DNA from: an uncultured Candidatus Saccharibacteria bacterium | GTDB lineage: Bacteria; Patescibacteriota; Minisyncoccia; SW-4-49-11 | DNA length: 64,000 nt | Direction: 5' to 3' | NCBI GenBank assembly: GCA_964633865.1 | Contig: CAZWIJ010000003.1 | Location: 40,656 to 104,655 of the forward strand | Shown here: positions 1 to 64,000 of the stretch, piece after piece | Numbering within the stretch: position 1 is the first letter of the stretch | Layout of the letters: the number at the start of each line of letters is the position of its first letter | The notes under the pieces: generated by a model | The model's input: only the letters and a program-made list of their open reading frames with translations | The model's database searches: none | What the model was told of the DNA's origin: nothing | Program-made: the position numbers and the translations under genes

Positions 1-1717
1 TTTTCACTCTGTTTGTCTTAATATTTTATTTAAAGAAGCTGTGAATTTGGGTTATAAAAATAATTTTCTAATCTATGATTCTCAGGATTCTCAAAGCCTG
101 ATCAAAGATCTTTTGAAAGCAAAAATGATTCCTATTGAAAAAATAAAACCTAGTTCCATACAATTTCTCATTTCACAAGCTAAAAACTCTTTGATCACAT
201 CTTCAAAATTTGCTATGCAAACCCCAAGTTCTGAATTAGAAGAAATTACTATTCAAATTTATCAAGAATACCAAAAAAGATTATTACAGAATAATGCTAT
301 GGATTTTGATGATATTATTATGAATGTTGTAACTTTATTCCAAAATCACCCTGAAATTCTAACTAAATATCAAGATAGATTTCAATATATTATGATTGAT
401 GAGTATCAAGATACAAATCATGCTCAATATTTGATGGTAAAAATGTTAGCAATCAAAAACCAAAATATATGTGTTGTGGGGGATGATTTCCAAGCTATCT
501 ATTCTTGGAGAGGAGCAAATTTCAAAAACATACTTAATTTTTCTAAAGATTATAAAAATACTAAAACTATATTATTAGAGCAAAATTATAGATCTACCCA
601 AATAATTCTAGATGCTGCCAATAAAGTAATTGAAAAAAATACTGAAAAAACAGATAAGAACCTGTGGACTGAAAAACAAGATGGGGATTTGATTCAACTT
701 GTAGAAGCTGAAAATGAATATCAAGAGAGTGTATTTGTAGCGAAAAAAATTCAAGAATTACAAAGAATAAATAAGCATAGATTATCTGACTTTGCTTGTC
801 TTTATCGTACAAATGCTCAATCCAGATCTCTTGAAGAAGCTTTTTTGCAATTTGGTATTCCCTATCAGGTTATAGGTGGAATAAAATTTTATGATAGAGC
901 TGAGATCAAAGATATTCTTGCTTATTTAAAGTTTTTATATAATCCTAATGATGAGACATCTTTCAAAAGAATAGTTAATGTACCAAAAAGAGCGGTTGGG
1001 AAAACTTCCATTGATAAAATCTTAGCCACATATCACGAACAAGTAGAAAAATCTAATGAAATTTCTCTAGCTCATATTCTGATTGATCCTACTGAATTTA
1101 ACTTAAAGATAACAGGCAAAGCTAAGTTAGGAATAGAATCTTTTATGAATCAAATGGCGAATCTAAGAGATAAAATTAATCAAGATAATTATAATTTATC
1201 TAAATTAGTATCTGATTTATTAAAAGAAACTGGGTATATAAAAATATTTGATAATGATGATAAATCTGAAGAAAGACTAGCAAATATAGATGAGCTATTC
1301 TCTGTAACTCAGAAATTTGATAATAAAGAACCTATGGAAGCTTTGTACGAATTTTTACAGGAGACTGCTCTGCTCTCTGATACAGATAGTCTTGAAGCTC
1401 AAGAGAAAGTTACTCTAATGACTTATCATAGTGCAAAAGGATTGGAATTTCCTGTTGTCTTTATGATTGGGATGGAAGACGGAATTCTCCCTCATTCAAG
1501 GAGCTTGATGTCACAAAAAGAATTAGAAGAAGAAAGAAGATTATGTTATGTAGGAATTACCAGAGCCAAAGATAAATTATTTATGACTTATACTCAGATT
1601 AGAAGAATTTTTGGTCAAATGCAAGCTAATCCTTCTTCCAGATTCTTACAAGAAATACCAGACTATTTATTTGAATCGATTTCTCTTGGATATTCTGATT
1701 ATGATAGCGAATGGTAA
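1..1717 (+). CDS. pcrA: ATP-dependent DNA helicase, UvrD/PcrA family (C-terminal ~570 aa; 5' end upstream of window)
   Basis: Reading frame is open back to base 1 (track start at 41 is an internal GTG). UvrD-family motifs present: IMIDEYQDTN, VVGDDFQAIYSWRGA, LEQNYRST, TYHSAKGLEFPVVF, YVGITRAK. No Walker A in the window, so the N-terminus lies outside it. Confidence 0.85.
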   Translation, partial: FHSVCLNILFKEAVNLGYKNNFLIYDSQDSQSLIKDLLKAKMIPIEKIKPSSIQFLISQAKNSLITSSKFAMQTPSSELEEITIQIYQEYQKRLLQNNAMDFDDIIMNVVTLFQNHPEILTKYQDRFQYIMIDEYQDTNHAQYLMVKMLAIKNQNICVVGDDFQAIYSWRGANFKNILNFSKDYKNTKTILLEQNYRSTQIILDAANKVIEKNTEKTDKNLWTEKQDGDLIQLVEAENEYQESVFVAKKIQELQRINKHRLSDFACLYRTNAQSRSLEEAFLQFGIPYQVIGGIKFYDRAEIKDILAYLKFLYNPNDETSFKRIVNVPKRAVGKTSIDKILATYHEQVEKSNEISLAHILIDPTEFNLKITGKAKLGIESFMNQMANLRDKINQDNYNLSKLVSDLLKETGYIKIFDNDDKSEERLANIDELFSVTQKFDNKEPMEALYEFLQETALLSDTDSLEAQEKVTLMTYHSAKGLEFPVVFMIGMEDGILPHSRSLMSQKELEEERRLCYVGITRAKDKLFMTYTQIRRIFGQMQANPSSRFLQEIPDYLFESISLGYSDYDSEW

Positions 1718-1833
1718 GAGATAATTTGACTTTAAAGTAGTAAGATTATTTTAAATAATTTTTTGTAATTTACTATTAACAAAATTTAAAGTTGATGATA
1801 TTATAAAAAAGCACTTTAATAGAAGTTTAGCTT

Positions 1834-2484
1834 ATGAAGATTCTTGTAAGAATGTGTGCACCTGGAGAACTAAATGATGCAGAAGAATTTATTAATTTTC
1901 TAAGAAAAAATAAATGTCTCAATAAATATAAATCCTTGATATCAGCAGTATTTTGGGATGAAAAAAAACCAGATTTTAAAAGTTTTTTTGAATGGTTACT
2001 TGAGTTAGAGTTAGCATCTGAATATCACGATAGTGATGTTGAACTTACTGAAGAATTAGTTTTTATTCATTTAGTAAAAACTTACTTGTTTAATAATTAC
2101 GATTATTTTATCAATTCCCCAAAATGTGTTGTTCAAACAGAACCTATTGAGATAACTAGGCATATATTTGAGGCTTATTATGAGGAATATTCATTAATAG
2201 AAAATTTTTGTTATGAGAATCAAAAACTTATACTAAATAATCCTGAAAAATTGTTTAGTAAATTTACTAAACAATGCTTAGAAGATTTATTTGGGTTCTT
2301 GAGTTTAAATATGGGAATATGTAAATTAGCTTTAGATGAAAATAAATTAAAGAGAAAAAAGTTTTTTAAAAAGTCACTAATAGCTTACAACTCTATAAAA
2401 AGGTTTCATAAATTACTTTACAAAGATCTTGTTGATTTTACTAAAAGTAAAAGTGTATGTAGTAATCCAAGTGATTTAATTTAA
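1834..2484 (+). CDS. hypothetical protein (216 aa, no recognisable domain)
   Basis: ATG-initiated ORF with ordinary amino-acid composition, followed by a hairpin terminator; no motif recognised. Confidence 0.4.
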   Translation: MKILVRMCAPGELNDAEEFINFLRKNKCLNKYKSLISAVFWDEKKPDFKSFFEWLLELELASEYHDSDVELTEELVFIHLVKTYLFNNYDYFINSPKCVVQTEPIEITRHIFEAYYEEYSLIENFCYENQKLILNNPEKLFSKFTKQCLEDLFGFLSLNMGICKLALDENKLKRKKFFKKSLIAYNSIKRFHKLLYKDLVDFTKSKSVCSNPSDLI

Positions 2485-2496
2485 ATATTTTATCCA

Positions 2497-2529
2497 CCAT
2501 CCTAAATTATAGGATGGCTTTTTTATTTT
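2497..2529 (+). terminator. Rho-independent terminator hairpin (CCATCCT-aaattat-AGGATGG followed by a T-run)
   Basis: 7-bp perfect stem with a 7-nt loop followed by cttttttatttt, immediately 3' of the 1834-2484 ORF. Confidence 0.5.
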
Positions 2530-2569
2530 GAGAACAAGATTAAATAGTTTTATTTTTCCAAAAAAAATG

Positions 2570-2642
2570 TGCCCCGAATAAGAATTGCACTTATGACACC
2601 AGGTTCTTCAGACCTGTGCTCTACTAACTGAGCTATCGGGGC
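2570..2642 (-). tRNA. tRNA-Phe (anticodon GAA), atypical D and T loops
   Basis: The reverse complement folds as a cloverleaf with a perfect 7-bp acceptor stem (GCCCCGA/TCGGGGC), D-stem GCTC/GAGC, anticodon stem CAGGT/ACCTG with loop CTGAAGA (GAA), and T-stem ATAAG/CTTAT. The D-loop is AGTTAGTA (A at position 18 instead of the usual G) and the T-loop is TGCAATT (G55 instead of U). CCA is not encoded. Confidence 0.7.
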
Positions 2643-2688
2643 TTTACTCTATATATTATCCTAAATAAACCGTGTTTTGTCAATAGCT

Positions 2689-4248
2689 TTATTTAATTTT
2701 CTTATTTAACTCAAGAGGAGCGATAAGATTCCATTTTCTTACTATATAATAATACACTAGAATTGCTGGGGCTGATGAAAGCATAACTTGTAGAGATACA
2801 TTTACTAATCCATCTACATCAATAAATAAACCGTATAGTGTTTTTATCCCAAAAGCTGGAATTATCATAATAAGAGAACTAATCAATACCTTAGATGAAT
2901 ATTCTATAATTTGATTTAAATAGTAATTTTTAGTGACTTTAAATACAACATATCCATATATTAGACAAACCACAAATATACTAAATGAAAATGCTAAAGC
3001 TACCCCCACCACTCCATAAATACTTGATAAAATATTTGAAGAAATTACAGTTAGTATAATACTAAAAAGACCTATATACATTGGAGTCTTTGTATCATGT
3101 CTGGCATATAAAACTCTTGAGAACAATGGTATTAATCCTTGAAAAGGTAATGAGATTACAAAAGCAGTAAAGGTCTTATAAACTAAATTCGTTGCTTCCC
3201 AGTCAAATTTACCTGATCCGTACACAATTCTTACTAACTGTGCTCTGTAATTTAACATTAAAAAAGTAATTGGGATTAATGCAAATAAAATTCTCATAAT
3301 AGTAATATTGACATAATTCCTAAAATCTTTTTTTCTATTTTGTGCATAAGATTCTGTAAGATATGGGAAAATTGCAGTCACAAAAGCTACCACTATTATA
3401 CCTATTGCGATTGTGTTTAAATTAAAAGCAAAATTAAATACTGATACTGCTTTTTCTTTTGTAGAAGCAATAGAAGTACCTATAAACATACTAATCATAG
3501 ATATATCTATAACAAGTATTCTTGGCCAATATAAATTCCATAATTTTCTCAAATTATTAAAATTAAATCCAAATGTAAATTTAAATGGAAACTTGGTTCC
3601 AATAAAAGCTGGTATTTGTACTAAAAGATGTAATATAGCTCCTAAGACTACACCATAACCTAAACCCTCAACTCCCACTCTTGGATACAAAAAAGCTATT
3701 CCTATTATAATACCAATATTATAAAATATAGGTGCAATTGCTGCTGAAATAAATTTTTTATAGGTATTCAGAATACTAGTAAATACACTAGATAAACTAA
3801 ATATTAAAGGAGAAAAAGCCATTATTCTCATAAGATCAATTGTATTTTGTAGCTTTTCACCTTCATATGATATAGCAACAATTCTTACCAAATAAGGTGC
3901 TCCAAAAAACATTATCAATGATAAAGCTCCCATAATAAAAAACACTATAACTAACACATCATCTACTAGATCTTGAGCTTCTTTTAAATTTTTTTTATGT
4001 AATAGCTGATTAAAAACTGGAATAAAGGCACTTGACAATGTACCCAAAACTAAAATACCAAAAATCAAATCTGGGATCTTAAAAGCTGATTGATAGCTAT
4101 CGGCTATATCCCCTACTCCAAAATTACTAGTTAATATTCTATCTCTCAAAATGCCTACTAATTTACTCATTAAAGATAATATCATCAGTGTAACTGTATG
4201 AAATAAAATCTTATTATTTTTAAGTGAGCTTTTTATTTTAAAAATCAT
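2689..4248 (-). CDS. murJ: lipid II flippase MurJ (MviN family)
   Basis: 519 aa with ~14 predicted TM segments. N-terminal MurJ-type region (ILRDRILTSNFGVGDIADSYQSAFKIPDLIF). Directly adjacent to and co-oriented with the downstream HAD gene. Confidence 0.8.
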   Translation of the reverse strand: MIFKIKSSLKNNKILFHTVTLMILSLMSKLVGILRDRILTSNFGVGDIADSYQSAFKIPDLIFGILVLGTLSSAFIPVFNQLLHKKNLKEAQDLVDDVLVIVFFIMGALSLIMFFGAPYLVRIVAISYEGEKLQNTIDLMRIMAFSPLIFSLSSVFTSILNTYKKFISAAIAPIFYNIGIIIGIAFLYPRVGVEGLGYGVVLGAILHLLVQIPAFIGTKFPFKFTFGFNFNNLRKLWNLYWPRILVIDISMISMFIGTSIASTKEKAVSVFNFAFNLNTIAIGIIVVAFVTAIFPYLTESYAQNRKKDFRNYVNITIMRILFALIPITFLMLNYRAQLVRIVYGSGKFDWEATNLVYKTFTAFVISLPFQGLIPLFSRVLYARHDTKTPMYIGLFSIILTVISSNILSSIYGVVGVALAFSFSIFVVCLIYGYVVFKVTKNYYLNQIIEYSSKVLISSLIMIIPAFGIKTLYGLFIDVDGLVNVSLQVMLSSAPAILVYYYIVRKWNLIAPLELNKKIK

Positions 4249-5028
4249 TTAAATATATTTAATTAGAAAATCACCTAATTCTATCGCATCTTTTAGTCTA
4301 TCTGTGGATAATTTTTCTAATGGAGGACATTCATCACCAACATAAATTTTGGTAGACACATCAAGCTCAAATAATGCTATATCATTATAACCATTTCCTA
4401 TCACTGCTATGTCTTCCATTCCAAGTCCTAATTTTTTAGCTAGAATTTTCACGGATTCTCCTTTTGTAGTTCCGAGATTTGTTACTTCATATGTATTCAT
4501 ATTTGGGATACAATTTGCTTTATAGTCTACAGGTAATATTACTTCACCTGATTTTATACCAAAAACTATTCTGGCTGGTTTTAAATCATTGATTTTTTTA
4601 ATAAACTTAGATTTATCAAAAATTATCTCATCTGTCATATACCCTAAACTAGGATATAATTCCTTTTCTTTGGTATAAAAAGTATATTTTTGAGCTAAAC
4701 CTCTATAATAACCAATATATAATAAATCATTATTTTCAATTATATAATCTGTTGCATCTAGTATATCTTGACTTAACTCATCTTGAAACAAGTATTTCTC
4801 ATATATATCCCCTATTCTAGCACCATTTTCTAATATCATATATGTATTAGGAACAAACTGAGCTCCATATTTCAAAAGAAATTGGATATAAGAATTTCCT
4901 GTTGCGACAGTACACAATTTTCCAGATCTTTGCATAGCTCTTAATGTGTTTTGTAAATTAAAAGGAATCTCTCTACCTTTTATAGTAAGAGTCCCATCTA
5001 TATCAAAAACAAATAATTTTATAGCCAT
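4249..5028 (-). CDS. HAD-superfamily hydrolase, Cof-like (HAD-IIB) phosphatase
   Basis: N-terminal DxD motif FVFDIDGTLT and C-terminal GNGYND motif (the GDGxND equivalent), 259 aa. Confidence 0.7.
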   Translation of the reverse strand: MAIKLFVFDIDGTLTIKGREIPFNLQNTLRAMQRSGKLCTVATGNSYIQFLLKYGAQFVPNTYMILENGARIGDIYEKYLFQDELSQDILDATDYIIENNDLLYIGYYRGLAQKYTFYTKEKELYPSLGYMTDEIIFDKSKFIKKINDLKPARIVFGIKSGEVILPVDYKANCIPNMNTYEVTNLGTTKGESVKILAKKLGLGMEDIAVIGNGYNDIALFELDVSTKIYVGDECPPLEKLSTDRLKDAIELGDFLIKYI

Positions 5029-5140
5029 ATATTATTATTAAACTATATTTAGTTTAACAGAAATCATGGGTTTATTCAAGGGTATAGAAAGCAAGAATTT
5101 GCTAACTATTCAATGGTTAATTTGATTATAAAGAAAAATA

Positions 5141-5386
5141 TTAATCTCTTATCTCAAAAATTTTATTACTACTTGTAGTACCTCTTTTCAAGACAATTTG
5201 ATTTTTTGAGACTTGAAAAAATTCTGCTAAAAGGCTTATTATTTCTAAATTTGCTTTATTATCTATCGGTAGCGACTTTACTTTTACAAGATATATAGGC
5301 AAATCATTATCCAAAAAAGACTGTGTGGGTAACAGTCTTACTTTGGTTTCTTTTTGCTTTACCTTTACTTTGACTTGAATGAGCAT
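5141..5386 (-). CDS. DUF167 (YggU/UPF0235) family small protein
   Basis: 81 aa. The motif NKANLEIISLLAEFFQVSKNQIVLKRGTTSSNKIFEI matches the YggU consensus (GKAN..L...LA..L.V.KS.V.I..G..SR.K). Its stop abuts the stop-proximal end of the RND gene, so co-transcription is likely. Confidence 0.5.
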   Translation of the reverse strand: MLIQVKVKVKQKETKVRLLPTQSFLDNDLPIYLVKVKSLPIDNKANLEIISLLAEFFQVSKNQIVLKRGTTSSNKIFEIRD

Positions 5387-8300
5387 TTATTTTTTCTTAT
5401 AAGCCCAGTATAACCAATAAATAGGCATCATAGGATAAAATGTTAGCTTCAAAAACCAATTTAAATCATGGAAATTTTTACTAGACCATCTAAAAAATGT
5501 GAATAAAATTGGAGTTGTTATCAAAGAGATAAATCCTGATGATAATAATCCAAACATTATCACTAAAGATATCGGTCTATAAATTTCAGATAACCAAGCT
5601 AGTGGAGCCAAAGAAGCAATAGCAGTGAACTTAGTCATCAAAACTGGTTTTAGTCTAATTCCTGATGATATTGTGATTGCCTTTACTGGATCTTCACCTT
5701 CTTCTATTCTTTGATTTGCTGAATCAATAAGGAAAATTGCCACATTCTCAACAATACCAACTAAAATTATCATTCCAATTATTTCCAAGAATCCAAATTG
5801 TCCATTACTCAAATGAGCAAGTGCAGGCATAATTCCAATAAATGTAAGTGGTATAGTATAAAGAATAACTAAGGGTTGAGTAAATGAATTAAAGAATAAT
5901 GCCAAAACTATATAGCTTGAGAATATAGCTAATAGAAGTGCTATTGACAATTCACTAAATGACTTCAAGAATCCTGCAGTATCACCTTCACTATAAATCT
6001 CTAGAGAATCTTTATTAAGTTCTAATTCTTTTAGCAGTTTAGCATCATCAGCTTGATATTGCTCTATCAAAGCAGTACCTATTCTACTTGCTATTGCTTG
6101 ATCATTAGTATACTCATTATCTAATTTAGCTTTGATAACACCAATTGTTTGTCCTTTAACTCTTTGGATATTAGATTTTTGAGCTGTTTCTTCAATTGAA
6201 CCAATTTCTGATACTTTAAATCTCTGACCTGATGAATTAAATATATTAATATTATTTAATTCATCAATACTTTTTGGACTAGATTTTTGATCTTCTAAAT
6301 AAATATCTATATCTTTACCTTCAATATCTATATTTGTTACTTTCTGGTCATTATTTAGAACAAAATTTTGTTTAATTGAACTGTTAACTAATGCTGTTGC
6401 TGGAATATTTTGACCCAATAATAAATTTTTTTCTTCCAAAATATTCCTGTCAAATCTAAAGTCTAATATCTTATTATCTTTTCCTGTAAATCCATCATCC
6501 ACTTTCTGAACTAACTTTTTACCATCACTACATTCTTGATCAAATATAATTTTGTCATCTATTAGACAAGCTTTGGCTAATGTTTCACCAATTTCTATAT
6601 TAGATTTTTTAATAATATCTAAATTATTATTCTTAACACTCAGTGATACCTGATAATCACTTGTTGGTGGCCCTTGTGTTATTATGTCAGTAGTATAATC
6701 AAATAGTTTTTCATCAAATTCATCTAAATCTTCTCTTAAATCAGCTATGATTTCTTTTGACGAATATTCTGGCCTTTTATCTTCTGACACAAAATTAATA
6801 TAATATTGAAATGAATTATTGCTTGTTTCAATTGAATAGACATCTTTTACTCCCTTATTCTCTTGGATTTTTGTTAAAATATCTGATAATGTATTTTGTT
6901 TGTCATCAACAGTAAGGTTATTAACAAATGTTCCCGTAACAAAAGCTTCATTACTATTATCTCCTGATGAGAACGAAACTGAAATTATTTGTCTTGTTCC
7001 AAAATAATAGGCAGAGATAGCAATTGGAATAACTAACCCTAATATTATAATTAAAGTCGGTACAATCTTATTACCAGCTAAAATTTTCTGATTTAAATTA
7101 ATTAACCATTTTCCAATTCCCCATAGATTTTCTTCTTCACTTGAAGTTGTATTTTTATTTGGTTTTAAGAATATTCCTCCAAGCCAAGCTAAGAAAACTA
7201 TAGGCACTACATATGAACCAACTACTGCTGGTATAATAGTAAGTGGGATATACTTAAAAATTTGTCCTAATATTCCTGAGATTATTCCAAATGGCAAGAA
7301 TACAATTATATTAGTTAGTGTAGCTAAAAATAATCCCATACCGACATCTTTCACAGCTTCTAGAGATGCTTCTTTACCTCTTAATCCAGTATCTATTTTC
7401 CTTTGAATAGATTCCAAAATAACCAAAGTTGGATCAACAACCAGACCTATCACCAAAACAAGTGAGAACAAAACTAGTGTATTCAAACTTTGTCCAGTAA
7501 AGTAAAGATAAATTGTTGAGAATGATAGTGATAATGGAATAGAAATAGCTGAAATTAATGCAGCTCTCCAAGATACAAAAGCTACCATCACTAAAAATAC
7601 TAATTGAATTCCTCCCAATATCCAACCTAAATTAGAAATAAAAGGATTATCAACATCTAACTTACCTCCAATCAGACCACTTATAACTTCATTTACTTGT
7701 TCTTGATTAGAAGCATTAACTGAATAATTTTCTATAATTTGAACTCTTTCTTTATCAAAAGATTTATCTTGATCTTCATAAGTAATCAAATCTACTCCAT
7801 CATAACTTGATATTTTATCTTTTATTTTTTTATCTAACTTAGAAAGATCTGATCCTTTAACTGATTTTATTGAGAATACTTGACTTTTATTAATAATCGA
7901 ATCTTCACCTTGTCTTATACCAGAATAAGTATTGATATCATTTTCAGTCTTATAAGTTGTTTCCAATTGAGCGAAGTCTTGTAATAAAAGTTTAGTTGGA
8001 ACTGGGGTAGGGATAGGCGATGTAAAAGATAAATTTTTGATGTCATCAAGAGAGGTAGATTCAAGACTAGTCACAATTGATTGAGATTTATCATCAATAT
8101 TAATATCAGAAATCACAGGTAAACTTTCTCCAGTATTTTTTAGTTTAGCAACAATACCATCTACAGAAATCCCATTTTGAGCTAATTTATCTGTATCTAA
8201 TTTTATTACTAATCTTTTCTCTAATGGGATTTCTGCTTCAAATTTAGCTATTTCTGGAAATTCTTTTAAATCTTCTTTTAATTTTTCTGATATATTATAG

Positions 8301-8797
8301 ATTTTTTCTGAACTATCTCCTGTAACTGAATAAATAAAATCTGGTCCTCCAATATCTATATTAACCAAAGAAGGTTTTTGACTATCTTCAGGTAATTTTA
8401 TTGATTGAATTTGGGTTGCTAATTTATTTTTAACATTGTCTGTATCAGCATTTTGTGCTATTGAAATAGATATACCAGAAAAAGAGTTACTACTATTGCT
8501 AGTATAGCTCTCTACACCTTCTATATCTTTGATTACATTTTCTAAAGGAATTGTTATATCTCTATTCACAATTTCGCTAGATGCACCAGGATAAACTGTC
8601 TGTATAAAAGCAAATTTAACCTCTGGATTAGGAAATCCCGATGGTTTCATTTGAATTATTGTAAATGTTCCTAACAAAACCAAACCTATAAAGCTTAGAA
8701 TAGTTAATCTATGATTATGTAGAAAAACTTCTGTCAACCAAAGGTTGAAGTTAAAACTTTTTTTAGACTTTACACTTTCTAATTCTTTTTTATCCAT
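5387..8797 (-). CDS. RND-superfamily exporter permease (AcrB-like, 12-TM with two large extracytoplasmic loops)
   Basis: 1136 aa. The N-terminal TM1 plus loop resembles the AcrB N-terminus (TILSFIGLVLLGTFTIIQMKPSGFPNPEV...TVYPGASSEIV...SYTSNS). The C-terminal TM bundle is RND-like (GIMPALAHLSNGQFGFLEIIGMIILVGIVENVAIFLID). No membrane-fusion adaptor or outer-membrane factor gene is nearby. Confidence 0.7.
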   Translation of the reverse strand: MDKKELESVKSKKSFNFNLWLTEVFLHNHRLTILSFIGLVLLGTFTIIQMKPSGFPNPEVKFAFIQTVYPGASSEIVNRDITIPLENVIKDIEGVESYTSNSSNSFSGISISIAQNADTDNVKNKLATQIQSIKLPEDSQKPSLVNIDIGGPDFIYSVTGDSSEKIYNISEKLKEDLKEFPEIAKFEAEIPLEKRLVIKLDTDKLAQNGISVDGIVAKLKNTGESLPVISDINIDDKSQSIVTSLESTSLDDIKNLSFTSPIPTPVPTKLLLQDFAQLETTYKTENDINTYSGIRQGEDSIINKSQVFSIKSVKGSDLSKLDKKIKDKISSYDGVDLITYEDQDKSFDKERVQIIENYSVNASNQEQVNEVISGLIGGKLDVDNPFISNLGWILGGIQLVFLVMVAFVSWRAALISAISIPLSLSFSTIYLYFTGQSLNTLVLFSLVLVIGLVVDPTLVILESIQRKIDTGLRGKEASLEAVKDVGMGLFLATLTNIIVFLPFGIISGILGQIFKYIPLTIIPAVVGSYVVPIVFLAWLGGIFLKPNKNTTSSEEENLWGIGKWLINLNQKILAGNKIVPTLIIILGLVIPIAISAYYFGTRQIISVSFSSGDNSNEAFVTGTFVNNLTVDDKQNTLSDILTKIQENKGVKDVYSIETSNNSFQYYINFVSEDKRPEYSSKEIIADLREDLDEFDEKLFDYTTDIITQGPPTSDYQVSLSVKNNNLDIIKKSNIEIGETLAKACLIDDKIIFDQECSDGKKLVQKVDDGFTGKDNKILDFRFDRNILEEKNLLLGQNIPATALVNSSIKQNFVLNNDQKVTNIDIEGKDIDIYLEDQKSSPKSIDELNNINIFNSSGQRFKVSEIGSIEETAQKSNIQRVKGQTIGVIKAKLDNEYTNDQAIASRIGTALIEQYQADDAKLLKELELNKDSLEIYSEGDTAGFLKSFSELSIALLLAIFSSYIVLALFFNSFTQPLVILYTIPLTFIGIMPALAHLSNGQFGFLEIIGMIILVGIVENVAIFLIDSANQRIEEGEDPVKAITISSGIRLKPVLMTKFTAIASLAPLAWLSEIYRPISLVIMFGLLSSGFISLITTPILFTFFRWSSKNFHDLNWFLKLTFYPMMPIYWLYWAYKKK

Positions 8798-8906
8798 AAA
8801 TTTAAATGTCTTATAAATATATATTTTAGCAAACTAAATATTAAATTGCTAATACTAAATTAATAATATCAAATAATTTATTCGATGTCAATTTAAATAA
8901 ATTATT

Positions 8907-9677
8907 TTAACTCCTAATCCCAACTCCTTTATTTAGTAGATATAAATCTATCAAACCAAGTATGAATACAAATCCAAACAAAATCAATAAACTTAAAGCA
9001 ATGGATACATCAGCAAATCCAAAAAATCCATACCTAAATCCACTTACCATGTATAAAACTGGATTGAATCTGGAAACATTTTGCCAGAAATCTGGTAGAT
9101 TATCTACAGAATAAAAAACTCCTCCTAAATATGTAAGTGGAGTTAATACAAAAGTTGGAATTATGGAGATATGATCAAATTTTTTAGCATAAATAGCATT
9201 TAATAAACCTGCAAAAGCAAATGTAAGTGAAGTAAGTATTGCAAATAAACTAGTAAGAAAAATATTATTGATACTAATTTCTGTAAATAAAAGTGAAATT
9301 ATAAATACAATAATACCTATTACTAGACCTCTTACAATTCCTCCCAAAGAATATCCCATAATAATTACCCAATTTGGTGTAGGAGAAACTAAAATCTCTT
9401 CAATACTTTTCTGGAATTTATGTCCAAAAAATGAACCTGCTACATTCATAAAAGAATTAGTAATAATAGCCATCATAACAAGTCCAGGAACTATAAATTC
9501 TATATAAGACATACCATTAATATCTCTAATTTGAGAACCTATAAATCCTCCAAAAATCAAAAAATATAAACTTGTTGTTATAACTGATGGAAGTAAAGAT
9601 TGAGGCCAAATTCTAAATATTCTCACTACTTCTCTATTAATAATTGTTTTTAATGGTATCAAAATTGGTGTTTTCAT
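8907..9677 (-). CDS. ABC-2 type transporter permease
   Basis: 256 aa, 6 predicted TM segments, immediately downstream of and co-oriented with the ABC ATPase. Confidence 0.7.
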   Translation of the reverse strand: MKTPILIPLKTIINREVVRIFRIWPQSLLPSVITTSLYFLIFGGFIGSQIRDINGMSYIEFIVPGLVMMAIITNSFMNVAGSFFGHKFQKSIEEILVSPTPNWVIIMGYSLGGIVRGLVIGIIVFIISLLFTEISINNIFLTSLFAILTSLTFAFAGLLNAIYAKKFDHISIIPTFVLTPLTYLGGVFYSVDNLPDFWQNVSRFNPVLYMVSGFRYGFFGFADVSIALSLLILFGFVFILGLIDLYLLNKGVGIRS

Positions 9678-9682
9678 ATAAT

Positions 9683-10591
9683 TTATGATTTAAATACTTT
9701 ATTTATAAATACCTCTTCTAATCTATTCGATCTATTTTTTATACCAAGAATCTTAATATTTAATTTATGCAACTCTTTTGTAATATCAAATAAATCTTCA
9801 TCTTTCATAAAATCTGTTTCTATAGAATCTTGATCTATTATTCTATATCTCTTTGGCAATCTATCAAGATTTTTTGCTTCTACATCAAAAATTATAATTT
9901 CTTTCTTTAACTCAGATAAAAGCTCCTTTACTGTTCCTACTTCTAAAATTTTACCTTCTGCTATAATCCCAATTCTATCACACAACATCTCAGCCTCTTC
10001 TAAATAATGAGTGGTTAAAATAATTGTTTTTCCCTCTTTATGTATTTCTCTAATAAAATCCCACATTTCCCTTCTTAGCTCTACATCTACCCCAGCTGAA
10101 GGCTCATCTAAAATCAAAATATCTGGCTCATGAATAAGAGCTCTTACAATCATTAATCTTCTTTTCATTCCTCCAGATAATTGCATAGCCATAGAATCTT
10201 TTTTCTCCCAAAGACCTAATCTTTTCAAGTATTTCTCAGATCTTTCTTTTGCAATTTGATGATCTATTCCATAAAATCCAGCTTGCTGAATTACTATATC
10301 CTGAACTTTCTCAAAAATATTAAAGTTAAATTCTTGAGGTACTACTCCTAAATGAGTTTTTGACTCAGACAAATTAGATTCAAAATCCATACCCATTATC
10401 TCTATTTTACCTTGAGATTTATTAGAAAGAGTTGTTAATATATTAATTAAAGTTGATTTCCCTGCTCCATTAGCTCCTAAAAGACCAAATATTTCCCCTT
10501 TATTAATATCTAAATCTATTTTCTTTAAAGCTTTTACTCCATTATCATATGATTTTTTCAGTGATTTTATGCTGATTGCAATATCTTTCAT
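9683..10591 (-). CDS. ABC transporter ATP-binding protein (ABC-2 exporter type)
   Basis: Walker A GANGAGKST, ABC signature LSGGMKRRL, Walker B ILILDEP, and an H-loop in TTHYLEEAE. Confidence 0.85.
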   Translation of the reverse strand: MKDIAISIKSLKKSYDNGVKALKKIDLDINKGEIFGLLGANGAGKSTLINILTTLSNKSQGKIEIMGMDFESNLSESKTHLGVVPQEFNFNIFEKVQDIVIQQAGFYGIDHQIAKERSEKYLKRLGLWEKKDSMAMQLSGGMKRRLMIVRALIHEPDILILDEPSAGVDVELRREMWDFIREIHKEGKTIILTTHYLEEAEMLCDRIGIIAEGKILEVGTVKELLSELKKEIIIFDVEAKNLDRLPKRYRIIDQDSIETDFMKDEDLFDITKELHKLNIKILGIKNRSNRLEEVFINKVFKS

Positions 10592-10608
10592 TTAAGTTTA
10601 AGGTTAAA

Positions 10609-11523
10609 TTATATTTTATTTGATAAATATTTCAAAAATGATATCAAAAATATTCCTATTCCAAAGAAAATACTTATCTCTAACAATTTAATAACTGGCA
10701 TTTCAAAAGGTGATAAATATATTTTATCAGAACCTTCAAGTTCAAAAAATGGCCAGAGAATTCTTATAGAAGCAATTAATATTCCCGTTAAAAAAGCCAT
10801 TAATTCATCATTATAATATTTTAAAGCTTTTTTTAGAAATCTGACAAATAAAGAAAATCCTGTCAATATTCCCATCAAAAAAACTCCAAAAGAAATAAGT
10901 GCCTCAAAATTAAAATTTAATAATGACTCTATCAAACTCAAAATATATTGATATAATCCTAATACTACTAAAAGAAAAGAACCACTAATTCCAGGTAGAA
11001 TCATAGCAGAAATAGCTATTGCCCCACCTATAAAAACATACACTAAAGATGGGTTTTGTATTTCTTTAAGAGGATTAACTGAAAAAACTATTATAAAAAA
11101 TATGGTTGAAATCAAAACTATCCAATAACTCTTACTTGTTCTATTCTTAATTTCATTCCACGGAACAGATAAAGTCATTAAAGTTAGTCCAAGAAACCAA
11201 GCATATACATTTTGAGGTTTTAATTCTAACCATAGATGCAAGAATTGAGCTAAACTTGTAATAGCCAATATCATACCTACAAACAAAGGTATTGCAAATT
11301 TCCAATCAATATCTTTAATCTTAGATATAATATTAGATAATTTACTTTTACCCATTAAAAACCTAAAAAACTCTTTGGCTATTTCTGATACAGAGTATAG
11401 AATCTCAATAAATTTTTCATATATACCCAAAACAAGTGCTATTGTAGAACCACTTACTCCAGGAATTATTTCAGCTACTCCCATAAAAAATCCCTGAATA
11501 ACTGTTATTAGTACTTTCTTCAT
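10609..11523 (-). CDS. DUF368 family polytopic membrane protein
   Basis: Internally duplicated motifs IPGVSGSTIALVLG and LPGISGSFLLVVLG, typical of DUF368; ~8 predicted TM segments. Confidence 0.55.
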   Translation of the reverse strand: MKKVLITVIQGFFMGVAEIIPGVSGSTIALVLGIYEKFIEILYSVSEIAKEFFRFLMGKSKLSNIISKIKDIDWKFAIPLFVGMILAITSLAQFLHLWLELKPQNVYAWFLGLTLMTLSVPWNEIKNRTSKSYWIVLISTIFFIIVFSVNPLKEIQNPSLVYVFIGGAIAISAMILPGISGSFLLVVLGLYQYILSLIESLLNFNFEALISFGVFLMGILTGFSLFVRFLKKALKYYNDELMAFLTGILIASIRILWPFFELEGSDKIYLSPFEMPVIKLLEISIFFGIGIFLISFLKYLSNKI

Positions 11524-11594
11524 ATTATTTTTTGATTGGTATAAATTTATATTATTATATTATATCATATTTAATTTATTTTATAAAACTTTAT

Positions 11595-12611
11595 TTATTC
11601 AGCTTTTAAATCCTCTATAAATATTGAAATTATAGATACACTTGGCACAGCTATAATAGCACCTACAGCTCCAAAAATTGAAGCTCCCAATAATATGGAT
11701 ACAAAGATAACTATTGGACTAAGTCCAGTAGCTTTACCAATTATTAAGGGTTCATAAACATTACTCTGAATATTTTGTAAAATTATATATGCAATTATAA
11801 TAATTAATCCTAACTGAATTGAAATAGAAAAAGCTATAATAATAACAGGAAAGACTGCTATCAAAGGTCCTATATAAGGTATTATATCGAAAATAGCAAC
11901 CATCAGTCCAAACAAAATAGCATATGGGATACCAAAAATAAGTAGTATAATATAGAAGCTGATTCCCATTAGACTAGATGTTATCATCTTACCAACTAAC
12001 CACTCACCTACTTTAGTTCTGGCTTTCTCTATATTATTTCTGATTTTTTTTTGATATTTATAAGGAGAAAAAAATGTAAATATATCATCAAAACTTTTAA
12101 AATTAATTGAAATATAAAATGTTAAAACTAATATTACCAGTGTATTAAATATTACTAAACTAATCTCTTTTGAAGTTAATATAATGCTATTAATAAAATC
12201 TGTTGAATACTTTGGTAAATCTAATTTTATCCCATTTCCACTAATATCAAAGTTATTTCCAAAAGATCCTAAAGATATATCTTCAATAAATTTTTCAAAA
12301 TTTGATGTAATAATAGGTATATTTTTTATAAAAGCATTTATTTCTGAAACTAAAGTTGGCACAAAAATAATTAAAATCAAAGATAATACAAACAAAATAA
12401 AGCTAAATACTAATGTTAAGCTAAATAAATAATTAATATTCAATTTATCGCTTATTTTTCTAGAAAATAATATTATACCAGATGAAATTATAAAAGAAAT
12501 TAATAATATTATAAATACTACTCTTAATTGATAGATTAAAAATATTATTATTGAGAAATATATTAATTTTAATAAATTATCTGTTGAAATTTCTACATTA
12601 TACTTATCCAT
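11595..12611 (-). CDS. AI-2E family transporter (PerM/YhhT-like)
   Basis: 338 aa with 7-8 TM segments. The C-terminal segment GLSPIVIFVSILLGASIFGAVGAIIAVP is characteristic of AI-2E/UPF0118. Confidence 0.55.
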   Translation of the reverse strand: MDKYNVEISTDNLLKLIYFSIIIFLIYQLRVVFIILLISFIISSGIILFSRKISDKLNINYLFSLTLVFSFILFVLSLILIIFVPTLVSEINAFIKNIPIITSNFEKFIEDISLGSFGNNFDISGNGIKLDLPKYSTDFINSIILTSKEISLVIFNTLVILVLTFYISINFKSFDDIFTFFSPYKYQKKIRNNIEKARTKVGEWLVGKMITSSLMGISFYIILLIFGIPYAILFGLMVAIFDIIPYIGPLIAVFPVIIIAFSISIQLGLIIIIAYIILQNIQSNVYEPLIIGKATGLSPIVIFVSILLGASIFGAVGAIIAVPSVSIISIFIEDLKAE

Positions 12612-12647
12612 CTTTTTATGTTTATTATAAAATTAATTATATCACAA

Positions 12648-13544
12648 TTATTTCTGACAAGAAAGACACATAACCGTTGTCCTATTATTTATAGTAGACT
12701 TATTTAAAATATTACCACATACAAGGCATTCTTTTCCACCTCTACCATAAACTTTATGTTCTCTTGCAAATGTTCCTCTGCTACCATCCGCCATAATATA
12801 ATTAGCTACGGAAGAACCTCCTAGTTCTATAGCTCTATCAAATACTTTAATTATATTTTCATATAACAATTCTACCTCACTTAGAGTCAAACTAGAACTT
12901 ATTCTATCTGGCCTAATTTTACATCGAAAACAAACTTCATCTACATAAATATTACCAAGTCCAACAACAACTTTCTGATTCATTAAAACTGTTTTTAATT
13001 TAGAGTTACTTTTATTTAAAGACTTATATAAAAAATCTAATGTAAACTCTGTATCCCATGGTTCCAATCCTAAATATTTAAAATGATTATTTTCCAATAA
13101 ATTACTCATCTTCTCATAATATAAAACATAACCAAACATACGAATATCATTATAAAATAGAGTTCCTTTATCTAAATTAAAAACTATATGTGAATGTTTA
13201 TTTGGTAATGTACTTTCTGAGATTTCTATTGGATGTCCTCCTAAAGCTTTATTTTTACCATTTTCTACATAAACAAGTTGTCCTGTCATCTTTAAATGAA
13301 CCAAAATCAAGCTATCATTTTCTAACTTGATAATAATATTTTTAGCTCTTCTCTCAATAGATATAATTTTTTGTCCCTTAATTGACTTAATAAATTCTAG
13401 TAATTTATCTTGAGACTCAACTCTTTTTGTACCACTACCACTTATTATTTTAGGTTTATGAACAGAAACATCAATTATTTTTTTACCAATAATAAATTTC
13501 CTTAAAGATCTAACTAAACTTTCTACTTCTGGTAATTCTGGCAT
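12648..13544 (-). CDS. mutM: formamidopyrimidine-DNA glycosylase (Fpg/MutM)
   Basis: Starts MPELPEVE, with a catalytic Pro2 and Glu3. H2TH region present. C-terminal zinc finger CLVCG...CLSCQ. Confidence 0.85.
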   Translation of the reverse strand: MPELPEVESLVRSLRKFIIGKKIIDVSVHKPKIISGSGTKRVESQDKLLEFIKSIKGQKIISIERRAKNIIIKLENDSLILVHLKMTGQLVYVENGKNKALGGHPIEISESTLPNKHSHIVFNLDKGTLFYNDIRMFGYVLYYEKMSNLLENNHFKYLGLEPWDTEFTLDFLYKSLNKSNSKLKTVLMNQKVVVGLGNIYVDEVCFRCKIRPDRISSSLTLSEVELLYENIIKVFDRAIELGGSSVANYIMADGSRGTFAREHKVYGRGGKECLVCGNILNKSTINNRTTVMCLSCQK

Positions 13545-13561
13545 AAATTTATGAGTTATTT

Positions 13562-14278
13562 TTACTTTTTTCTTTTATTATATTCCAAAGTTTTCCTAAG
13601 ATCAGTAACAAAAGATGCGTCTATATCTAGAGTATCAAATAATGCAGAATATGCTTGTTCATTAGGAACTAATAGTTTTTCTAATTTTCCCTTATTTTGC
13701 AAATACTGAACTAAACTATAGAAATCACCATCTCCACTTACTATAACAGCTTTATTATATTGATTAATTTTTGTTAAAGCATAAAGTGTAATTTCTGTAT
13801 CTACATTACCTTTTATATCACCAAATTTATTAGCAATAGTTGGCTTGAAAACAAGATGATAACCAAAGTCTTGTAATGCTGAGTATAAAGTTTGATTAGT
13901 AGTAATAAGCCCAATAAAGATATAAGCTTTTTTAACATTATATTTAGTATCTAGGTATTGCCTAAATTCTTTATAATCAAGATTCCAACCTTGTAATTTT
14001 ACGGCCTTATTCAAATTTTGACCATCAATAAATGCATAATTTTCTTTTAGAGACTCTTTCTGATTAGTAATTTTAGCTTGAATACTTTTATGTATTATAT
14101 TTTTAGGTGGCAAATTTTGCTTTGTCTTTTTTTCTATATGCTTCAATTTAATATTTTCTTTTGCGATTTTAGAGTTAATATTTTTCTCTATAACTTTTAC
14201 AGCTAGATCATCACCTGTTGTAAAAAATTTAGGTGATTTAAAGTTCTTTTTTTTAAAACTATTTCTATTATTATCCAT
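13562..14278 (-). CDS. NYN-domain (LabA/DUF88-like) protein, predicted RNase fold with a basic N-terminal extension
   Basis: Contains AFIDGQNLN and VIVSGDGDF (NYN acidic residues). The N-terminal ~80 aa are lysine-rich. Confidence 0.55.
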   Translation of the reverse strand: MDNNRNSFKKKNFKSPKFFTTGDDLAVKVIEKNINSKIAKENIKLKHIEKKTKQNLPPKNIIHKSIQAKITNQKESLKENYAFIDGQNLNKAVKLQGWNLDYKEFRQYLDTKYNVKKAYIFIGLITTNQTLYSALQDFGYHLVFKPTIANKFGDIKGNVDTEITLYALTKINQYNKAVIVSGDGDFYSLVQYLQNKGKLEKLLVPNEQAYSALFDTLDIDASFVTDLRKTLEYNKRKK

Positions 14279-14285
14279 TATAAAA

Positions 14286-15038
14286 TTAAATTATTGTTAA
14301 TATCTCAACACCATTTTTGGTTACTAAAACCGTATTTTCATAATGTGCAGATAGACTATGATCATCAGAAATGACAGTCCACTCATCATCAGAATCCACA
14401 TAAATTTCTTCTGAACCTAAAGTTACCATTGGTTCCAAAGCTATTGTCATACCCTCTCTCAAAATAAATCCTTGTCCTTTAACACCATAATTAGGAATAT
14501 TAGGATCTTCATGTAAAGCTTCTCCTATTCCATGTCCAGCATAATCTCTGATGATTCCATAATTAAATTGTGATAAATATTTTTCTACAGCATAACCATA
14601 ATCTCCAACAGTACTCTCATCTTTAATAGTTGAGATTCCTTTATAAAAAGATTTTTTTGTTCTCTCAATTAATAAATTAGCTGCTTCTGAAATTTCACCC
14701 ACTCCAAAGCTTCTCGCAGCATCTAAATATAAACCTTCCAAAATCAAACCACAATCAAGAGAAACAATATCTCCTTCTTGGACTATCTTATCTTGTTTGG
14801 GTACTCCATGGATTATTTCTTCATTGATAGAAATACAAACTGCACCTATAAACCCATGATAACCCAAAAAAGCTGGCTTTACTTTTTTCTGTTTGAAAAA
14901 CTCTTGAACTTTAGTATCTATTTCCAAAGTAGATACTCCTTGATTAGTAATAGATTCCATATATTCTAAAGCCTCAGCCAAAATCTTACCACCTCTTCTC
15001 ATCACTTCTATCTGTAATTTGTTCTTAATTTGAACCAT
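14286..15038 (-). CDS. map: methionine aminopeptidase type I
   Basis: Contains GYHGFIGAVCISINEEIIHG, DCGLILEGLYLDAARS, DYAGHGIGEALHE and TIALEPM. All metal-ligand positions are conserved. Confidence 0.9.
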   Translation of the reverse strand: MVQIKNKLQIEVMRRGGKILAEALEYMESITNQGVSTLEIDTKVQEFFKQKKVKPAFLGYHGFIGAVCISINEEIIHGVPKQDKIVQEGDIVSLDCGLILEGLYLDAARSFGVGEISEAANLLIERTKKSFYKGISTIKDESTVGDYGYAVEKYLSQFNYGIIRDYAGHGIGEALHEDPNIPNYGVKGQGFILREGMTIALEPMVTLGSEEIYVDSDDEWTVISDDHSLSAHYENTVLVTKNGVEILTII

Positions 15039-15051
15039 AAATTATAATTTA

Positions 15052-15648
15052 TTAAATATTCAATCCTTCTTTATTTAGGCTATTTAAAATATCTTTTGAT
15101 ACTAATTCCATTGATTTATTACCATCAATAGTAATCAATGTTCCTTTTTCTTTGAAATATTCTATCGCAGGAATAACTATTTCTCGATAAGCTTCTAATC
15201 TATTTTGAATATGCTCAAGCTCATCATCTGCTCTATGAATAAGATTTTTTCTTTCTGTTAGCCTTTCTATTGCAACCTCATCTGGAATATCAATATATAT
15301 AGCTTTATATGGTCTTTCAAACCAACCCAAAACTTCATGTACAAGCTCAGCTTCTCTCTTTGATCTTGCAGCTCCATCTAAGATAACACTATCTTCTCTC
15401 CCTAATTTGTTAAATAATTTTTCCATTAAAACATAAGATGGAAACCAATAAGGAAGTAAATCTCCTTTTTCAATAGTTGATTTAACTTTATTTGATACAA
15501 AATTTTTCTTTTTAGATATCTCTCTAAAAAATTCTCCGTACCCTACTATAGAAAACCTTAATCTTTCTTTCAAAATTCCACTTTGTGTACCTTTACCTGC
15601 TCCTGGTTTTCCGAGCATAATCAAGGTATTAATTTCTGATTGATTCAT
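15052..15648 (-). CDS. adk: adenylate kinase
   Basis: P-loop GKPGAGKGTQ, an NMP-binding region, and an LID region with R..DD. 198 aa, directly upstream of map, as in spc-operon ends. Confidence 0.85.
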   Translation of the reverse strand: MNQSEINTLIMLGKPGAGKGTQSGILKERLRFSIVGYGEFFREISKKKNFVSNKVKSTIEKGDLLPYWFPSYVLMEKLFNKLGREDSVILDGAARSKREAELVHEVLGWFERPYKAIYIDIPDEVAIERLTERKNLIHRADDELEHIQNRLEAYREIVIPAIEYFKEKGTLITIDGNKSMELVSKDILNSLNKEGLNI

Positions 15649-15713
15649 AAAATAAATAGTTAATATTCTTTATATTATAAACTATTTCGAATAAAATATC
15701 AAATTAAAATTTA

Positions 15714-17846
15714 TTATTGAGTAAATTTTAATATAAATATATCATATGAACCATTTGTACTTAATGAAACTAAATTTCCATTTATATCATTCCCTAAGCT
15801 CATTAGGTTTGATATAAAATAACCAGATATTATTAAATTATCATAATCATCAATCATAACTAAACTTCCAAAATCATTTCCATTTTGTATTAAACTTTTT
15901 TTTGAATATAATAAACCACCATTTAAATTATACTTTGATATATGGAGCTCTTCACTTTCATTATTATTTAAATTGATTGGATTTCCATTTATATCATTCC
16001 CTAAATTTATAGGATTAGAGCTGAAATATCCTGTAACTATTATATTATTGTCATTATCAATAGCGATGTTATTAATATAATCATTATCATTTCCTCCTGC
16101 ACTCCTTGCCCACAATAATTCTCCATCAATGTTATATTTTGATATATAAAAGTCTTGAATTCCATTATTATTTAGATTTATTGGATTTCCATTTATATCA
16201 TTTCCTAAACTAAGTACATTCGATTGAAAACTACCTGCTACTATTATATTGTTATCATTATCAAGTTTCATATCATTCATATAATCAAATCCTCCCCCTC
16301 CTGCACTCTTTGCCCATAATAGTTCTCCATCAATATTATATTTTGATATATATGTATCTCTACTTCCATTATTACTTAAATTTATTGGGTTTCCATTTAT
16401 ATCATTTCCTAAATTTAGTACATTCGATTGGAAACTACCTGCCACTATTATATTGTTACCATTATCACTTGTTATAGAAAAACCATAATCAGCTAAATTA
16501 CCTCCTGCACTCTTTGCCCATAATAATTCCCCATCAATATTATATTTTGATATAAAAAAGTCTTGACTACCATTATTATTTAAATTTATTGGGTTTCCAT
16601 TTATATCATTTCCTAAACTCATAGGATTAGAGCTGAAATATCCTGTAACTATTATATTATTGTCATTATCACTCGTTATAGAAATACCGTATTCACCTAA
16701 AGTTTCTCCACTACTCTTTGCCCATAATAATTCTCCATCAATATTATATTTTGATATATAAAAGTCTTGACTTCCATTATTATTTAGATTTATTGGATTT
16801 CCATTTATATCACTTCCTAAATTCATTATATTTGAATCAAAATATCCTGTAATTATTATATTATCGTTATTATCACTCGTCACATGACTAACATTATCAA
16901 ATCCACTTCCTCCTGCACTCTTTGCCCATAATAATTCTCCATCAGTGTTATATTTTGATAGATATATATCTCTGTTACCATTATTATTTAAATTGATTGG
17001 ATTTCCATTTATATCACTTCCTAAATTCATTACATTTGAGTCAAAATATCCTGTAATTATTATATTATCATTATTATCACTCGTCACATGACTAACATTA
17101 TCAAATCCACTTCCTCCTGCACTCTTTGCCCAAAGAGTAGTTAGTGAAGGAATATTAACTTGAGTTATACTTCCACTTGCTAGTACATTTTCACCTATCA
17201 CTATTTTTGATACTATCTCTTTTCCTGCATCTGCTGTTTGCACCACATAACTTATCCCTGTTCCTACTTGAGTCTCTATTCCAGCATCCACTGTATACCA
17301 AATTAGACTTTCTTCTGATATATTTAGTCCTGTTGGGAGTGTTACTGTCAATGTCTGTCCTACTTCATTTGTTCCATTTATTACTAAACTTAGTTCTATT
17401 GGATTAATTATTATAAATTCTCCTAATACAGCTTTATCTGCAAATACACTTATTTTATTATTTACATTATTTATACCCGCTTTATATCCTCCTCCTTTTG
17501 GATCTCTTGGTATTTCTGCTATATATGTTGGAACTAACTCTCTCAGATCTATCTTTCCTGTACAATCTGTTGAATCTCCCTCTATCTCTTTTCCTGTATC
17601 ACATATTTCACCGTATAATCCTGTTGCATCATCTATTATATCTTTTGGATATCTTCCATTCGATATATAATATTGATCTAATGCTTTTTGTACTGTATTT
17701 ATTCCTCCCCATCTACTTGCATTCTCTGCTTTTCCTATCTGTCTTAATGGATTTATAGCGACAATAACTATACTTGCTAATATTCCTATTGATGCTATTA
17801 CCAACAATATCTCTAATAATGTAAATCCTTTCTTTTTATTATTCAT
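15714..17846 (-). CDS. type IV pilin-like (prepilin N-terminal cleavage/methylation domain) surface protein with a 7-bladed SBBP-type beta-propeller repeat array
   Basis: The N-terminus KKG|FTLLEILLVIASIGILASIVI is a class III signal with Glu at +5. From about aa 238 there are seven ~68-aa repeats (LWAKSAGG...NIIITGYF...GNDINGNPINLNNNG...ISKYN.DGEL). Confidence 0.7.
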   Translation of the reverse strand: MNNKKKGFTLLEILLVIASIGILASIVIVAINPLRQIGKAENASRWGGINTVQKALDQYYISNGRYPKDIIDDATGLYGEICDTGKEIEGDSTDCTGKIDLRELVPTYIAEIPRDPKGGGYKAGINNVNNKISVFADKAVLGEFIIINPIELSLVINGTNEVGQTLTVTLPTGLNISEESLIWYTVDAGIETQVGTGISYVVQTADAGKEIVSKIVIGENVLASGSITQVNIPSLTTLWAKSAGGSGFDNVSHVTSDNNDNIIITGYFDSNVMNLGSDINGNPINLNNNGNRDIYLSKYNTDGELLWAKSAGGSGFDNVSHVTSDNNDNIIITGYFDSNIMNLGSDINGNPINLNNNGSQDFYISKYNIDGELLWAKSSGETLGEYGISITSDNDNNIIVTGYFSSNPMSLGNDINGNPINLNNNGSQDFFISKYNIDGELLWAKSAGGNLADYGFSITSDNGNNIIVAGSFQSNVLNLGNDINGNPINLSNNGSRDTYISKYNIDGELLWAKSAGGGGFDYMNDMKLDNDNNIIVAGSFQSNVLSLGNDINGNPINLNNNGIQDFYISKYNIDGELLWARSAGGNDNDYINNIAIDNDNNIIVTGYFSSNPINLGNDINGNPINLNNNESEELHISKYNLNGGLLYSKKSLIQNGNDFGSLVMIDDYDNLIISGYFISNLMSLGNDINGNLVSLSTNGSYDIFILKFTQ
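15730..17135. repeat. tandem ~204-bp coding repeats (7 copies) inside the pilin-like gene; the two central copies are nearly identical
   Basis: Stretches around 16861-16960 and 17065-17164 are almost identical (tatcactcgtcacatgactaacattatcaaatccacttcctcctgcactctttgcccat...). The period matches the 68-aa protein repeat. Confidence 0.7.
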
Positions 17847-17922
17847 ATCTTAATTATTTATTATGTTAATTATTATATTATAATAATTATATCATATCTT
17901 TTATTGTTTTCAAGATATAAAA

Positions 17923-18774
17923 TTATTTTTTACCTAAATACTCGGCTAAGGCTTCTTTCCAGATTCTCATCTTAGTATTTAATTTAGTATTTAATAAAAT
18001 ACTAAATTTAGGTCTTCTAGCTAAAGTTTTATATTCAGATGAACTTATAGGATTTAGTTTTATATCTATATTTTTCAGTCTAAATATCTCTGATGCAAAT
18101 TCATACCAACTTACTGCTCCTTCATTGGATAAATGATAAATTCCCTTACCCAAATTATTGTTAATGATATAATTTGTTCTTTTAGCCACATCTAAGGTAT
18201 AAGTTGGACTTCCTATTTGATCATTAATAATACTAAGTTCAGTTTTATTCTTAGAAAGATGAATCATTGTATCAACAAAATTCTTGCCCCCACTACCATA
18301 TAACCAAGATATTCTAAAAATATAATATACAAAATCTGGATTATTATTAGCAATATCTGAAATATAATTTTCTGCCTTTAACTTTGTTAACCCATAAAAA
18401 TTAACTGGATTTATTGGTATATCAGACTCTTTATATCCATTTTTATTTTCTCCATCAAAAACATAATCTGTAGAATATTGAATAAATTTTATTTTGTTAT
18501 AAGAACAATATTTAGCTAAATTATAAACTCCTAGAGAATTAATTTTCTCCACTTTATTTTGCTCACTAAATTCTTCTGCTTTATCTACTAGAGTATATGC
18601 CGCACAATTTATAACAAAATCCAACTCATATTGAGATAAAAATTGTTCAACATTTTCTTTTGAAGATATATCTAAATTATTTCTATCCGTCAAAATTATT
18701 TCATGATCTAAACTTAATACCTTAGCTAAATCATGAGATAACATTCCCTTAGATCCTGTAATTAAAATTTTCAT
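17923..18774 (-). CDS. rfbD: dTDP-4-dehydrorhamnose reductase
   Basis: Starts MKILITGSKGMLS (Rossmann fold), with a YxxxK catalytic region; 283 aa RmlD-like. Confidence 0.75.
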   Translation of the reverse strand: MKILITGSKGMLSHDLAKVLSLDHEIILTDRNNLDISSKENVEQFLSQYELDFVINCAAYTLVDKAEEFSEQNKVEKINSLGVYNLAKYCSYNKIKFIQYSTDYVFDGENKNGYKESDIPINPVNFYGLTKLKAENYISDIANNNPDFVYYIFRISWLYGSGGKNFVDTMIHLSKNKTELSIINDQIGSPTYTLDVAKRTNYIINNNLGKGIYHLSNEGAVSWYEFASEIFRLKNIDIKLNPISSSEYKTLARRPKFSILLNTKLNTKMRIWKEALAEYLGKK

Positions 18775-18784
18775 AGATTCTAAA

Positions 18785-20038
18785 TTATTTTATACCAAAT
18801 TCTTTTTTGATATTATTAACAAAATCTAACTTTTCCCATGTGAATAATTCAACTTCCAATATTTTTTCCTTTCCTTCAGGAGAAATAAATTTTTTATTCA
18901 CAATTCTACTTTCTCTTCCCATATGACCATAAGATGATGTTTCACTATAAATAGGATTCCTTAATTTTAATCTTTTCTGTATAAAATATGGTCTCATATC
19001 AAAAATCTTTGAGATAATATTAGCTATTTCTCCATCAGACATCTTAACTTTAGCTGTGTTATAAGTATTGATATAAATTCCCATTGGTTCAGAAACTCCA
19101 ATTGCATAAGAAACTTGTACCAAAACCTCATCACATACACCAGCTGCTACCAAATTTTTAGCAATATGACGAGTTGCATAAGCTCCTGATCTGTCCACCT
19201 TACTTGGATCTTTACCAGAGAAAGCTCCTCCTCCATGAGCACCTTTTCCCCCATATGTGTCTACAATAATTTTTCTACCTGTTAAACCAGTATCTCCATG
19301 AGGACCTCCAATTACAAATTTTCCTGTAGGATTTATAAAATATTTAATTTTATTATTAAACAACTTAGAATATTCTGGATACTTAGTTTTTATTCTTGGA
19401 ATTAAAATTTCTAAAATATCTTTCTTGATTTTAGCTAACATTTTTACCTCAGCATCAAAATCATCATGTTGAGTTGAGATTACAATTGTATCTATTCTAA
19501 CTGGTTTATGGTTATCATCATATTCTAAAGTAACTTGTGACTTTGAGTCTGGTCTTAGATATTTGATTTGCTTATTCTCTCTCCTTAGATTAGCTAATTC
19601 TTTTAATATATTGTGAGCAAGATCCAAAGCCAGCGGCATATAATTTTTAGTTTCATTAGTAGCATAACCAAACATCATTCCTTGATCCCCTGCTCCTTGA
19701 TCTTCTTTTTTCTTTTTATCTACTCCTTGATTAATATCTTCTGATTGCTCATGAATTGCTGACAATATTCCACAAGAATTAGCTTCAAACATATATTCTG
19801 AATTTGTATAACCAATTTTTCTAATAACATCTCTTGCAATAAATTGTACATCTAAATAAGTTTTTGATTTCACTTCCCCTGCCAAAACAACTTGACCTGT
19901 GGTCACTAATGTCTCACAAGCAACTTTTGAATTAGGATCAAAAGCTAAAAAATTATCAATGATAGCATCTGAAATTTGATCTGCTATTTTATCTGGGTGT
20001 CCTTCTGAAACTGATTCTGATGTAAATAAATAACTCAT
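18785..20038 (-). CDS. metK: S-adenosylmethionine synthetase
   Basis: Contains [34 protein letters not shown] and [19 protein letters not shown]. Confidence 0.9.
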
Positions 20039-20237
20039 ATTATTAATTTAAAATTAACTTATTAATATTTAGACTATAAATTTTAATTTGAATATACTTT
20101 CTATTTGTAAAATTATATCTAAAATATATTATACTATATTTATATATTTTTATACAGAAAATTACTTTAGAATTATATTTGAATTATAATCATAATTAAG
20201 GTATACTATAGATATTATTAAATAATAATTTAAATTT

Positions 20238-20804
20238 ATGTATCAAGAAAAAAATTTCAATTTAGAATCAGTAGAAGAATTATCCAAAGAACAAATTCAA
20301 GTTCATTTAGGATTATACTCAGGTTATGTCAAAAACACAAATCTTTTATTAGAGCAAATTAAATCTCTAAAATCTAATGACTCAAATCAAGTAATAGTAT
20401 CAGAATTACAAAGAAGATTAGGCTTTGAATTCAATGGAATGAGATTACATGAACTATATTTTGAACAAATCTCAGATGGAGCACAAGATTTAGACTCAAA
20501 CTCAAACCTATATCAGTTAATTAATACTCAATTTGGATCATTAGAAGAATATTTAAAAGATATTAAAAGAATTTCTTCAATGAGAGGAATTGGTTGGGTT
20601 GTTAGTTATTTGTATCAAAATGAAATAATTAATGCTTGGGTATCAGATCACGAGTTAGGACAATTAGCTACACAACCTATATTTGTTTTAGATATGTGGG
20701 AGCATGCATTTATGGTAGATTTCAGACCATCAACTAAAGTGGATTATGTAACAACTTATATTAACAATGTTAATTGGGAAAAAATAGAGAGAAGATTAGT
20801 TTAA
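20238..20804 (+). CDS. Fe/Mn-family superoxide dismutase (divergent, 188 aa)
   Basis: DMWEHAF matches the SOD D-x-W-E-H motif (Asp and His ligands). GIGWVVSY matches FGSGWAWL. His equivalents at QVHL and RLHE and a C-terminal VNW are present. The usual HHxKHH N-terminal motif is reduced to a single His. Confidence 0.6.
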   Translation: MYQEKNFNLESVEELSKEQIQVHLGLYSGYVKNTNLLLEQIKSLKSNDSNQVIVSELQRRLGFEFNGMRLHELYFEQISDGAQDLDSNSNLYQLINTQFGSLEEYLKDIKRISSMRGIGWVVSYLYQNEIINAWVSDHELGQLATQPIFVLDMWEHAFMVDFRPSTKVDYVTTYINNVNWEKIERRLV

Positions 20805-20831
20805 ATTAATCTTTCCTAGAAAATTATTTTT

Positions 20832-21836
20832 ATGGCAAGAAAGATAGGAATCGATTTAGGGACAGCAAATGTATTAGTTTTTATACCTAAAAAAGGTATC
20901 GTCGTAAATGAACCTTCTGTTGTAGCAGTTGATATTTATGATAACAGAATTTTAGCCATAGGAAATGATGCAAAAGAGATGATAGGAAAAACTCCTGATG
21001 GAATAAAAGCAGTAAGACCAATTAGAGATGGTGTGATAGCAGATTATAGAATAACTGAGGCTTTGATTGGGTATTTGATAAAAAAAGTCTCACCAAGAAT
21101 TCAGTTTTTCAAACCTGATTGTATAATATCTGTTCCTGCTTCCATCACATCTACTGAGAAAAGAGCTGTAATAGAAGTAACCTTGAATGTTGGTGCTAGA
21201 AATGCTTTTGTTGTTAAAGAACCAATATTAGCAGCATTAGGAGCTGGAATAGCGATCAATGTACCTTCAGGTTCAATGGTAGTAGATATAGGCGGTGGAA
21301 CAACAGAAGTTGGAGTTATATCACTTGGTGGAATCGTAGCTTTTGCTTCTGCTAGAGTCGCTGGAGATAAATTAACTGAAGCAATTGTTAGTCACATAAA
21401 AAAAAGGTATAACTTAGCAATTGGAGATCAAATGGCTGAAGATATTAAAATTCAGATAGGTAGTGCACTTCCGATAGAAACAGATATTATGGAAATCAAA
21501 GGAAGAGATATCCTAACAGGACTTCCAAAAACTATTCAGATCTCTTCAGAAGAAGCAACCATAGCCATGCAAAATGAATTAAGAGAAATAATTCAGATTA
21601 TAAAAAATGTCCTACAAGAAACTCCACCCGAACTTTCTAGTGATATCATAGAAAAAGGTATTGTAGTAACAGGAGGAGGAGCTCTACTAAAGAACATTGC
21701 TGAATTAATTTCAAGATCAACTGGAGTTCCTTGTATCATAGCTGAAGACCCACTTTACTGTGTAGCAAAAGGAACGGGAATAATGTTAGATAATTTAGAT
21801 AAATATAAAAGAATATTAGGTCAAAGAAAAATGTAA
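20832..21836 (+). CDS. mreB: rod shape-determining protein MreB
   Basis: Starts IGIDLGTANVLVF. Actin-fold phosphate and adenosine motifs present (VVDIGGGTTEV, VTGGGALL). Confidence 0.9.
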   Translation: MARKIGIDLGTANVLVFIPKKGIVVNEPSVVAVDIYDNRILAIGNDAKEMIGKTPDGIKAVRPIRDGVIADYRITEALIGYLIKKVSPRIQFFKPDCIISVPASITSTEKRAVIEVTLNVGARNAFVVKEPILAALGAGIAINVPSGSMVVDIGGGTTEVGVISLGGIVAFASARVAGDKLTEAIVSHIKKRYNLAIGDQMAEDIKIQIGSALPIETDIMEIKGRDILTGLPKTIQISSEEATIAMQNELREIIQIIKNVLQETPPELSSDIIEKGIVVTGGGALLKNIAELISRSTGVPCIIAEDPLYCVAKGTGIMLDNLDKYKRILGQRKM

Positions 21837-21840
21837 ATTT

Positions 21841-22926
21841 ATGAAAATAGCAATAGATGCTTCCAAACTAAATATTAAAAACAAAACTGGAACAGAAATT
21901 TACTCAGAAGAAATTATCACTAGATTACTCACAAAATTTAGTAATTCAAATGAAATTATCTTGTACTCTAAAGAACCATTGAGTAAAGATATTTTAAATT
22001 TACATCCAAGAATTACAAACAAAATTATTAAAACAAAAATCTTATGGACTATCTGGGGATTATCTATAGCTTTAATGAGAGATAAGCCTAATATTTTTTA
22101 TACACCATCAAGTATAATTCCTATTATTCATCCTAAGAAAAGCTTTATTGTTATTCATGGATTAGAGTATGAATATTTCCCTGAATCTTATTCTCTATTT
22201 CGTTTTTGGCATCTTGCTATATTCACAAAGTTATCTGCTATATGGGCACATAAAGTAATTACACCCTCATTATCAACAAAAAATGATCTTGTAGATGAAT
22301 ATTTTATCGCAAAAGAAAAAATTAAGGTGATAAAATCTGGCTTACCTAATTTGAAACAAAACAATGCAATAGAAATAAATAAGAATATTACCAATATAAT
22401 TAAATCAAATTATATATTTTGGATAGGAAGAAAAGAACAGAGAAAAAACTTAGAACTTTTAATCAATATTTTTAATATTATAAAAATAGACTTTCCTGAT
22501 CTAAAATTAATATTAGCTGGAAATAAAGGTTATGGATATAGTGAAATAAAAAAAACAATTAATTCTTCTTCTTTTAAAGTAGATATTATCGAATTAGAAT
22601 TTATAAAAGAGGAAGAAAAACATTTATTATATAAAAATTCTAAAATATTTGTATTTCCTTCTTGGTATGAAGGATTTGGATTTCCTGTATTAGAAGCTAT
22701 TAAATATGGCATTCCTACAATTTGCTCAAATACAAGTTCTCTCAAAGAATTCAAAAAAGATGGTGTTATCTTAGCAGATCCAGAAGATATCAATAAATGG
22801 ATCCCTAAAATAATAAATCTACTATCTGATGATAATACTGATATTTCAAATCAACTTAGAATATCCTCTGAAAAATATACCTTTGAAAAAACAGCTGAAG
22901 AAACCTACAAAATTTTAATTACATAA
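21841..22926 (+). CDS. glycosyltransferase family 1 (GT4-like, GT-B fold)
   Basis: The C-terminal EX7E-type region FPSWYEGFGFPVLEAIKYGIPTICSNTSSLKE is typical of GT1/GT4 enzymes. Confidence 0.75.
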   Translation: MKIAIDASKLNIKNKTGTEIYSEEIITRLLTKFSNSNEIILYSKEPLSKDILNLHPRITNKIIKTKILWTIWGLSIALMRDKPNIFYTPSSIIPIIHPKKSFIVIHGLEYEYFPESYSLFRFWHLAIFTKLSAIWAHKVITPSLSTKNDLVDEYFIAKEKIKVIKSGLPNLKQNNAIEINKNITNIIKSNYIFWIGRKEQRKNLELLINIFNIIKIDFPDLKLILAGNKGYGYSEIKKTINSSSFKVDIIELEFIKEEEKHLLYKNSKIFVFPSWYEGFGFPVLEAIKYGIPTICSNTSSLKEFKKDGVILADPEDINKWIPKIINLLSDDNTDISNQLRISSEKYTFEKTAEETYKILIT

Positions 22927-23051
22927 AAATAATATTCATCAATTTTTATGAATATTTATTGACAACATTTTTTTTTAATGGTATTATTACAATACAAGGT
23001 ATTAATTCTCTTAAAAGGAGGTGTATTTATATGGGTACTGTAAGTTAACAT

Positions 23052-23081
23052 TAAAAAAACCTCATACAATTATGTATGAGG
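23052..23081 (-). terminator. Rho-independent terminator for the minus-strand regulator gene (perfect 9-bp stem CCTCATACA/TGTATGAGG, 4-nt loop, U-run on the minus strand)
   Basis: Read on the minus strand, the hairpin is followed by TTTTTTT (plus-strand aaaaaaa at 23053-23059). It lies in the convergent intergenic region between the GT1 and TrmB-like genes. Confidence 0.6.
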
Positions 23082-23113
23082 TTCTCAATTTAAAATAAAT
23101 ATAACAAAATAAA

Positions 23114-23150
23114 AACATGGTAATTTATAAATAGTTACCATGTTTTAAAA
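23114..23150 (+). terminator. second intergenic hairpin (10-bp perfect stem AACATGGTAA/TTACCATGTT, 11-nt loop) followed by TT; candidate terminator for the plus-strand GT1 gene
   Basis: Perfect inverted repeat seen directly in the convergent intergenic region. Confidence 0.4.
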
Positions 23151-23173
23151 ATATCTAAATATTAGAATTAATT

Positions 23174-24007
23174 CTATTTAATATTGTTTTCTACAAATTT
23201 AAACATAGATTTAAATGAATGAGCTATGTTATTATCTTGAACAACAACAGTTAATAAATTCTCTTCCAAAGAAGTAATAAACAACTTGTTATCAAATGAA
23301 GAAATATCAACTGCTTCTCCATATTTAAACTTAGATATATCTATTATATTTAAATTAGGGTCAGAAGATAATTTTAACTTTTTAAATTCTTCTATATTTT
23401 CTGTAGAAACAAGTAAATTTGTTTCAATTTTTTTACTAACTTTCCTTTTAATAAAATCTGATGTGATTTTTGGATTAATATATTTACTATGAATATATTT
23501 ATTAATTTGTTCATAGTTGTACATTAAATAAACTTTTTTATCTTTCGATTTAATCAATTCTTCTCTATATGCTTTTAGACCTTGTTCTCCATTATAAAAT
23601 TTAACCTTAGAATTCAAACCTCCCCTAGTATTTTCAAAGATTTCTGTCAATTGAGGAACTAAATATCTTAAAGCTATTTCTTTTCTACTTAAATCATTTC
23701 TTTCCTTTTGATATAAAAGAGATAATTTTGCAGGACTCTCAACAGAGAAATATCTTTTTTTACCTTCTGTTACAGTAGTCATAAGACCTCTATCTATCAA
23801 AATGTCTATCAAAACATATGTAGTTGCTCTGTTAACTTTAGATAATTTCGCTATTTTCTGAATACTTGATTTACCTAGTTTGATACTTGCTATATAAACT
23901 CTAGCTTCTTTCTCTGATAATCCAGCTGTCATTAAATCTTTGTATACTTGATTTTCCATAATAATATATATAAATTGATTGTAATTATTATTATTATATA
24001 ACAACAT
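23174..24007 (-). CDS. TrmB-family transcriptional regulator (N-terminal wHTH)
   Basis: The N-terminal VYKDLMTAGLSEKEARVYIASIKLGKSSIQKIAKLSKVNRATTYVLIDILIDRGLM resembles the TrmB HTH; 277 aa with a C-terminal effector-type domain. Confidence 0.55.
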   Translation of the reverse strand: MLLYNNNNYNQFIYIIMENQVYKDLMTAGLSEKEARVYIASIKLGKSSIQKIAKLSKVNRATTYVLIDILIDRGLMTTVTEGKKRYFSVESPAKLSLLYQKERNDLSRKEIALRYLVPQLTEIFENTRGGLNSKVKFYNGEQGLKAYREELIKSKDKKVYLMYNYEQINKYIHSKYINPKITSDFIKRKVSKKIETNLLVSTENIEEFKKLKLSSDPNLNIIDISKFKYGEAVDISSFDNKLFITSLEENLLTVVVQDNNIAHSFKSMFKFVENNIK

Positions 24008-24046
24008 TTCTTTTATGTCAAGGCCTGTTGTAAATAAATTTATAAT

Positions 24047-25105
24047 TTATTTTTTAAAAAATCTAAAAGAATATAAAAATAAAAAAATTATTCCTATAGA
24101 AAATATCCCAATTTTACCATTTGTTTTAAAAAATAGTGCACTGAGTCCAAAAATTAGTGATATACCATACATTATGATAACAGATTTTTTTTGAGATATA
24201 CCTATTTGTAAAAGTTTATAGTGAAAATGTCTATTATCAGCCTTAAATATTGATTGATTTGCTAATATTCTTTGTATAATAACAATACAAGCATCTATTA
24301 TAGGGAATGCCAAGACAAGAGATATAGTTGCTATTTTACCTCCACTTATAATTGATAGAGATCCTAAAATATAACCAAGAAACATACTACCTAAAGTACC
24401 TAAAAAAATTTTAGATGGATAAAAATTAAAAAATAAAAAACCTAAATATAGTCCAGCTAAAACTATGCTTAAATAAGCTATATTTATTTGATTAACAAAA
24501 GTTGTTATTGACAATACAAATAGAATTATAAAACCTATTACTCCGACTCCTCCAGCTAATCCATCTAATCCATCTAGCCAATTTAAAACATTCATTAATC
24601 CAACGATCCAAAACACTGTTAAAATAACTTGTAAAAAATATATATCTGTAGAAAATAAACTTAACTTCATTTGATCAAAAAACAAAATCTCTCCATAAGG
24701 TAACATAACAGATTTTATCGTTATACCAAAAAAAACTAACGTCAATGCTATTATTATTTGTATAATTAATTGATATTTCCAAGAAAGATCATATTTTTCA
24801 TCTAAAAATCCATACACAAAAACAAAAAAAGAACCTATCATGACTCCCACTAATGAACTGTTAAGATACATCAAACCAAAAATATGTAATAATATTAATG
24901 ATAAATTAAATAGTGGAATAATAACTAATCCTCCTACTTTGGGTTTAAATGTACTATGAATATCTCTTTCTCTTATTCTGGGTTTAAAAACTTTATATAT
25001 AAATTTCTGTTTTAATATAAAACTAAAGGTAATTATAGTTACTAAAGTAGTAATAAGAAATATTAAATTAAAATTAAATAGTGGAAGAGATTCCCATGTT
25101 ATCAT
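24047..25105 (-). CDS. mraY: MraY/WecA-family polyprenyl-phosphate sugar-1-phosphate transferase, most similar to MraY
   Basis: GFLDEKYDLSWKY matches MraY GFVDDYRKV...WKYF. MNVLNWLDGLDGLA matches NAVNLTDGLDGLA. FLGTLGSMFLGYILG matches FMGDVGSLALGGALG. DNRHFHYKL matches PIHHHYELK. 352 aa. Not in a dcw cluster context. Confidence 0.55.
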   Translation of the reverse strand: MITWESLPLFNFNLIFLITTLVTIITFSFILKQKFIYKVFKPRIRERDIHSTFKPKVGGLVIIPLFNLSLILLHIFGLMYLNSSLVGVMIGSFFVFVYGFLDEKYDLSWKYQLIIQIIIALTLVFFGITIKSVMLPYGEILFFDQMKLSLFSTDIYFLQVILTVFWIVGLMNVLNWLDGLDGLAGGVGVIGFIILFVLSITTFVNQINIAYLSIVLAGLYLGFLFFNFYPSKIFLGTLGSMFLGYILGSLSIISGGKIATISLVLAFPIIDACIVIIQRILANQSIFKADNRHFHYKLLQIGISQKKSVIIMYGISLIFGLSALFFKTNGKIGIFSIGIIFLFLYSFRFFKK

Positions 25106-25698
25106 GAAGAAACTTTTACCCTAGCAGATCTGATTAATTTATCCTCTAATTTATACCCAACTTGCATTACCTCAATAACCTTATTTTTGTTTGATTCATC
25201 TTCAGACTCTATTGTTTCAACAGCTTCGTGTTGATGTGGATCAAAATCTTCTCCCAAAGGATTTATAATCTTAACTCCTTGATCAATCAACATCTCTTGC
25301 ATTTGTTTTAAAATAAATTCTATACCTTTGACCCATTGATTATCTTTCAATTCTTCTGGGGTATATTTTAGAGCTAATTCAAAGTTGTCAAATAATGGGA
25401 TTAACTTTGTGATCATGTCTGAGCTAGCATATTTAATTATATCTAATTTTTCTTTAGATGAAGTTTTTTGTAAATTTTGATAATCAGCTTGGGCTCTTTT
25501 CCACCCAGCTAAATTAATAGAAGATTCTTCTTGTAGTTTAGCAATTTGATCTTCCAAAGAAACTTTAAGTTCTTCTTTTTTTAAAACATCTTTCTCAACT
25601 TCATCTTCTAAGACATTATTGTCAATAATAGATTCTTGTGAAGTATTATCTATATTATCTTCTAATTCTTGTTTATTCTCTAAATTATTTTTACTCAT
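25102..25698 (-). CDS. grpE: nucleotide exchange factor GrpE
   Basis: A coiled-coil N-terminus, then KRAQADYQNLQKTSSKEK, LIPLFDNFELAL and a C-terminal VMQVGYKLEDKLIRSARVKVS matching GrpE. 4-nt overlap with the downstream gene and 8-nt overlap with hrcA. Confidence 0.8.
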   Translation of the reverse strand: MSKNNLENKQELEDNIDNTSQESIIDNNVLEDEVEKDVLKKEELKVSLEDQIAKLQEESSINLAGWKRAQADYQNLQKTSSKEKLDIIKYASSDMITKLIPLFDNFELALKYTPEELKDNQWVKGIEFILKQMQEMLIDQGVKIINPLGEDFDPHQHEAVETIESEDESNKNKVIEVMQVGYKLEDKLIRSARVKVSS

Positions 25699-26413
25699 CT
25701 TCGTTATAATTATTTGGATTCAATACATATTCTATTAATGCTATATTTTTGGCATATTCCATACTCTTTGGTCCTATCATTACAATTATACCATCATCTT
25801 GATCAATTGTACATTTACCAACTATGACCGAATATTTTTTCATAGACTGAACTGGATTTTCATCACCTATATAGAGTTGATAATTTCCTTTTGGTAAATC
25901 TTTTCCTATCTCATCCATATTTTGCTTTATAGAATCAAGATCATCTAATGCTTCTTTTATAAAATCCATAGATGAAAAATAAGGCTGAGATAAGAACTTA
26001 TGAGTTCCCTCTTCAAACACAACATTCGAAGAAAGTTTTCCTATTGTAACATTTCCAGACTCAGAAGATATTTGAGTTAATAAATGTTTTAATTTTATAT
26101 GTATTTCTTGAATTCTACTAAACTCATCTAGAATATTATGTGTTTTTTTTATATATTGCTTCAAAATTTCTTGTCTTCCTAATAATCTATTTACATAATA
26201 TCTATATCCCTTATCACTTGGCACTCTACCAGATGAAGTATGTATTTGAACTAAAAATCCTTCCTCTTCTAATTCTGCCAATTCACTTCTGATTGTTGCA
26301 CTTGAATATGGTAAGTTGTATTCTTTTTGTAACACAAAGGAGGAAACTGGTTGAGCAGTCTTTACATATTCTACAATAAGATACTCTAAAATTAATTCTT
26401 TTCTTTCTGTCAT
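25691..26413 (-). CDS. hrcA: heat-inducible transcription repressor HrcA (short, 240 aa)
   Basis: The N-terminal wHTH ERKELILEYLIVEYVKTAQPVSSFVLQ...SSATIRSELAELEEEGFL...HTSSGRVPSDKGYRYYV is HrcA-typical. hrcA-grpE gene order conserved. Confidence 0.8.
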   Translation of the reverse strand: MTERKELILEYLIVEYVKTAQPVSSFVLQKEYNLPYSSATIRSELAELEEEGFLVQIHTSSGRVPSDKGYRYYVNRLLGRQEILKQYIKKTHNILDEFSRIQEIHIKLKHLLTQISSESGNVTIGKLSSNVVFEEGTHKFLSQPYFSSMDFIKEALDDLDSIKQNMDEIGKDLPKGNYQLYIGDENPVQSMKKYSVIVGKCTIDQDDGIIVMIGPKSMEYAKNIALIEYVLNPNNYNEDE

Positions 26414-26475
26414 ATAAAACTATTATATATCATATTTAATTTTTATTCAAGATAACGGATATCCTCATCTCTATT

Positions 26476-26548
26476 TTTTGAGTAAAAATATCGTAAGTAT
26501 AGGTTTATATTTATTTTTATGTTATAATGTATTATCATTTACTCAAAA
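26476..26548. promoter_or_regulatory. 11-bp perfect inverted repeat TTTTGAGTAAA (26476-26486) / TTTACTCAAAA (26538-26548) with a 51-nt spacer that encloses a TATAAT hexamer (26523-26528); candidate operator in the hrcA / 26559-ORF divergent intergenic region
   Basis: Inverted repeat and -10-like hexamer seen directly. No canonical CIRCE (TTAGCACTC-N9-GAGTGCTAA) found in this region. Confidence 0.3.
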
Positions 26549-26558
26549 GAGGTTTTAA

Positions 26559-27263
26559 ATGAAAATTGATCCTTCATATTCATATTATCATAATCTTCAT
26601 CAAGAATATTTCAATGATTTAATTGATGCTAAAAAATTAATTACTGAACTTCAAAGAATTCTCCCAATACAAATAGAGAAACCTTTTTCCCTACCTGAAG
26701 AGGCCATTATGATAATATCTAACCATCCTATTTTAGAAGAAAATTCTGCATTGAATACAAAAGGAATTGGAAGTTTAAAAGGATTTAATTACTTAGGGAA
26801 TAATGAAGTATGGTTTCCTAGCATTAGAGAATCTCTGATGCAATATGCCCTTAATATTCCACTGGTGACAATTATTAGACCAATTGGTTATGATATTGCA
26901 ACTAATGAGATAGGTTGCTTATCTGTACAGAATGGAAATGGGGTTGTCGAAATAAGTAATTTCTTAAACCGTAATAAAGATTTATCCTGTTTAATTTATC
27001 CTGAAGCAGGATTTAATAAATTAGATCATTGCTTTCGGAAAGGATTCTATTATATAGCAAAGATGAGAAGGTATAAATATCTTTTAAAATTGGTTGTAGA
27101 TCCTATATTAGGAATCAATTCTAGAAACAAAATTGTTTTTCAAGAATTAGAATTAATTCCTGATCTAGATGATAATACTTATATCGAGAAATGGGTAGAT
27201 AATACTAGAGAATGGTATAAAACAATTACCTATAATCTATATAAAGAGTTTAAGTTAATCTAA
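26559..27263 (+). CDS. hypothetical protein (234 aa); weak resemblance to lysophospholipid acyltransferase motifs (SNHPILE, YPEAGFN)
   Basis: ATG ORF transcribed divergently from hrcA. The motif resemblance is weak and unverified. Confidence 0.4.
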   Translation: MKIDPSYSYYHNLHQEYFNDLIDAKKLITELQRILPIQIEKPFSLPEEAIMIISNHPILEENSALNTKGIGSLKGFNYLGNNEVWFPSIRESLMQYALNIPLVTIIRPIGYDIATNEIGCLSVQNGNGVVEISNFLNRNKDLSCLIYPEAGFNKLDHCFRKGFYYIAKMRRYKYLLKLVVDPILGINSRNKIVFQELELIPDLDDNTYIEKWVDNTREWYKTITYNLYKEFKLI

Positions 27264-27352
27264 AAATTTATCGTACATAGCAAATCTATGTACTTTTTTT
27301 ATTTATAAAGAAAAAAGATAACTAGTTAAAGTTACCTTTTTGATGCAATTTA

Positions 27353-27607
27353 TTAGTAATTTTCTCTGATTACTTCAGATCCAATTACCACTTTTGAATC
27401 CAAAATCCCTATCCAATAGGGACGAAGATTATTAGCGTCTTCCACACAATAACATGCGTGGTTTTCGATTTTTTGACCATCCTCAGCAAGTGCTGAGGAT
27501 AATTCTTCCAATATTCTATTGACTTGGGATTTTGGAAAAGAAACGCCCTTAACAACACCCTTTCTGTAAGTTAAAATTTCAATAATTTCCATATTGAGTT
27601 CTCTCAA
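27353..27607 (-). CDS. hypothetical small protein (84 aa), GC-elevated ORF
   Basis: ORF with balanced composition. Locally higher GC than surroundings and contains a perfect hairpin CCTCAGCA-ag-TGCTGAGG; it could alternatively be a structured RNA. Confidence 0.3.
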   Translation of the reverse strand: MRELNMEIIEILTYRKGVVKGVSFPKSQVNRILEELSSALAEDGQKIENHACYCVEDANNLRPYWIGILDSKVVIGSEVIRENY

Positions 27608-27693
27608 TAATTTACTTAAACATTATATCATTTTTATTTAATTATGTCAATATATACAAACATAATTAAATATTAATATCAGTTAATTATTCT

Positions 27694-28545
27694 TTACTTC
27701 CTGACAAAGTCTTTTAAACCAAGTCCTATAAAGCTAATTCCTGATAGGAAGTATAGTAAAAATATTGTTAAAAAATTATGACAATACCATTTTCTAAAAT
27801 ATCGAATCATTCCTTTATGCCAGTATATTTGTTTTTTTAGATTAAATAGTTTTTTTGTACTAGCTCCATGATGGTGATACATAAATATGTTAGCTAAAAA
27901 ATATGTTTTATGATTTCTAACTTGTAACTTCTTGGATAAATCTACATCATTAAAAAAAAGCCAATAATCTTTATGGTCATCGAATCCTCCAATTTCTTTA
28001 AAAACTTTGGTATTTAACATTATTGCTGATGCCATAGGTTGCTCACATTCTTGATTTTTAGTATGATCAAAATTTTTTGAATCATCCCAACTTAATTTTA
28101 AATAATTACCTATCATTGATTTTGGAGTCGGTAATAAACGACAACTCATCTGAATTCTATTATCAGGATATCTAAGTTGAGGAGCAATAGCATTATAATC
28201 TAAATTTTCTTCTAAAAAGCTAACCATTTTATCTATACTTTGCTCTGTAATAACAATATCTTGATTTAAGAACAAAACATATTTCCCTTCTATATAAGGA
28301 ATTGCTAGATTATTTCCTCTAGCATAACCTGAATTTTCTTTATTATAAATAACTTTAATTATATTTTTATTATTCCAATTTTTTTCCAAATCGAAAAGAT
28401 ATTCTATTGTGGAGTCTTGTGAATTATTATCTATAATTATTAACTGGTATTTTATTTTTGTTTTTTCTATGACTGAGTTCACACAGTTCTCGAGATCTTC
28501 TCTATTATTCCAAGCTAAAATAACAATTGATACTATCTTTTCCAC
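27694..28545 (-). CDS. glycosyltransferase family 2 (GT-A fold)
   Basis: Starts SIVILAWNNREDLENCVNSV, with a ...IIIDNNSQDST DxD-type N-terminal region; 283 aa. Confidence 0.8.
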   Translation of the reverse strand: MEKIVSIVILAWNNREDLENCVNSVIEKTKIKYQLIIIDNNSQDSTIEYLFDLEKNWNNKNIIKVIYNKENSGYARGNNLAIPYIEGKYVLFLNQDIVITEQSIDKMVSFLEENLDYNAIAPQLRYPDNRIQMSCRLLPTPKSMIGNYLKLSWDDSKNFDHTKNQECEQPMASAIMLNTKVFKEIGGFDDHKDYWLFFNDVDLSKKLQVRNHKTYFLANIFMYHHHGASTKKLFNLKKQIYWHKGMIRYFRKWYCHNFLTIFLLYFLSGISFIGLGLKDFVRK

Positions 28546-28546
28546 A

Positions 28547-29221
28547 TTACATTATCTTTAGATATTCAAACCATATTTTGAATAATTCTCCAGTTGCAAC
28601 TACATCTCTCATACAATACTTGGCTATCTCTTCATATCTCTTTTCTCTAAACATATCTGGAACATCCAAACCTGTTATTCCCTCTGCTTTTGGACTGGTT
28701 ATACCAAATCTCTTACAATAATAGTCGAGATTAAATTTTCTTGTAGCTCTATAAAAAGTTAATTGTTCTAAAAGATCAATATGCTCTTTATCTGAATATC
28801 TGTATGGCATTAAGTTTCTAGTTGCTTTTACTTTATTTATAGCTGACCTCATCATTATATAAGGACAATCAAATTCTCTACCATTGAAAGTAACTAATGT
28901 ATCATATTTCTTGACAGTAGACCAGAATTTATCTAAAATTTCTTCTTCTGATCCTGTCAAAAAGTATACTCCATCTTTTTCATAATAACTTTCCAAGTTA
29001 GAAGCTGGGGCTTGAAAGTAGACACTTTTTATATTTTTATATGGATCATAAAGTCCAATAGCTACTATACTACCAGTTAAAGGATATAATCCCAATGTCT
29101 GTTTAATTTCTTCTCGCTTAACATCATCTTCAGCATATTTCAAAAGATAATCTTGGGTATTGGAATCTATATCTTCCCAATTATCTCCTATTGTTTCGAT
29201 ATCAAAGATTAAATAAGACAT
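28547..29221 (-). CDS. predicted 3'-5' exonuclease, RNase H-like fold (PolB-exonuclease-like / YprB-type)
   Basis: N-terminal LIFDIETIGD (DEDD-type Exo I motif), FNGREFDCPY (Exo II-like) and YCMRDVVAT (Exo III-like YxxxD). Confidence 0.55.
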   Translation of the reverse strand: MSYLIFDIETIGDNWEDIDSNTQDYLLKYAEDDVKREEIKQTLGLYPLTGSIVAIGLYDPYKNIKSVYFQAPASNLESYYEKDGVYFLTGSEEEILDKFWSTVKKYDTLVTFNGREFDCPYIMMRSAINKVKATRNLMPYRYSDKEHIDLLEQLTFYRATRKFNLDYYCKRFGITSPKAEGITGLDVPDMFREKRYEEIAKYCMRDVVATGELFKIWFEYLKIM

Positions 29222-29243
29222 ATTTTTATTTTTAACAACTATG

Positions 29244-29316
29244 AGCGGGTAGAGGGATTCGAACCCTCATCATCTGCTTGGAAGGCAGAGATAATTAGCC
29301 CTTATACGATACCCGC
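29244..29316 (-). tRNA. tRNA-Gly (anticodon UCC)
   Basis: The reverse complement has a perfect acceptor stem GCGGGTA/TACCCGC, anticodon stem TCTGC/GCAGA with loop CTTCCAA (TCC), T-arm GAGGG-TTCGAAT-CCCTC and discriminator U. The D-arm is atypical, with 2 extra nt between the acceptor and a 4-bp ATAA/TTAT D-stem. No encoded CCA. Confidence 0.7.
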
Positions 29317-29345
29317 TTTATAAATTACATATTTATTCTAACAAA

Positions 29346-31322
29346 TTATCTTTTATGTGTCAACAAGATTTTAGTTAAATTTTTAAAATTAACTATTAAA
29401 ATAATAATAAAGATCCATGAAAATAATTGTACATAAAATATTTTATGCCACTGATGTGTTAATAGAACATCTTCTCCTGTCCTATTTATAATAATCTTAT
29501 AGTCAGAAGATTTCTGGATATAATTCGAACCATTTATATTAAATCCTTTTGAATAATTATGGTTAAGATAAATATATGGATATTGGTCGATATCTTTACC
29601 ATCATCCTTAATCAAAATTTGATTTAACTTTGGGTAAATTACTGAGAATTCAGGTTTATTTGATTCAAATAAAATTTCTACTATCTCTTTATTATCTTTA
29701 TCTAAATTATCATAATTGTAAAAATTATTTTCAATATTCAATTTTGTATCTAAATTCTGAATTGTTGAGAAATCTGATTCATCAATACCTGTAGCAATTT
29801 TCGGTTCAAAATTAGATTCTAAAATATTATAGACATTTCCATCAGAACTAAAATTTATTACTTTTAATTTTTCTTGTTTGATAAGTTCTTGTAATAAAAT
29901 TGGATATGGCTCTTGTATAGGAAAAATTTGTTTTACTCCCAAAACTTTCATATAAGTCCAAAGATTCTCAGAACTAAAATCTCTTTTTTGCCCATCTATA
30001 CATTTATGAAAATGTATTAGATCTTCAAAGGCACCAGCATTTGGACTCAAAACCAAATGATTACTATAACCTGTAATAAATTGAAAATCATAATTTGAAT
30101 TTTTATTAGAATTTAAATGAGTAAATCTAAAATCACTAGAAAAGTCATACACTCTACTTTTGATAGAAGGTAATGCATTACGATAATATTCTATATTTTC
30201 TTTTGTTTTAGTATATTCTAAATAATAAACTTTGACCACAGAAACAACCAAAGAGAATAAAATAATTGATAAAAAAGCCATAATTGTGACCAAATTTCTT
30301 TGTTTTAATTTCTTCTGTAAATAAATATAGACTGGAAATCCTGATATCAAAATTCCTATGTATACAATTTGATTCATTCTCGTAATCTGAACTCTATGAA
30401 AAATAGGTATATAGTAAAGTGAATTTATTAACAAAATTAACCACATAAAAAAATTAGCTCCAAAAAATATTTTAGCCTCTTTTGAATGAAATTTATTTTT
30501 CCAAATCAAAAATATACAAAATAAAATAATCAAAACCATTAAAAGATCTAAATGAAAGAAACTTCTAATAACTGGATATGATATAGATGAGAGATGATAA
30601 TTATCGGTAAATTTTAAATCTTCCCAGAAATATTGATAAATATACAAAAAACTACTCAAAATAAATATTAATCCGGAAATTAAAACTGTCTTGATCTTAA
30701 ATTGAAATAATTCTTTTAACCAAAAAAATCCTAAAATAACACTATTATAAATTCCAAATAAAGGATGTATATAAAGACTCAATCCAGCAAATAAGCTTAA
30801 TCCCATTGTATTTTTATTAAATCCAAAATTTGTATTATTAATGAAATAATATGCAACTATAGGTGTCAGAAGAATAGCAAACAATAAAGTTGGCATATGT
30901 AATACAGACCAAAAATAAAATGGTGTATAACTAATTATGCTAATTATCAGACTATAATTGGGATTAACTTTAAATTTTCTAAGTATAATATAAATAATTA
31001 ATCTTAGTGCAAATATATAAAAAATTGCAAATCCATACAAAATTTGTATACTAGAGAGACCCAAATATTTTAGTGGCAATAATAAGTAAAATAAAATAAA
31101 TTGATAAGACCGCCAATAAGTAATTCCTCCATACCAAGAAACATCATAAGAAATCAAACCATTCTGATAAAGAGAATCTAATCTAAAAGCACCTAAAAGA
31201 AAATCCCCAGAAATTCCTAAAAATGAATTATAGTCACCCAAAATAGGCATAGAAATTATAATACCTACTATCAAAATTATTATTATATAGATTAAATCTA
31301 TTTTGTTAAATTTAATTTTCAT
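29346..31322 (-). CDS. large polytopic membrane protein (658 aa, ~14 TM plus a C-terminal extracytoplasmic domain); possible GT-C-type glycosyltransferase (unverified)
   Basis: TM-rich N-terminal 380 aa with a first-loop GDYNSFLGISGDF, and a soluble ~270-aa C-terminus. Lies in a cluster with GT2 genes. Confidence 0.45.
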   Translation of the reverse strand: MKIKFNKIDLIYIIIILIVGIIISMPILGDYNSFLGISGDFLLGAFRLDSLYQNGLISYDVSWYGGITYWRSYQFILFYLLLPLKYLGLSSIQILYGFAIFYIFALRLIIYIILRKFKVNPNYSLIISIISYTPFYFWSVLHMPTLLFAILLTPIVAYYFINNTNFGFNKNTMGLSLFAGLSLYIHPLFGIYNSVILGFFWLKELFQFKIKTVLISGLIFILSSFLYIYQYFWEDLKFTDNYHLSSISYPVIRSFFHLDLLMVLIILFCIFLIWKNKFHSKEAKIFFGANFFMWLILLINSLYYIPIFHRVQITRMNQIVYIGILISGFPVYIYLQKKLKQRNLVTIMAFLSIILFSLVVSVVKVYYLEYTKTKENIEYYRNALPSIKSRVYDFSSDFRFTHLNSNKNSNYDFQFITGYSNHLVLSPNAGAFEDLIHFHKCIDGQKRDFSSENLWTYMKVLGVKQIFPIQEPYPILLQELIKQEKLKVINFSSDGNVYNILESNFEPKIATGIDESDFSTIQNLDTKLNIENNFYNYDNLDKDNKEIVEILFESNKPEFSVIYPKLNQILIKDDGKDIDQYPYIYLNHNYSKGFNINGSNYIQKSSDYKIIINRTGEDVLLTHQWHKIFYVQLFSWIFIIILIVNFKNLTKILLTHKR

Positions 31323-31342
31323 AATAATTAATTATAAATATA

Positions 31343-32587
31343 TTATTTTTTCTCTTCCAAAATCAAAGCTATTTTATCTTTTTTACCTTTTTTTATACAA
31401 AATATTTCTTTATTTTGAACAAAATCTATGATGGATTTATCCAATAAACTTATACTTATATCTGTTATAGTTAATATATCATTATTCTCAAGTGAGATAA
31501 ATTTTATTGCTCCTGACTTTATCAAATCTTTTGATTTGGTAAGAGATATCTCAAATATATCAGCAATTATATTCACTAATTTATAATCAGATTTGGTATA
31601 AACATATTCCACAAAATCTTCTTTACTAACTTTTTTTTCTCTAAATATTCTTTCAAAATCTAATTTAGTTTGTTCTGCTATCTCTTCTCCATAATATCTT
31701 TTTACAATAGTATATCCTAAGATTTCTTTGATCTCTTTTGGATTTCTACCAGATTCTAAGTCTTTTTGGTAAATTTCAATTTGCTCAAGATCAATATCTG
31801 TAGCTAATCTAAAATAATCTAAAATCAAATCATCCTTTACAGTCATAATTTTACCAAACATATCTTGTGGACTATCATTAATAAATATTCCATTTCCCCA
31901 AGAAGTAGACATTTTTCTACCATCAAGCCCAACCAAAAATTCAAATGTCATAATATCTTGTGATTTTTGACCATAAACTTTCTGAATTTTCCTACCTGCC
32001 ATTAAGTTAAAATATTGATCATTTCCTCCAATCTCTAAATCAGACTTTACCATAACAGAATCATATCCCTGCATCAATGGATACATAAACTCTCTCAGAC
32101 TAATTCTTTGCCCTTCTTTGTGTCTTTTAGAAAAATTATCTCTATCAAGCATCTCTGAGACAGAAAAAACATCTGCTAACTCCGAAATTTGATTAAAATC
32201 TAATTTGGATAACCAATCAGAATTATATAAAATCTCAACTTGATTTAAGTCAACTATTTTTCCAACTTGATTTAAATAATCTTTTAGATTTTCATTTACT
32301 TCTTCCCTATTTAACCCTTTTCTTTCTTCAGTTTTATCAGAGGGATCACCAATTTGAGCTGTAAAGTCTCCAATTATAAAAATTATTTTGTGACCTAATT
32401 CTTGAAGTATCTTTAATTTCCAAAAAGAAATTGCTCTTCCTAAATGAATATCAGGACCAGTTGGATCAATTCCAAACTTTATTCTTAATTTTTCACCTGA
32501 AAATAACTTTTTTCTTAAATCTTCTTCTTCAATAATATTTGTTACTCCCCTTGTCAGAAATTGTTCTATTTTTTGTTTTTCATCCAT
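31343..32587 (-). CDS. tyrS: tyrosine--tRNA ligase
   Basis: The HIGH-class motif region GIDPTGPDIHLGRAI...IGDFTAQIGDPSDKTEERK matches TyrRS (GFDPTADSLHLGH...IGDPSFKAAERK). KMSKS present as KMSTS. C-terminal S4-like domain. 414 aa. Confidence 0.8.
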   Translation of the reverse strand: MDEKQKIEQFLTRGVTNIIEEEDLRKKLFSGEKLRIKFGIDPTGPDIHLGRAISFWKLKILQELGHKIIFIIGDFTAQIGDPSDKTEERKGLNREEVNENLKDYLNQVGKIVDLNQVEILYNSDWLSKLDFNQISELADVFSVSEMLDRDNFSKRHKEGQRISLREFMYPLMQGYDSVMVKSDLEIGGNDQYFNLMAGRKIQKVYGQKSQDIMTFEFLVGLDGRKMSTSWGNGIFINDSPQDMFGKIMTVKDDLILDYFRLATDIDLEQIEIYQKDLESGRNPKEIKEILGYTIVKRYYGEEIAEQTKLDFERIFREKKVSKEDFVEYVYTKSDYKLVNIIADIFEISLTKSKDLIKSGAIKFISLENNDILTITDISISLLDKSIIDFVQNKEIFCIKKGKKDKIALILEEKK

Positions 32588-32593
32588 ACAAAT

Positions 32594-34912
32594 TTATTTT
32601 AAAGCTACTGGAATTACATCATCCATAGTCTCAGCAAAAACAAATTTCAAATCATCTTTTACATTCTGAGGTAATTCTTCCAAATCACTTTTATTAGATT
32701 TAGGAATAATAATAGTCTTTAGGCCTGCTCTGTGAGCTGCTAAAATTTTATTTTTGAGTCCTCCTATTTTCATAGCCTTACCTCTCAAATTTATCTCGCC
32801 AGTCATACCAACTGTTCTATCTACTTTTCTCTTAGTAAGTGCAGATATTAGAGCTGTTGCCATAGCTAAGCCCGCTGAAGGACCATCCTTTGGAGTTGCT
32901 CCTGCTGGTACATGCAAATGCATATCTTGAGATTTTATAGTCTCAACCTCTATATTGTATTTATTTGCATTAGATTTGACATAAGAGTAAGCTGCTTGAG
33001 CTGATTCCTGCATCACTTTACCAAGTTGACCTGTTAACTGTAAATTTCCTTCACCTTTAAATAGATTTGTTTCTATAAATAAGATATCGCCTCCATGAGG
33101 AGTCCAAGCAAGCCCAGTCACTACACCTATTTCATCTTTTTTATTAATTCTACTTTCCTCATATTTTTCTGACTTCAAATATTTCTCAATATTATCTGGT
33201 TTAATTTTTACCTTAAAGTCTTTATCTCCTAACATGATAAATTCTTTAGCTACTTTTCTAGCTATTTTAGATAATTCACGATCAAAACTTCTAAGACCAG
33301 CCTCAAATGTATATTTACTAATAATAGTCAAAATACTCTTATCTTCAAATTCTAAAATTTTTGGTGTTAACCCACTCTTTTTGATAACTCTAGGAACCAA
33401 ATATTGTTTAGCTATATTTAATTTCTCATCATCAGTATAACCAGTAAATTCTATAATCTCCATTCTATCTAATAATGGTTCTGGAATTGAGGATAAATCA
33501 TTTGCAGTTGTAATAAATATAATATCAGATAAATCATATTCTATATCCAAATAATGATCTATAAAATCTTTATTTTGAGCTGGATCTAGAACTTCCAAAA
33601 GAGCTGCCGAAGGATCTCCTCTGAAATCCGAACCTAATTTATCTATCTCATCTAGCATAAATACTGGATTTGAAGAACTGATATTTTTCAAACCTTGAAT
33701 AATTCTACCTGGCATAGCACCAACATAAGTTCTTCTATGACCTCTAATTTCAGTCTCATCTCTTACTCCACCAAGAGATACTTTAACAAATTCTCTACCA
33801 GTTGCACGAGCTATAGATTCTCCAATTGAAGTTTTACCTGTACCAGGAGGTCCAAAGAAACAAAGAATTGTTCCCTGTGGTTTTTTAGTTAATTTCTCAA
33901 CAGAAAGATATTCTAAGATTCTTTCTTTTATCTCTTCCAAACCATAGTGATCATTATCCAAAATTTCTTTAGCTTTGGACAATTCTATGCTAACTTTTTT
34001 CTTTTTATCCCAAGGAAGTGAAGCTAAGATCTCCAGATAATTTTGGATATAAGAGCTTTCAGGAGAAAAAGGTGGCATTTTATCCAATCTAGAAAGTTCT
34101 GTAAAAGCTTTTTTCTCAACTTTTTTTGGTAATTTTGCTTTTTTTAATTTATTCCTCAATTCTCCAAATTCACTATCTTCTTGACTCATTCCCAATTCTT
34201 TCTCTATAGTTTTCATTTGTTCACGAAGCATAGCTTCTCTAGCAAATTTACCGACTTTTTTCTGGGTTTCCTGCTGAACTTTTTGACCTAATTTCAAAAT
34301 CTCTTTTTCTTTATTAATATAAAGATTTATTTTCTTTAATTTTTCTAAAAGATCAGTCTCAGCTAATAAAGCTTGCTTCTCTTCATTTTTGATAGTTAAA
34401 ATAGAACTTATTAAAGAAGCTAACTCATTTGCTTCAATCTTATCACCTATAATTTCATTCACAACTGGAAGAGAAATTGATACTCCCATATTCAAAATAT
34501 CTTTAAATACAAGTATAATATTTCGAATTACTGCTTCAATTTCAACTAAATTCTCAATTGGCTTATTTTCTAAAAATTTAAATTCACTAAAAAATGTATT
34601 ATCTTTTTTTTCAATCTCACTAACTTCTACAGGATACAAACCTTCTACCAAAACACCCGTTGGCCCTTCTGGCATTTTCCAAATTCTAATTATTTTTGCT
34701 ACTGTACCTACATTATAAAGATTTTCAGCTTCTATTTCATCTTTATATTTTTTTTGAAAAACAAAAACAGGATCTATATTATTATCCAGAGAAAAATTAA
34801 GTGCATTTAAAGATTCTTCTCTTTCGAAAACAAGAGAAATAATTTCTTTTGGAAATAAAACTTTATTTTTTAAGGCTATCAATGGTATTTTGTTCAAATC
34901 TACTTTACTCAT
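32594..34912 (-). CDS. lon: ATP-dependent Lon protease
   Basis: Lon N domain, AAA+ module (GPPGTGKTS, MLDEIDK), and proteolytic domain with PKDGPSAG (catalytic Ser) and a downstream Lys. 772 aa. Confidence 0.9.
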   Translation of the reverse strand: MSKVDLNKIPLIALKNKVLFPKEIISLVFEREESLNALNFSLDNNIDPVFVFQKKYKDEIEAENLYNVGTVAKIIRIWKMPEGPTGVLVEGLYPVEVSEIEKKDNTFFSEFKFLENKPIENLVEIEAVIRNIILVFKDILNMGVSISLPVVNEIIGDKIEANELASLISSILTIKNEEKQALLAETDLLEKLKKINLYINKEKEILKLGQKVQQETQKKVGKFAREAMLREQMKTIEKELGMSQEDSEFGELRNKLKKAKLPKKVEKKAFTELSRLDKMPPFSPESSYIQNYLEILASLPWDKKKKVSIELSKAKEILDNDHYGLEEIKERILEYLSVEKLTKKPQGTILCFFGPPGTGKTSIGESIARATGREFVKVSLGGVRDETEIRGHRRTYVGAMPGRIIQGLKNISSSNPVFMLDEIDKLGSDFRGDPSAALLEVLDPAQNKDFIDHYLDIEYDLSDIIFITTANDLSSIPEPLLDRMEIIEFTGYTDDEKLNIAKQYLVPRVIKKSGLTPKILEFEDKSILTIISKYTFEAGLRSFDRELSKIARKVAKEFIMLGDKDFKVKIKPDNIEKYLKSEKYEESRINKKDEIGVVTGLAWTPHGGDILFIETNLFKGEGNLQLTGQLGKVMQESAQAAYSYVKSNANKYNIEVETIKSQDMHLHVPAGATPKDGPSAGLAMATALISALTKRKVDRTVGMTGEINLRGKAMKIGGLKNKILAAHRAGLKTIIIPKSNKSDLEELPQNVKDDLKFVFAETMDDVIPVALK

Positions 34913-34915
34913 AAT

Positions 34916-35278
34916 TTAAATATAATTTACTCTAAAATAAACTGCATAATCTTGATCTATAAACTCGCAGAATTCGTTAATATAATTTTGGACTATATTG
35001 TAATAATCTATCAGATCTGGATTGTTTTTTCTGATAACATAACACATTTCTTTCAATTCTGACTTTATATCTGTGTTATCTAAAATTTTGTTGTTAATAA
35101 TACTAAATAATTTTTCTTTATTCTTCTCAAAATCAAATTCTTTATCTTCATATTTTTCTAGTACTATATCTTGATCCCACTTTTCAAAATCCTCTGAAGA
35201 AAGATTCCCAAAAGATAAAAAAACATCAGCTAATCCATTATCAATATACTCTACAATATAGAAACTTATTACTTTCAC
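34916..35278 (-). CDS. hypothetical acidic protein (120 aa)
   Basis: ORF only; no motif recognised. Tightly follows lon. Confidence 0.4.
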   Translation of the reverse strand: MKVISFYIVEYIDNGLADVFLSFGNLSSEDFEKWDQDIVLEKYEDKEFDFEKNKEKLFSIINNKILDNTDIKSELKEMCYVIRKNNPDLIDYYNIVQNYINEFCEFIDQDYAVYFRVNYI

Positions 35279-35435
35279 TATTTTTAATTAAGCTAATATA
35301 CTCTACATTATATATTAAATTTATGAAAATTGCAAAACTAAAATTATGAATTTTATTAATTGACAAGCAAAAAGAAAAATCTCATACAATCTAATGCATG
35401 AGCTAATTTTAAAGTTTAATCTTATTAATTAAAAA

Positions 35436-35792
35436 TTAATAAGTAACAGTATTGTTGTATTCAGAATATGAATCTGGACATTTTTCTCCTGTCTCAGGAT
35501 TAAATTTATATCCTGCAAGACATTTTTTGTCTTCCTCAGATATTGATGGATTATTTTGTACTACTCCTGGACAATTATAATTATAAAATGTATTTTCTAC
35601 TCCTTCAAATACTCCATAGAACATTCCATTATCAGGACATTTTTTTATACAACCCCAAGATTCTATTGAAAAACGATTGTCATAACAGTAAATTTTATCT
35701 TGAGCTTTAACTTCAAATTGAGCTTTAACTTCAAATGAAGAAGTTAAAGAAAGCACAGAAATTAAAATCCCTAAATTTAATCTTTTTGACAT
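35436..35792 (-). CDS. small secreted cysteine-rich protein (118 aa; signal peptide, 6 Cys)
   Basis: N-terminal signal peptide MSKRLNLGILISVLSLTSS with an FEVKAQ-FEVKAQ duplicated cleavage-region motif. The mature part has 6 Cys (three possible disulfides). Confidence 0.5.
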   Translation of the reverse strand: MSKRLNLGILISVLSLTSSFEVKAQFEVKAQDKIYCYDNRFSIESWGCIKKCPDNGMFYGVFEGVENTFYNYNCPGVVQNNPSISEEDKKCLAGYKFNPETGEKCPDSYSEYNNTVTY

Positions 35793-35935
35793 ATACTTAT
35801 TTTTTCTGAATGTACTTATCTACATTATCATATAACTTACATTTTGTCAAGAATTATTTACATTTTTATTAAAATAAAAAACCCTAGACTCATAATTGAG
35901 ACTAAGGTTATGTATAAATTGTAAACTTTCAAATA

Positions 35936-36583
35936 CTATTTAGTCTCAGAAAGTTCTTTTCTTAGAGTTAGAGGATCTTTTCTGATCTCAAATTTTCTTC
36001 TTCCTAGAATAGAGTCCAAGAAATATCCTGAACTAGATCCCAAAACCTGATCAAAGTCTAATATCCCTTCATCATAAACATTACCGATAGTAGACATATT
36101 TCCAGCTACTAGTTTCTGGAATTGATTCTCTGATATTCTTTTATACCAAAGAAAGTATTCCCCATCCTCTACAGATGTAAACGAGATAGATTCTCCTTCA
36201 GGAAGAGAAAGAAATATTTCTTTCCATTCTTCACTTTTTTGGGAAAAAACTCCATCTCTTATCTCTCTTTCTAATTCGTAACATTCATCTAAAGTTTCTT
36301 TTAGATGAGATTTCTTATAATTTAAAGAATCTGTTCCTTCGCCGTAATGATATTCAGTCTGAGTTTCAAACACTAATCTTGAATATTTTTTCAAGATTTC
36401 AGAATCAAAATCCAGAATATGTAATAAAAAAGTAATTTTTTTTATTATACGATTAATATCGTATTCTATACTATTAATTTCTCTTTCAAGAGATTTAGAT
36501 TCTTCAGAATTACCAAAAGAATTACCAAACAAATTTTTAAATAAATTCAACATACTTAATTTCCTCTTTTTATCAAAGAACAT
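35936..36583 (-). CDS. hypothetical protein (215 aa)
   Basis: ORF only; no motif recognised. Confidence 0.4.
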   Translation of the reverse strand: MFFDKKRKLSMLNLFKNLFGNSFGNSEESKSLEREINSIEYDINRIIKKITFLLHILDFDSEILKKYSRLVFETQTEYHYGEGTDSLNYKKSHLKETLDECYELEREIRDGVFSQKSEEWKEIFLSLPEGESISFTSVEDGEYFLWYKRISENQFQKLVAGNMSTIGNVYDEGILDFDQVLGSSSGYFLDSILGRRKFEIRKDPLTLRKELSETK

Positions 36584-36751
36584 TTAACAGTCATGATTAT
36601 AACATTTTTTATATATTTGTCAAGTACATTAAACGAAAAAATATTATTCCATATCATCTTTCAAATTTAAAATATCCTTCTTTTTTTATTGTCGTTTTTA
36701 ATTTATTTGATAAATATATTTTTTCTGTTATACTATATATAGTTATTTTTT

Positions 36752-36836
36752 GGAAGAGTCGCATAGAGGCCTAGTGCGCACGCTTGGAAAGCGTGTATGG
36801 GGAAACTCATCGAGGGTTCGAATCCCTCCTCTTCCG
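36752..36836 (+). tRNA. tRNA-Ser (anticodon GGA), long variable arm
   Basis: Acceptor GGAAGAG/CTCTTCC, anticodon stem CACGC/GCGTG with loop TTGGAAA (GGA), variable arm ATGGG-gaaa-CTCAT, T-arm GAGGG-TTCGAAT-CCCTC, discriminator G. Confidence 0.85.
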
Positions 36837-36981
36837 CCCAAAAATTAAATATTAGGATTCTACTAATTATGGATAAATAAAGATAAATACATTACATTCT
36901 CAGATTATTTCATATAATTCATCACAGATAGAAGAGGTTAGAGAAATTTGTAATTTCTTATCGGAATTCATAAATAATAAT

Positions 36982-37284
36982 TTGAATGATTCCAAAAACA
37001 AACTCTGGCATGGTGGACCTGTTTGGTTTATCAATAGAAATCCTATAGTATCATATACTGTCCGAAAAAGTGGAAAAGTAGCTCTTATTTTCTGTAGTGG
37101 CCAAAGTTTTGATGAACCATCTTTAGTAAATACAGGTAAATTCAAAGAATCTGAGATTTTGTATAGTGACATAAAAGAAATTAACATAGATGATTTAAAA
37201 AGATGGCTTAATAAGTCAAGTAAAATCCAATGGGATTATAAAAATATTGTTAAAAGAAAAGGTGTATTGGTAAAATTAACTTAA
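36982..37284 (+). CDS. hypothetical small protein (~100 aa; TTG start, exact start uncertain), first gene of a three-gene plus-strand operon
   Basis: The frame is open from 36877 with no ATG; TTG at 36982 is the first plausible start. Composition is protein-like. 15 nt upstream of the kinase gene. The overlapping minus-strand ORF 36900-37187 is judged spurious. Confidence 0.4.
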   Translation: MNDSKNKLWHGGPVWFINRNPIVSYTVRKSGKVALIFCSGQSFDEPSLVNTGKFKESEILYSDIKEINIDDLKRWLNKSSKIQWDYKNIVKRKGVLVKLT

Positions 37285-37299
37285 TAAAATAATATTCTA

Positions 37300-37824
37300 A
37301 TGAAGAAATCTATATTAATAACAGCAACTCCTGGAACAGGAAAATCTGCCGTTTGTGATGAATTAAATCGACTTGGATATAAGTCATTTGGAATTGAGAA
37401 TATTGAAGGATTATTTACAATGATTAATAAGAATACTGGGAAACCTTTTGAAGATTATGATAATAATGATTTTGAGAAAGTAAAACAATCTACCTGGATT
37501 TGTAGTAAGCAAAAATTAGAAACTCTTATTAAAGAGAATTCTGATAGCACTGTATTTTATTGTGGAACTACATCCAATCTTGATGATATGCTTCCATTAT
37601 TTGACAAAATATTTTTATTAAAAGTAAATCAAAATATACTTTGTGAGAGGCTTAGTACTCGTACATCAAATGATTTTGCAAAAACAAAAGAAGTTCAAGA
37701 ATGGGTGTTTAGTTGGAAATCAGAATGGGAAAACCATATAAAAGAAAAAGGAGCCATAATCATTGATGCAAGTAAATCAATTAAAGAAGTTACAGAAAAT
37801 ATCATTAGAGAAGTACATAATTGA
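37300..37824 (+). CDS. P-loop NTPase, adenylate/nucleoside-monophosphate kinase-like (AAA_18/AAA_33-type)
   Basis: Walker A ITATPGTGKSAV at the N-terminus; 174 aa, the size and architecture of small NMP kinases. Ends with a TGA stop. Confidence 0.55.
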   Translation: MKKSILITATPGTGKSAVCDELNRLGYKSFGIENIEGLFTMINKNTGKPFEDYDNNDFEKVKQSTWICSKQKLETLIKENSDSTVFYCGTTSNLDDMLPLFDKIFLLKVNQNILCERLSTRTSNDFAKTKEVQEWVFSWKSEWENHIKEKGAIIIDASKSIKEVTENIIREVHN

Positions 37825-37843
37825 ATTAATCTTAATAATTTTA

Positions 37844-38329
37844 ATGAATAAAAATGACATTAACCCAAAATTATACTATTACACTTGTCCAGAAGCACTA
37901 GGATTCTTAGAAATAGAGTTAGATGAAGAAAATAAAATAAAAAATGCAGTTTTTACAGATACAAAAAAACATAATTATTTAGAGTCACCGGAATTAATTA
38001 AGAAAACTTTAGACGATTATTTTTTTAGAAACAAAAATTTACCTAATTATTTAATTTCAGATAAAATTGAAGGCACAGAATTTCAAAAAAGTGTTTGGAA
38101 TGCCATAATTACAATCCCATTTGGTGAGACAATAACTTATACTAAAATTGCTATTAAAATTGGAAGACCTAAAGCTTCTAGAGCAATTGGGAATGCATGT
38201 GGGAAAAACCCTATAGCTCTCTTTATTCCTTGTCATCGTGTTGTAAAAGAAAAATCAGAGAATTATGGATATTACTGGGGTAAAGAAAGAAAAAAATGGT
38301 TACTAGATTTAGAAAGAGATGATCTATAA
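37844..38329 (+). CDS. ogt: methylated-DNA--protein-cysteine methyltransferase (Ogt/MGMT)
   Basis: Active-site motif IPCHRVV plus a helix-turn-helix region (TYTKIAIKIGRPKASRAIGNACGKNP). Start set at the ATG at 37844 (MNKNDIN...), in frame with the longer track ORF that overlaps the kinase. Confidence 0.8.
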   Translation: MNKNDINPKLYYYTCPEALGFLEIELDEENKIKNAVFTDTKKHNYLESPELIKKTLDDYFFRNKNLPNYLISDKIEGTEFQKSVWNAIITIPFGETITYTKIAIKIGRPKASRAIGNACGKNPIALFIPCHRVVKEKSENYGYYWGKERKKWLLDLERDDL

Positions 38330-38433
38330 ATGTTATTCTCTAGAATGTATTTAAATTAAAATCGTAATAAATAGTTGACAAATTTTTAATTTTATAATAC
38401 AATTCATCCTGTTCTTTTGTTTTATTTTATTAT

Positions 38434-38847
38434 ATGAAAATTAAGATTTTTGTTTGTCTGGTAAATAAATTTTTATTAACTGAAATCAAATTTATAAAGA
38501 AAAGAAAATCTTCTATAAATTTATCGAAAAAATATGACAAAACACTTTCTGATATTACTATATTCGAAGATTTATATCTAAGAAAGCTAGATTTAGGATT
38601 AATTAAATTATCTATTAATCTAACTAACTCTAGTAAAATTAGATTAATTAAACTAAAAAAAGAAAAGTTAAATAACTTTTCTCAATATGATATTATGAAA
38701 GTTATTTTTCCAGCAAAATATAGTTTATTAAGAGAGATATCTTCAAGTAAAAGTAACCTCTTTACTTTAAATAGAGAAGATTATGAGAAAGAATTAAAAA
38801 TTTGCTCTTATATTCATAAAGTCTTAATATCTGTACACATTCCATAA
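38434..38847 (+). CDS. hypothetical lysine-rich protein (137 aa)
   Basis: ORF only, low-complexity K/L/I-rich; could be non-coding. Confidence 0.25.
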   Translation: MKIKIFVCLVNKFLLTEIKFIKKRKSSINLSKKYDKTLSDITIFEDLYLRKLDLGLIKLSINLTNSSKIRLIKLKKEKLNNFSQYDIMKVIFPAKYSLLREISSSKSNLFTLNREDYEKELKICSYIHKVLISVHIP

Positions 38848-38999
38848 ACTAAGTAATTTATATTATAAAGCTATACATTTTTTGTGTATAGCTTTTAAAT
38901 TTATACTTGATTTTTATTGAAAATAAAGGTATTATTATATACAAGCCGTATTTTAATATTATAATACTACGGACAATATTATTAACTAACCCTTTAAAA

Positions 39000-40079
39000 A
39001 TGAGTAACTCAAAAGAAGTCCGATCCAAAATGGATATTTTATTAGCAGAAAACCCTATAAATATACCAAATATTGGAGAAGATGTTGTTGGAAAAGTTTT
39101 AGAAATTGGAACAAATGCACTATATATAGATTTAGGAATAGGAACTGGTATAGTATTAGGAGAAGAATTAAATGATGGATTTGGGACTTTCAAACAATTG
39201 AAAATTGGTGATGAAGTAACCGCCACAGTTATGAATCTAAACACTGATGATGGATATATAGAATTATCTATGAAATCTGCATCTGAAGATAAAGTTTGGG
39301 ATGACCTATATGAGAAAAAAGAAGCAAATGAGCCTGTTGATGTAAAAATTCTTGATGCAAACAAAGGTGGACTTTTAGTACAAATAAATGGAATTGTTGG
39401 ATTTTTACCAGTTTCTCAATTAGCATATGATCATTATCCTAGAGTAGATGGTGGAGATAAAAATAAAATTTTATCTAGATTAAATGATTATATAAACACT
39501 ACTTTTAGAGTATCTATTATAACTGTTGATAGAGATGAGAATAAATTGATTGTTTCTGAAAAAATAGCTAGAAAATCTGAAGAGTTAAATCTAATTAATT
39601 CTTATGAAAAAGGTGATATAATCGAAGGTGAAATTACTGGTGTTGTAAATTTTGGTATTTTCTTAAAATTTGGAACTCCTGAGCAAAAAATCGAAGGTCT
39701 TGTGCATATTTCAGAACTTTCTTGGCAATTAGTTGAAGATCCAAAAACAATGTTTAAAGAAGGTGAAAAAATTAAAGCTAAAGTTATCGATGTGTCTAAT
39801 GGAAAAGTTTCTCTTTCCGTAAAAGCTTTATTGGAAGATCCATGGCAAACTGTTGCTGTTAATTTCAAACCTAATCAAGAAATAAAAGGTACTATATTAA
39901 AGATGAATCACTTTGGTATATTTGTTCAACTAGAAGGAAATATACGAGGGTTAGTACATAGCTCTGAAATTGAAAAGGAGAAAGCAAAATATAATGGTCT
40001 CAAAGAAGGTATTGTTCAAATATTCAAAATTATATCTGTAGATCCAGCTGAACATAGAGTTAGCTTGTGTTTAGCATAA
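39000..40079 (+). CDS. rpsA: 30S ribosomal protein S1 (short form, four S1 domains)
   Basis: Repeated S1 OB-fold motifs (GEDVVGKVLEIGTNALYIDLG..., GDIIEGEITGVVNFGIFLKFG...EGLVHISELSW, IKGTILKMNHFGIFVQLEGNIRGLVHSSEI). Start placed at the ATG at 39000 (MSNSKEV...); the longer track ORF from 38907 adds a hydrophobic non-S1 leader. Confidence 0.75.
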   Translation: MSNSKEVRSKMDILLAENPINIPNIGEDVVGKVLEIGTNALYIDLGIGTGIVLGEELNDGFGTFKQLKIGDEVTATVMNLNTDDGYIELSMKSASEDKVWDDLYEKKEANEPVDVKILDANKGGLLVQINGIVGFLPVSQLAYDHYPRVDGGDKNKILSRLNDYINTTFRVSIITVDRDENKLIVSEKIARKSEELNLINSYEKGDIIEGEITGVVNFGIFLKFGTPEQKIEGLVHISELSWQLVEDPKTMFKEGEKIKAKVIDVSNGKVSLSVKALLEDPWQTVAVNFKPNQEIKGTILKMNHFGIFVQLEGNIRGLVHSSEIEKEKAKYNGLKEGIVQIFKIISVDPAEHRVSLCLA

Positions 40080-40106
40080 ATTATAAAATTTAAATCTAAA
40101 TTAATA

Positions 40107-41981
40107 ATGAAACAATTTAGTAAAAACATATTGTCTGGTGTATTATCCCTATTAGCTATAATAGTAGTATTTAGTTTTATATCATCACAATCAAAACCAA
40201 CAAGTGATACTATATCATTGTCTCAAGTTGTGACAGAAATTCAGAATGATCAAGTAAAAAACATTGTAGTAAAAGATAATCAAGTTAATATTACTCTAAA
40301 AGATGATTCTGTGAAAACAGCTGAGAAAGAACCTTCTGGAACTTTCTTGGAATCATTACAGAATTATGGTGTATCATCAGAAAAAATTCAAGCACTTGAT
40401 ATCAAAGTAACCAATAATGATGGTTCAAAATTAGCTCTCAATATATTTTTGAGTTTATTTGTTCCTATATTATTAATAGGATTACTACTATGGTTCTCTA
40501 TTAGACAAGCTCAAAAAGGAAGTGCTCAAGCTATGAGCTTTGGAAAGTCTATGGCTAGAATGGTATTACCATCTAAAGACAAGAAAAAAAGACTTACTTT
40601 TAAAGATGTTGCTGGGCTAAAAGAAGCAAAAGAAGAATTATATGAAATTGTTGAATTTCTAAAAAATCCTAAAAAATATACTGATATTGGAGCAAAAATT
40701 CCTAAAGGAATATTATTAGTTGGTCCTCCTGGAACAGGTAAAACTCTTCTTGCAAGAGCTGTAGCTAGTGAAGCTGAGGTTCCTTTTTTCTACACATCTG
40801 GATCAGAATTTGTCGAGATGTTTGTTGGAGTTGGAGCAAGTAGAATTAGAGATTTATTCAAAACTGCTGAGAAAAACTCGCCTGCTCTTATTTTTATAGA
40901 TGAATTAGATGCTGTTGGTAGATCTAGAGGTTCTGGAGTTGGTGGAGGTAATGACGAAAGAGAGCAAACCCTTAATCAGATTTTAGTTGAAATGGATGGA
41001 TTTGAACCAAATAAAGGTCTGATTGTACTAGCAGCAACTAATAGACAAGATGTATTAGATCAGGCTTTATTAAGACCTGGTAGATTTGATAGAAAAGTTA
41101 CTCTTGATTTACCAGATATTAGTGAAAGAGAGCAAATATTAGCTGTTCATTCCAAAACTAAACCTCTGAAAAAAGATGTTAGCCTAAGAAAAATCGCTGA
41201 GAGAACTCCTGGATTTTCAGGAGCAGATCTTAATAATCTTCTAAATGAAGCAGCTATATTCTCAGCTAAAAAAGATGAGAAAGATATTTCTGAATTAAAC
41301 ATTTTAGAATCTATTGATAAAGTTCTTATGGGACCAGAAAGAAGAAGTCGTATAATAACTGAAAAAGAGAAGAAGATTGTAGCATATCATGAAGCTGGGC
41401 ATGCTGTTTGTGCTTACTTTATGGAACATTCTGATCCTGTTCAGAAAGTCACCATTATAGCTAGAGGTCAAGCTGGTGGATATACTCTAAAATTACCAAC
41501 TGAAGATAGAAGACTTCACACAAAATCTGAGTTTGAAGCTGATATAGTAGTTGCATTAGGAGGATATGTTGCTGAAGAAATGATTTTTGGAGAAGTAACT
41601 ACTGGGGCTTCTAATGATATCCAAAAATTAACTCAAATTGCTGAGAACTATGTCAGATACTATGGTATGAGTCCATTAGGTCCAATTCACTATGCTGACT
41701 ATCCAAACAATAGAACAGGAGAAATACCAACTTTAAGCCAAAAAACTCTTGAAGAAGTTGACAAAGAAGTAAAAGGATTAATTTCACAAGCTTATACAAC
41801 TTGTAAAGATGTATTAAGTAGACATAGTGAAGAACTAGAAAGATTAGCTCTTGAACTAATAGAGAAAGAGACAATTGAAAGACCTTTATTCGAATCTATT
41901 ATGAAAAATGAAGTTAAACTTTCAGAAAAAGAAGATGATCTCAACACTAAAAAAACTAAGTCTACTATCAAAAAAGATTAA
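40107..41981 (+). CDS. ftsH: ATP-dependent zinc metalloprotease FtsH
   Basis: N-terminal TM, AAA module (GPPGTGKTLLA, IIFIDELDA, SRF region) and HEAGHA zinc-binding motif. 624 aa. Confidence 0.9.
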   Translation: MKQFSKNILSGVLSLLAIIVVFSFISSQSKPTSDTISLSQVVTEIQNDQVKNIVVKDNQVNITLKDDSVKTAEKEPSGTFLESLQNYGVSSEKIQALDIKVTNNDGSKLALNIFLSLFVPILLIGLLLWFSIRQAQKGSAQAMSFGKSMARMVLPSKDKKKRLTFKDVAGLKEAKEELYEIVEFLKNPKKYTDIGAKIPKGILLVGPPGTGKTLLARAVASEAEVPFFYTSGSEFVEMFVGVGASRIRDLFKTAEKNSPALIFIDELDAVGRSRGSGVGGGNDEREQTLNQILVEMDGFEPNKGLIVLAATNRQDVLDQALLRPGRFDRKVTLDLPDISEREQILAVHSKTKPLKKDVSLRKIAERTPGFSGADLNNLLNEAAIFSAKKDEKDISELNILESIDKVLMGPERRSRIITEKEKKIVAYHEAGHAVCAYFMEHSDPVQKVTIIARGQAGGYTLKLPTEDRRLHTKSEFEADIVVALGGYVAEEMIFGEVTTGASNDIQKLTQIAENYVRYYGMSPLGPIHYADYPNNRTGEIPTLSQKTLEEVDKEVKGLISQAYTTCKDVLSRHSEELERLALELIEKETIERPLFESIMKNEVKLSEKEDDLNTKKTKSTIKKD

Positions 41982-42031
41982 AATTTGATATGGACTAAAC
42001 GAACACTTAATGGTATAATATTAAGTGTTAA

Positions 42032-42105
42032 GGATGTGTAGCTCAGCTGGTTAGAGCGGGCGTCTTATAAGCGCCAGGTCGGTGGTTCAAGTCCACCCAT
42101 ATCCA
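42032..42105 (+). tRNA. tRNA-Ile with anticodon UAU (tRNA-Ile-GAU-like backbone with G34 replaced by T)
   Basis: GGATGTG-TA-GCTC-AGCTGGTTA-GAGC-G-GGCGT-CTTATAA-GCGCC-AGGTC-GGTGG-TTCAAGT-CCACC-CATATCC-A. The body is nearly identical to bacterial tRNA-Ile(GAU), but the anticodon loop reads CTTATAA. No encoded CCA. Confidence 0.75.
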
Positions 42106-42212
42106 CATTTAATTTTAAATAAAGCAAATCATATATTGAACATGTAACAGGTTATTGATGATATAGAATAAAAACAAATAAAACAATATAAAAAGCCATT
42201 TTAAATTTAAAA

Positions 42213-42254
42213 AAGCAGTATTTATTAATTTACTTACTGCTTTTTTATGTTTTT
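42213..42254 (+). terminator. Rho-independent terminator (stem AAGCAGTA/TACTGCTT with a 14-nt loop, then TTTTATGTTTTTT)
   Basis: Inverted repeat followed by a T-run, downstream of ftsH and tRNA-Ile. Confidence 0.5.
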
Positions 42255-42262
42255 TCAGGTTT

Positions 42263-42291
42263 AAATAGAATTTTTTAAAAAAATTCTATTT
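42263..42291. repeat. perfect 29-bp palindrome AAATAGAATTTTTT-A-AAAAAATTCTATTT overlapping the stop codon of the LRR gene
   Basis: Exact self-complementarity seen directly. Either a symmetric bidirectional terminator or a dimeric protein-binding site. Confidence 0.5.
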
Positions 42292-44539
42292 AACTTCTAA
42301 TTTCATCTGAAAGATTTAAATTATTTACTTCTTCTTCAATGTTTTTATTAAGATCAATATAAACACCTATTAAGCAATTTTCTAACAACTTATCTAAATT
42401 TTTTGCTATTTTGAGTCCCCTTAACTTTAAATGTCTTCCTATTTCTTTTGGTAATTTTAGATTCTCTATTGTCTCTAATTTATTTAAATTAAGACTTCCT
42501 CCTATCTTCTCTGGTAATTTGAGATTATCGGCTGTCTTTAATGCATTCAAACCAAGACTTCCTCCTATCTTCTCTGGCAATTTGAGATTATCGGCTGTCT
42601 TTAGTACATTCAAACCAAGGTTTCCTACTATTTCCTTTGGTAATTCTAAATTATCAGCTGTCTTTAATCCATTTAAATTAAGATTTCCTATTATCTTCTC
42701 TGGTAATTTGAGATTATCGGTTGTCTTTAACCTATCTAAATTAAGATTTCCTACTATTTCCTTTGGTAATTCTAAATTCTCGACTGTTTCTAATCTATCT
42801 AAATAAAGATATCCTCCTATTTCCTTTGGTAATTCTAAATTATTGATTCTTTCTAATCCACTCAAATCAAGATATCCTCCTATTTTCTCTGGTAATTTTA
42901 AATCATCAGCTTTTTCTAATCCACTTAAATTAAGATGTCCTCCTATTTTCTCTGGTAATTCTAAATAATAGGCTTCATATAATCCACTTAAATCAAGACC
43001 TCCTCCTATTTTCTCTGGTAATTCTAAATAATAGGCTTCATATAATCCACTTAAATTAAGATTTCCTACTATTTCCTTTGGTAATTCTAAATTATCGGCT
43101 GTCTTTAATCCATCTAAATTAAGATTTCCTCTTATTATATCTGGTAGTTTTAAATTTTCTGCTGTTTTTAGATAACCTAAATCAATATCTCCGTAATGAT
43201 AACCTATATCTCCAGATAAAGCTTCTTCTTGTGTTAAACTTATTTTATCTGCTGTTGTATCTAATATAAATGCTAAATCTTCTTTTACATCTCTTCCTCT
43301 CTTTACCTTTTCTAATCTTGGATCTTGATTATATCCAAAACTTATAAATTCCTCTTCTAATTCCCAACTCAATATTAAATCTTCTTTATTTAGTTCTTCT
43401 TTATTCTCTATTTTATCTAATATTTCTGTTAATCTCTTTGCATTCTCATCTTTCTTTTTGTATTCTTCTGCTTTATCTCCAAATTCTTCTAGCTTTTCAC
43501 TCAATATATTTGTTCCTGCTATATATTCATCCATATTTTGTTCTTCTGCTATTCCTCTTATCTCTACTATTTCTTCTCCTTCCATCCTGATTGTGATTCT
43601 TGGATTTTCTATTTGTCCATTCTTGTTTTTGCTATAATATATATAAAAGTCTCCCATTTCTAAATAGCTTTCTGCTGTTGATTCACTTGCTATACACCAT
43701 CCTGTATTTCTTCCTTCTAATGTCTTTGTTACTTCTTTTGGTTCACTTCCTTTCTCATATCTTATCCATTCTCCTTCTGTTATTGATAATTCTGTATTGC
43801 CTTCTACTTCTGCATTTTTTAAGGCTTTTGCATATAATTCTCCAAAGTCTGCTTTCTTGATTAATTTTTCCAATTCTTCATCTTCTCCTACTTCTATCTT
43901 ATTTTCTTCTACATATTTTATTATTCCATCTACTGCATAGGCTAATGCTTCTCTATTTAATTCTGGGTATGGGGCTACTGTTCCTTTACTTCTTTTTCCA
44001 AATTTAAATGTTTCTTTATCATATTTAGATAATTTTAACATTCCTTGGAACATCCAATACTTTGCCCACATTGGATAATGGCTTGTATCACTGCTTATTA
44101 GATAATCTGCCCATTTACCTAAACTTTTTTCTTGATCTTTGGCTATAGTTCCTATTGATCCTTCTTTCATTCCTGACCTTTCTATATCTTTTTCTGTATA
44201 TTCTCTCTCAAAAAACTCTCCTAGCTCTCCTCCTTGTCCTCTCTCTATTGCTTGTTTTCTTTGCACATTAAAGTAACTTAATGGTATTTCTTCTGCTTCC
44301 ATTACATGATCTTTGTATAGATATCTTCTCTTTACTCTTTCTTTTAACTCTTCATTCTCTTCCATTCTAGCATTATCTCTTTCTAATTTCCTTAGCCAAT
44401 TTCCTAGCTTTTCTACTGGTTTTTGACTTACTTTCTCTCCTCTTTCTTTTGTTCTCTTAGTTTCTGCTTCTACTTCTTCACTTATATGTAAGTTTCCGAA
44501 TTTTTTCTTTATAAATTCTGCTCCTTTCTTCTCTTCCAT
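42290..44539 (-). CDS. leucine-rich repeat (LRR) protein: ~450-aa charged N-terminal region of unknown function plus ~13 tandem 22-aa LRRs
   Basis: C-terminal repeats with consensus L-N-L-x-G-L-K-T-A-D-N-L-K-L-P-E-K-I-G-G-x (22 aa), encoded by 66-bp tandem DNA repeats. The coding strand is extremely purine-rich (E/K-rich protein). No recognisable domain in the N-terminal part. Confidence 0.7.
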   Translation of the reverse strand: MEEKKGAEFIKKKFGNLHISEEVEAETKRTKERGEKVSQKPVEKLGNWLRKLERDNARMEENEELKERVKRRYLYKDHVMEAEEIPLSYFNVQRKQAIERGQGGELGEFFEREYTEKDIERSGMKEGSIGTIAKDQEKSLGKWADYLISSDTSHYPMWAKYWMFQGMLKLSKYDKETFKFGKRSKGTVAPYPELNREALAYAVDGIIKYVEENKIEVGEDEELEKLIKKADFGELYAKALKNAEVEGNTELSITEGEWIRYEKGSEPKEVTKTLEGRNTGWCIASESTAESYLEMGDFYIYYSKNKNGQIENPRITIRMEGEEIVEIRGIAEEQNMDEYIAGTNILSEKLEEFGDKAEEYKKKDENAKRLTEILDKIENKEELNKEDLILSWELEEEFISFGYNQDPRLEKVKRGRDVKEDLAFILDTTADKISLTQEEALSGDIGYHYGDIDLGYLKTAENLKLPDIIRGNLNLDGLKTADNLELPKEIVGNLNLSGLYEAYYLELPEKIGGGLDLSGLYEAYYLELPEKIGGHLNLSGLEKADDLKLPEKIGGYLDLSGLERINNLELPKEIGGYLYLDRLETVENLELPKEIVGNLNLDRLKTTDNLKLPEKIIGNLNLNGLKTADNLELPKEIVGNLGLNVLKTADNLKLPEKIGGSLGLNALKTADNLKLPEKIGGSLNLNKLETIENLKLPKEIGRHLKLRGLKIAKNLDKLLENCLIGVYIDLNKNIEEEVNNLNLSDEIRS
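42400..43200. repeat. tandem 66-bp coding repeats (~12-13 copies) of the LRR gene, including two adjacent near-identical copies around 42950-43080
   Basis: Repeated ...ctctggtaattctaaat...ccacttaaattaagatttcctcctattttctctggtaattc... units are visible directly. The antisense ORF 42411-42806 is a mirror artefact of this array. Confidence 0.75.
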
Positions 44540-44856
44540 ACTTAATCCTAATTCTTTTCTTACTTCTTCTAATTTTATTTCTTGTTCTGATCTTTTCTCT
44601 TCTAGTACTTTTTCTAATTCTTCTTTCTCTTCTATATTTTCTTCTATTATCTTAGCTTCTAGTTCTTCTATATTGACTATTTCTTATTCTCTATTTTCTT
44701 GTTCTTCTTCTATTATCTCTTTATTATTTGTCATTTTCTCTTCCATATTTTTTTACTTAATTTTATTGTTTCTTCTTGTTCAACTCACTCTTTTATTTTA
44801 CTATCTTTTTACTTTTAACTCAAGGTTGGTTTATATATTTTGTATAAAAATACTAA

Positions 44857-46683
44857 TTACTGCCTCTTTAGTACATCCAGATAAACCTGTTTTGGTATAT
44901 GAATCTTAGCTTTATCAGCTAATCTTTTTTTACCAGCCTTCTGTTTTTTCAATAATTTATCTTTTCTAGTTCTATCTCCTCCATACAACTTAGCTGTAAC
45001 ATCTTTCCTAAAAGCAGATAAGGTCTCTCTAGCTATAATATTACCTCCTATGCTTGCTTGAATTGGAATTGAATATTGTTCTCTTGATAAGCTATTTTTA
45101 AGCTTATGAACTATTCTTTTACCTTCTTCGGCTGATTCATCTTTATACACAATCTGAGACAAAGCCTCTACTTCTTCACCTGCAACCAAAATATTCATTT
45201 TCACTACCTCTGCATCTCTATATTCTATAGGCTCATAGTTAACAGAAGCATATCCTGAAGTTGAGCTTTTTAAGGCATCATAAAAATCAACAATTATTTT
45301 AGATAAAGGAACATTATACTCAATCACAGCTCTTTCTTCTGTAATATATTTTGTATTTATAAATTCACCTCTTCTTTTCTGAATAATATCCATAACTCCT
45401 CCGATATATTCAGTTGGTGTCATAATTTCTAATTTTACCCACGGTTCCATTACTTTTTCTATTTTAGTTTGTTCAGGAAAATCTGTTGCTGAATAAATTA
45501 TTTCTTTTTCTCCATTTGTTTTGAAAATTGTATATGATACTGAAGGAGTACTTATAACTAAATCTAATTCATATTCTCTTTTTAATCTTTCTGTAATAAT
45601 TTCTAAATGCAACATACCCAAAAAACCACATCTAAATCCTTTTCCCAAAACTTCTTTTGACTCTGGTTCAAAAAATAATGATGAATCTGATAATTTCATT
45701 TTATTTAAACCATCTCTTAAGGTAGGATAATCTTCTGCTGTTTCTACAAAAATAGAAGCATATACAACCGGAGTAGGCTCTATATACTCAGCTAAAGGTT
45801 CTACTACAATATCATCTTTCCTAATAGCAATAGTATCCCCTACTCTTACATTTTCAACTTCTTTCAAGCCAGTCGCTATATAACCAATCATCCCAGCTTC
45901 TAATCTATCTGTTCTAAATTGGTTTGGATTAAATATTCCAACTTCCAAAGCTTCAGTTTCTTGCTTTTTTGCTAAAAATTTAATTGGATCAGCTCTATTA
46001 ATAACTCCATCGAATATTCTAACACTAGCTATAACTCCTTTATAAGAATCAAAGGTTGAATCAAAAATTAAGGCTCTAAAAGGTTTATCTAGAGAATTTA
46101 AATTAGAATGATTAGGTTCTGGAATAATCTCTATGATTTTTTGTAAGAGATTATCTACTCCAAAACCAGTTTTCCCAGAAACTTCTAGGATTTCACTCTT
46201 ATCAACTCCTAATAATTCACAGATTTCTGCTTTAACTTCATCTACTCTAGCATTAGGTAAATCTACTTTATTTACAACTGGAATGATTTCTAAATTTTGA
46301 TCCATTGCCAAATATACATTAGCTATAGTTTGAGCCTGAATTCCTTGTGTTGCATCCACTAATAAAATTGCTCCTTCTACAGCTGCTAAGGATCTTGATA
46401 CTTCATAAGTAAAGTCAACATGCCCTGGTGTATCTATTAAATTTAAATAATATTCTTTGTACTCAAAATTATTTTTTTTATCATCAGGAATAATATATTT
46501 TACCCTTACAGGTTGCATCTTAATAGTTATTCCTCTTTCTCTTTCTAATTCCATTGAATCCAAAACTTGTGCTTGCATTTTTCTAGATTCAATTGTGTTT
46601 GTTAATTCCAAAATTCGATCAGATAATGTCGATTTACCGTGATCTATATGTGCAATTATACTAAAATTCCTGATATTTTTCAT
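44857..46683 (-). CDS. lepA: elongation factor 4 (LepA)
   Basis: Starts IRNFSIIAHIDHGKSTL (G1). G-domain motifs DTPGHVDF and NKVD. LepA-specific C-terminal domain. 608 aa. Confidence 0.9.
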   Translation of the reverse strand: MKNIRNFSIIAHIDHGKSTLSDRILELTNTIESRKMQAQVLDSMELERERGITIKMQPVRVKYIIPDDKKNNFEYKEYYLNLIDTPGHVDFTYEVSRSLAAVEGAILLVDATQGIQAQTIANVYLAMDQNLEIIPVVNKVDLPNARVDEVKAEICELLGVDKSEILEVSGKTGFGVDNLLQKIIEIIPEPNHSNLNSLDKPFRALIFDSTFDSYKGVIASVRIFDGVINRADPIKFLAKKQETEALEVGIFNPNQFRTDRLEAGMIGYIATGLKEVENVRVGDTIAIRKDDIVVEPLAEYIEPTPVVYASIFVETAEDYPTLRDGLNKMKLSDSSLFFEPESKEVLGKGFRCGFLGMLHLEIITERLKREYELDLVISTPSVSYTIFKTNGEKEIIYSATDFPEQTKIEKVMEPWVKLEIMTPTEYIGGVMDIIQKRRGEFINTKYITEERAVIEYNVPLSKIIVDFYDALKSSTSGYASVNYEPIEYRDAEVVKMNILVAGEEVEALSQIVYKDESAEEGKRIVHKLKNSLSREQYSIPIQASIGGNIIARETLSAFRKDVTAKLYGGDRTRKDKLLKKQKAGKKRLADKAKIHIPKQVYLDVLKRQ

Positions 46684-46753
46684 AATACCTACATTATACC
46701 GTAAAATCTATTTTTTAGCAAATATAAGGGATATAATAGATAATAATTTACAA

Positions 46754-47800
46754 TTAATCCTTCATTAATTCTTTAAATTCTTCAACCATATCTACTGGAG
46801 TAGGATCTATTCCATATTCTAAAGCCAAATAATATGCTGTCCAGTCTCCTATTAAGATCATTGAGACAAGATTAGCAAGGTGATTACCATAGTCCTTAAC
46901 AACAAGATTTTTAACATCTAAACCTCTACCTTCAAATAGATTTTGTAATACTTTCATTCTTTTTACACATCTATCCTTAGCCTCTGATTCATTGTTTAAT
47001 AATACAAATTGAAATTTAGCTTGAGGATTAGTAAATCCTACCATCTCATTATGATTTAATTCTGGGAAATAATTCCAAAAACAAGGAGTTTTTGCATTTT
47101 CATTGATTTTAATTTTCCATAATAAAGCAGCTGTTTTAAATTCATTACTTGTATAAATAACTGGTGTTTTTCCTTTAATCAAAGTTGCCATTTCTTTTCC
47201 TTTTTCTTCAAAATTAGAAGGCTTTACATTAACTAATGCTTTTACTAATCTTTCTGATACTCCAGCATCAATTACTTTATATTCTACTAAAACTGTTAGC
47301 ATTGCTTTTAATATATATAATGTTGCATATCTTGGTTGAAACATTATATCAGGTTGTGGAAGTACAATAAAAGGTTTTTTTAATTCTCGTGCTTTTTCTA
47401 TCAATTTACCACCTGCTGCCATTGCAACTACAAATTCTGATTCCTCAAGAGCCGTCTCATAAGCTGATAAAGTCTCTTCTGTATTACCTGAATAAGAAAC
47501 AACCATTACAAGTGAATTTTTTCTAATTCTTCTTGAAGCTCCATAACTTCTATGAATAAAAACGGGTGGTAAAGTTTTATTGTCAGATAATTGAAAATAT
47601 GCTGATAATAAAAGTTCTGAAGGTAAAGCTGAGCCTCCCATTCCACTAACAATAATTTCATCAAATGATTGTGTATATTGCTGAGTGAATTTATTTATAA
47701 TATCTTTTGGAAAATTTTCTATTTCAAATTCTTGATGAATCTGTTCAACCGACTCTAAAATAACTTTTCTTAAATTAGATTTATCTAAGTTTTCGTTCAT
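46754..47800 (-). CDS. bifunctional phosphoglucose/phosphomannose isomerase (SIS-domain PGI/PMI family)
   Basis: SIS-domain motif IIVSGMGGSALPSELL and second SIS half; ~350 aa, typical of the archaeal-type PGI/PMI also found in small-genome bacteria. Confidence 0.65.
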   Translation of the reverse strand: MNENLDKSNLRKVILESVEQIHQEFEIENFPKDIINKFTQQYTQSFDEIIVSGMGGSALPSELLLSAYFQLSDNKTLPPVFIHRSYGASRRIRKNSLVMVVSYSGNTEETLSAYETALEESEFVVAMAAGGKLIEKARELKKPFIVLPQPDIMFQPRYATLYILKAMLTVLVEYKVIDAGVSERLVKALVNVKPSNFEEKGKEMATLIKGKTPVIYTSNEFKTAALLWKIKINENAKTPCFWNYFPELNHNEMVGFTNPQAKFQFVLLNNESEAKDRCVKRMKVLQNLFEGRGLDVKNLVVKDYGNHLANLVSMILIGDWTAYYLALEYGIDPTPVDMVEEFKELMKD

Positions 47801-47881
47801 ATATTTACATTTATTACTATAATTTATATTATTTATAATACTTATTTATTTTATCATCCAAAATCTAATATATCAATATAT

Positions 47882-49492
47882 TTAAATTATTTCTTGTATT
47901 TTATCCAAAATATTATCTTCTTTGTAATCTAACTCTACTTTAGACAAAGCACTATCTTTTATAATATACGTTGTATTAATACCTAATTTTGATAAGAAAT
48001 CTATATCATGGGAAATAATTATAACACTTCCAGGAAAGTTAACCAATGAATTTAAAATAGAATTTTTCGCATTTATATCAAGATTATTAGTCGGTTCATC
48101 TAATAGTATCGCTTCAACTGAATTCAAAGTTATCATCGCAAAGGCAAGTCTCGCTGTTTCTCCTCCTGACAATTCTTTACTATATTTATTCACTTGCTCT
48201 TCTTCAAAGAATAAGAAATCTCTCAATCTATTTCTAATTGAATTTAGACTAGCTTTTGGATTGTATCTTTTCATATTTTCAATCAGAGTTTGATTTGGAT
48301 CTACAAGATCATAGTTTTGGCTAATATACTCAATTCTAGCATTGATAGATTTACTTATATCACCTGTCAAATATTCTTTGTTGTTATCTTGCATAGATTT
48401 TAATAAAGTTGTCTTACCAACCCCATTTTTCCCTAAAATTACTATCCTTTCTCCGTATTCAATATCTAAATTTAAATTGCTGATAAGACTATTCTCATTA
48501 ATAGATATATATCCTTTTCTAATTTCCACAATATGTTTTCCCGAGAAATCTTTATTGGAAATCATATCATATTTGATATAAGGATTTATATCTGGCTTAT
48601 ACATATCGAGATTCTCTTGATTTTGCTCTACTCTTTTTTGGAACATGATTTGCTTTTGTCCTGCTCTTACTTGTGATTTACTTTTGAAATAACCCTTATC
48701 CATACGAGATATTCCTCTATCTCTATCTTGTTTTAGTTTTTTTGCAAAGGCTTTATTCCTCTCAAATCTTGTATTTTCTATTGTAATAGATCTATTTAAT
48801 TTAGATTTTCTTTTAAGGGCTAACTCAAATTTTCTTAATTTAGCTTGTTCTTCTAAATTCTTTTGTTCTTGATAAAAATCATAGTTTCCTCCAAACTCTC
48901 TGATAAGACATTTATCTAATTCCCATATTCTATTAACAACTTGATTTAAAAAATAAACATTATGAGAAGCAACTATAACACTTTTCTCATATGCCTTAAT
49001 AAAATTTTGGAAAATTATTTGGGAATCTATATCCAAATGATTATTTGGTTCATCCATTAATAAAACATCTGGATTAATAGCCTCTGCCATAGATATATGA
49101 ATTTTAACTAATTCACCACCACTAAACTGATTTAAATTCTTTGTAGTGTCTACTATTAATCTATACTTTTTTTCCAGAATTTCAATTACCCCCCACCATT
49201 CATCCAATGCTTTTGATAAATATTCTGATAAGTTTTGTTTAGATTGAAATAATTCTAAGTTAAGTTGCGGTAGATACCAAATTGTACCATATGATTCCAA
49301 TTTCCCTTCTGATATAGATTGTGTCTGGTTAATAATTTTTAATAAAGTAGTTTTTCCTGATCCATTATTGCCTATCAAACCTATTTTTTGGCCTTGATGT
49401 ACTGATATATTTATTTCTTCTAGGATTAATTTGAATGGGGTTTTGACTTTTATATTATGTAAACTAACATAATGAGCGTGCAGATTTTTCAT
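47882..49492 (-). CDS. ABC-F family ATPase (two ABC domains, no TMD)
   Basis: Two Walker A motifs (GNNGSGKTTLLK, GKNGVGKTTLLK) and two signature motifs (FSGGELVK, LSGGETAR) joined by a linker; 536 aa. Confidence 0.8.
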   Translation of the reverse strand: MKNLHAHYVSLHNIKVKTPFKLILEEINISVHQGQKIGLIGNNGSGKTTLLKIINQTQSISEGKLESYGTIWYLPQLNLELFQSKQNLSEYLSKALDEWWGVIEILEKKYRLIVDTTKNLNQFSGGELVKIHISMAEAINPDVLLMDEPNNHLDIDSQIIFQNFIKAYEKSVIVASHNVYFLNQVVNRIWELDKCLIREFGGNYDFYQEQKNLEEQAKLRKFELALKRKSKLNRSITIENTRFERNKAFAKKLKQDRDRGISRMDKGYFKSKSQVRAGQKQIMFQKRVEQNQENLDMYKPDINPYIKYDMISNKDFSGKHIVEIRKGYISINENSLISNLNLDIEYGERIVILGKNGVGKTTLLKSMQDNNKEYLTGDISKSINARIEYISQNYDLVDPNQTLIENMKRYNPKASLNSIRNRLRDFLFFEEEQVNKYSKELSGGETARLAFAMITLNSVEAILLDEPTNNLDINAKNSILNSLVNFPGSVIIISHDIDFLSKLGINTTYIIKDSALSKVELDYKEDNILDKIQEII

Positions 49493-49655
49493 AAAATTAT
49501 TAAAAATTGGGTATTATCTAGTATTATAGTACAGAATTTGATTAAAAACAAGGTAATCATCATAAAAATTATAAAAAATATGTAATTTTATATTGACATA
49601 TCTACATTAATCATATATAATGTCATAGCACATTAACAAAATTAAAGAAAGTTAT

Positions 49656-49982
49656 ATGGATAAACTGACTTGTTTGATTTCAAGCCTGGTTTCTTTTTTG
49701 ATCAGTTTTACTTTTACTTATGAAGTAAAAGCTGATAATGTCTGTATAATCGAAGAAAACAGTCCCGTACAAGTTGGAGAACCTTGGTATATTTGGGTAG
49801 ATCATGTTCCTAATCCTTATTGGGAACCACAAGTTTTACCTCAACCAAACATATTATGGATTGAGGATGAAAAAAATCTCCAAGCTATTTGCTTAGAACA
49901 AGAACAGAGTAATATTCCTAATGATACTTCAGAGAAAAATATTTTTTCTGAAACAAGCCAAAAGAATATTACTGAAAAATAA
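49656..49982 (+). CDS. small secreted protein (108 aa, signal peptide)
   Basis: N-terminal signal peptide MDKLTCLISSLVSFLISFTFTYEVKA|D shares the YEVKA cleavage-region motif with the 35436-35792 protein. W/P-rich mature region. Confidence 0.45.
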   Translation: MDKLTCLISSLVSFLISFTFTYEVKADNVCIIEENSPVQVGEPWYIWVDHVPNPYWEPQVLPQPNILWIEDEKNLQAICLEQEQSNIPNDTSEKNIFSETSQKNITEK

Positions 49983-50005
49983 ATCTTGATATAACTTAAA
50001 TATAA

Positions 50006-50045
50006 ATACCTACTATTATAATAGTGGGTATTTTTGTTTTTTTAA
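50006..50045 (+). terminator. Rho-independent terminator (13-bp stem ATACCTACTATTA/TAATAGTGGGTAT with one G-U pair, then TTTTTGTTTTTTT); possibly bidirectional
   Basis: Long inverted repeat followed by a T-run between the convergent 49656-49982 gene and glyQS. Confidence 0.55.
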
Positions 50046-51473
50046 TTAGAATTTAGACATATAATTTTCTAAATCAGAGATCTGAACTCTTTTTTGTTCC
50101 ATTGTATCTCTATGTCTAATTGTAATGGTATTATCTTCTTTTGACTGATAGTCTATTGTAATACACCAAGGAGTCCCAATTTCATCTTGTCTTCTGTATC
50201 TTTTACCAATTGAACCTGCCTCGTCATAAGTAACCATAAGTCCTTTTTGCCTAAGATCAATGTAAATTTCTTCTGCTTTTTCCCTCAAACCATCTTTTTT
50301 CATCAAAGGAAGTATAGCTAACTTGTAAGGGGCTAATTTATATGGCAATCTAAATACTATTCTTGACTCTTTCTCACTGATTTCTTCTTCATGATAAAAC
50401 TCAAACAATAGCATCAAAAACATTCTATTTACCCCTGCTGACATTTCTATTATATATGGATTATATCTTTTATTGTTTTCTGGATCAAAGTAAGATAAAT
50501 CTTTTTTACTAAATTTAGAATGCTGATCAGTATCATAGCTAGTTCTATTATGGACTCCTTCCATTTCTTTGAATCCTAAATCCCCAAATTTATATTCTAT
50601 GTCCCAAGCATCAAGGGCATAGAAGACTAATTCATCCTGATTATGCTGTCTATATTTTAGATTTGTATCAGAAATTCCTAAAAATTTTGTGTAAAATTCC
50701 CATCTATTATTTTTCCAATATTGATACCATTCATCTACAGATTTTTCATTTTCTAATTTAAATTCATCTGGCTTTATAAAGTATTGCATATCAATCTGCT
50801 CGAATTCTCTTGTTCTAAATAAAAATTGTTTTACTGTAATCTCATTCCTAAAAGCTTTACCTAACTGAGCTATCCCAAAAGGTAATTTTCTTCTAGTTGT
50901 TTCTTGTACCAATTTCCAATCTAAATAAATATTTTGACAAGACTCACCCTTTAGATAAGCTACTGTACTATCATTTTCTACTGGACCTAAATGAGTTTTT
51001 ACCAAAAGATTAAATTTTTTAGCATTAGATAAAGAGTTACCATCTGGTGATTTGATAACATAGAATTCAATAATCTTATCTATTTCTTCTGCTGTTAAGG
51101 CCCCTGCATTCTCTATAATCTCATCTTTGTCTAAAAACTTAACCTTTGAATCTTCTATCAAATGATCCGCTCTATATCTTTTATGAGTCACCAAATCTTC
51201 TACAAGTAAATCTGAGAATCCCCCTATATGACCACTTGCTTCCCAAACTTTCGGATGAAGAAAAATAGACCCCTCAATTTCTTCTGTATCAGTTCTTGAT
51301 ATGATATTCCATTCTCTCCAAGAATCAATCAAATTTCTTTTTAAGATTGAACCAAGAGGTCCAAAGTCATAACTTGCTGAGAAACCTCCATAAATTTCTG
51401 AGGATGGATAAACCAATCCATTTTTTGAAGCAAATTTTACTATGGTTTCTAAAGATAATTTTTGTTGAGCCAT
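50046..51473 (-). CDS. glyQS: glycine--tRNA ligase (class II, dimeric alpha2 type)
   Basis: The N-terminus VKFASKNGLVYPSSEIYGGFSASYDFGPLGSILKRNL is characteristic of GlyRS. Class II motifs present and C-terminal anticodon-binding domain. 475 aa. Confidence 0.9.
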   Translation of the reverse strand: MAQQKLSLETIVKFASKNGLVYPSSEIYGGFSASYDFGPLGSILKRNLIDSWREWNIISRTDTEEIEGSIFLHPKVWEASGHIGGFSDLLVEDLVTHKRYRADHLIEDSKVKFLDKDEIIENAGALTAEEIDKIIEFYVIKSPDGNSLSNAKKFNLLVKTHLGPVENDSTVAYLKGESCQNIYLDWKLVQETTRRKLPFGIAQLGKAFRNEITVKQFLFRTREFEQIDMQYFIKPDEFKLENEKSVDEWYQYWKNNRWEFYTKFLGISDTNLKYRQHNQDELVFYALDAWDIEYKFGDLGFKEMEGVHNRTSYDTDQHSKFSKKDLSYFDPENNKRYNPYIIEMSAGVNRMFLMLLFEFYHEEEISEKESRIVFRLPYKLAPYKLAILPLMKKDGLREKAEEIYIDLRQKGLMVTYDEAGSIGKRYRRQDEIGTPWCITIDYQSKEDNTITIRHRDTMEQKRVQISDLENYMSKF

Positions 51474-51537
51474 GAAAATAAATTATAATTTTTATTATAC
51501 AATTATATCATAAAGTTAACTTTATTTAAAGTATAAA

Positions 51538-52101
51538 CTAGCTTAACCATTTATTAATAATATTCTTTGTGTCATCTACAGCTTTCTCTAAATCATCATT
51601 TAGAACGATATGATCAAAATTTTTTCTCATCTTTATTTCATATTCTGCTCTTCTCATTCTTTCTTCTAATGAATTCTGATCTTCAGATCCTCTATTTTTT
51701 AATCTTTGATATAAAATTTCTAAACTAGGTGGATTTATAAATATACTTAAAGCATTATCTTTAAATTTTTTTTTCAAATTAATTGACCCATCTACATCTA
51801 TTTCAAAGATTATTATTTTTCCCAAATCCCATAATCTCTCTAACTCAGATTTCAAAGTTCCATAGTAAGTTCCTGAATATACTTCCTCATATTCCAACAA
51901 CTCATTATTTTGGATTTTTTCTTGAAAGTCTTCTGTATTTATATAATAATAATTAATACCTTCTTGTTCCCCTTTCCTAATCTTTCTAGTTGTTGCTGAG
52001 ACAGAGGTTACTAATTGATTATTCCAATCTAATAATCTGGAGATTATAGTTCCTTTACCTCCTCCAGATGGTGATGATATTATTATAACTTTATTATTCA
52101 T
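51538..52101 (-). CDS. gmk: guanylate kinase
   Basis: P-loop SSPSGGGKGT, with GEQEGINYYYI and a NMP/LID arrangement typical of Gmk. 187 aa. Confidence 0.85.
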   Translation of the reverse strand: MNNKVIIISSPSGGGKGTIISRLLDWNNQLVTSVSATTRKIRKGEQEGINYYYINTEDFQEKIQNNELLEYEEVYSGTYYGTLKSELERLWDLGKIIIFEIDVDGSINLKKKFKDNALSIFINPPSLEILYQRLKNRGSEDQNSLEERMRRAEYEIKMRKNFDHIVLNDDLEKAVDDTKNIINKWLS

Positions 52102-52104
52102 AAA

Positions 52105-52875
52105 CTAAAAATTAAACACTTTAGATGCATTATTATCTAATATTTTCTCTATCTCTTCATTAGATATTCCTTTCAAATCAGATATTTTCTGTACTATATA
52201 CTTTACTTTTAAAGGAGTATTTTTTTCTCCTCTGAATGGTACTGGTGATAAATATGGAGAATCTGTCTCAGATAATATTTGATCTAGTGGAACTCCCTTG
52301 ACAGTATTTTGGATATCTTCTACATTATTTTTAAAAGTAATTATTCCAGAAAAAGAAAAGTAATTTTTATGCAAAAGTGAATTCAATTTATAAAACCAAT
52401 CTAAATTCCCAGAAAAACAATGATAAACTACCTTAAGATTTTCATATTCTTTCAAAATATCATAAGTTTCTTGAAAAGACTCTCTTGTATGAATAATTAA
52501 GGGTTTATCATATTTCTGAGCTATATCAATTTGAATTCTAAATAAATCCTCTTGCTTTTTATATAAATCTTTTTTTTCATTATAATAAAAATCGAATCCA
52601 CATTCACCAATTGCAACATTATTTGAATCCAAAACTAATTCTTCTAAATTTATATATACATCTGCTAAATCTACTTTATCTGCTTCATGAGGATGAACAC
52701 CTGATGAAAATCTAAAATTAGAATACTTTTTTACTATATCCCTAGCTAATATTGAGTCTTTTATATTAGTCCCAACTACAACTGACTTAATATTGTTTTT
52801 TATTAAATCTTTAATAATAATTTCTCTATCAAAATTAAATTCATTAGAGTTTATATGAGAATGAGTATCAAACAT
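52105..52875 (-). CDS. tatD: TatD-family metal-dependent hydrolase (DNase)
   Basis: Contains MFDTHSH (HxH), GECGFDFYY, IIHTRESF, YHCFSG and a terminal D. Start placed at the internal ATG at 52873-52875 (MFDTHSH), directly after the PBP1A stop codon (52877-52879). The longer track ORF from 52923 would overlap PBP1A by 47 nt. Confidence 0.75.
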   Translation of the reverse strand: MFDTHSHINSNEFNFDREIIIKDLIKNNIKSVVVGTNIKDSILARDIVKKYSNFRFSSGVHPHEADKVDLADVYINLEELVLDSNNVAIGECGFDFYYNEKKDLYKKQEDLFRIQIDIAQKYDKPLIIHTRESFQETYDILKEYENLKVVYHCFSGNLDWFYKLNSLLHKNYFSFSGIITFKNNVEDIQNTVKGVPLDQILSETDSPYLSPVPFRGEKNTPLKVKYIVQKISDLKGISNEEIEKILDNNASKVFNF

Positions 52876-52876
52876 T

Positions 52877-55672
52877 TTATGGAGCAATAACTTTATTACT
52901 TGTAGAGACATTTGACCATTCATCAGTAGCTTTTACATAAAAAGTATAGGTTGTCTTTGTAGGATCAAGAGAAGGAATATAAGTCGAGGTATAAGTTGAT
53001 TTATCTGAACTAGGTAATGTAAGTGTTGTAATTTTACCTATTGTATCTTCATAAAAATCAACTGTTTTCACTGAACTTTTTGCATCTGTAATATTAGCCA
53101 CAAGATTAAAACCAGTAATAGAATTTCCAGTAACTTTAAATGATCCTATTACAGGAGCAACTACATCTATATCAGCAGTAAATACTTGAGTTAATTCATT
53201 CTTATAATAGTTATTATCCCAAGCCTTAACTAATATTAAATTTTCTCCTTCTTTAGTTAAAGGAATTTTTTTAGAAAAGTCTCCATTTTGAAAGCTACCA
53301 ACTAGTACATCATTAAGATAAATTTCAACTTGTCTAATTCCATTAGGAGCAGTTGCTGTTCCTGATATTGTAGTTTCTGGCAATTTAACTACAGTGCTTG
53401 GAGAAGAAATTACTATTGTTGGTCTATTTTGTTCAACATAAACATCGTCTGTCTCAGTAGGAGGTTCGGAACTATATTCAGCATTATTACGAGCCCATTC
53501 CTTTACAGGAGCTTCCCATTGATTGAACATCTTGTCTTTAAAAGGATTTTTAGGCCAAGATGGATTCAAAGGATCTTCTGGATCTACATAATATAATATA
53601 TTGTGTACAGATTTATATTCTTTCTCATCTATCAATTCTGGCGGAGTATTATCTGAAGCTAATTTACCTGTTACTCTATTAACTTTAGCTGTTTTGGATC
53701 CACCAACTATTCCATTTAACATCGGCTTATTTACACTAACTTCATCTGGCTCAACAAACTTACCTGGTTTTCTGACCTTTACTACTTCTCTCATAAATCT
53801 ATTCCATATAGGAGCTGCAACAACAGATCCATCAGCTCCATTTTTCATAGGAGAATTATCATTTTTACCAACCCAAACTCCTACAACTAAATTATTAGTA
53901 TATCCTACTGTAAGTGCATCTCTGAATTCTTGACTTGTTCCAGTTTTAGCTCCAGTATCAACTCCAGGTACAGATAAATCATTTGTAAAACCAAATACAG
54001 GAGATCTAGCTTCATTATCTGACATAACATCTACAACTTGTCTAGCAGTTTGTTCGGAAAATACTTGTTTTTCTCTACTCTTCCATGAGTATAAAACGTC
54101 ATTTTTACTATTAATAACTTCTTTTACAGATGCTATTGGATTAATTTTTCCATCATTAGGAAAAACACTATATGCACCAAAATGTTCTATCAATTTCAAA
54201 TCTGAACCTCCTAAAGCAGTAGCTAGACCCATTTCTTTAGATTCTGGATAATCAGTAATTCCTAAATCAAATGATTTTCTTTGAAAATTTTTAATCCCTG
54301 CCAAATATAAAGTTTTTACAGCTGGAACATTCAAAGATGTTGCAAGAGATCTTCTCATACTTACTGGGCCATTAAACTGTAAATTAAAGTTATTTGGTTC
54401 ATACTTAGGTTTACCATCAACAGTTTCAAAATTAGTTGGCAAATCAAATAATATAGTGTTTGGATTAAATCCTTTATCAAAAGCTGTTGCATATACAAGA
54501 GGCTTGATTGAAGATCCTGGGGATTGTGGAGTTACTAAAACATTTACATTTCCATCAACAGATTCATCATAATAATCTCTAGAACCTACCATAGCTAAAA
54601 TTTGACCATTATCTGGGTCTATAACTCCCATAGCAGCATTCTGTGCATCATATTTTGATTTCAAACCATCTAAAGTTTCTTTAACAGTTTTTTCAGATAA
54701 CTGTTGCATATTCCAATCTAATGTTGTAATTATTTTTAAACCTCCTTGCTCTAAAGTTTCTTCTCCAAATTGCTCAGCCAACTTTTCTCTTACATAAAAT
54801 ACAAAGTGAGGAGCTTTTATATTAACTATACTAGAAGCTACTTTTAACTCTTTAGACTTTTGTTCTTGATATTCATCTTCAGATAAATATCCCTCATCTC
54901 TCATAACTCTCAGAACATATTGCTGCCTTTCATATAACTTATCAAAATTTGAACCAAAAGGAGAGTAATAAGTAGGTCTTTGTATCATTGCAGCTAACAT
55001 AGCTGCTTGATAAGCTTCTAAATCTTTAGTTTGTTTACCAAAAAAATATTGTGATGCTGATTCTATACCATAAACTTGTCCTCCAAATGGAATTTCATTT
55101 AAATAAAAAGTTATTATTTCTTCTTTAGAATAATTCTGCTCCACTTGCAGAGCCAAAACAGCTTCTTTTATTTTTCTAGAAAAAGTTTTTTCATTTGTTA
55201 AAATAGCATTCTTAACAAACTGCTGAGTAATAGTTGAACCTCCACCTCCTACACCTTTTCCAGTAAAATTCTGATAAGCTGCTCTAATAATTGCCATTGG
55301 CCTAACACCTAGATGAGTATAAAATTCCCTATCTTCAATAGAAATAAAAGCTTTTTTTACAGTATCAGGAATTTCATCTGATTTAATTATTTTTCTATTT
55401 TCATTACCAGCAATTTCATACAATAAAACTTCTCCACTACTATCATAAATTTGACTGGATTCTATTAGTTTTCTATCACTTAAATTAACAATACTTGGAA
55501 GATCTCTTCCTACATAATAATAAACTCCTCCTCCTACAAATATACCTCCTAATATAATTATACCAAAAGATATCCCTGATATTTTTAATATTTTCTTCTT
55601 CCAATCTTTCTTAGCTTTTACCTTAGAAAAAGGATCAACATTATCTGATTTTTTAAATTTAAATAATTTCAT
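52877..55672 (-). CDS. class A penicillin-binding protein (PBP1A: glycosyltransferase + transpeptidase) with a ~200-aa C-terminal tandem Ig-like extension
   Basis: N-terminal TM anchor. GT51 motifs (FISIEDREFYTHLGV, GGSTITQQ). Transpeptidase motifs SPGSSIKP (SxxK), SLN-type, and KTGTS. The C-terminal ~200 aa are beta-rich with no catalytic motif. Confidence 0.85.
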   Translation of the reverse strand: MKLFKFKKSDNVDPFSKVKAKKDWKKKILKISGISFGIIILGGIFVGGGVYYYVGRDLPSIVNLSDRKLIESSQIYDSSGEVLLYEIAGNENRKIIKSDEIPDTVKKAFISIEDREFYTHLGVRPMAIIRAAYQNFTGKGVGGGGSTITQQFVKNAILTNEKTFSRKIKEAVLALQVEQNYSKEEIITFYLNEIPFGGQVYGIESASQYFFGKQTKDLEAYQAAMLAAMIQRPTYYSPFGSNFDKLYERQQYVLRVMRDEGYLSEDEYQEQKSKELKVASSIVNIKAPHFVFYVREKLAEQFGEETLEQGGLKIITTLDWNMQQLSEKTVKETLDGLKSKYDAQNAAMGVIDPDNGQILAMVGSRDYYDESVDGNVNVLVTPQSPGSSIKPLVYATAFDKGFNPNTILFDLPTNFETVDGKPKYEPNNFNLQFNGPVSMRRSLATSLNVPAVKTLYLAGIKNFQRKSFDLGITDYPESKEMGLATALGGSDLKLIEHFGAYSVFPNDGKINPIASVKEVINSKNDVLYSWKSREKQVFSEQTARQVVDVMSDNEARSPVFGFTNDLSVPGVDTGAKTGTSQEFRDALTVGYTNNLVVGVWVGKNDNSPMKNGADGSVVAAPIWNRFMREVVKVRKPGKFVEPDEVSVNKPMLNGIVGGSKTAKVNRVTGKLASDNTPPELIDEKEYKSVHNILYYVDPEDPLNPSWPKNPFKDKMFNQWEAPVKEWARNNAEYSSEPPTETDDVYVEQNRPTIVISSPSTVVKLPETTISGTATAPNGIRQVEIYLNDVLVGSFQNGDFSKKIPLTKEGENLILVKAWDNNYYKNELTQVFTADIDVVAPVIGSFKVTGNSITGFNLVANITDAKSSVKTVDFYEDTIGKITTLTLPSSDKSTYTSTYIPSLDPTKTTYTFYVKATDEWSNVSTSNKVIAP

Positions 55673-55725
55673 AAATAATTATAAATTTATAATTTTTAAA
55701 CTATATTTTCTGCCTCTGGTAAAAT

Positions 55726-56034
55726 TTATAGTCTTTCTTCTGGAATTGGTATTCCACTATTAATATCTATTCCATAGGTACCATCCTTTATTCTTTCAAG
55801 TGCTCTTTCTATTTGTTTTAAAGAATTTTCTAGAGAATCTTCTACATATAAATCTCTTTCAAAATTAATTCTTTCTTGTAAATTATCGTCACTGTCATCA
55901 CTTATATCACTATATTTAGGTTCAAATTCACCTGTTACCTGATTTTTTAAAGCAACTGTATTTAGTTCATCTAAAATGTGTTGTTTTTTAATCTCTAATT
56001 TTTCTTTAAAATAATTTAACTTATCTGTATCCAT
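55726..56034 (-). CDS. DksA/TraR-family-like protein lacking the Cys4 zinc finger
   Basis: C-terminal LERIKDGTYGIDINSGIPIPEERL matches DksA RIEDGTYGICEECGEEIPEERL with the Cys positions replaced by D/N/S. Coiled-coil N-terminal part. 102 aa. Confidence 0.5.
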   Translation of the reverse strand: MDTDKLNYFKEKLEIKKQHILDELNTVALKNQVTGEFEPKYSDISDDSDDNLQERINFERDLYVEDSLENSLKQIERALERIKDGTYGIDINSGIPIPEERL

Positions 56035-56060
56035 ATTATTTAAATTATAGGATATATATA

Positions 56061-56837
56061 TTATATCACTGTTTTATTGGCGGTAAATACTATAATAATA
56101 ATGATTATTACAAATATAACCGTCCTTGTTAATAACTCCATTAAAGATATTTTTTTTAAATAAATATCCTTACAACTTATTATACTAAAAATTACAAAAA
56201 TATTCAACAAAATTGATAAAGTTAAATGAGAATAAGGCATTAATCTCAACACTACAAATAATTGCATTGTTATAAACGAAATAAAAAGAGATAAAATAAA
56301 ATTCTTTTTCATGTTATACATATGAAAAAAGAACATAAATATATTAGTATTATATATAAAACAAATTATAGCAAGATGAAAAGAATTCAAATTATTAACA
56401 AAAATAGAACCAAACAAATATGAATAAAATATAAAGTTAGATAATACAATATTAGATAATATAATTTCTTTACTAAACTCAAACTTAACAAATTCTTTAA
56501 ATGATATAACTTCTTGAATTATAAACATACTAATAGTTAAAAAAAGAATAACTAACCATGATGGAATTGTATTCCCAGCTGTTACCTTCAGAAACAAAAC
56601 TGACCCTAAAAAGAAACTTACTGGTATCTGATACAAACTAAATGTTTTTTGAAATGTGTATATGAAATAACCAAAAAACAGAATTACCCAAATTAAATTT
56701 GAAAAACTTAATAAAATAAAACTATTTTGTTTTATTAAATACAAATAGTATGGAAATATTATTATAAAAAAAATAATATTCCAAAAACTTTTTTCTTTTA
56801 GTATTGAAATAACAATTTGATTGTATTTATTTGACAC
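56061..56837 (-). CDS. hypothetical polytopic membrane protein (258 aa, ~8 TM)
   Basis: Hydrophobic ORF between the DksA-like gene and a GT2 gene; no motif recognised. Confidence 0.45.
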   Translation of the reverse strand: MSNKYNQIVISILKEKSFWNIIFFIIIFPYYLYLIKQNSFILLSFSNLIWVILFFGYFIYTFQKTFSLYQIPVSFFLGSVLFLKVTAGNTIPSWLVILFLTISMFIIQEVISFKEFVKFEFSKEIILSNIVLSNFIFYSYLFGSIFVNNLNSFHLAIICFIYNTNIFMFFFHMYNMKKNFILSLFISFITMQLFVVLRLMPYSHLTLSILLNIFVIFSIISCKDIYLKKISLMELLTRTVIFVIIIIIIVFTANKTVI

Positions 56838-56897
56838 TGAACAATTATTTTAGATGAATATATACATATTATAAACTATAATTAAGCTAAATAAAAG

Positions 56898-57779
56898 CTA
56901 TTTTTTCTTATTTTTAATTTTATATTTGTTTTTAGTATTTTTACTAGATTTATTAGAAGTATTAGAATGTGTTTTATCAGATTTTTTATTAAATATTTCT
57001 ATCTCAGAATACTTTATTGCTGTTAAATTTGAAACTAAATTTTCTTCATAATTTTGTGATGTATCCCTTTTATAATAACCTATTCTAATTCTATAAAAAA
57101 TAGCCATTACATCAACTAATACATTTATAACTGCTTTTGGATTAATACTTGATGATATATCATTATACATCATACGAACTGGAACCTCTGTAATTCTATA
57201 TCTATATTGTTTTGCTATTGCTAATAATTCAATATCAAAAGCAAATCTTTTTACTAACATTTTTTGCATTATAAATTGAATCTTATCAGTCTTAAATCCT
57301 TTAATACCAACTTGAGTATCACTCACTCCTAGATTAAATAAAGTCTTTGTTAATAATTGACCTGAAAGACTTAAAAACCTTCTTTGCCAAGGATATCTTA
57401 ATCTTGAAGCTCTATTTCTTTTTGACCCAATAACAATTGGGAACACTGTTACTTTTAGTGTATAAAAAATTAAAAGAATATTATCTATAGGAAAATCCAT
57501 TCCAGCATCAAAAAATACTGTATAATTTCCTTTTGCCTTAGTCACTCCAAATTTTAAAGCATAACCTTTACCTTGATTGGGATTATAAAAATAAATTTTA
57601 GTAAAATCATTGCCTAAGTTTTTTGCTACTTTCCAAGTATCCTCACAACCATCTACTATAACTATAATTTCTGTTTTATATATCCATTTTTCAAAATATT
57701 TTTGTAACTGTTCTATTGTATTCTGTATATTCTTTTGCTCTTTATAAGCTGGAACAATTATACTCAATTCTGGATTCAT
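56898..57779 (-). CDS. glycosyltransferase family 2 (dolichyl/polyprenyl-phosphate sugar synthase-like)
   Basis: Starts LSIIVPAYKEQKNIQNTIEQL, with a DGCED DxD-like region; 293 aa with a basic K-rich tail. Confidence 0.8.
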   Translation of the reverse strand: MNPELSIIVPAYKEQKNIQNTIEQLQKYFEKWIYKTEIIVIVDGCEDTWKVAKNLGNDFTKIYFYNPNQGKGYALKFGVTKAKGNYTVFFDAGMDFPIDNILLIFYTLKVTVFPIVIGSKRNRASRLRYPWQRRFLSLSGQLLTKTLFNLGVSDTQVGIKGFKTDKIQFIMQKMLVKRFAFDIELLAIAKQYRYRITEVPVRMMYNDISSSINPKAVINVLVDVMAIFYRIRIGYYKRDTSQNYEENLVSNLTAIKYSEIEIFNKKSDKTHSNTSNKSSKNTKNKYKIKNKKK

Positions 57780-58035
57780 AACTAATTTAATTAATAATAA
57801 AATTAATGACTTTTACCTATTGTACTTTAAATTTACTATATTTGTCAAATTATTTCTTTATATTTATTAAAAACATATGTGTAACTCATATAAAACTATT
57901 TATTCACTAGCTTTTGCAACCTCAAATGTCTAATATATATTGACATTATAAAAAAATATGTTAACATTAATTAGCACTTTATAAAATAAATTGAGTGAAT
58001 TTTTATGGACATGAATAAGTATTCCTCGATTACTC

Positions 58036-60804
58036 TTGAACTTATTCAGGTTCAACCCGAATGCTAAAGTTCTAATAATTGTGGGTGTAAGATCTAATCT
58101 TCTTACTCAAAATCTAAAAATTATCAGAAATCAATTTGATAATCAAGGATTAAGATCCGTATCTACGGGTATAATGAAATCCGATACCAATTACACCATT
58201 AATTTAGTGACTTGGCAAGGTTTAAATTCTTTATACAAAAAAGATTTAATACAAGATTATTGGTTTGATCTCGTGGTTGTAGATGAATTTCATAATGCTG
58301 GCACAAATCGCCGATTAGAAATTCTATCAAGCTTGAAAAAGACTAATGTTGTTGGTATGTCCGCAACTCCAGTCAGAGCAGGTGGATTATATTTAAATCC
58401 TGAAGACTATGGATTTAAACTAATTTATCAACACTCTTATGCTGATTGTATTAAAAGAGGTTTACTTACTCCTTTGTTCATTCAGGCTCGAGATACAGGA
58501 ATAACCTTATCTCCAAGAGTGGAAAGTAAGGATGGAGATTTAATCTCATATATTGTCAACAAAGAAGTTGCTGATAGTGGGATTATTTCTAGAATTTCTA
58601 AAGATCTTTTGAAAGAAGATTTACTTTTACAGGGAATAAAAACTCTGGTAATTGTTAATTCAAAAAAAGAAGCTATAGCGGTAAAAGAAATTCTTATTAA
58701 GAAATTTAAGACTGAAGTTTATATTTCTCATTTTTATTCTGAAGAAGAAGATAAAGAAATTTTGAGAAAATATGCTCTTCCAAAAGAGAATATTGAATCT
58801 TTGCAGATTTTAGTTTCTGTAAATCGGCTAATTGAAGGTTATGATAATCCTTTGATTCAAGCAGAAATCTGGATTAGTCCTACTAAGTCTAGTGTTAGAT
58901 TCTGTCAATACTTGGGAAGAGTATCAAGAAAAGCTCCTGGAAAAAATTTTAGTATCTTGATTGAATACCAATATCATATATTGGGTTCATCCTTACCTTA
59001 CAACTATACTAAATTTTTTAGTGAAGAAGAGTTAGAATGGGTAAATAATAATTGGGTCGCTATATGCCCCCAAAATAAATTAGAGAATTTATCTGAATTA
59101 GATGGAATTCTCAATAATTATAAAAGTATTTTCCCTGCCTTCACAAGAAATAGAAGTAAAGGAGATTATCCTCAAAATAAAGATTATTCAGTTATTCCAA
59201 ATACTTGGTATAGTATGGCTGGTATGACTTCTATCTTTGGACAAGGTGCCTCAGTAAAAGAAACTATTACAAATCTGTCTTCTCAATCTGAATTTCAAGA
59301 TAAATTTAAATTTGGTAAAAAAGCAGGACCTGGTAGTGGAATACCAACTATTTATTATTCTCCTGACTTTGTTCACAGATTATTAGAATTAGGTTTAACA
59401 ATTCAGATTCCCAGAGGCTGGTTTGATAAAGAATTTTTGAATGATCACTTTGATATCAAAGATTTAAGTGTGATCAAGGTTATGAATTTACTTTATGCAG
59501 AGTCTACTGAAGATCTTTACCTAAAGATTTTAGATCAAGGTTTGTATTCTAAAAAATTCATCCAAAGAATGCTTAATCTTTTACCAGTTAGTAAAATCAA
59601 GAATTTTTTTACTCAAAGAGAAATTTTTGAAATGGCATTAGAATTTGAGATGATCTCTATCTCGAGAGAATTCCTTGAAAAAGCAATCAATCTTAATCCT
59701 AATTTATGCTTCAAGAAATTTATTAACGGAAAAGAGGTGGATATTTTTCTTCAAGAAATTCTAAGGAAAGTTGAAAATCTTTTATTCAAAGCTAATTATA
59801 ATTTACTTATGATTAGTAATGAAATGATGAATAACCAAGATCTTTATGGAGGTATTTATTTAAGAGAAGAGCCAGAACCTTGGGAATGGACTTGGAAAGA
59901 AAACATTCCTAAATGGACTTGGGAAGATGAATTGGAATTTGATACAGAAATGTATGATTATTTTTATGAAGACATCTATGATCATCATTCTTTCAATCCT
60001 CCTGTCTTTGATTCAAAAGCTAAGTCAAAACCAGATTCAGAATTAGTCATTGCTAAGTCCATTGAGGGTTTTGATATCTTTTATAATGGTTTAGGTAAAT
60101 TAGTTTTTCCAGAATATTTTGAGTCTGGAAATTATGATTTGGACTTAGAAGAAAAACAAGATTTAGAAGAATTTAAGGAAAAAGTTTTAGAATATTTTTG
60201 TAAGCAACATACAGTGAATAATGCTGTTAGTACTTTAATTAAGTTATTACAAAAATATCCTCACTTAAAATCTTTTACTTGTGTTTTGAGTGAAGAAAAT
60301 ATTATTAATTTGAATACAAAATTAGTAGACGAGAATTTCTTAAATATTTCTATCAAGGATATTCCCATTTATAATATTCCTTTAAAATCTTCTTTGTCCG
60401 AAATAATTAATCCCAATATCTATAAAATTTATCATATCATATTATCTTTGGATACTTGGTCTGAATATATTATAGATACTAGTTTTGGTAAGATTTATCC
60501 CAAATGGTTGATTGAAATTATTAATGTAATTTATAAATTAACCATACTTGCTATCAAACATGGTTTTTATGATATTAAGAAAGTTAATAGAATAAGACCT
60601 ATTAAAACATATAAAAGCCACGAAAAAATTTATAAGGAGTTTTTTAATGAAAAAATTTATCAAAAAATTTCTTATACTAATAGCTGGAATACTAGAAAAA
60701 AGGAATGTTATTATGTTGATAGACAAGATGATTTACAAGAATTAATTTATTATATTCCAAATGAATTAATCTTAGGGAATTATATTCTTAAGAAAAAAGA
60801 CTAA
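58036..60804 (+). CDS. SF2 helicase-like protein lacking Walker A (motif I), fused to a ~600-aa C-terminal region of unknown function
   Basis: DEFH box VVVDEFHN (motif II), SAT-like GMSATP (III), helicase-C motifs VSVNRLIEGYDNP (V) and FCQYLGRVSRKA (VI). Only TTG at 58036 is available as a start; an in-frame TGA at 58012 excludes an upstream Walker A. The C-terminal 600 aa are W/Y-rich with no recognisable motif. Confidence 0.55.
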   Translation: MNLFRFNPNAKVLIIVGVRSNLLTQNLKIIRNQFDNQGLRSVSTGIMKSDTNYTINLVTWQGLNSLYKKDLIQDYWFDLVVVDEFHNAGTNRRLEILSSLKKTNVVGMSATPVRAGGLYLNPEDYGFKLIYQHSYADCIKRGLLTPLFIQARDTGITLSPRVESKDGDLISYIVNKEVADSGIISRISKDLLKEDLLLQGIKTLVIVNSKKEAIAVKEILIKKFKTEVYISHFYSEEEDKEILRKYALPKENIESLQILVSVNRLIEGYDNPLIQAEIWISPTKSSVRFCQYLGRVSRKAPGKNFSILIEYQYHILGSSLPYNYTKFFSEEELEWVNNNWVAICPQNKLENLSELDGILNNYKSIFPAFTRNRSKGDYPQNKDYSVIPNTWYSMAGMTSIFGQGASVKETITNLSSQSEFQDKFKFGKKAGPGSGIPTIYYSPDFVHRLLELGLTIQIPRGWFDKEFLNDHFDIKDLSVIKVMNLLYAESTEDLYLKILDQGLYSKKFIQRMLNLLPVSKIKNFFTQREIFEMALEFEMISISREFLEKAINLNPNLCFKKFINGKEVDIFLQEILRKVENLLFKANYNLLMISNEMMNNQDLYGGIYLREEPEPWEWTWKENIPKWTWEDELEFDTEMYDYFYEDIYDHHSFNPPVFDSKAKSKPDSELVIAKSIEGFDIFYNGLGKLVFPEYFESGNYDLDLEEKQDLEEFKEKVLEYFCKQHTVNNAVSTLIKLLQKYPHLKSFTCVLSEENIINLNTKLVDENFLNISIKDIPIYNIPLKSSLSEIINPNIYKIYHIILSLDTWSEYIIDTSFGKIYPKWLIEIINVIYKLTILAIKHGFYDIKKVNRIRPIKTYKSHEKIYKEFFNEKIYQKISYTNSWNTRKKECYYVDRQDDLQELIYYIPNELILGNYILKKKD

Positions 60805-60914
60805 TCTTTAATCAAAATTTATAAGCCTATTTAACTATAGGCTTTTCTTTTTTTAAAAGCTTTAGATTAAACTCTATTGACTGAAATACTATTTGATAGT
60901 ATTATATATTTATT

Positions 60915-60990
60915 CGGGGTGTGGCGCAGTGGCTAGCGCACCTGGTTTGGGACCAGGGGGTCGCAGGTTCAAATCCTGTCTCCCCGACCA
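60915..60990 (+). tRNA. tRNA-Pro (anticodon UGG), CCA encoded
   Basis: CGGGGTG...acceptor, anticodon stem CCTGG/CCAGG with loop TTTGGGA (TGG), T-arm GCAGG-TTCAAAT-CCTGT, discriminator A, then CCA. Confidence 0.85.
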
Positions 60991-60998
60991 CAACAAAT

Positions 60999-61033
60999 AA
61001 AAATAGATTGTAAATTTATACAATCTATTTTTT
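60999..61033 (+). terminator. Rho-independent terminator (perfect 14-bp stem AAAAATAGATTGTA/TACAATCTATTTTT with a 6-nt loop, then a T-run) directly 3' of tRNA-Pro
   Basis: Perfect inverted repeat seen directly; the T-run is contiguous with the 3' arm. Confidence 0.55.
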
Positions 61034-61042
61034 AATATTCAA

Positions 61043-61267
61043 CTACAATTTAAATTTGGATTCTTCAATTCTATCAACAAATAAAACTATCTTTATTATC
61101 CATAAACAACTAATAAAGTGAACCCAAAACAAAATTAAATATACACCCGACAAAATAATATCCTTAATATGATAATTTATTAATGCTATTATAAATGTAA
61201 CTAGTATTATTAATAAAAATAATGCCGTTGTTAATAATATATTTCTCAATGTTAATTGTATTAACAT
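61043..61267 (-). CDS. hypothetical small membrane protein (74 aa, 2 TM)
   Basis: Short hydrophobic ORF downstream of the ABC-F gene; may not be coding. Confidence 0.3.
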   Translation of the reverse strand: MLIQLTLRNILLTTALFLLIILVTFIIALINYHIKDIILSGVYLILFWVHFISCLWIIKIVLFVDRIEESKFKL

Positions 61268-61343
61268 AAAATACCTATATAAAATAACTTATGGATTCTA
61301 TCACAAATTATATCTTTTTACAATAGTTAATTCCTATAATTTT

Positions 61344-63080
61344 TTAAATCTTTGATTGTAGCTCATCTAAATAATTAGCAACCCTAACCCACATTTCTTC
61401 TTGTTTCATAAGTTCTAAACTAGCATTTGTATTAACTAAAATATCTTCTTTTTTAATTTTTGAAATTTTTCTCTCAATACTTTGTAATTCTTTTTTGACT
61501 TTATAAATCTCTTTTTGTAATTCTTTATTTTTACTAACATTTTTTACTTCGATATTCTGTTCTTTTACTTTTTCAGAATGATCTATATTTAACCTTTGGT
61601 CTAGGTTATATAAATATTCATTATATTTACCAGGATATTTACTAAATTTACCATCCCTCACTTCCCAAATAACATTAGCTAGAATATTAACAAAAGTTCT
61701 ATCATGAGAAACAAAAATCACAGTTCCATTGAACTCTTGTAAGGATCTAGCCATTATCTCAACTGTATCTACATCAAGATGGTTAGTAGGTTCATCTAAA
61801 ATCAAAACATCATAACTTCCTAAAAAAACACTAGCTAAATTTAATCGAGATTTTTCTCCTCCAGACAATACTCCAATCAACTTAGTCCAATCTTCTTTTT
61901 TGAAAAGGAAACTTCCCAAAGTAGATTTAACTTGTTCATCAGTAATCTCAAAAGCAATTTTTTGCCTAAAATAATCATAAATATTCACTTCATAAGGTAA
62001 TTCCTGTTCTATATGTTGCCCAAAATATCCAACATTCAAAGAATCTGTCCATTTGAATTTACCATCCAAAACCTCTAAATAGCCAGCAAGAGTCTTTAGT
62101 AAAGTAGACTTACCTTGTCCATTATCTCCAAGTACAGCTATTTTTTCCCCACGATTTATATCCAAATTAATTTCATCTGAAATAACTTTATTCTTATAAC
62201 CAATAGCCAAATTTTCTACTCTTAAAGCTAAACCATTTTTTGTAAAAACCTTAGGAATAAACATTCTGACTTTTGTATTAGAAACATAAACCTTGCTCTT
62301 TTCTTGTTCAAGTCTTTCTATATTTTTTTCTTTAGATTTGGCTTGCTTAGCTTTACTTGCCTTTGCACCAAATCTATCTACAAAACTTTGTAATTGAGCT
62401 TGCTTTTTATCAATATTTTGATTAACCTTGAGATTATGCTCTCTTTCTAACTCTTTTTTAGATAAATAAGTATCAAGATCTCCTTCAAAAGTCTTAATTT
62501 GCCCTTGCTCCACTTCCATAATAGCAGTTGAAACTTGCCTAATGAATTCTCTATCATGAGTAATCAAAAGAATAGTACCTTTAAAACTTTTAATCCAATT
62601 TTCTAAAAGTAAAATAGTAGACAAATCAAGATAATTAGTTGGTTCATCAAGTAAAATCAAGTTAGGATTAAGTAAGATCATAGACAAAATCTTTACTCTC
62701 ATCCTAAAGCCACCAGACAAAGATAATACTTCTTTATCAACCAAATCTTGAATTTGAAACTGATTAACTTGTTTTTTTATTTCCCAATCTGGAACTTTTG
62801 TCCACCTTAATAGAAAATCTAAGACTGAATCACCCTCTATAAAAGGATCTTCTTGAGGAATAAAACCTATCTTAGCAAAATTAGCTAAATTAATAACTCC
62901 ATCATCTTGTTCTTCCTTTCCTAATATAATTTTAAATAAAGTTGACTTCCCAGCACCATTAGCTCCAATAACTCCATATATATTATTTTCTAAAATAGAG
63001 GCATTAGCTTCATGAAAAATTTCTTTATTCCCATACATTTTATGTAAATTTTCAATGTGTATAATCTCTCTTTTCGCCAT
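61344..63080 (-). CDS. ABC-F family ATPase (two ABC domains, EttA/Uup-like)
   Basis: Walker A motifs GANGAGKSTLFK and GDNGQGKSTLLK, signature motifs LSGGFRMR and LSGGEKSR, an inter-domain linker and a charged C-terminal coiled-coil. 578 aa. Confidence 0.85.
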   Translation of the reverse strand: MAKREIIHIENLHKMYGNKEIFHEANASILENNIYGVIGANGAGKSTLFKIILGKEEQDDGVINLANFAKIGFIPQEDPFIEGDSVLDFLLRWTKVPDWEIKKQVNQFQIQDLVDKEVLSLSGGFRMRVKILSMILLNPNLILLDEPTNYLDLSTILLLENWIKSFKGTILLITHDREFIRQVSTAIMEVEQGQIKTFEGDLDTYLSKKELEREHNLKVNQNIDKKQAQLQSFVDRFGAKASKAKQAKSKEKNIERLEQEKSKVYVSNTKVRMFIPKVFTKNGLALRVENLAIGYKNKVISDEINLDINRGEKIAVLGDNGQGKSTLLKTLAGYLEVLDGKFKWTDSLNVGYFGQHIEQELPYEVNIYDYFRQKIAFEITDEQVKSTLGSFLFKKEDWTKLIGVLSGGEKSRLNLASVFLGSYDVLILDEPTNHLDVDTVEIMARSLQEFNGTVIFVSHDRTFVNILANVIWEVRDGKFSKYPGKYNEYLYNLDQRLNIDHSEKVKEQNIEVKNVSKNKELQKEIYKVKKELQSIERKISKIKKEDILVNTNASLELMKQEEMWVRVANYLDELQSKI

Positions 63081-63095
63081 AAAATTATTTCTTAT

Positions 63096-64000
63096 CTATT
63101 TTTTACTAAATCTTTTACTTTTAAAATAATTTAAATGTATCTTAGATTTATAAATAGAATCTTTTTTACTAAAATTTATTATCCAATATATAAAACCACC
63201 AAACACCACGAACATTAGTATACCATAATTTAGAAATTCTGCTATCATATGTAAATTAGTTTTAGAATAAGAATATACACACTTGTCATTCTCAGGTAAA
63301 TCAAATTTCTGCATACTATCTCTATAGAGAGAAGCTTTAATTTCACCCCTATTCTCACAAATAAATTTAAATTGAGGAGAATAAGGCTCTGCGACAATAA
63401 CCTCCTCTGATTCATCTGTATTTACAATCAAATTCCTACTAAAATCTTGATTATATTCATCCGAATGTAAATAAGACTTCACACCTCTTACTTCCCACAC
63501 AGTATAATGCCAATCTGAAGTAGTATGTACAAATTTCATTTTATTATCTTTTAATAATTCACAAGTAATCTTACTCCTATTAGTATTATCTTTCTCATCA
63601 GAGCAATAATCTTGAAAATCACTCGTAATAATATATTTTACATTATATTCTTTGAGATACTCCCATCTTTCTTTATTCGACATTTTATCTAGTACAAGAT
63701 TAAATTGATTAAAATTTCTCTGATCTTTAGCCAAAAATCTAGTATGAAGCCATGATCCATCATCGTCTTGAGTTAAATCTAGGATTCTATATTTTTGGTC
63801 TGGATTAAGGTTCATCATATAATCTTGTATCTCTTTCATACCAGGATAATGATAAGCTAGATCTGGGACAGTAACAAAAGTTTTCAAAATCCCTTTAGAA
63901 TAAACTCTAGCACTAAAAAATCCTCCCAATAAAAGAATGATACTACCGAAAACAACAATGTAACGAGAACTTTTCCATTTAACACTATTATAGACAAAAT
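63096..64000 (-). CDS. hypothetical protein with N- and C-terminal TM anchors and an extracytoplasmic middle domain (5' end beyond window)
   Basis: The minus-strand frame stays open from the track start (TTG at 63929) to the window edge. The upstream extension encodes a hydrophobic segment (...YIVVFGSIILLLGGFF), so the true N-terminus is outside the window. Confidence 0.45.
   Translation of the reverse strand, partial: FVYNSVKWKSSRYIVVFGSIILLLGGFFSARVYSKGILKTFVTVPDLAYHYPGMKEIQDYMMNLNPDQKYRILDLTQDDDGSWLHTRFLAKDQRNFNQFNLVLDKMSNKERWEYLKEYNVKYIITSDFQDYCSDEKDNTNRSKITCELLKDNKMKFVHTTSDWHYTVWEVRGVKSYLHSDEYNQDFSRNLIVNTDESEEVIVAEPYSPQFKFICENRGEIKASLYRDSMQKFDLPENDKCVYSYSKTNLHMIAEFLNYGILMFVVFGGFIYWIINFSKKDSIYKSKIHLNYFKSKRFSKK

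Follow-up and report, generated by a model that had tools for sequence, protein, structure and literature searches.

A modular pilin with a predicted seven-bladed propeller in an uncultivated CPR bacterium

A gene on the minus strand of the 64-kb window (the whole stretch of DNA that was analysed, 64,000 nucleotides) encodes a modular pilin in the sense of Raynaud et al. 2021: a pilin module (aa 1-148) is joined to an Ig-like domain and to a propeller that is not specific to pili. The gene (15714..17846) appears in the ORF list as an intact reading frame with an ATG start and a stop codon at 15714-15716. Its 710-aa product has four parts, a class III signal, a pseudopilin-like head, an Ig-like spacer and seven 68-aa units. 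We propose that the gene probably encodes a modular type IV pilin whose seven-bladed propeller acts as a ligand-binding module. The gene comes from an uncultivated, ultra-small bacterium of the CPR/Patescibacteria, and all named relatives of this bacterium's LepA are Patescibacteria.

A prepilin signal precedes a pseudopilin-like head

The protein begins with MNNKKKG|FTLLEILLVIASIGILASIVIVAINP, which places Gly at -1, Phe at +1 and Glu at +5 in the motif KKG|FTLLE. Cleavage of the leader MNNKKKG (aa 1-7; 17826..17846, minus strand) is predicted after Gly7 from the sequence itself, from a match to TIGR02532 and from the invariance of G7. The original prediction had recognised this class III signal, and the profile searches agree with it: NCBIfam TIGR02532 scored 21.5 bits against a cut-off of 16.3, and the N-terminus of GspG (positions 1-61) matched at E 7e-11, with Pfam N_methyl marginally below its cut-off (20.7 bits; cut-off 21.2). 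Conservation points the same way, as G7, F8, T9, L10 and E12 are invariant among 56 head homologues and the prepilin motif is likewise invariant in 11 full-length homologues. Within the 64-kb window, a prepilin-type N-terminus was found in the 710-aa protein only.

The pilin module proper (aa 8-148; 17403..17825, minus strand) comprises FTLLE, a hydrophobic alpha1N, the alpha1 helix and a small beta-sheet head. DSSP assignments in two AF2 models place a long alpha1 helix at aa 10-63, followed by a small beta-sheet, a predicted lollipop layout. Among solved pilins and pseudopilins, Geopilin (1.8e-6) and GspG (2.2e-4) were matched in sequence over alpha1. Proof of the pilin head at the level of fold is weak because Foldseek found no match at E<=0.001 for the N-terminal 237 aa when these were modelled on their own; the match of the head to PulG was itself weak (E 0.017, TM 0.48). 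The only two cysteines of the protein, Cys82 and Cys95 (17562..17603, minus strand), lie in this head and are each at least 90% conserved among the 56 head homologues. A disulfide between them is probable, and the presence of exactly two cysteines, both conserved, fits an extracytoplasmic pilin head.

Between head and propeller lies an Ig/FN3-like beta-sandwich spacer of ~85 aa (aa 149-232; 17151..17402, minus strand), with seven strands in both models and weak Foldseek matches to Ig/FN3 domains. The spacer is common only to P0007, P0133, P0134 and a neighbouring paralogue.

The head is shared by proteins with varied cargo

A search with head and spacer (aa 1-237) returned 644 homologues, and most of the matches listed are confined to the head, at ~46-67% of the query. 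A scan of a genome collection with the whole protein gave just a chance match of 27 N-terminal residues, in an Omnitrophota contig. Among the 120 listed of these 644, the cargo was Laminin_G_3 in 56 and DUF5122/SBBP in 5; Fibrinogen_C, PA14 with GLEYA, Lcl_C, Fib_succ_major and FGE-sulfatase also occurred. Judged by these domain matches, the pilin head is reused with lectin-type cargo (LamG, fibrinogen-C, PA14/GLEYA) in hundreds of CPR proteins, in keeping with the modular pilin concept.

The neighbouring paralogue was found in the ~8 kb beyond the left window edge. Its identity to the 710-aa protein is 81% over alpha1, 55% over the head, 56% over the Ig-like domain and 37% over the propeller, a gradient that indicates a conserved carrier and a diverged cargo. 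This paralogue is interrupted by a single nonsense codon, TAG at codon 41, and the change from GAG to TAG is its sole difference from an open frame.

The gene stands apart from pilus loci

The pilin gene lies directly upstream of adk (15052-15648) and map (14286-15038), just as originally described; on its own upstream side are metK and rmlD, with no ribosomal-protein genes there. The accompanying remark that it sits at the usual place of secY holds for position only. With metK and rmlD upstream, and with homologues in unrelated neighbourhoods where this place is not kept, we dropped the positional argument as being without functional meaning. A promoter-like site, TTGAAA-16-TATAAT with a TG extension (17886..17913, minus strand; 11/12 match), lies ~40 nt upstream of the ATG. 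It is the joint best match in a 5.5-kb scan, yet it is a match to consensus only, in AT-rich DNA where the scan found 59 matches against 44 expected. A second 11/12 match (15674-15702, minus strand) lies in the spacer ahead of adk.

Homologues of pilB, pilT, pilM and pilC occur in most Patescibacteria phyla (PMC11623550). No PilB, PilC, PilD or PilT gene was found across the 64-kb window and the ~8 kb that adjoin each end, and we therefore infer, rather than observe, assembly into a filament. In the five homologue neighbourhoods examined, no gene for an assembly ATPase, a platform protein or a peptidase lay next to the homologue; the sole machinery-like neighbour was a PilM_2/FtsA-like gene, 4-6 kb off in two of the five. 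One contig, L006, carries both a homologue (P0126) and a PilM_2-like gene, which we left out of the machinery because it matches FtsA too. L006 comes from the same assembly as the window, at a coverage of 5.54 (5.50 for the window), and in tetranucleotide composition it correlates with the window at 0.985, compared to 0.981 within the window; an origin in the same genome is suggested but unproven.

This setting lends some weight to a reading in which the class III signal serves export and membrane anchoring only, and the cleaved protein displays its propeller at the cell surface or on a short stub (pseudopilus- or bindosome-like), outside a long pilus. The gene stands alone amid housekeeping genes and has its own promoter-like site, neither it nor its homologues have a pilus operon nearby, and the head is at least as similar to the T2SS pseudopilins (GspG/PulG) as to true pilins. 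Archaeal sugar-binding proteins, which carry class III signals and are displayed at the surface without long pili, support such an arrangement. What makes it rather unlikely in our judgement is that the head is kept across varied cargo and that its Glu+5 is invariant, a residue that in type IV filaments has a role in subunit docking, beyond anchoring alone. Experimental precedent also favours modular pilins that are borne on pili (PMC8179133; PMC11623550).

Seven alike blades close a predicted propeller

The structure model shows a closed seven-bladed beta-propeller at aa 238-710 (15717..17135, minus strand), the outcome anticipated when structure prediction was proposed as a check. The seven ~68-aa repeats counted originally are seven in-register units, six of 68 aa and a last of 65 aa, all encoded on the minus strand: blade 1 (aa 238-305; 16932-17135), blade 2 (aa 306-373; 16728-16931), blade 3 (aa 374-441; 16524-16727), blade 4 (aa 442-509; 16320-16523), blade 5 (aa 510-577; 16116-16319), blade 6 (aa 578-645; 15912-16115) and blade 7 (aa 646-710; 15717-15911). 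Each 68-aa unit has six strands in the model, and a nearly invariant hairpin, LGNDINGNPINLNNNG, is present in all seven blades. The internal symmetry is high, with a mean blade-to-blade identity of 62%. Seven-bladed Photorhabdus lectins were among the fold matches of the propeller.

The description of the blades as SBBP-type needs qualification. DUF5122 (PF17164) matched the 710-aa protein with 30.2 bits (cut-off 27) and relatives in the SBBP/delta-60 superfamily were found, but SBBP itself (PF06739) gave no Pfam match at E<=1, although it is on record for most homologues. The delta-60 model (TIGR02608) reached 46.9 bits, below its cut-off of 76.5 (E 1.8e-12). RCC1 gave no Pfam match on the protein. 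A KH_PARP14_5 Pfam match above cut-off (28.6 bits) was rejected as spurious; it covers an 18-residue piece of one blade with zero significant stretches. Fusion to a pilin is seen in ~6 of the 150 best propeller-profile matches.

CylK, the closest solved propeller, is an enzyme and not a lectin, which counts against a lectin reading. In an alternative reading the propeller has a catalytic role, as in CylK or virginiamycin B lyase, and acts for example on a component of the host envelope, with the pilin part for delivery only, and modular pilins with predicted peptidase modules are on record (PMC8179133). We consider this very unlikely, since the protein lacks the N-terminal Ca-binding domain that packs into the propeller centre in CylK (PMC8916777), since seven highly similar blades are a better fit to repeated binding sites than to one asymmetric active site, and since the other cargo on the same carrier is mostly lectin-like.

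The blades are encoded by a homogenised tandem array

In the DNA, the blades form a 204-bp tandem array (15927..17132), for which Tandem Repeats Finder gave a period of 204, 5.9 copies, 82% matches and a score of 1325; a separate repeat search found 6-7 copies at a spacing of exactly 204 nt. The original prediction had the middle copies as nearly identical, whereas it is the first two blades that are closest (91% identical in nucleotides, over 204 nt, and in amino acids alike), with the remaining blade pairs at 73-84%. A sliding comparison at a 204-nt offset located the most recently homogenised stretch at 16800..17103, where 16800-16899 and 17004-17103, in blades 2 and 1, are identical at 97 of 100 positions. 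The two segments first reported as nearly identical, 16861-16960 and 17065-17164, agree at only 75 of 100, and the second overruns the start of the array. Within this lineage the blades have been homogenised, synonymous sites included. This much of the proposed concerted evolution stands; that it is ongoing is not seen at population level, with no variation in blade copy number among variants of the 90% cluster.

Tandem 204-bp repeats at 73-91% identity assemble poorly, and the neighbouring paralogue has a nonsense codon and a length that differs between assemblies, but the idea that the array is an assembly artefact (the refutation envisaged at the outset) or the gene a decaying pseudogene is scarcely credible and largely refuted: four independent metagenome assemblies contain an identical 710-aa protein, the one copy of the gene that was aligned at nucleotide level (L001) shows 0 mismatches, the ORF is uninterrupted, and the seven-blade layout is found in every full-length protein of the 90% cluster and kept in full-length homologues.

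A model for display of the propeller

We favour a pilus-borne ligand-binding protein, which would be made and displayed as follows. A prepilin peptidase would cut the seven-residue leader after Gly7, and the hydrophobic N-terminal helix would first keep the protein anchored in the membrane and later dock it into a type IV filament. Given a C-terminal cargo of ~60 kDa, the protein would most likely be a minor subunit, low in abundance and placed at the tip of the filament. The Ig-like spacer would keep the closed seven-bladed SBBP/delta-60 (CylK-like) propeller off the filament, leaving the propeller to serve as the ligand-binding module. Binding would probably be multivalent, because all seven blades share the nearly invariant hairpin, and its target would probably be a component of the surface of a partner or host cell, such as a glycan. 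Precedent suggests an adhesin role (PMC8179133; PMC11623550), and the propeller is most likely a pilus-displayed module for attachment to other cells.

For host recognition and attachment by uncultivated CPR bacteria, pilus-displayed binding modules are the leading candidates. Related genomes combine one carrier head with many modules of lectin type, and the proteins concerned can be listed concretely as candidates for host recognition. A more far-reaching idea, which we offer as speculation and think unlikely, is that one conserved pilin head is a universal carrier of exchangeable modules for host recognition (LamG, fibrinogen-C, PA14/GLEYA and propellers of several types), that intragenic gene conversion in the propeller variants rewrites all seven binding sites at once, and that spare paralogues are silenced by single nonsense codons. 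Together, these processes would let obligate episymbionts switch their specificity for a host or ligand rapidly, in the manner of cassettes.

Comparison with known systems

The 710-aa protein is a clear example of the modular pilin design already described, and not a new kind of system; it leaves the published concepts of modular pilins unchanged. IPR013431 in what follows is, we take it, the delta-60 repeat. An InterPro survey of modular pilins includes an IPR012902-IPR013431-IPR013431 architecture, in 4 proteins (PMC8179133; PMC9934059). Our literature search for SBBP combined with pilin found nothing, and a 2026 CPR preprint on the 'Pam pilus' was set aside as not relevant, its subject being donor-strand-exchange pili and not type IV pilins. 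Modular pilins are widespread and are thought to be tip-exposed adhesins (PMC8179133). Like PilB and PilC of Streptococcus sanguinis, which carry a vWA and a lectin module, respectively, the protein has a class III signal, then a small pilin module and, grafted onto its C-terminus, a bulky module of other function (PMC8179133; PMC9934059). Unlike them, its cargo is a whole seven-bladed SBBP/delta-60 propeller placed after an Ig-like spacer, its source is an uncultivated CPR bacterium, and it is the product of an orphan gene outside any pil locus and known from sequence alone.

[quoted passage not shown] Sequence alignment to CylK is confined to the propeller (query aa 252-611, CylK 245-570). 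CylK, in contrast, works in the cytoplasm as a biosynthetic enzyme and has an additional Ca-binding domain at its N-terminus and no pilin module; as a pilin head and Ig-like domain here replace that Ca-binding beta-roll, we do not count the protein among the CylK-type alkylating enzymes. Bacteroidota SBBP-repeat proteins and Leptospira LipL53-family lipoproteins belong to the same propeller superfamily (30-39% identity over the propeller) and are likewise surface or secreted proteins. Where our protein has an N-terminal prepilin signal, however, the Bacteroidota use a C-terminal Por_Secre_tail (T9SS) and the LipL53 family a lipobox. Membership of the latter family was rejected on this ground and on the score against the Leptospira SBBP lipoprotein model NF047494 (65.7 bits, E 3e-18), which is far below the 400-bit equivalog cut-off.

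The PilY1/PilC tip adhesins of diderm type IVa pili also contain a propeller, and the tip position that they share with our protein is, for the latter, a proposal only. PilY1 is a non-pilin that docks onto minor pilins and has a propeller of another family, whereas the 710-aa protein has a prepilin signal and no Pfam match at E<=1 to the PilC/PilY1-type propeller domain; we therefore place it outside that family.

The best functional precedent is PilX2 of Nanosynbacter lyticus TM7x, likewise a CPR pilin with a C-terminal seven-bladed propeller (PMC11623550). This minor pilin is required for normal host binding, which its deletion reduced from ~10.6% to 4.6% of host cells (PMC11623550). PilX2 differs in that its propeller consists of RCC1 repeats, that it has no predicted PilD signal and that its gene lies within a pilin locus, in contrast to the CylK/SBBP-like propeller, canonical prepilin signal and orphan gene described here (PMC11623550). 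To PilX2, as one propeller-bearing pilin with experimental support, the present gene adds a well-defined and confidently modelled case with a canonical prepilin signal.

Prepilin signal and pilin head

The pilin-propeller gene is a single uninterrupted open reading frame of 710 codons on the minus strand (15714-17846). The N-terminus of its product reads MNNKKKG followed by FTLLEILLVIASIGILASIVIVAINP. It bears the three features that mark a class III (prepilin) signal: the leader is short, basic and terminated by Gly, with Phe in position +1 and Glu in position +5. No second such motif turned up in a six-frame scan of the 64-kb window. The NCBIfam prepilin domain TIGR02532 scored above its cut-off (21.5 versus 16.3 bits), and the class III signal claimed by the original prediction is thereby confirmed. 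The proposed Pfam check gave a divided answer, with N_methyl marginally below its cut-off (20.7 versus 21.2 bits) and the repeat family DUF5122 above (30.2 versus 27 bits). The first 61 positions of the GspG model aligned to residues 6-68 (E 7e-11), and comparison of residues 4-68 with the sequences of solved structures returned a Geobacter pilin (1.8e-6), GspG (2.2e-4) and PilE/PilA (~0.01). The protein's only two cysteines, C82 and C95, are each at least 90% conserved among head homologues, which suggests a disulfide in an extracytoplasmic head.

Predicted fold

The full-length AlphaFold2 model, built on an alignment of 79 sequences (mean pLDDT 89.3, pTM 0.71), predicts a long helix (residues 10-63) followed by a small sheet, a seven-strand sandwich at residues ~155-227 between head and propeller, and a propeller of seven times six strands (pLDDT 96-98). 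Residues 1-237, modelled on their own (pLDDT 85.3), again gave the lollipop and Ig-like layout; the fold matches of that model were weak (PulG, E 0.017; Ig/FN3 domains, E 0.002-0.1). By sequence, the solved structure of CylK aligned to residues 252-611 (1.8e-19). The CylK propeller has unusually long internal loops folded over its outside, and a Ca2+ site at every blade junction (PMC8916777). Loops of this type would explain six strands in each 68-residue unit, and by the same analogy the Asp/Asn-rich conserved motifs of the blades are candidate metal sites. Since the array opens with the strand LWAKSAGG and stops after DIFILKFTQ, the ring may be closed as a 'velcro', the last blade being completed by the first strand of the array. 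The Pfam match KH_PARP14_5 on a blade segment (residues 252-269; 28.6 bits against a 23-bit cut-off) is almost certainly spurious, produced by the repeats; also stored as a precomputed domain of this protein, it is an annotation trap.

Authenticity and evolution of the tandem array

The part of the protein that begins at residue 238 is made up of seven units in register: the first six have exactly 68 residues (204 nt) each and the last has 65, in agreement with the prediction of seven units encoded by 204-bp repeats. Tandem Repeats Finder placed the array at 15927-17132 (period 204, 5.9 copies, 82% matches, score 1325), and a separate repeat search spaced the copies at exactly 204 nt. The segments originally quoted as nearly identical (16861-16960 and 17065-17164) share only 75/100 positions; the true near-identical stretch pairs ~16800-16899 with 17004-17103 (97/100). 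This stretch belongs to blades 1 and 2, and these, rather than the middle blades, are the most alike: they are 91% identical over 204 nt, other pairs 73-84%.

Contigs of four separate JGI metagenome assemblies encode the identical 710-residue protein, and the single other gene copy compared base for base showed zero differences from the window. The remaining members of the 90%-identity cluster carry single substitutions (I340V, G699S) or changes at the extreme C-terminus. Seven units are present in every full-length member, so blade copy number looks stable in the sampled populations. The array thus withstands the suspicion of misassembly, and we consider it very improbable that it is an artefact or the gene a pseudogene.

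Blade-to-blade identity averages 62.5% (maximum 91%), versus 31-52% in ten homologues, and blades of this protein aligned better with blade 2 or 4 of the nearest homologues than with their positional counterparts. Of 697 cases in which two blades agree in an amino acid, 562 agree in the codon as well, against 414 predicted by local codon usage; the likeness of the blades therefore reaches synonymous sites, an indication that homogenisation or re-amplification has acted in this lineage, and not protein-level constraint alone. This agrees with the suggested concerted evolution or recent expansion; at population level, where copy number does not vary among variants, it is not seen to be ongoing. 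The hairpin LGNDINGNPINLNNNG is near-invariant from blade to blade, and the variable part is the segment behind LWAKSAGG.

A second pilin-propeller gene of the same genome lies ~0.6-2.6 kb left of window position 1, at 5524-7572 (-) of the overlapping contig L010 (window position 1 is L010 8168). Its single 682-codon frame encodes a prepilin signal, a head, an Ig-like spacer and, in another subtype (FGEGGNQxNLV), seven blades; it is interrupted at codon 41 by a lone in-frame TAG in place of the GAG (Glu) of the window gene. Three independent assemblies show the stop, and the gene has either become a pseudogene very recently or is a copy that is silenced or read through. Its versions on L010 (~5524-6500) and a second contig, L009, diverge from nt ~1059 on, with a 100-nt length difference in the blade array and gene calls of 305 versus 544 aa. 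This reflects repeat-associated heterogeneity or misassembly, and contrasts with the stability of the window gene.

Genomic context

Housekeeping genes flank the pilin-propeller gene: metK and rmlD lie upstream, and adk, map, an NYN-domain gene and fpg downstream, which makes an earlier remark on the usual position of secY irrelevant. The adjacent adk and map (14286-15648, -) stand apart from any ribosomal-protein/secY operon, and adk has a strong promoter-like match of its own (15674-15702). The two best promoter-like matches of a 5.5-kb scan occupy the two spacers flanking the pilin-propeller gene, which suggests, but does not prove, that it is transcribed on its own.

The PilB/C/D/T families had no match in the whole window or in ~8 kb past either end. 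Homologues of pilB, pilT, pilM and pilC occur in most Patescibacteria phyla, and TM7x is known to have orphan pilin loci (PMC11623550). Display of the propeller at the surface, without incorporation into a filament, is a possible but unlikely reading. The neighbourhoods of homologues are likewise housekeeping, some with further prepilin genes and two with a PilM_2/FtsA-like gene 4-6 kb downstream.

In two divergent genomes, a block is repeated 4-6 kb downstream of pilin-propeller genes (contigs L006, 15933-21472, and L015, 15082-20650). It comprises tRNA-synt_2c (576 aa), a ~200-aa membrane protein, the PilM_2/FtsA-like gene (~400 aa), a ~520-aa protein and a ~145-aa membrane protein, and might be a pilus alignment or a division module. 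On L006, 23S and 5S rRNA genes (12436-15826) immediately follow the pilin-propeller gene P0126; all genes called in the ~12 kb upstream encode proteins and a 16S gene is absent there, suggesting an unlinked rRNA operon.

Elsewhere, the window encodes a tRNA-Ile with anticodon TAT (UAU) at 42032-42106 (+), an uncommon bacterial route to reading AUA. A 749-aa protein (42290-44539, -) has no significant family beyond a weak LRR_14 match and lacks an obvious signal peptide; roughly twelve leucine-rich repeats of ~22 aa (LELPKEIGGxLxLxGLxxAxN) make up its C-terminal half, and GC and AT skew are strongly negative in this region. A 658-aa protein (29346-31322, -) is predicted to span the membrane many times and matches no Pfam family at E<=1e-3.

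Homologues and cargo of the pilin head

Ten full-length homologues (P0007, P0010, P0018, P0024, P0025, P0036, P0038, P0050, P0097 and P0102; 33-43% identity) each have the prepilin signal, head and seven blades, and JGI annotates some as prepilin-type proteins; the Ig-like spacer recurs in P0007 alone. An exhaustive profile search gave 226,317 cluster representatives at E<=1e-3, which makes the propeller superfamily very large, but only ~6 of the best 150 matches aligned from the pilin N-terminus. Among the remaining relatives of the propeller, most are Bacteroidota proteins that carry T9SS sorting tails.

Residues 1-237 alone retrieved 644 proteins; most of the listed matches are confined to the head, some half to two-thirds of the query. 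Among the 120 listed matches, the cargo was Laminin_G_3 (56), Lcl_C (8), DUF5122/SBBP (5), Fibrinogen_C and Fib_succ_major (4 each), FGE-sulfatase and Gly_rich_2 (3 each) and PA14+GLEYA (2). Source names of the listed matches included Paceibacterota and Minisyncoccia. Named relatives of the window's LepA are all Patescibacteria (identity <=58%), so the source is a CPR bacterium.

Two partial proteins, P0134 (344 aa) and P0133 (255 aa), are 65-77% identical to the head and Ig-like spacer, with different cargo past the spacer. In P0134 the cargo consists of classic delta-60 repeats (FNNxVYTTAIQSDGKVIVGG), so carrier and spacer are paired with at least two propeller subtypes. The InterPro entry for the delta-60 repeat is IPR013431. 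Evidence for one conserved carrier head with many lectin-type modules and the stop-bearing neighbouring paralogue are the most useful by-products of this analysis.

A probable pilus-displayed binding module

Apart from coordinate details and the secY remark, the original prediction was essentially right. A catalytic role for the propeller seems improbable; we favor a binding module displayed on a pilus as the probable function, from its fit to a published class and a characterized precedent. [quoted passage not shown] Its nearest functional precedent is PilX2 of TM7x, a CPR minor pilin with a seven-bladed RCC1-type propeller, whose deletion approximately halved host binding (PMC11623550).

Follow-up and report, generated by a model that had tools for sequence, protein, structure and literature searches.

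The segment between lon and rpsA in the 64-kb window (the whole stretch of DNA analyzed, 64,000 nucleotides) is probably a lineage-specific, recombination-prone accessory pocket, of an ordinary kind, which lies between two core units and includes a mosaic operon. The host, a CPR-type bacterium, has a tiny and AT-rich genome, the window follows the standard genetic code, and both core units are conserved housekeeping operons: acid120-lon-tyrS on the minus strand, with lon (32594-34912) as the left flank, and rpsA-ftsH-tRNA-Ile(UAU) on the plus strand, with rpsA (39000-40079) as the right one. The pocket would be composed of independently transcribed single-gene cassettes (sec118, unk215/205 and K137), each under its own sigma-70-like promoter, which may be gained and lost via recombination inside short shared terminator/promoter modules; it also contains tRNA-Ser(GGA) and one three-gene operon. 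All ORFs named in the original prediction were found exactly where it had placed them, and its view of the block as non-housekeeping and lineage-restricted was confirmed, whereas two further parts of its interpretation, namely integration directed by the tRNA and a kinase-Ogt module, were not.

The block was found only in contigs of the window's own strain and in strain L032, at ~95% ANI. In relatives with 39-96% RpsA identity rpsA-ftsH(-tRNA-Ile) was kept with no block genes upstream; in L020 (RpsA 96%) and L021 (69%), in particular, rpsA-ftsH-tRNA-Ile was preceded by other genes. The synteny comparison thus bears out the predicted accessory character of the block, which is not universally conserved at this position. 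The dN/dS ratios were 0.18-0.68 for the block genes versus 0.01-0.06 for the flanking core genes. One gene previously counted in the pocket is best assigned to the lon-tyrS operon, outside the variable part: acid120 (34916-35278, minus strand) is indeed an ORF for an acidic protein (120 aa, GTG start, pI 4.3), but its stop codon is separated from the lon ATG by 3 nt and its dN/dS against L032 is core-like (0.027 at 99.2% identity, versus 0.025 for lon). No match to acid120 was found in Pfam, NCBIfam, PADLOC or PHROG.

The remaining minus-strand genes have the appearance of separate cassettes. The ORF sec118 (35436-35792) presumably encodes a small secreted-type protein, having 6 Cys and an N-terminus that resembles a signal peptide; it stands alone as a cassette, served by a promoter-like site of its own and by a terminator-like hairpin at 35402-35381. 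It is just 87% identical to its counterpart in L032 (dN/dS 0.68), and carries at ~35700 an 18-nt tandem duplication (FEVKAQ twice) that L032 does not have. Upstream of it lies unk215 (35936-36583), preceded by a perfect sigma-70-like promoter match (TTGACA-16-TATAAT, 12/12, 36623-36596). As judged from its sequence, unk215 is an orphan, matching 4 cluster representatives among 1.84 billion, the sole non-near-identical one at 46%; its dN/dS versus L032 is 0.19. The ORF was predicted correctly as an unknown, but the length of 215 aa is probably too great: translation more likely starts at Met11 (36553), with an AGAGGA motif 8 nt 5' of its ATG, and the resulting 205 aa are also given by other gene calls. 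On the plus strand, the basic orphan ORF K137 (38434-38847; 16.8% Lys, pI 9.9, GC 20%) follows a promoter-like site of its own at 38375-38403 (11/12 match). It has no family match in Pfam, NCBIfam, PADLOC or PHROG, was not found upstream of rpsA in L020 or L021, and is 94% identical to its L032 counterpart, the two differing by 8 non-synonymous and 7 synonymous substitutions (dN/dS 0.27); it is probably a real gene restricted to one lineage.

The turnover of such cassettes can be seen in the comparison with L032, which has an extra 944-nt single-gene cassette running from promoter to terminator. The indel lies at position 35856 of the window, and the blastn segments overlap at 35842-35899, i.e., in the terminator and -35 module of the unk215/sec118 intergenic region (35840-35899, minus strand); alignment of the intergenic sequences places the crossover within a shared module of ~35-40 nt. 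The product of the gene found only in the L032 cassette is 197 aa long and matches RpoA-CTD weakly. A second sign of turnover comes from L045, an assembly that could be chimeric, where an alternative junction lies 8 nt 3' of the kinase stop.

The three-gene unit on the plus strand, with intergenic gaps of exactly 15 and 19 nt as originally reported, would be an evolutionary mosaic and no dedicated kinase-Ogt module. Its first gene was described as a 100-aa unknown, and is neither unknown nor intact: the ORF in question (36982-37284, TTG start) is the C-terminal three-quarters of a DUF1801/YdhG-family gene (36869-37284), in which DNA alignment with the intact 138-aa gene of L032 revealed a 1-nt deletion just 3' of the start codon. 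The frame is open from 36877, and the ATG at 36869 is out of frame, reading M-D-K-stop; the locus thereby lacks an intact full-length coding sequence. The identical deletion is present in four independent assemblies (L001, L004, L005 and L006) and is fixed in the window's population. For the extended 135-aa translation 6377 homologs were found, the best-scoring of which, among those listed, are mostly 129-138 aa long and cover 90-100% of the query; the family is widespread and broadly bacterial (55-65% identity), with a full length of about 135-138 aa. The extended translation (126-135 aa) scored 22.2-22.5 bits with PF08818, whose gathering cut-off is 27.2; among the matches listed, more than half of the homologs at 55-65% identity either have PF08818 as a precomputed hit or are named DUF1801 by NCBI. 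The AF2 model (pLDDT 83) predicts a YdhG-like alpha/beta fold with helices at 5-15 and 19-35, its top two PDB fold matches being 2oc6 (YdhG) and 9t2w (YdhG-like), with TM 0.52-0.67 at a Foldseek E of just 0.02-0.05. According to the model, a start at TTG 36982 would yield 100 aa devoid of both N-terminal helices, that is, of 2 of the 3 helices. The locus is a family member by descent and is probably a pseudogene or the source of a truncated product.

The second gene (37300-37824, plus strand) encodes the P-loop, NMP-kinase-like protein of 174 aa that had been predicted, matching PF13238 (AAA_18) at 37.3 bits (cut-off 29.4; E = 4e-9). It possesses Walker A (GxGKS) and the LID arginines (RLxxR), with G12, G14, K15, R117 and R121 invariant across homologs, and its model (pLDDT 92) supports an NMP-kinase fold; the best profile and fold matches are AK6/hCINAP/Fap7-type kinases. 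By these sequence features it is a member of an uncharacterised AAA_18 family common to DPANN archaea and CPR bacteria. Homologs numbered 98 among 5.8e9 proteins, and a pattern-limited scan of 185,579 GTDB species gave 8 loci. The closest ones (60-70% identity) are on DPANN-archaeal contigs, which have PolB, RFC and FEN1 or are labelled Woesearchaeota, most kinase contigs having been assigned to a domain of life by gene context or MAG labels; in an NJ tree, which carries no support values, the window's kinase nests among the homologs from archaeal contigs. Gene sharing between CPR and DPANN has already been documented (PMC8204110, PMC12455944). Apparently, this kinase of a small, mainly DPANN family was most likely acquired horizontally, and it probably works apart from Ogt, on a substrate that is a nucleotide or resembles a nucleoside. 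Beside or near the kinase gene, NUDIX hydrolase genes occur in two other contexts (L017-19 and L041), which hints at nucleotide metabolism and fits a pool-sanitising role.

The third gene, ogt (37844-38329, plus strand; 161 aa), has the identity predicted for it: the protein scored far above the cut-offs of both PF01035 (109.2 bits versus 27; E = 1e-31) and TIGR00589 (107.8 versus 46.4 bits), and its alignment with 4wxd, the OGT of M. tuberculosis, has E = 4e-24 and conserved motifs. In this alignment LFIPCHRVVKE falls on the PCHRV motif, and the acceptor cysteine, the mark that sets true transferases apart from ATL proteins, is intact; the ATL protein 3gva matched at just E = 2.5e-6. Ogt is, on these grounds, a canonical suicide O6-alkylguanine-DNA alkyltransferase that would normally repair O6-alkylguanine. 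Its closest homologs (50-60% identity) come from CPR, including Parcubacteria, and 3 of the 11 closest are DUF1801-Ogt fusions (P0228 and P0229, plus the fragment P0222). Because of these fusions, the DUF1801-Ogt link appears better supported than the kinase-Ogt one, though the fused domains belong to a subfamily other than that of the window's protein, and hhalign of them against its single sequence was not significant. Since the domain family of the DUF1801/YdhG-type gene occurs fused with Ogt in sister lineages of the latter, this gene would be the likelier functional partner of Ogt, disabled or N-terminally truncated here by the 1-nt deletion.

Three other explanations have to be weighed against this one. 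Site-specific integration of the block as a genomic island at tRNA-Ser(GGA) is very improbable and has already been largely refuted. The tRNA gene itself (36751-36840, plus strand) was borne out by ARAGORN and Rfam (54 bits); it stands where the minus-strand genes diverge from the plus-strand ones, in the same place in L032, and its position amid a lineage-variable, orphan-rich region speaks for an island. The block also shows presence/absence polymorphism (absent 5' of rpsA in L020 and L021, present in L032), which is not specific to integrative islands. Against this, neither the ORFs of 28-46 kb nor the L032 version of the block include an integrase, recombinase or transposase, and PHROG and PADLOC gave no phage or defence match of substance. 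The direct repeat expected of an integration boundary was sought over the full 64 kb: the 24-nt 3' end of tRNA-Ser has no second copy at up to 3 mismatches, nor did a repeat search of the window give a family relevant to the tRNA-Ser boundary. Block GC (25.5%) is close to that of the window (27.3%). The absence of an integrase, of a tRNA-end repeat and of a compositional anomaly leaves tRNA-targeted integration unsupported; furthermore, the variable genes flank the tRNA on both sides and are transcribed away from it, and the observed indel lies at a promoter/terminator repeat, away from the tRNA.

The two other alternatives concern the kinase. It might be a housekeeping enzyme of reduced genomes (a non-orthologous NMP kinase, dephospho-CoA kinase or Fap7-like ATPase), i.e., a core gene beside ogt, as would agree with the labels 'dephospho-CoA kinase' and 'broad-specificity NMP kinase' given to homologs in some sources, with AK6/Fap7 as the best fold matches and with the invariant catalytic motifs. 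We regard this as distinctly unlikely, given that equivalog models reach just 12-24 bits at cut-offs of 65-204 (NF003012 23.8/152; Tmk 23.4/83; CoaE 17.1/65.6; Adk 14.3/168; AroK 13.8/204), that the fold matches attain TM of only ~0.6 at ~20% identity, that the family is small and patchy with a different genomic context each time, and that dN/dS of the kinase versus L032 is 0.44; the equivalog scores agree with the earlier expectation that it is not a standard housekeeping enzyme. It is likewise unlikely that DUF1801, kinase and Ogt form a true module for alkylation damage or nucleotide-pool sanitising, in which the kinase would process damaged or salvaged nucleotides together with Ogt. The short gaps on one strand, with no strong terminator between the three genes, the order kept in L032, the NUDIX neighbors mentioned above and the location of the L039 Ogt within a repair cluster that has Tag all favor such a module, and co-selection is possible in the one independent lineage that has the arrangement. 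Yet Ogt adjoins the kinase in none of the 13 further distinct contexts in which the kinase occurs (L007-L014, L015, L016, L017, L041, L043), nor does the kinase adjoin Ogt in any of the 3 further distinct contexts of Ogt (L036, L039, L044), so that among the contexts examined the pairing is limited to the window's species-level lineage: it is unusual, as had been said, and the functional module that had been proposed is not supported. Moreover, the first gene is frameshifted, constraint is relaxed on kinase and Ogt alike (dN/dS ~0.43), and the kinase may be missing 5' of Ogt in L045, the possibly chimeric assembly mentioned above.

Compared with known systems, the parts of this accessory pocket range from typical to distinct. 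Ogt shows no essential difference from the Ogt/MGMT family (4wxd; C-terminal domain of E. coli Ada, 1sfe): the C-terminal DNA-binding domain is matched over its full length and the PCHR cysteine, Asn hinge, Arg finger and Tyr are conserved, while the short N-terminal domain has no PF02870 match, likewise in its CPR relatives. The kinase has Walker A, the LID RLxxR motif and the overall fold in common with AK6/hCINAP/Fap7 (PDB 3iij, 4cvn), and differs from them in conserved substrate-domain residues of its own (T46, W66) and in its patchy distribution across DPANN and CPR; to the archaeal 'putative kinase' model NF003012 it is only distantly similar, as the score given above indicates. The DUF1801 protein resembles YdhG (PF08818) in the predicted alpha/beta fold, but at just 12% identity represents a subfamily of its own, very conserved and marked by the motif IQWDYKNIVKRKG. 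YdhG of B. subtilis corresponds to Fra, an iron chaperone resembling frataxin (PDB 2oc6; PMC4934914, PMC4380498); iron chaperoning is a feature of YdhG/Fra, to which the window's protein is likened by fold and family. As for the block as a whole, it shares lineage-restricted presence, orphans, raised dN/dS and close-strain indels with tRNA-associated islands and flexible regions, and differs from them in having no integrase, att repeats or compositional signature; unlike theirs, its turnover appears to proceed via short intergenic repeats.

The region between lon (32594-34912, minus strand) and rpsA (39000-40079, plus strand) lies among bacterial marker genes, namely lon (LonA type), tyrS, rpsA (S1), ftsH and lepA, in a window with a GC content of 27.3% and, when read in the standard code, a high coding density. 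All ORFs of the original prediction were found where it had placed them: on the minus strand, acid120 (34916-35278), sec118 (35436-35792) and unk215 (35936-36583), named for their predicted lengths in amino acids; on the plus strand, a unit of a 100-aa ORF (36982-37284), a kinase (37300-37824) and Ogt (37844-38329), separated by exactly 15 and 19 nt and followed by K137 (38434-38847). The tRNA-Ser(GGA) was located at 36751-36840. The properties ascribed to the small proteins were reproduced as well: acid120 is acidic (pI 4.3), sec118 combines a signal-peptide-like N-terminus with six Cys residues, and K137 is lysine-rich (16.8% Lys, pI 9.9). The start of unk215 is more probably at Met11, giving a predicted product of 205 aa, because an AGAGGA motif is located 8 nt upstream of the Met11 ATG and other gene calls are 205 aa long. 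The alternative code of SR1/Gracilibacteria (UGA = Gly) was rejected, as code 11 gives dense long ORFs and TGA ends only 2 of the 49 ORFs of at least 150 aa in the window; the kinase, one of these two (stop at 37822-37824), also opposes such a code, its length of 174 aa being in agreement with that of its homologs.

Exact-sequence look-ups showed this strain to be present in several metagenomes of groundwater type (L001-L006, L046). A second strain, L032, is approximately 95-96% identical, and its genes are arranged as lon-acid120-sec-[extra gene]-unk205-tRNA-Ser-DUF1801(intact)-kinase-Ogt-K137-rpsA-ftsH. Scanning metagenomes with RpsA revealed 12 relatives (39-96% identity), and neither a block gene nor lon was found upstream of rpsA in any of them. 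In L020 (RpsA 96%, FtsH 91%) the gene of a divergent secreted coiled-coil protein stands immediately 5' of rpsA, and in L021 (RpsA 69%) tRNA-Lys and a 2-oxoacid:ferredoxin oxidoreductase are located upstream. On the other side, ftsH follows rpsA wherever downstream sequence was available (9 of the 12 relatives), and tRNA-Ile(UAU) comes after rpsA-ftsH in three of them. The unk215 protein is an orphan, represented by only four cluster representatives among 1.84 billion. Gene-by-gene comparison of the window with L032 gave dN/dS values of 0.00-0.055 for tyrS, lon, acid120, rpsA and ftsH, and raised ones for DUF1801 (0.18), unk215 (0.19), K137 (0.27), Ogt (0.43), the kinase (0.44) and sec118 (0.68). 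Thus, the view of the block as non-housekeeping and lineage-restricted was sustained, and by its distribution it can be regarded as an accessory region at the level of the window's lineage. Recent exchange, considered on the basis of synonymous divergence of the block versus its flanks, was dropped, as the sliding-window profile is patchy everywhere (87-99.7%).

One gene has to be taken out of this pocket. The acid120 ORF is real, being 99% identical in L032, but its stop codon lies 3 nt ahead of the lon ATG (34912-34918) and its dN/dS (0.027) is like that of lon (0.025), which assigns it to the putative lon operon rather than to the accessory genes. Searches of Pfam and NCBIfam detected no homologs of acid120, and the protein is a possible candidate for a lineage-specific Lon-associated small acidic protein.

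Two further features were observed downstream of rpsA. A tRNA-Ile with anticodon UAU (42032-42106, plus strand) lies directly 3' of ftsH and is kept at this position in relatives down to 45% RpsA identity (L020, 3899-3973; L021, 12982-13056; L023, 14213-14289; L032, 10720-10794). Such a tRNA is uncommon in bacteria, where AUA is usually read by a lysidine-modified CAU tRNA; it may provide TilS-independent decoding of AUA in this AT-rich lineage. Next to it, a 749-aa protein (42290-44539, minus strand) contains about 11 tandem 63-nt (21-aa) repeats of leucine-rich type; it resembles a hypervariable surface or LRR protein in being only 89% identical in L005, where its neighbours are 100% identical.

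The proposal that the tRNA-Ser marks an integration hotspot did not hold. Neither an integrase nor a transposase was found among the ORFs of 28-46 kb or in the L032 block; the 24-nt 3' end of the tRNA is unique in the 64 kb searched, even with three mismatches allowed, so that no att-type repeat of it was found in the window; the GC content of the block (25.5%) is near the window average; and an Rfam search of 28-46 kb returned tRNAs only. A defence island or prophage remnant was likewise rejected, as PADLOC gave a single weak match, of the kinase to VakA (E = 0.001, 17.7 bits; a name used by no paper in our literature search), and PHROGs matched Ogt only. Judging from these searches, the evidence says no to a tRNA-targeted island.

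The differences between the window and L032 suggest another kind of turnover. The two differ by a 944-nt cassette (window position 35856) and, on a smaller scale, by a tandem duplication of 18 nt within sec118, by an indel of 13 nt upstream of the tRNA and by a 1-nt frameshift in the DUF1801 gene. The cassette spans promoter to terminator, and both its junctions fall inside a shared terminator/-35 module of ~35-40 nt, which points to gain or loss via recombination between short intergenic repeats. In L032 the strain-specific cassette occupies 3625-4519 (gene 3868-4461, minus strand), with the duplicated terminator/-35 module on its flanks, and encodes a 197-aa product with a weak RpoA-CTD-like helix-hairpin-helix match (PF03118, E = 0.0025). 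The sec118 duplication (FEVKAQFEVKAQ, minus strand, at ~35700) falls where the signal peptide ends and is missing from L032; two independent contigs, L001 and L004, both start beside it, at 35706, which suggests population heterogeneity breaking assemblies at this site. A further contig, L045 (34 kb, two samples), matches the window with 100% identity from 37832 on, while its positions 1-588 are unrelated and match neither the window nor the loci compared. The breakpoint lies inside the 19-nt kinase-Ogt spacer, 8 nt past the stop codon of the kinase gene and 12 nt ahead of the ATG of Ogt. L045 would be either a structural variant without the kinase at this position or a chimeric assembly.

The first gene of the plus-strand unit, predicted as a 100-aa unknown, turned out to be neither unknown nor intact. 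The 100-aa ORF starts at TTG 36982, and its reading frame is open back to 36877; the extended 135-aa translation has 6377 homologs, mostly of 129-138 aa with 90-100% query coverage among the best-scoring matches listed, and many of them are annotated with PF08818 or named 'DUF1801 domain-containing protein' by NCBI. With the upstream residues added, the PF08818 score rises from 14.7 to 22.5 bits, still under the cut-off of 27.2, and these residues contribute six invariant positions to the family alignment (I10, Y13, N14, C25, L28 and I32). The closest homolog, P0099 of L032, is 88% identical and 138 aa long, with the N-terminus MNEIKISTLHS. DNA alignment with L032 revealed one base missing in the window six nucleotides past the equivalent ATG (window ATGGAT-AAAT, L032 ATGAATGAAAT), so that the ATG at 36869 reads M-D-K-stop. 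This sequence is identical in four independent metagenome assemblies, which indicates a fixed mutation rather than an assembly error. Programmed frameshifting at ATG-GAT-AAA-TAA seems unlikely from the sequence alone, as a +1 slip misses the ORF frame and a -1 slip has no canonical slippery site. The AlphaFold model built from the alignment (pLDDT 83) comprises two N-terminal helices (5-15, 19-35) along with a sheet of five strands and a helix at the C-terminus; its best PDB matches are YdhG of B. subtilis (2oc6) and a YdhG-like protein of Listeria (9t2w). Translation from TTG 36982 would start the protein at residue 36 and leave out both N-terminal helices, and for this reason the gene is most likely inactivated or severely truncated. 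Its dN/dS versus L032 (0.18) shows that it was under selection until recently.

The subfamily to which this gene (36877-37284) belongs is unusually conserved across phyla, with 55-65% identity between CPR and Bacteroidota/Flavobacterium members and 47 invariant columns among 14 sequences, including WHxxPVWF and IQWDYKNIVKRKG. Such conservation points to a specific conserved activity. Elsewhere, the subfamily is paired with an AHSA1/SRPBCC gene.

The description of the second gene product as a P-loop, NMP-kinase-like protein was confirmed by an AAA_18 match (37.3 bits) and an NMP-kinase fold nearest to AK6/hCINAP/Fap7. It is not a standard housekeeping kinase: the Fap7-type, Tmk, CoaE, Adk and AroK equivalog models scored 12-24 bits, far under their cut-offs of 65-204. 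In 98 homologs the Walker A motif and the LID residues R117 and R121 are invariant, T46 and W66 being family-specific; with these motifs and a confident model (pLDDT 92), a catalytically active kinase of NMP-kinase fold is plausible. A GTDB scan with the kinase profile returned at least eight loci. Outside the lineage, the closest homologs with examined context share 60-70% identity and reside on archaeal contigs: L015 encodes PolB, FEN1/XPG, Trm5/TYW2 and two subunits of RFC; on L007, which bears a Woesearchaeota label, the kinase has an AMP/thymidine-phosphorylase-like neighbour; and the gene surroundings in L016, L041 and L043 look archaeal. Homologs with a Patescibacteria, Saccharibacteria or SR1 label show 55-58% identity. 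An NJ tree of 92 family members, built without support values, places the window and L032 on a long branch inside the crown clade, together with archaeal-context sequences, and bacterial-labelled sequences near the base. These data fit acquisition of the kinase from DPANN archaea, and its TGA stop is in line with a foreign origin, though only as a slight hint.

Ogt is canonical and is best read as a protein of standard O6-alkylguanine repair. It matches PF01035 (109 bits), TIGR00589 (107.8 bits) and, at E = 4e-24, M. tuberculosis OGT (4wxd), an alignment in which Tyr, Arg finger, Asn hinge and PCHRV are all kept; its start is ATG 37844 (161 aa, matching homologs), the overlapping TTG chosen by gene callers being wrong. 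Its closest homologs (50-60% identity) belong to CPR, including Parcubacteria, and three of the 11 nearest are fusions, whole or as fragments, with DUF1801 at the N-terminus and Ogt at the C-terminus (in P0228, PF08818 5e-13 and PF01035 4e-28). Apparently, DUF1801 is the likelier ancestral partner of Ogt, as in a Rosetta-stone fusion, though the fused domain is of a different DUF1801 subfamily; single-sequence hhalign between the window's subfamily and the fused domain was not significant. A DUF1801 identity was excluded for the proteins just 5' of Ogt in L039 and L036, which are VOC/glyoxalase-like (9 nt from Ogt, with Tag upstream) and Cass2/GyrI-like (7-nt gap), respectively. The L039 genes (4916-7176) constitute a Parcubacteria alkylation-repair cluster of Tag (3-methyladenine glycosylase I), the VOC/glyoxalase-like gene and Ogt, with a convergent gene for TfoX_N fused to a second MGMT-like DNA-binding domain.

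The original prediction coupled the kinase with Ogt in a damage-response or nucleotide-pool sanitising module. Tight gene spacing speaks for a functional module of this kind, as do the NUDIX genes found adjacent to or near the kinase in 2 of 13 other distinct contexts, the sole recurring neighbour seen for the family in the contexts examined; in one of the two contexts NUDIX immediately precedes the kinase homolog, and in the other it comes three genes after it (L017, 9250-10531; L041, 7001-9565). However, the pairing is confined to a single lineage: neither Ogt nor a DUF1801 gene adjoins the kinase in any of the 13 contexts, nor does the kinase adjoin Ogt in the other close Ogt contexts examined. 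We therefore consider the module improbable. Slightly more doubtful still is the idea that, in CPR, Ogt has dedicated partners in the DUF1801/YdhG-type proteins, as fusion in sister lineages and a shared operon in the window might indicate, and that a DPANN-archaeal kinase was recruited into the same transcription unit, forming a three-component damage/nucleotide-salvage module which the frameshift and relaxed selection would show in decay. One role that DUF1801 might then have is that of a small accessory protein which binds a ligand or metal and senses, or helps with, the repair of alkylation damage. The best-supported reading is that of an ordinary flexible region between two core operons, holding orphan cassettes and a mosaic operon, in which the kinase would be a horizontally acquired passenger, the first gene would now be disabled, and the kinase and Ogt would be under relaxed constraint.

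Taken together, these results remove a tempting 'kinase-Ogt module' that was without support and turn a 100-aa 'hypothetical', mis-called at this length in sequence databases too, into a frameshifted DUF1801 gene. All components are of known kinds, and correcting the frameshifted gene, finding DUF1801 fused to Ogt and recognising a kinase family common to DPANN and CPR are useful but minor gains; the latter two leads leave current understanding unchanged. For the large DUF1801 domain family, which has no assigned function, the Rosetta-stone fusion offers a functional hypothesis that can be tested. Gene exchange between DPANN and CPR was described before (PMC8204110, PMC12455944), and the kinase, from a compact, well conserved family with confident models and 60-70% identity between DPANN archaea and one CPR bacterium, is a clean added example of this known traffic between two groups of ultra-small symbionts. 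Among solved structures it is alike in fold to AK6/hCINAP/Fap7, its nearest matches, but differs from them in that the TM score is only ~0.6 and the identity ~20%.

Follow-up and report, generated by a model that had tools for sequence, protein, structure and literature searches.

Immediately downstream of ftsH, this DNA carries a gene for a tRNA-Ile whose UAU anticodon is encoded outright, and comparisons with related sequences indicate that the gene is functional and vertically inherited. We think it likely that AUA codons in the organism are read chiefly, and probably exclusively, by this tRNA-Ile(UAU), charged by an isoleucyl-tRNA synthetase (IleRS) that tolerates U34, so that lysidine is bypassed. 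The evidence from the ftsH locus, drawn from the window (the whole 64-kb stretch of DNA that was analysed) and from about 200 related loci, leans towards TilS-independence.

TilS has been reported to be essential, and to be encoded by about 98% of the bacterial genomes that have been annotated. Isoleucine tRNAs with an encoded UAU anticodon, a type named 'Ile3' by tRNAscan-SE, are recorded for 19 species in tRNADB-CE; the tRNAscan-SE 2.0 paper lists 'Ile3(UAU)' in 17 bacterial genomes, all of them Bifidobacterium, Mycoplasma or Neorickettsia, and a 2026 preprint speaks of 'rare cases'. The kind of gene is thus already known, and what appears to be undescribed in the searchable literature is its breadth across the CPR and its linkage to ftsH; a search for lysidine, TilS or tRNA modification together with Patescibacteria, CPR or Saccharibacteria returned no relevant paper from that literature.

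The tRNA gene downstream of ftsH

Five tRNAs were called in the window by ARAGORN, one of which is tRNA-Ile(tat) at 42032-42106 on the forward strand. The Rfam tRNA model RF00005 matches 42032-42105 (+) from end to end with a score of 68.4 bits (gathering score 29, E = 8e-13), and the sequence folds as the 74-nt cloverleaf of an intron-less bacterial tRNA with discriminator A73 and without an encoded CCA. In the cmscan alignment to the Rfam model the 7-nt anticodon loop is CUUAUAA, which places UAU at positions 34-36; the direct reading of the gene gives the same result, with loop CTTATAA and the anticodon TAT at 42066-42068 (+). The claim of a preliminary description, that a tRNA with a UAU anticodon lies just after ftsH, is therefore confirmed by two programs, and covariance-model alignment, which that description had named as a way to overturn the anticodon assignment, upholds it.

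The other refutation envisaged at that stage was that position 34 had been misread or misassembled. At least six independent assemblies, built from different ENA and JGI samples, contain the exact 74-nt tRNA, each time after S1 and ftsH, and its sequence is unchanged in a sister species with 91% identical FtsH (L142), so that such an error is excluded. In three remoter relatives (L222-L224) the orthologous tRNAs are identical to the window tRNA at 69-71 of 74 positions, and the differences are compensatory (28-42 G-C to U-A, 7-66 G-C to A-U, and 5-68 G-U to G-C), the signature of a functional gene. All of these assemblies and orthologues have T at position 34, in the place of the C34 that is the substrate of TilS, and with T at this position of the gene lysidine is neither needed nor possible.

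Compared with the tRNAs of E. coli, the one in the window has 81% identity with tRNA-Ile(GAU) from the rRNA operons and 75% with ileX (CAU). It shares the D-stem and the variable loop with E. coli tRNA-Ile1(GAU), and its D-loop and T-stem are each one base apart; the earlier statement that the backbone is that of tRNA-Ile(GAU) thus stands for the D-arm, variable loop and T-arm, save for these single-base differences. The accompanying idea of a 'single G to T' change from tRNA-Ile(GAU) had to be abandoned, because not only the anticodon but also 7 of the 10 anticodon-stem positions differ from Ile1; a one-base change in a GAU tRNA would not yield the window gene. With E. coli ileX (Ile2, CAU), the anticodon stem GGCGU/GCGCC matches at 7 of 10 positions and differs at 3 of 10. 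With T at position 34 and no Ile1-type anticodon stem the gene does not belong to the tRNA-Ile1(GAU) class, and unlike the canonical member of that class it lies outside an rRNA operon.

Host lineage and the use of AUA

The window has about 27% GC, is 92% coding and uses the standard genetic code, with TAA, TAG and TGA serving as stop codons in 45, 6 and 2 of the 53 ORFs. The nearest named FtsH homologue (74%) is from a 'Candidatus Parcubacteria bacterium', and the next ones, at about 56%, are from Portnoybacteria, Moranibacteria, Jorgensenbacteria and a 'Patescibacteria group' entry. Together with the gene content, which includes a pilin-like protein, PBP1A, Lon, LepA, a dimeric GlyRS, TyrRS and a bifunctional PGI/PMI, these homologues place the organism on the Parcubacteria side of the Patescibacteria (CPR).

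AUA accounts for 890 of the 19474 codons in the 53 ORFs (4.6%, or 45.7 per 1000) and for 43% of the isoleucine codons, and is 2.8 times as frequent as AUG (16.3 per 1000). It occurs in all 53 ORFs, including those for the S1-domain protein, ftsH, lepA, lon, glyS, tyrS, metK and mreB, so that the earlier characterization of the genome as AUA-rich is borne out by measurement in every ORF of the window. The frequency exceeds that of Borrelia, which at 39 per 1000 marked the high end of ten species compared (Muraski 2025). The codon usage of the window is also skewed elsewhere, with AAA at 73.8 and UUA at 56.3 per 1000 and CGN codons making up only 38 of the 19474.

ARAGORN names tRNAs from the anticodon alone, and the meaning of the codon was therefore checked through FtsH. 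In an alignment of 91 FtsH homologues, the 18 AUA positions of ftsH fall in columns with 43% isoleucine, 18% valine, 19% leucine and 3% methionine. The AUU columns are similar (54% isoleucine, 3% methionine), and the AUG columns have 43% methionine; AUA columns therefore resemble AUU and not AUG columns, which shows that AUA means isoleucine. On the side of the tRNA, A73, A35-U36-A37-A38, U12-A23 and C29-G41 can all be read in the gene, and these are reported, in work by Nureki from 1994, to be identity elements for E. coli IleRS. Isoleucine-like AUA columns thus coincide with isoleucine identity elements in the tRNA, and charging with isoleucine is predicted.

The gene neighbourhood in the window

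The tRNA starts 50 nt past the stop codon of ftsH (40107-41981, +; TIGR01241, 775 bits), a gene whose position upstream of the tRNA is conserved. Ahead of ftsH lies a gene for a protein with four S1 domains (38907-40079, +; four Pfam S1 matches), the first gene of the S1-ftsH-tRNA(UAU) module described below; gene callers choose a later start for it, giving a protein of 349 aa. The tRNA may have its own promoter at 41991-42019 (+), where a consensus scan finds the promoter-like sequence TGGACT-17-TATAAT, with 10 of 12 consensus matches and the TG of an extended -10 before it. This site ends 12 nt before the 5' end of the tRNA, and its position alone is suggestive, since such sites are no more numerous in the region than expected from shuffling.

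Several other genes of the window deserve mention. Convergent with the tRNA is a 749-aa ORF (42290-44539, -) that is kept in all assemblies of the organism and has no NCBIfam match, with only a sub-threshold match to LRR. A 710-aa protein (15714-17846, -) combines a type IV pilin/GspG-like N-terminus with SBBP and delta-60 beta-propeller repeats, in the manner of the giant pilins of the CPR. A 922-aa helicase/ResIII-like protein (58036-60804, +) weakly resembles RadD and a restriction enzyme of a Dnd system, and may be a defence gene.

Linkage of tRNA-Ile(UAU) to ftsH

The association with ftsH was examined in 80 metagenome loci (L142-L221) for which the window FtsH was the only query; their FtsH proteins are 49-57% identical to it (one is 91% identical) and about 57% identical to labelled CPR FtsH. 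A tRNA(tat) gene is present in 45 of these 80 loci and makes up 45 of the 66 tRNAs within 8 kb of ftsH, none of which has a CAU anticodon. Where at least 1.5 kb of downstream sequence was available, the tRNA(tat) lies within 1.5 kb past the ftsH stop in 28 of 55 loci. The preliminary description had tied such genes to AT-rich lineages, and the link does not survive this comparison: the FtsH-chosen loci range from 29 to 59% GC, so that this is a lineage-wide trait and not the local adaptation of an AT-rich genome.

In the three remoter relatives introduced above, whose FtsH proteins are 75, 64 and 66% identical to that of the window, whose loci have 35-42% GC and whose contigs reach 1.17 Mb, S1 and ftsH are again followed by tRNA(tat), at a distance of 55-238 nt from ftsH. 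The S1 gene is directly upstream of ftsH in these three and in 14 of 63 metagenome loci. By the evidence of gene order, S1-ftsH-tRNA-Ile(UAU) is a conserved module of Parcubacteria-type Patescibacteria. Across the UAU loci the genes upstream of ftsH are those for S1, EF-P, EamA, TyrRS-related and similar proteins, and never that for TilS.

Gene association over 147 loci brought up FtsH, RecG, DHH, EF-G/LepA, SmpB, an RluA/D-type pseudouridine synthase and LeuRS; by this guilt-by-association approach no universal candidate for a U34-modifying enzyme emerged near tRNA(tat). In 11 of the 147 loci (for example at 1993-3027 in L092) a gene for an S4-domain RluA/RluD-type pseudouridine synthase lies no more than 3 kb from tRNA(tat), an association that is weak and possibly lineage-specific. 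TruD was also considered as a pseudouridylation link, because its gene directly adjoins ftsH-tRNA(UAU) in a single MAG of the Saccharibacteria (L063, 2489-3961, +); it does so in no other locus, and the adjacency is probably coincidental.

Distribution across genomes

When each GTDB species was represented by one genome and scanned for the D-arm followed by CTTATAA, at least 120 loci matched; among the matches listed, 107 are tRNA-Ile(tat) by ARAGORN and the others are mostly intron-containing archaeal genes. By record title, 51 of the matches listed are labelled CPR, with names that include Saccharibacteria, Parcubacteria/Paceibacterota, Dojkabacteria, Woesebacteria, Peri-/Peregrinibacteria, Magasanikbacteria, Kuenenbacteria, Falkowbacteria, Uhrbacteria, Shapirobacteria, Moranibacteria, Buchananbacteria and Microgenomates; the matches listed also include 11 Planctomycetota, 6 Ignavibacteria/Bacteroidota and 15 archaea, almost all of them DPANN. 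These numbers speak against the rarity that had initially been ascribed to the gene, and the scan undercounts the class, because most tRNA(tat) genes at FtsH loci have the loop CUUAUAC. The GC content of the matches listed ranges from 27 to 73% at the locus. In 95 bacterial tRNA(UAU) genes the cloverleaf is retained, with compensatory changes at 15 of 21 pairs and an invariant A73. Among the matches listed ftsH is beside the tRNA in 13 cases, with the tRNA immediately 3' of ftsH in 8.

Outside the CPR, five Planctomycetota MAGs (L019, L023, L026, L123 and L124) have dense arrays of 17-35 tRNA genes in which tRNA-Ile(tat) lies between Lys(ttt) and Lys(ctt). These arrays also contain odd calls (4-base anticodons, Cys(aca), Ala(agc)), and many of their D-arms are unusually short. 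The intron-containing UAU genes are from MAGs of DPANN and other archaea (L015, L017, L040, L044, L050, L051, L085, L108, L118 and L120) and extend the precedent of Nanoarchaeum and Korarchaeum in the tRNAscan-SE 2.0 paper.

TilS, CAU tRNAs and IleRS

Neither tilS, tRNA-Ile2(CAU), tRNA-Ile(GAU) nor ileS was found in the 64-kb window, and the left flank of about 10 kb, which carries dnaK, iPGM and other genes, has no tilS, ileS or tRNA. The ORFs of the window were searched for the PP-loop motif SGGxDS together with 120 genome loci and the 80 FtsH loci, and none has it, a result that is informative for the ftsH neighbourhood only. Two kinds of apparent counterpart were examined and rejected: the 'tRNA(Ile)-lysidine synthase' that Prokka annotated in a MAG resembling Nealsonbacteria corresponds in UniRef to an N-acetyl sugar amidotransferase and not to TilS, and IleRS candidates in related loci, 22-24% identical to an approximate E. 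coli IleRS query, proved to be ValRS.

In Bacillus, tilS lies directly upstream of ftsH. The same arrangement exists within the CPR, since published data place an essential TilS of 294 aa directly upstream of ftsH in the Saccharibacterium Southlakia epibionticum. Within 6 kb this organism has three 'tRNA-Met' (CAU) genes, and its annotation includes a single tRNA-Ile. Set against the UAU loci, this TilS-bearing organism makes the CPR a mosaic of tilS-ftsH and ftsH-tRNA(UAU), and the distribution suggests that the two arrangements are mutually exclusive there. Both solutions to AUA decoding, tilS and tRNA(UAU), cluster with ftsH: tilS and the three CAU tRNAs of Southlakia lie around ftsH, where UAU-bearing relatives have tRNA(UAU), and positional evidence allows that tRNA(UAU) may be orthologous in place to tRNA-Ile2(CAU). 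In the Southlakia region SEML1_0729-0741, two of the three CAU tRNAs (SEML1_0733, 0739 and 0741) flank DivIC beside tilS-ftsH. In UAU-bearing loci labelled Dojkabacteria and Saccharibacteria (L076, 4700-7900, and L038, 3400-6700) ftsH is beside two CAU tRNAs, DivIC or EF-P, and tRNA(tat).

As for the synthetase, U34 would be tolerated by a type-1 IleRS in which Trp905 is replaced by Arg or Lys, or by a eukaryote-like type-2 IleRS. PF19302 (DUF5915) is present in the IleRS of Minisyncoccus archaeiphilus, a cultured member of the Parcubacteria class, and the best match of this enzyme is the IleRS of Treponema. We take DUF5915 to mark the eukaryote-like type-2 IleRS. Enzymes of this type also occur in bacteria that have TilS, such as spirochaetes, and the type-2 IleRS of Minisyncoccus is for this reason only permissive evidence. 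A eukaryote-type IleRS has been tied to the loss of tilS and the presence of tRNA(UAU) in Bifidobacterium and Neorickettsia (Taniguchi 2013, PMC3575796).

AUA decoding and competing explanations

In the mechanism that we propose, tRNA-Ile(UAU) would read AUA through Watson-Crick pairing of U34 with A, and would replace the combination of TilS/lysidine and tRNA-Ile2(CAU), as in Mycoplasma mobile, Bifidobacterium and Neorickettsia. Its charging would fall to an IleRS able to accept U34, which may be a type-2 enzyme of the eukaryote-like kind, as in Minisyncoccus. Misreading of AUG might be avoided in one of two ways: U34 may be unmodified, with discrimination by the ribosome or by kinetics, or it may carry some modification. 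The task, decoding of AUA, is common to this tRNA and to the tRNA-Ile2(CAU)/TilS system. An encoded UAU is likewise shared with the tRNA-Ile(UAU) of archaea and eukaryotes (Nanoarchaeum and Korarchaeum; psi-A-psi in eukaryotes). In those groups, however, introns are frequent and pseudouridylation or other modifications are required.

The bacterial precedents are closer. Mycoplasma mobile resembles the organism of the window in that an encoded UAU reads AUA in an AUA-rich, reduced genome, with A37 after U36 (the context for t6A). For that species an unmodified U34, a Trp-to-Arg change in IleRS and ribosomal rejection of AUG are experimental results (PMC3575796). The M. mobile trait is recent and at the level of a species within the Tenericutes, whereas conservation of the window-type gene spans a deep radiation, in which it is tied to ftsH. 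Bifidobacterium and Neorickettsia, with tRNA(UAU), a eukaryote-like IleRS and no tilS, belong to other phyla than the organism of the window; in them UAU replaces Ile2(CAU), and the same replacement is proposed here by analogy.

The most serious competitor is that tRNA-Ile(UAU) only adds AUA-decoding capacity in a genome that also has TilS and tRNA-Ile2(CAU), a possibility that we regard as rather unlikely. Such redundancy has been proposed for Lactobacillus casei, Cyanothece and Ferrimonas, some bacteria do have both tilS and a tRNA(TAT) gene (Taniguchi 2013, PMC3575796), at least one Patescibacterium, Southlakia, has TilS, and the sequence examined amounts to about 10% of the genome or less. 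Weighing more heavily with us are the roughly 200 related ftsH loci, in which no TilS-like ORF occupies the site that tilS has in Southlakia, the absence of CAU tRNAs from the window and from the 80 FtsH loci, and the cited surveys, in which tRNA(UAU) usually replaces Ile2(CAU).

That the tRNA does not deliver isoleucine at all, either because AUA has been reassigned (for example to methionine, as in many mitochondria) or because the tRNA is charged otherwise, seems to us very improbable. The naming of tRNAs by anticodon alone in ARAGORN would accommodate it, but it conflicts with the Ile/Val/Leu character of the FtsH columns, in which methionine is as scarce at AUA as at AUU, with the E. coli IleRS identity elements named above, and with a backbone closest to that of E. 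coli tRNA-Ile. Less credible still is an artefact, a pseudogene or a recently gained mobile or phage-borne tRNA, which the sequence comparisons have already refuted: the gene is identical in six assemblies, keeps its place after a core gene in relatives down to 50% FtsH identity, evolves by compensation in its stems, scores 68 bits over the full length of the Rfam model, and has no mobile-element genes in its flanks. The one point in favour of such a reading is that older surveys had found UAU tRNAs to be rare overall. Decoding of AUA by tRNA-Ile(UAU) as the main reader is the explanation that we carry forward.

Implications

A broader proposal is that much of the Patescibacteria, namely the Parcubacteria and many lineages of Saccharibacteria, Dojkabacteria, Microgenomates and Peregrinibacteria, decodes AUA by an ftsH-tied tRNA-Ile(UAU) in place of lysidine. 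We advance it tentatively, judging the odds to be somewhat against it. If it is true, TilS-independent decoding of AUA would be the usual state in a radiation holding a sizeable share of bacterial diversity, and tilS-ftsH and ftsH-tRNA(UAU) would be alternative states of one ancestral locus. TilS would then be a poor choice as a universal antibacterial target or as a CPR marker. The stakes are high in the organism of the window, in which AUA is nearly three times as frequent as AUG. Telling AUA from AUG without lysidine would be a solution found widely in nature, and the ribosomes, IleRS and U34 modifications of the CPR would open to tractable study the question of how U34 spares AUG.

Follow-up and report, generated by a model that had tools for sequence, protein, structure and literature searches.

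Genes and signals at the locus

The window, that is, the whole 64,000-nucleotide stretch of DNA that we analyzed, contains on its forward strand a 922-codon ORF, which the earlier note had delimited in the same way and with the same TTG start. As can be seen in Table 1, this ORF is followed by a strong terminator and a tRNA-Pro gene and lies between genes for a GT2 glycosyltransferase and an ABC-F protein, all as previously described; its other neighbors are a membrane protein and a 74-aa membrane ORF. The tRNA gene has a promoter-like site (60877-60905) and a hairpin with a T-run (60999-61032) of its own. The promoter-like site ahead of the ORF is weak evidence, the chance expectation for such sites in this AT-rich region being 24 ± 6. 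The GC content of the ORF is like that of neighboring genes, and the gene is flanked neither by an integrase nor by meaningful direct or inverted repeats, where we found short AT-rich chance matches only.

Table 1. Features of the ORF and its surroundings, in window coordinates
Feature	Position	Strand	Remarks
GT2 glycosyltransferase	56898-57779	-	flanking gene
Promoter-like site: TTGACA, 16-nt spacer, extended TG, TAACAT	57940..57967	+	10/12 matches; 69 nt 5' of TTG
20-codon ATG ORF (MDMNKYSSITLELIQVQPEC)	58005..58067	+	adjacent reading frame; A/T-rich leader typical of genome; overlaps start of helicase ORF
In-frame TGA closing the frame upstream	58012..58014	+	in register with first Gly of family P-loop G-x-G-K; match nonsignificant, p=0.06-0.11
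Helix α-1 remnant and motif Ia strand/helix (RLLLNLFRFNPNAKVLIIVGVRSNLLTQ)	58027..58110	+	onset of family homology, 3 codons 5' of TTG
Whole ORF, 922 aa, stop TAA	58036..60804	+	first start TTG 58036
Family-homologous region: both RecA domains and post-helicase segment, aa ~10-385	58063..59190	+	phmmer
Motif II (Walker B), D83-E84-F85-H86	58282..58293	+	invariant, 46 aligned sequences
Motif III, S109-A110-T111	58360..58368	+	A110, T111 invariant in alignment
Motif VI, Q291-Y-L-G294-R295-V-S-R298 (arginine fingers)	58906..58929	+	inside second RecA domain, aa ~195-315
Degenerate ~60-aa "GDWLT...(H)YPPE" helix-turn-helix-like repeat, one copy, aa 388-456 (NTWYSMAGMTSIFGQGASVKETI...GIPTIYYSPDFVHRLLEL)	59197..59403	+	weak but consistent support
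Helical segment without detectable relatives, aa 457-598	59404..59829	+	Pfam, PDB, phmmer, AF2
Acidic Trp/Tyr-rich stretch, aa ~600-700 (EPEPWEWTWKENIPKWTWEDELEFDTEMYDYFYEDIYD)	59833..60135	+	E 16%, D 11%; pLDDT 27-35, no regular structure in model
Orphan tail, Ile/Lys/Asn/Tyr-rich, mostly helical, aa 701-922	60136..60801	+	pLDDT below 50 for most
Intrinsic-terminator-like hairpin (60823-60844) and T-run	60823..60855	+	at gene end
tRNA-Pro(TGG)	60915..60990	+	neighbor, separate from helicase gene; 110 nt downstream of ORF
ABC-F	61344-63080	-	flanking gene

The frame is closed upstream by the TGA at 58012, as had been noted, and again by an in-frame TAA at 57982. Translation could begin only at TTG 58036 or at GTG 58081, the latter being the start set by public gene callers (907 aa), and the earliest in-frame ATG is codon 47. 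Such a TTG or GTG start is atypical for a genome in which ATG starts predominate: 42 of the 49 listed ORFs have an ATG start behind an A/T-rich leader, with the proviso that each listed ORF was opened at the earliest start codon following a stop, so that non-ATG starts may be mis-set. Between start and stop, the frame is free of frameshifts and internal stops, in a small, AT-rich genome (28% GC) where one codon in roughly 10-14 of a random frame is a stop. Each of the five alternative frames across 58036-60804 contains 64-123 stops, which rules out a chance ORF. The GC1>GC2>GC3 periodicity is kept in each third of the ORF, with a GC3 of 0.20 vs. 0.158 ± 0.024 in neighboring genes and 0.21 in intergenic DNA. 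Of all substitutions that the ORF could undergo, 6.2% would create a stop, and from this we computed that a neutral ORF would survive to a limit of ~0.017 substitutions per site (95% bound).

The segment 57701-61100 is 100% identical across eight metagenome contigs from separate assemblies. It is hardly conceivable, then, that an assembly, sequencing, or genetic-code artifact conceals a full-length gene. TGA is indeed rare as a stop (1 of 43 ORFs), but eight independent assemblies agree, and read-through of the TGA adds just 15 codons before a TAA, with no G-x-G-K among them. The window's real genes have no internal TGA, and a code in which TGA specifies an amino acid (genetic code 4 or 25) was discarded.

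An SF2 helicase core with an incomplete first domain

In the product we recognize an SF2 helicase core, of which motifs Ia, II (DEFH), III (SAT), V, and VI are present. The DEFH (aa 83-86), SAT (aa 109-111), and Q..GR..R (aa 291-298) signatures bear out the earlier note, which had, however, ruled out motif Ia. The strand and helix of this motif are in fact present at aa 11-25, reading KVLIIVGVRSNLLTQ where the family consensus is KILLIVGTKNILLDQ, with G17, L22, and Q25 invariant among 42 sequences. These three residues, D83-E84-H86, S109-A110-T111, and Q291/G294/R295/R298 all fall within invariant alignment columns.

Profile searches reveal how much of the core is left. Pfam ResIII matches aa 3-114 with 35.7 bits (cut-off 22.5), but over profile positions 47-164 of 164 only, whereas the match in relatives begins at position 3-8. 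Helicase_C matches aa 197-299 with 22.9 bits, marginally below its 23.5 cut-off, and phrog_16, a DNA helicase family, matches with E=2.7e-27. The AF2 model has a pLDDT of 85-95 across aa 1-355, and Foldseek relates the modeled core to RadD/XPB/LlaBIII (E=1e-12 to 1e-10). Its best structural match is Escherichia coli RadD (PDB 8h5y, 7r7j, 6jde), an SF2 DNA repair helicase, with E=6.5e-12 over 340 columns at 20% identity (phmmer E=1e-03). The query nevertheless fails the RadD equivalog model (NCBIfam NF053632; 29 bits vs. a cut-off of 720), and it differs from RadD in the missing P-loop and in a C-terminal region that does not match. Profiles and model together place the predicted product in the SF2 superfamily (DExH, ResIII/Helicase_C type), with an incomplete RecA1.

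Intact relatives in candidate-phyla-radiation bacteria

The closest relatives, 600-900 aa long, are solitary helicases of candidate-phyla-radiation (CPR) bacteria, such as Daviesbacteria and Levyibacteriota. Together with the style of the genome, they suggest that the window itself belongs to a CPR bacterium. A phmmer search of 1.84 billion representatives retrieved P0010-P0022 with E=1e-46 to 1e-32 and 29-34% identity over query aa 3-385. The family (P0010-P0051) includes an ORF of 762 aa from Candidatus Daviesbacteria GW2011_GWA1_41_61 (LCBT01000004.1) as well as a sequence from a Levyibacteriota MAG, and in it, as here, the gene is solitary and chromosomal. Full-length members consist of a ~55-aa conserved N terminus ("GVTG..DGVL..RQ"), a P-loop of the form P/A-T-G-x-G-K-[GST], two RecA domains, and an array of ~55-60-aa helix-turn-helix-like C-terminal repeats, which presumably binds DNA. 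They stand alone among housekeeping genes, in fusA-tuf and rplA/rplJ surroundings or beside a gene for a sigma-70-family sigma factor.

Query and family align over the two RecA domains and the post-helicase segment and have motifs Ia, II, III, V, and VI in common. The shared residues extend to the family-specific TWQG, DE.HN.GT..R, P..YGF, KT..VN, and W..PT.S.R..Q.GR..R and, within the post-helicase segment, to ..Y.IE.YGYS.NFAQFF..L..G..Y.GP. Of the 72 family positions that are at least 90% conserved, 48 are identical in the query; when the first 25 of these are assigned to RecA1, a division of the conserved-position strings that is our own, 22 of the 25 are kept and the three changes are conservative. 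Unlike its relatives, the query sits on a very long branch, its identity to group 1 being 30%, whereas the groups share 41% with one another and 56% internally. A profile search that started from alignment A1 (word-indexed database) returned the query protein itself and nothing else, and protein searches found no sequence of intermediate identity (34%-100%). The truncated form, whose conservation among homologues the earlier note would have taken as a refutation, is not a conserved architecture: it is known from one clonal population only, whose available copies do not differ by a single nucleotide.

The N terminus and Walker A motif are missing

As the earlier note had observed, Walker A is missing: regular expressions for G.GK[GST], GK[ST], and [AG]xxxxGK[ST] have no match anywhere in the 922 aa, and the ResIII alignment skips the profile's first 46 positions. 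A G-x-G-K-[GST] motif is present in 41 of 41 aligned relatives, 19-29 residues ahead of the motif Ia strand and preceded by the conserved "GVTG..DGVL" N terminus that the query lacks. This is the intact version that the note had proposed to look for. The motif Ia strand is preceded by 12 residues in the query and by 71-336 in 40 of the 41 relatives, the exception being P0031 (27 residues), which is probably partial. Query aa 3-12 align with aa 66-76 of P0010-P0022, and about 60-70 N-terminal codons, P-loop included, are gone.

We searched ~74 kb of the genome for the missing piece. With the full-length homologues P0002 and P0003 as queries, tblastn against 56801-58400 and the entire window gave no match 5' of 58063, and an HMM of the family N terminus, run on six-frame translations of the window and 10 kb beyond (L001), hit only a guanylate-kinase P-loop and noise. 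Neither 56800-58036 nor the rest of the window supplies an alternative start, an upstream exon, or a frameshifted N terminus, any of which might have restored Walker A. On a read-through of 57780-58140, the relatives' HMM aligns from the R at 58027 (14.2 bits, E=6.5e-06, three frames). Immediately upstream, 58009-58026 (T-stop-I-S-I-P, where relatives have T-G-x-G-K-G, at the spacing seen in group 1) might be read as a P-loop that decayed in place. A fixed-register PSSM test of this segment was not significant (p=0.06, rising to 0.11 when its final three residues are left off), and we make no such claim.

These searches also bear on a split gene, in which the N-terminal ~70 aa (β-1, P-loop, α-1) would be encoded elsewhere and an active ATPase assembled in trans. 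The HMM yielded no candidate for such a piece in the window or L001, whichever frame was read, in-frame homology runs up to the TGA, which means that the break is not a clean rearrangement junction, and no case of an SF2 RecA1 split between β-1 and β-2 is known to us. We therefore regard a split as quite improbable, even though the RecA1 core residues and catalytic motifs II, III, and VI are fully preserved, as would be expected if ATP were still hydrolyzed, and the search was confined to those ~74 kb.

An orphan C-terminal region

The earlier note had described a C-terminal extension of ~600 aa as unrecognizable, which is true of aa ~457-922; homology to the family extends to aa ~350-385, and aa 388-456 may correspond to one family repeat. 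This last segment aligns with the full family repeat with P=0.003 in hhalign and E=0.015-0.04 in hmmsearch, falls in register in a MAFFT alignment, and is modeled by AF2 as three helices followed by a hairpin and one more helix (pLDDT 73-85). The query contains no second copy, and self-BLAST detects no internal repeats. While CPR family members have three to eight clear C-terminal repeats, the query thus has at most one degenerate repeat-like unit, followed by ~460 aa of orphan sequence. The C-terminal region has no match in the PDB, and in Pfam (E<=10) it matches DUF3391 only, with 13-15 bits against a cut-off of 27.8, which we take as noise. The single-sequence AF2 model of this region has a pLDDT of 35. 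Within the acidic stretch, a 16-nt repeat recurs with a 27-nt spacing (59885-59900 and 59912-59927). Judged by sequence comparison, orphan sequence is confined to aa ~457-922.

Restriction, defense, and viral affinities

That the gene could be the remnant of a restriction or defense enzyme (type III Res or type IV SauUSI-like) in a tRNA-linked island, the kind of context suggested in the earlier note, we consider very improbable. The best PDB sequence match for the core is SauUSI (PDB 7clg, identified as such in PMC7913695), a weak match with 22-25% identity and E=1.3e-09 over query aa 72-311, but the query is devoid of the PLD nuclease, the DUF3427/SRA-like target-recognition domain, and Walker A. 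The ResIII model (PF04851) that is matched above its gathering score describes a generic DExH RecA1 domain, and unlike type III Res the query covers only part of it, has no endonuclease motif, and adjoins no Mod or other methyltransferase gene. PADLOC reports mREase_IV (E=4e-14) and PbeA (E=5e-14), and NCBIfam dnd_restrict_1 scores 42 bits, its cut-off being 600. The CPR relatives are far closer (E=1e-46) and consist of helicase plus repeats, with no nuclease, methyltransferase, or DUF3427. No nuclease family is detectable (Pfam and NCBIfam, E<=10) in the whole protein or its C-terminal halves.

The setting is no more suggestive of defense. A tRNA-Pro gene does lie 110 nt downstream and a toxin-antitoxin cluster 5-8 kb further on, beyond the window (L001), but the ORF is upstream of the tRNA rather than at its 3' end, flanking repeats and an integrase are absent, and GC content is host-like. 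Around the relatives, where a methyltransferase neighbor had been proposed as a sign of a type III system, we found ribosomal, translation-factor, and sigma-factor genes instead. As for viruses, IMG/VR offers phage helicases of a generic kind with 21-29% identity, the CPR family being far closer by phmmer E-value, and a viral origin was rejected.

A probable recent remnant, less likely a working protein

Of the possibilities raised in the earlier note, an N-terminally decayed helicase and a non-ATPase helicase-like scaffold both still deserve consideration, with decay favored, while the restriction-Res framing falls away. The ORF is a 5'-truncated member of a family whose other aligned members are intact, and its missing piece is absent nearby. 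We think it probable, on balance, that it represents a young, ATPase-dead remnant, or pseudogene, of a solitary SF2 (RadD/XPB-like, DExH) helicase. Loss of the first ~60-70 codons has stripped RecA domain 1 of its P-loop and central β-1 strand, with the TGA and TAA closing the frame at what would be the P-loop site. A product deprived of the P-loop lysine and its strand should be incapable of helicase-type ATP binding and hydrolysis. In the ASCE/RecA fold, β-1 runs in the middle of the sheet, and domain 1 is therefore unlikely to fold natively. The loss was most likely recent, since nearly all other conserved domain-1 residues and the full set of catalytic motifs are kept and 922 codons are open at 28% GC, and the gene would most likely be an inactive copy that has not yet decayed.

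Several observations speak for such a remnant: 22 of 25 RecA1 positions, DExH, SAT, and Q..GR..R survive despite the very long branch, a neutral ORF would stay open to ~0.017 substitutions per site at most, the start is atypical, and GC3 is near the intergenic value. Others sit less easily with it. The ORF is intact over 2.77 kb, with codon-position GC periodicity in all three thirds, and has kept a terminator of its own as well as a promoter-like site. Streamlined genomes usually delete dead DNA, yet this ORF remains. The long branch, moreover, could equally have arisen if the gene evolved for long under a new constraint independent of ATP.

Such features would also fit a functional P-loop-less "pseudo-helicase" that is translated from the TTG or GTG and, independently of ATP, binds DNA or serves as a scaffold by means of RecA domain 2, the repeat, and the lineage-specific 460-aa tail, a reading that we hold to be unlikely while granting it appreciable weight. 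The 922 intact codons with coding periodicity in every segment, the promoter-like site and terminator, and the long branch, which fits a shift in constraint, all argue for it, and the large, unique C-terminal region suggests lineage-specific elaboration. If 58009-58026 were a P-loop decayed in place, upstream drift next to an open ORF would also imply selection, but the alignment behind this is nonsignificant (p=0.06-0.11). Retention of DExH, SAT, the arginine fingers, and 22 of 25 RecA1 positions is unexpected after long ATP-free evolution, loss of β-1 should destabilize domain 1, judging from the known fold, the truncated form occurs in a single clonal population, and the start codon is atypical for the genome. 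We accordingly favor the pseudogene.

For the locus itself, the result is mainly one of clean-up: a truncated copy of an otherwise intact gene family rather than a new defense or restriction module. It is rather unlikely that the truncated gene has been selected as a DNA-binding or scaffolding pseudo-helicase with a Trp/Tyr-rich tail, or that a P-loop peptide encoded elsewhere complements it in trans. If it were expressed and selected, it would offer an unusual example of a RecA-fold domain working without its central strand and P-loop. The uncharacterized parent family may be a more interesting object than the window gene, with its RadD/XPB-like core and interchangeable C-terminal arrays of putative DNA-binding repeats, and its members repeatedly adjoin core translation and transcription genes in candidate-phyla-radiation genomes.

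A helicase-like ORF lacking motif I and the sequence before it

The helicase-like ORF without a Walker A motif described in the earlier note is real: the frame at 58036-60804 is closed upstream by TGA 58012, and neither G.GK[GST] nor GK[ST] occurs anywhere in the encoded protein. The TTG start, the tRNA-Pro, the terminator and the glycosyltransferase and ABC-F neighbors were likewise all located around it, while public gene calls place the start at GTG 58081, giving 907 aa. The ORF did not arise by chance, since the remaining five frames of the same DNA contain 64-123 stops each and the order GC1>GC2>GC3 is kept in every third of its length.

Features of the helicase-like ORF, its surroundings and related loci (window coordinates unless a locus is named; L001 is the public contig carrying the query locus)
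Feature	Position	Strand	Remarks
Helicase-like ORF (query)	58036-60804	+	2,769 nt, 922 aa from TTG
In-frame upstream stops	TGA 58012, TAA 57982	+	close the helicase frame
Promoter-like site of helicase ORF	57940-57967		TTGACA, 16 nt, TG-TAACAT
20-codon ATG ORF	58005-58067		neighboring frame, overlaps helicase ORF start; typical-looking ATG 58005, genome-typical leader
16-nt repeat, two copies	59885-59900, 59912-59927		94% identical, spacing 27 nt; encodes duplicated WTWKE / WTWED in acidic linker
Hairpin/T-run terminator of helicase ORF	60823-60844		
tRNA-Pro(TGG)	60915-60990		3' of helicase ORF; own promoter-like site, own hairpin then T-run
GT2 glycosyltransferase	56898-57779		upstream of helicase ORF, divergent transcription
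74-aa membrane ORF and ABC-F ATPase	downstream of helicase ORF		opposite strand
tRNA-Ile, anticodon TAT (UAU)	42032-42106		
710-aa protein	15714-17846	-	type IV pilin-like N-terminal methylation motif
749-aa protein	42290-44539	-	weak leucine-rich-repeat match
Toxin-antitoxin/defense-type cluster	L001 18009-20802		about 2-5 kb past the window's right end
Full-length relative	L010 4181-6133		between fusA and tuf
Full-length relative, Daviesbacteria	L014 5683-7971		between fusA and tuf, on the opposite strand to them
Full-length relatives	L013 3638-6298; L061 220-2130; L009 2900-5551		at core translation/transcription genes

As for the tRNA-Ile in the table, AUA in bacteria is usually read by a lysidine-modified CAU tRNA, and a UAU anticodon is uncommon.

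Pfam ResIII matches aa 3-114 (numbered from the TTG) through profile positions 47-164 of 164 only, and Helicase_C matches aa 197-299, slightly under its cut-off. Motif II (D83-E-F-H86), motif III (S109-A-T), an EG.D.P segment and motif VI (Q291..G294-R295..R298) are all present. Motif Ia, which had also been reported missing, is in place: aa 11-25, KVLIIVGVRSNLLTQ, align with KILLIVGTKNILLDQ of the family and keep the invariant G17, L22 and Q25. What is absent is only motif I, together with all sequence N-terminal of it.

An exhaustive phmmer search over 1.84 billion representatives returned 3,365 matches, the best of which, besides a fragment of the query itself, are P0010-P0022 (E=1e-46 to 1e-32, 29-34% identity). 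Their aa 66-76 align with aa 3-12 of the query, and the homology ends around query aa 350-385. An alignment of 42 sequences shows G-[FIYLV]-G-K-[GST] in all 41 relatives, 19-29 residues ahead of the motif Ia strand and preceded by a conserved N terminus, 'G.TG....DG.L....Q'; the query has just 12 residues before that strand.

The truncation is real, and no missing piece is found nearby

Over 57701-61100, eight contigs of separate ENA assemblies match the window with 100% identity, which excludes an assembly error, and the protein sequence is identical across all members of the query cluster. Reading TGA as a sense codon was considered and rejected, as no real gene contains an internal TGA and stop usage in the window is TAA 37, TAG 5 and TGA 1; read-through of TGA 58012 would in any case gain just 15 codons. 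That the truncation is an artefact is therefore scarcely credible. One public cluster member (P0007, an ENA contig, 841 aa) is identical to the query over 704 aa, after which an unrelated stretch rich in Arg, Gly, Ala and Lys follows that may belong to a ribosomal protein; this is probably a chimeric contig end.

We found no N-terminal remnant when full-length homologues (by tblastn) and HMMs built on the N terminus of the family were run against every frame of the window and of L001, a contig that reaches ~10 kb past the window; the search returned solely a guanylate-kinase P-loop and noise. This argues against a split gene completed in trans, which we consider improbable. When stops are read as X, HMM homology begins at R 58027, three codons 5' of the TTG, and the ancestral frame therefore runs on up to the TGA. 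A gapless register places the P-loop at 58009-58026 (T-*-I-S-I-P versus T-G-x-G-K-G), with the TGA at the first Gly. Since a fixed-register PSSM test gives p=0.06-0.11, decay of the P-loop in place is a lead rather than a finding.

Age and expression of the truncated gene

The query lies on a long branch, with core identities of 30% and 27% to two groups of relatives that share 41% identity between them and about 56% within each. Within its span it keeps 48/72 positions that are at least 90% conserved among relatives. In the RecA1 part, by our own split of the printed alignment strings, 22 of the first 25 conserved positions are kept and the other three are conservative (K>R, L>I, T>S). The catalytic residues have all been retained. 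Since those serving ATP hydrolysis alone would hardly be expected to outlast a long time without ATP, loss of the P-loop probably came late on the query branch. Of the 8,298 single substitutions possible in the ORF, 516 create a stop; by our calculation, the chance that a neutral ORF is still open falls below 5% beyond about 0.017 substitutions per site. As the ORF is still open, the choice is between a very recent loss and selection on the ORF.

Shine-Dalgarno motifs are nearly absent in this genome (2/49 window ORFs, scored within 20 nt upstream). ATG behind an A/T-rich leader starts 42 of the 49 listed ORFs; each listed ORF begins at the first possible start following a stop, so the remaining starts may be mis-set. 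The only starts available to the helicase ORF are TTG and GTG, and its leader is less A/T-rich. The short ATG ORF overlapping its start could be the true ribosome initiation site, an upstream ORF, or chance. GC3 is 0.20 in the helicase ORF versus 0.158 +/- 0.024 in neighboring genes and 0.21 in intergenic DNA, a pattern that fits relaxed codon selection, though weakly. Across the window, intergenic GC exceeds gene GC3.

We think it probable that the query is a young, 5'-truncated and ATPase-dead remnant of an uncharacterized family of solitary SF2 helicases of candidate-phyla-radiation bacteria. That it is instead expressed as a DNA-binding protein without a P-loop is possible but clearly less likely.

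Resemblance to restriction and defense enzymes

The closest structure to the query core is E. coli RadD (Foldseek E=6.5e-12), followed by the type ISP enzyme LlaBIII, XPB and SauUSI, and the best PDB sequence match is SauUSI (7clg, E=1.3e-09; PMC7913695). The PADLOC models mREase_IV and PbeA match at about 1e-14, while the query scores far under the cut-offs of NCBIfam RadD and dnd_restrict_1. This likeness is that of a generic DExH core only. The accessory parts that define those systems (a PLD or PD-(D/E)xK nuclease, DUF3427, a Mod partner) are absent from the query and its closest relatives. In IMG/VR, the relatives are phage helicases of generic type (21-29% identity), and the bacterial family is far closer by phmmer E-value.

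Nor did the suspected defense or mobile context hold up, as the ORF is accompanied by no nuclease, Mod or DUF3427, and its surroundings show no flanking repeats, integrase or GC anomaly. The toxin-antitoxin/defense-type cluster on L001 (an AAA_14/DUF4143 ATPase, DUF6922 with an AbiEii-like nucleotidyltransferase, and a PIN-domain protein) is not adjacent, an 818-aa protein standing between it and the ABC-F gene. We thus regard a remnant of a restriction or defense enzyme as very unlikely.

The C-terminal region

The C terminus had been called unrecognizable, which applies to aa 457-922 but probably not to aa 388-456. The latter, located where the repeat arrays of relatives begin, align along the full GDWLT/YPPE family repeat (hhalign P=0.003; hmmsearch E=0.015-0.04), and MSA-based AF2 models them as three helices, a hairpin and a helix (pLDDT 73-85). 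For aa 457-922, Pfam, PDB and phmmer searches gave no significant match and no internal repeats were found; the region is modeled mainly as helical, with low confidence. Its acidic Trp/Tyr-rich stretch (aa ~600-700) is without regular structure in AF2 (pLDDT 27-35). A word-index search with aa 457-922 also gave no match, a null that is uninformative because it missed even the query's own cluster (P0001); such negatives are untrustworthy for this low-complexity, AT-biased sequence.

The parent family

Among the matches listed in the GTDB scan, the named family members come from MAGs of Candidatus Daviesbacteria and Levyibacteriota; their ORFs (762 and 595 aa) run the full length and contain GIGKT or GIGKG. 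Downstream of the core, the relatives have repeat arrays whose ~55-60-aa units fall into three or more types: 'GDWLT...HYPPE', which gives weak helix-turn-helix matches; Pfam HNH_repeat PF18780 (in P0011, E=4e-30); and 'EHPEYF...VT.EGR..FI' in the Daviesbacteria ORF. This variety suggests that DNA-binding modules can be exchanged on a common helicase core. The genes are solitary, and although their contexts differ between loci, core translation and transcription genes are repeated neighbors: two relatives lie between fusA and tuf, a gene for a ~487-aa sigma-70-family sigma factor adjoins relatives at two loci, a peptide chain release factor gene and rplA/rplJ/rplL adjoin one, and some relatives sit among miscellaneous genes. 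No recurring nuclease or methyltransferase partner was found at the loci examined.

A truncated helicase is in itself a fairly ordinary finding. What remains of interest is the slight possibility that the truncated form has a function, and the parent family, which appears to be uncharacterized.
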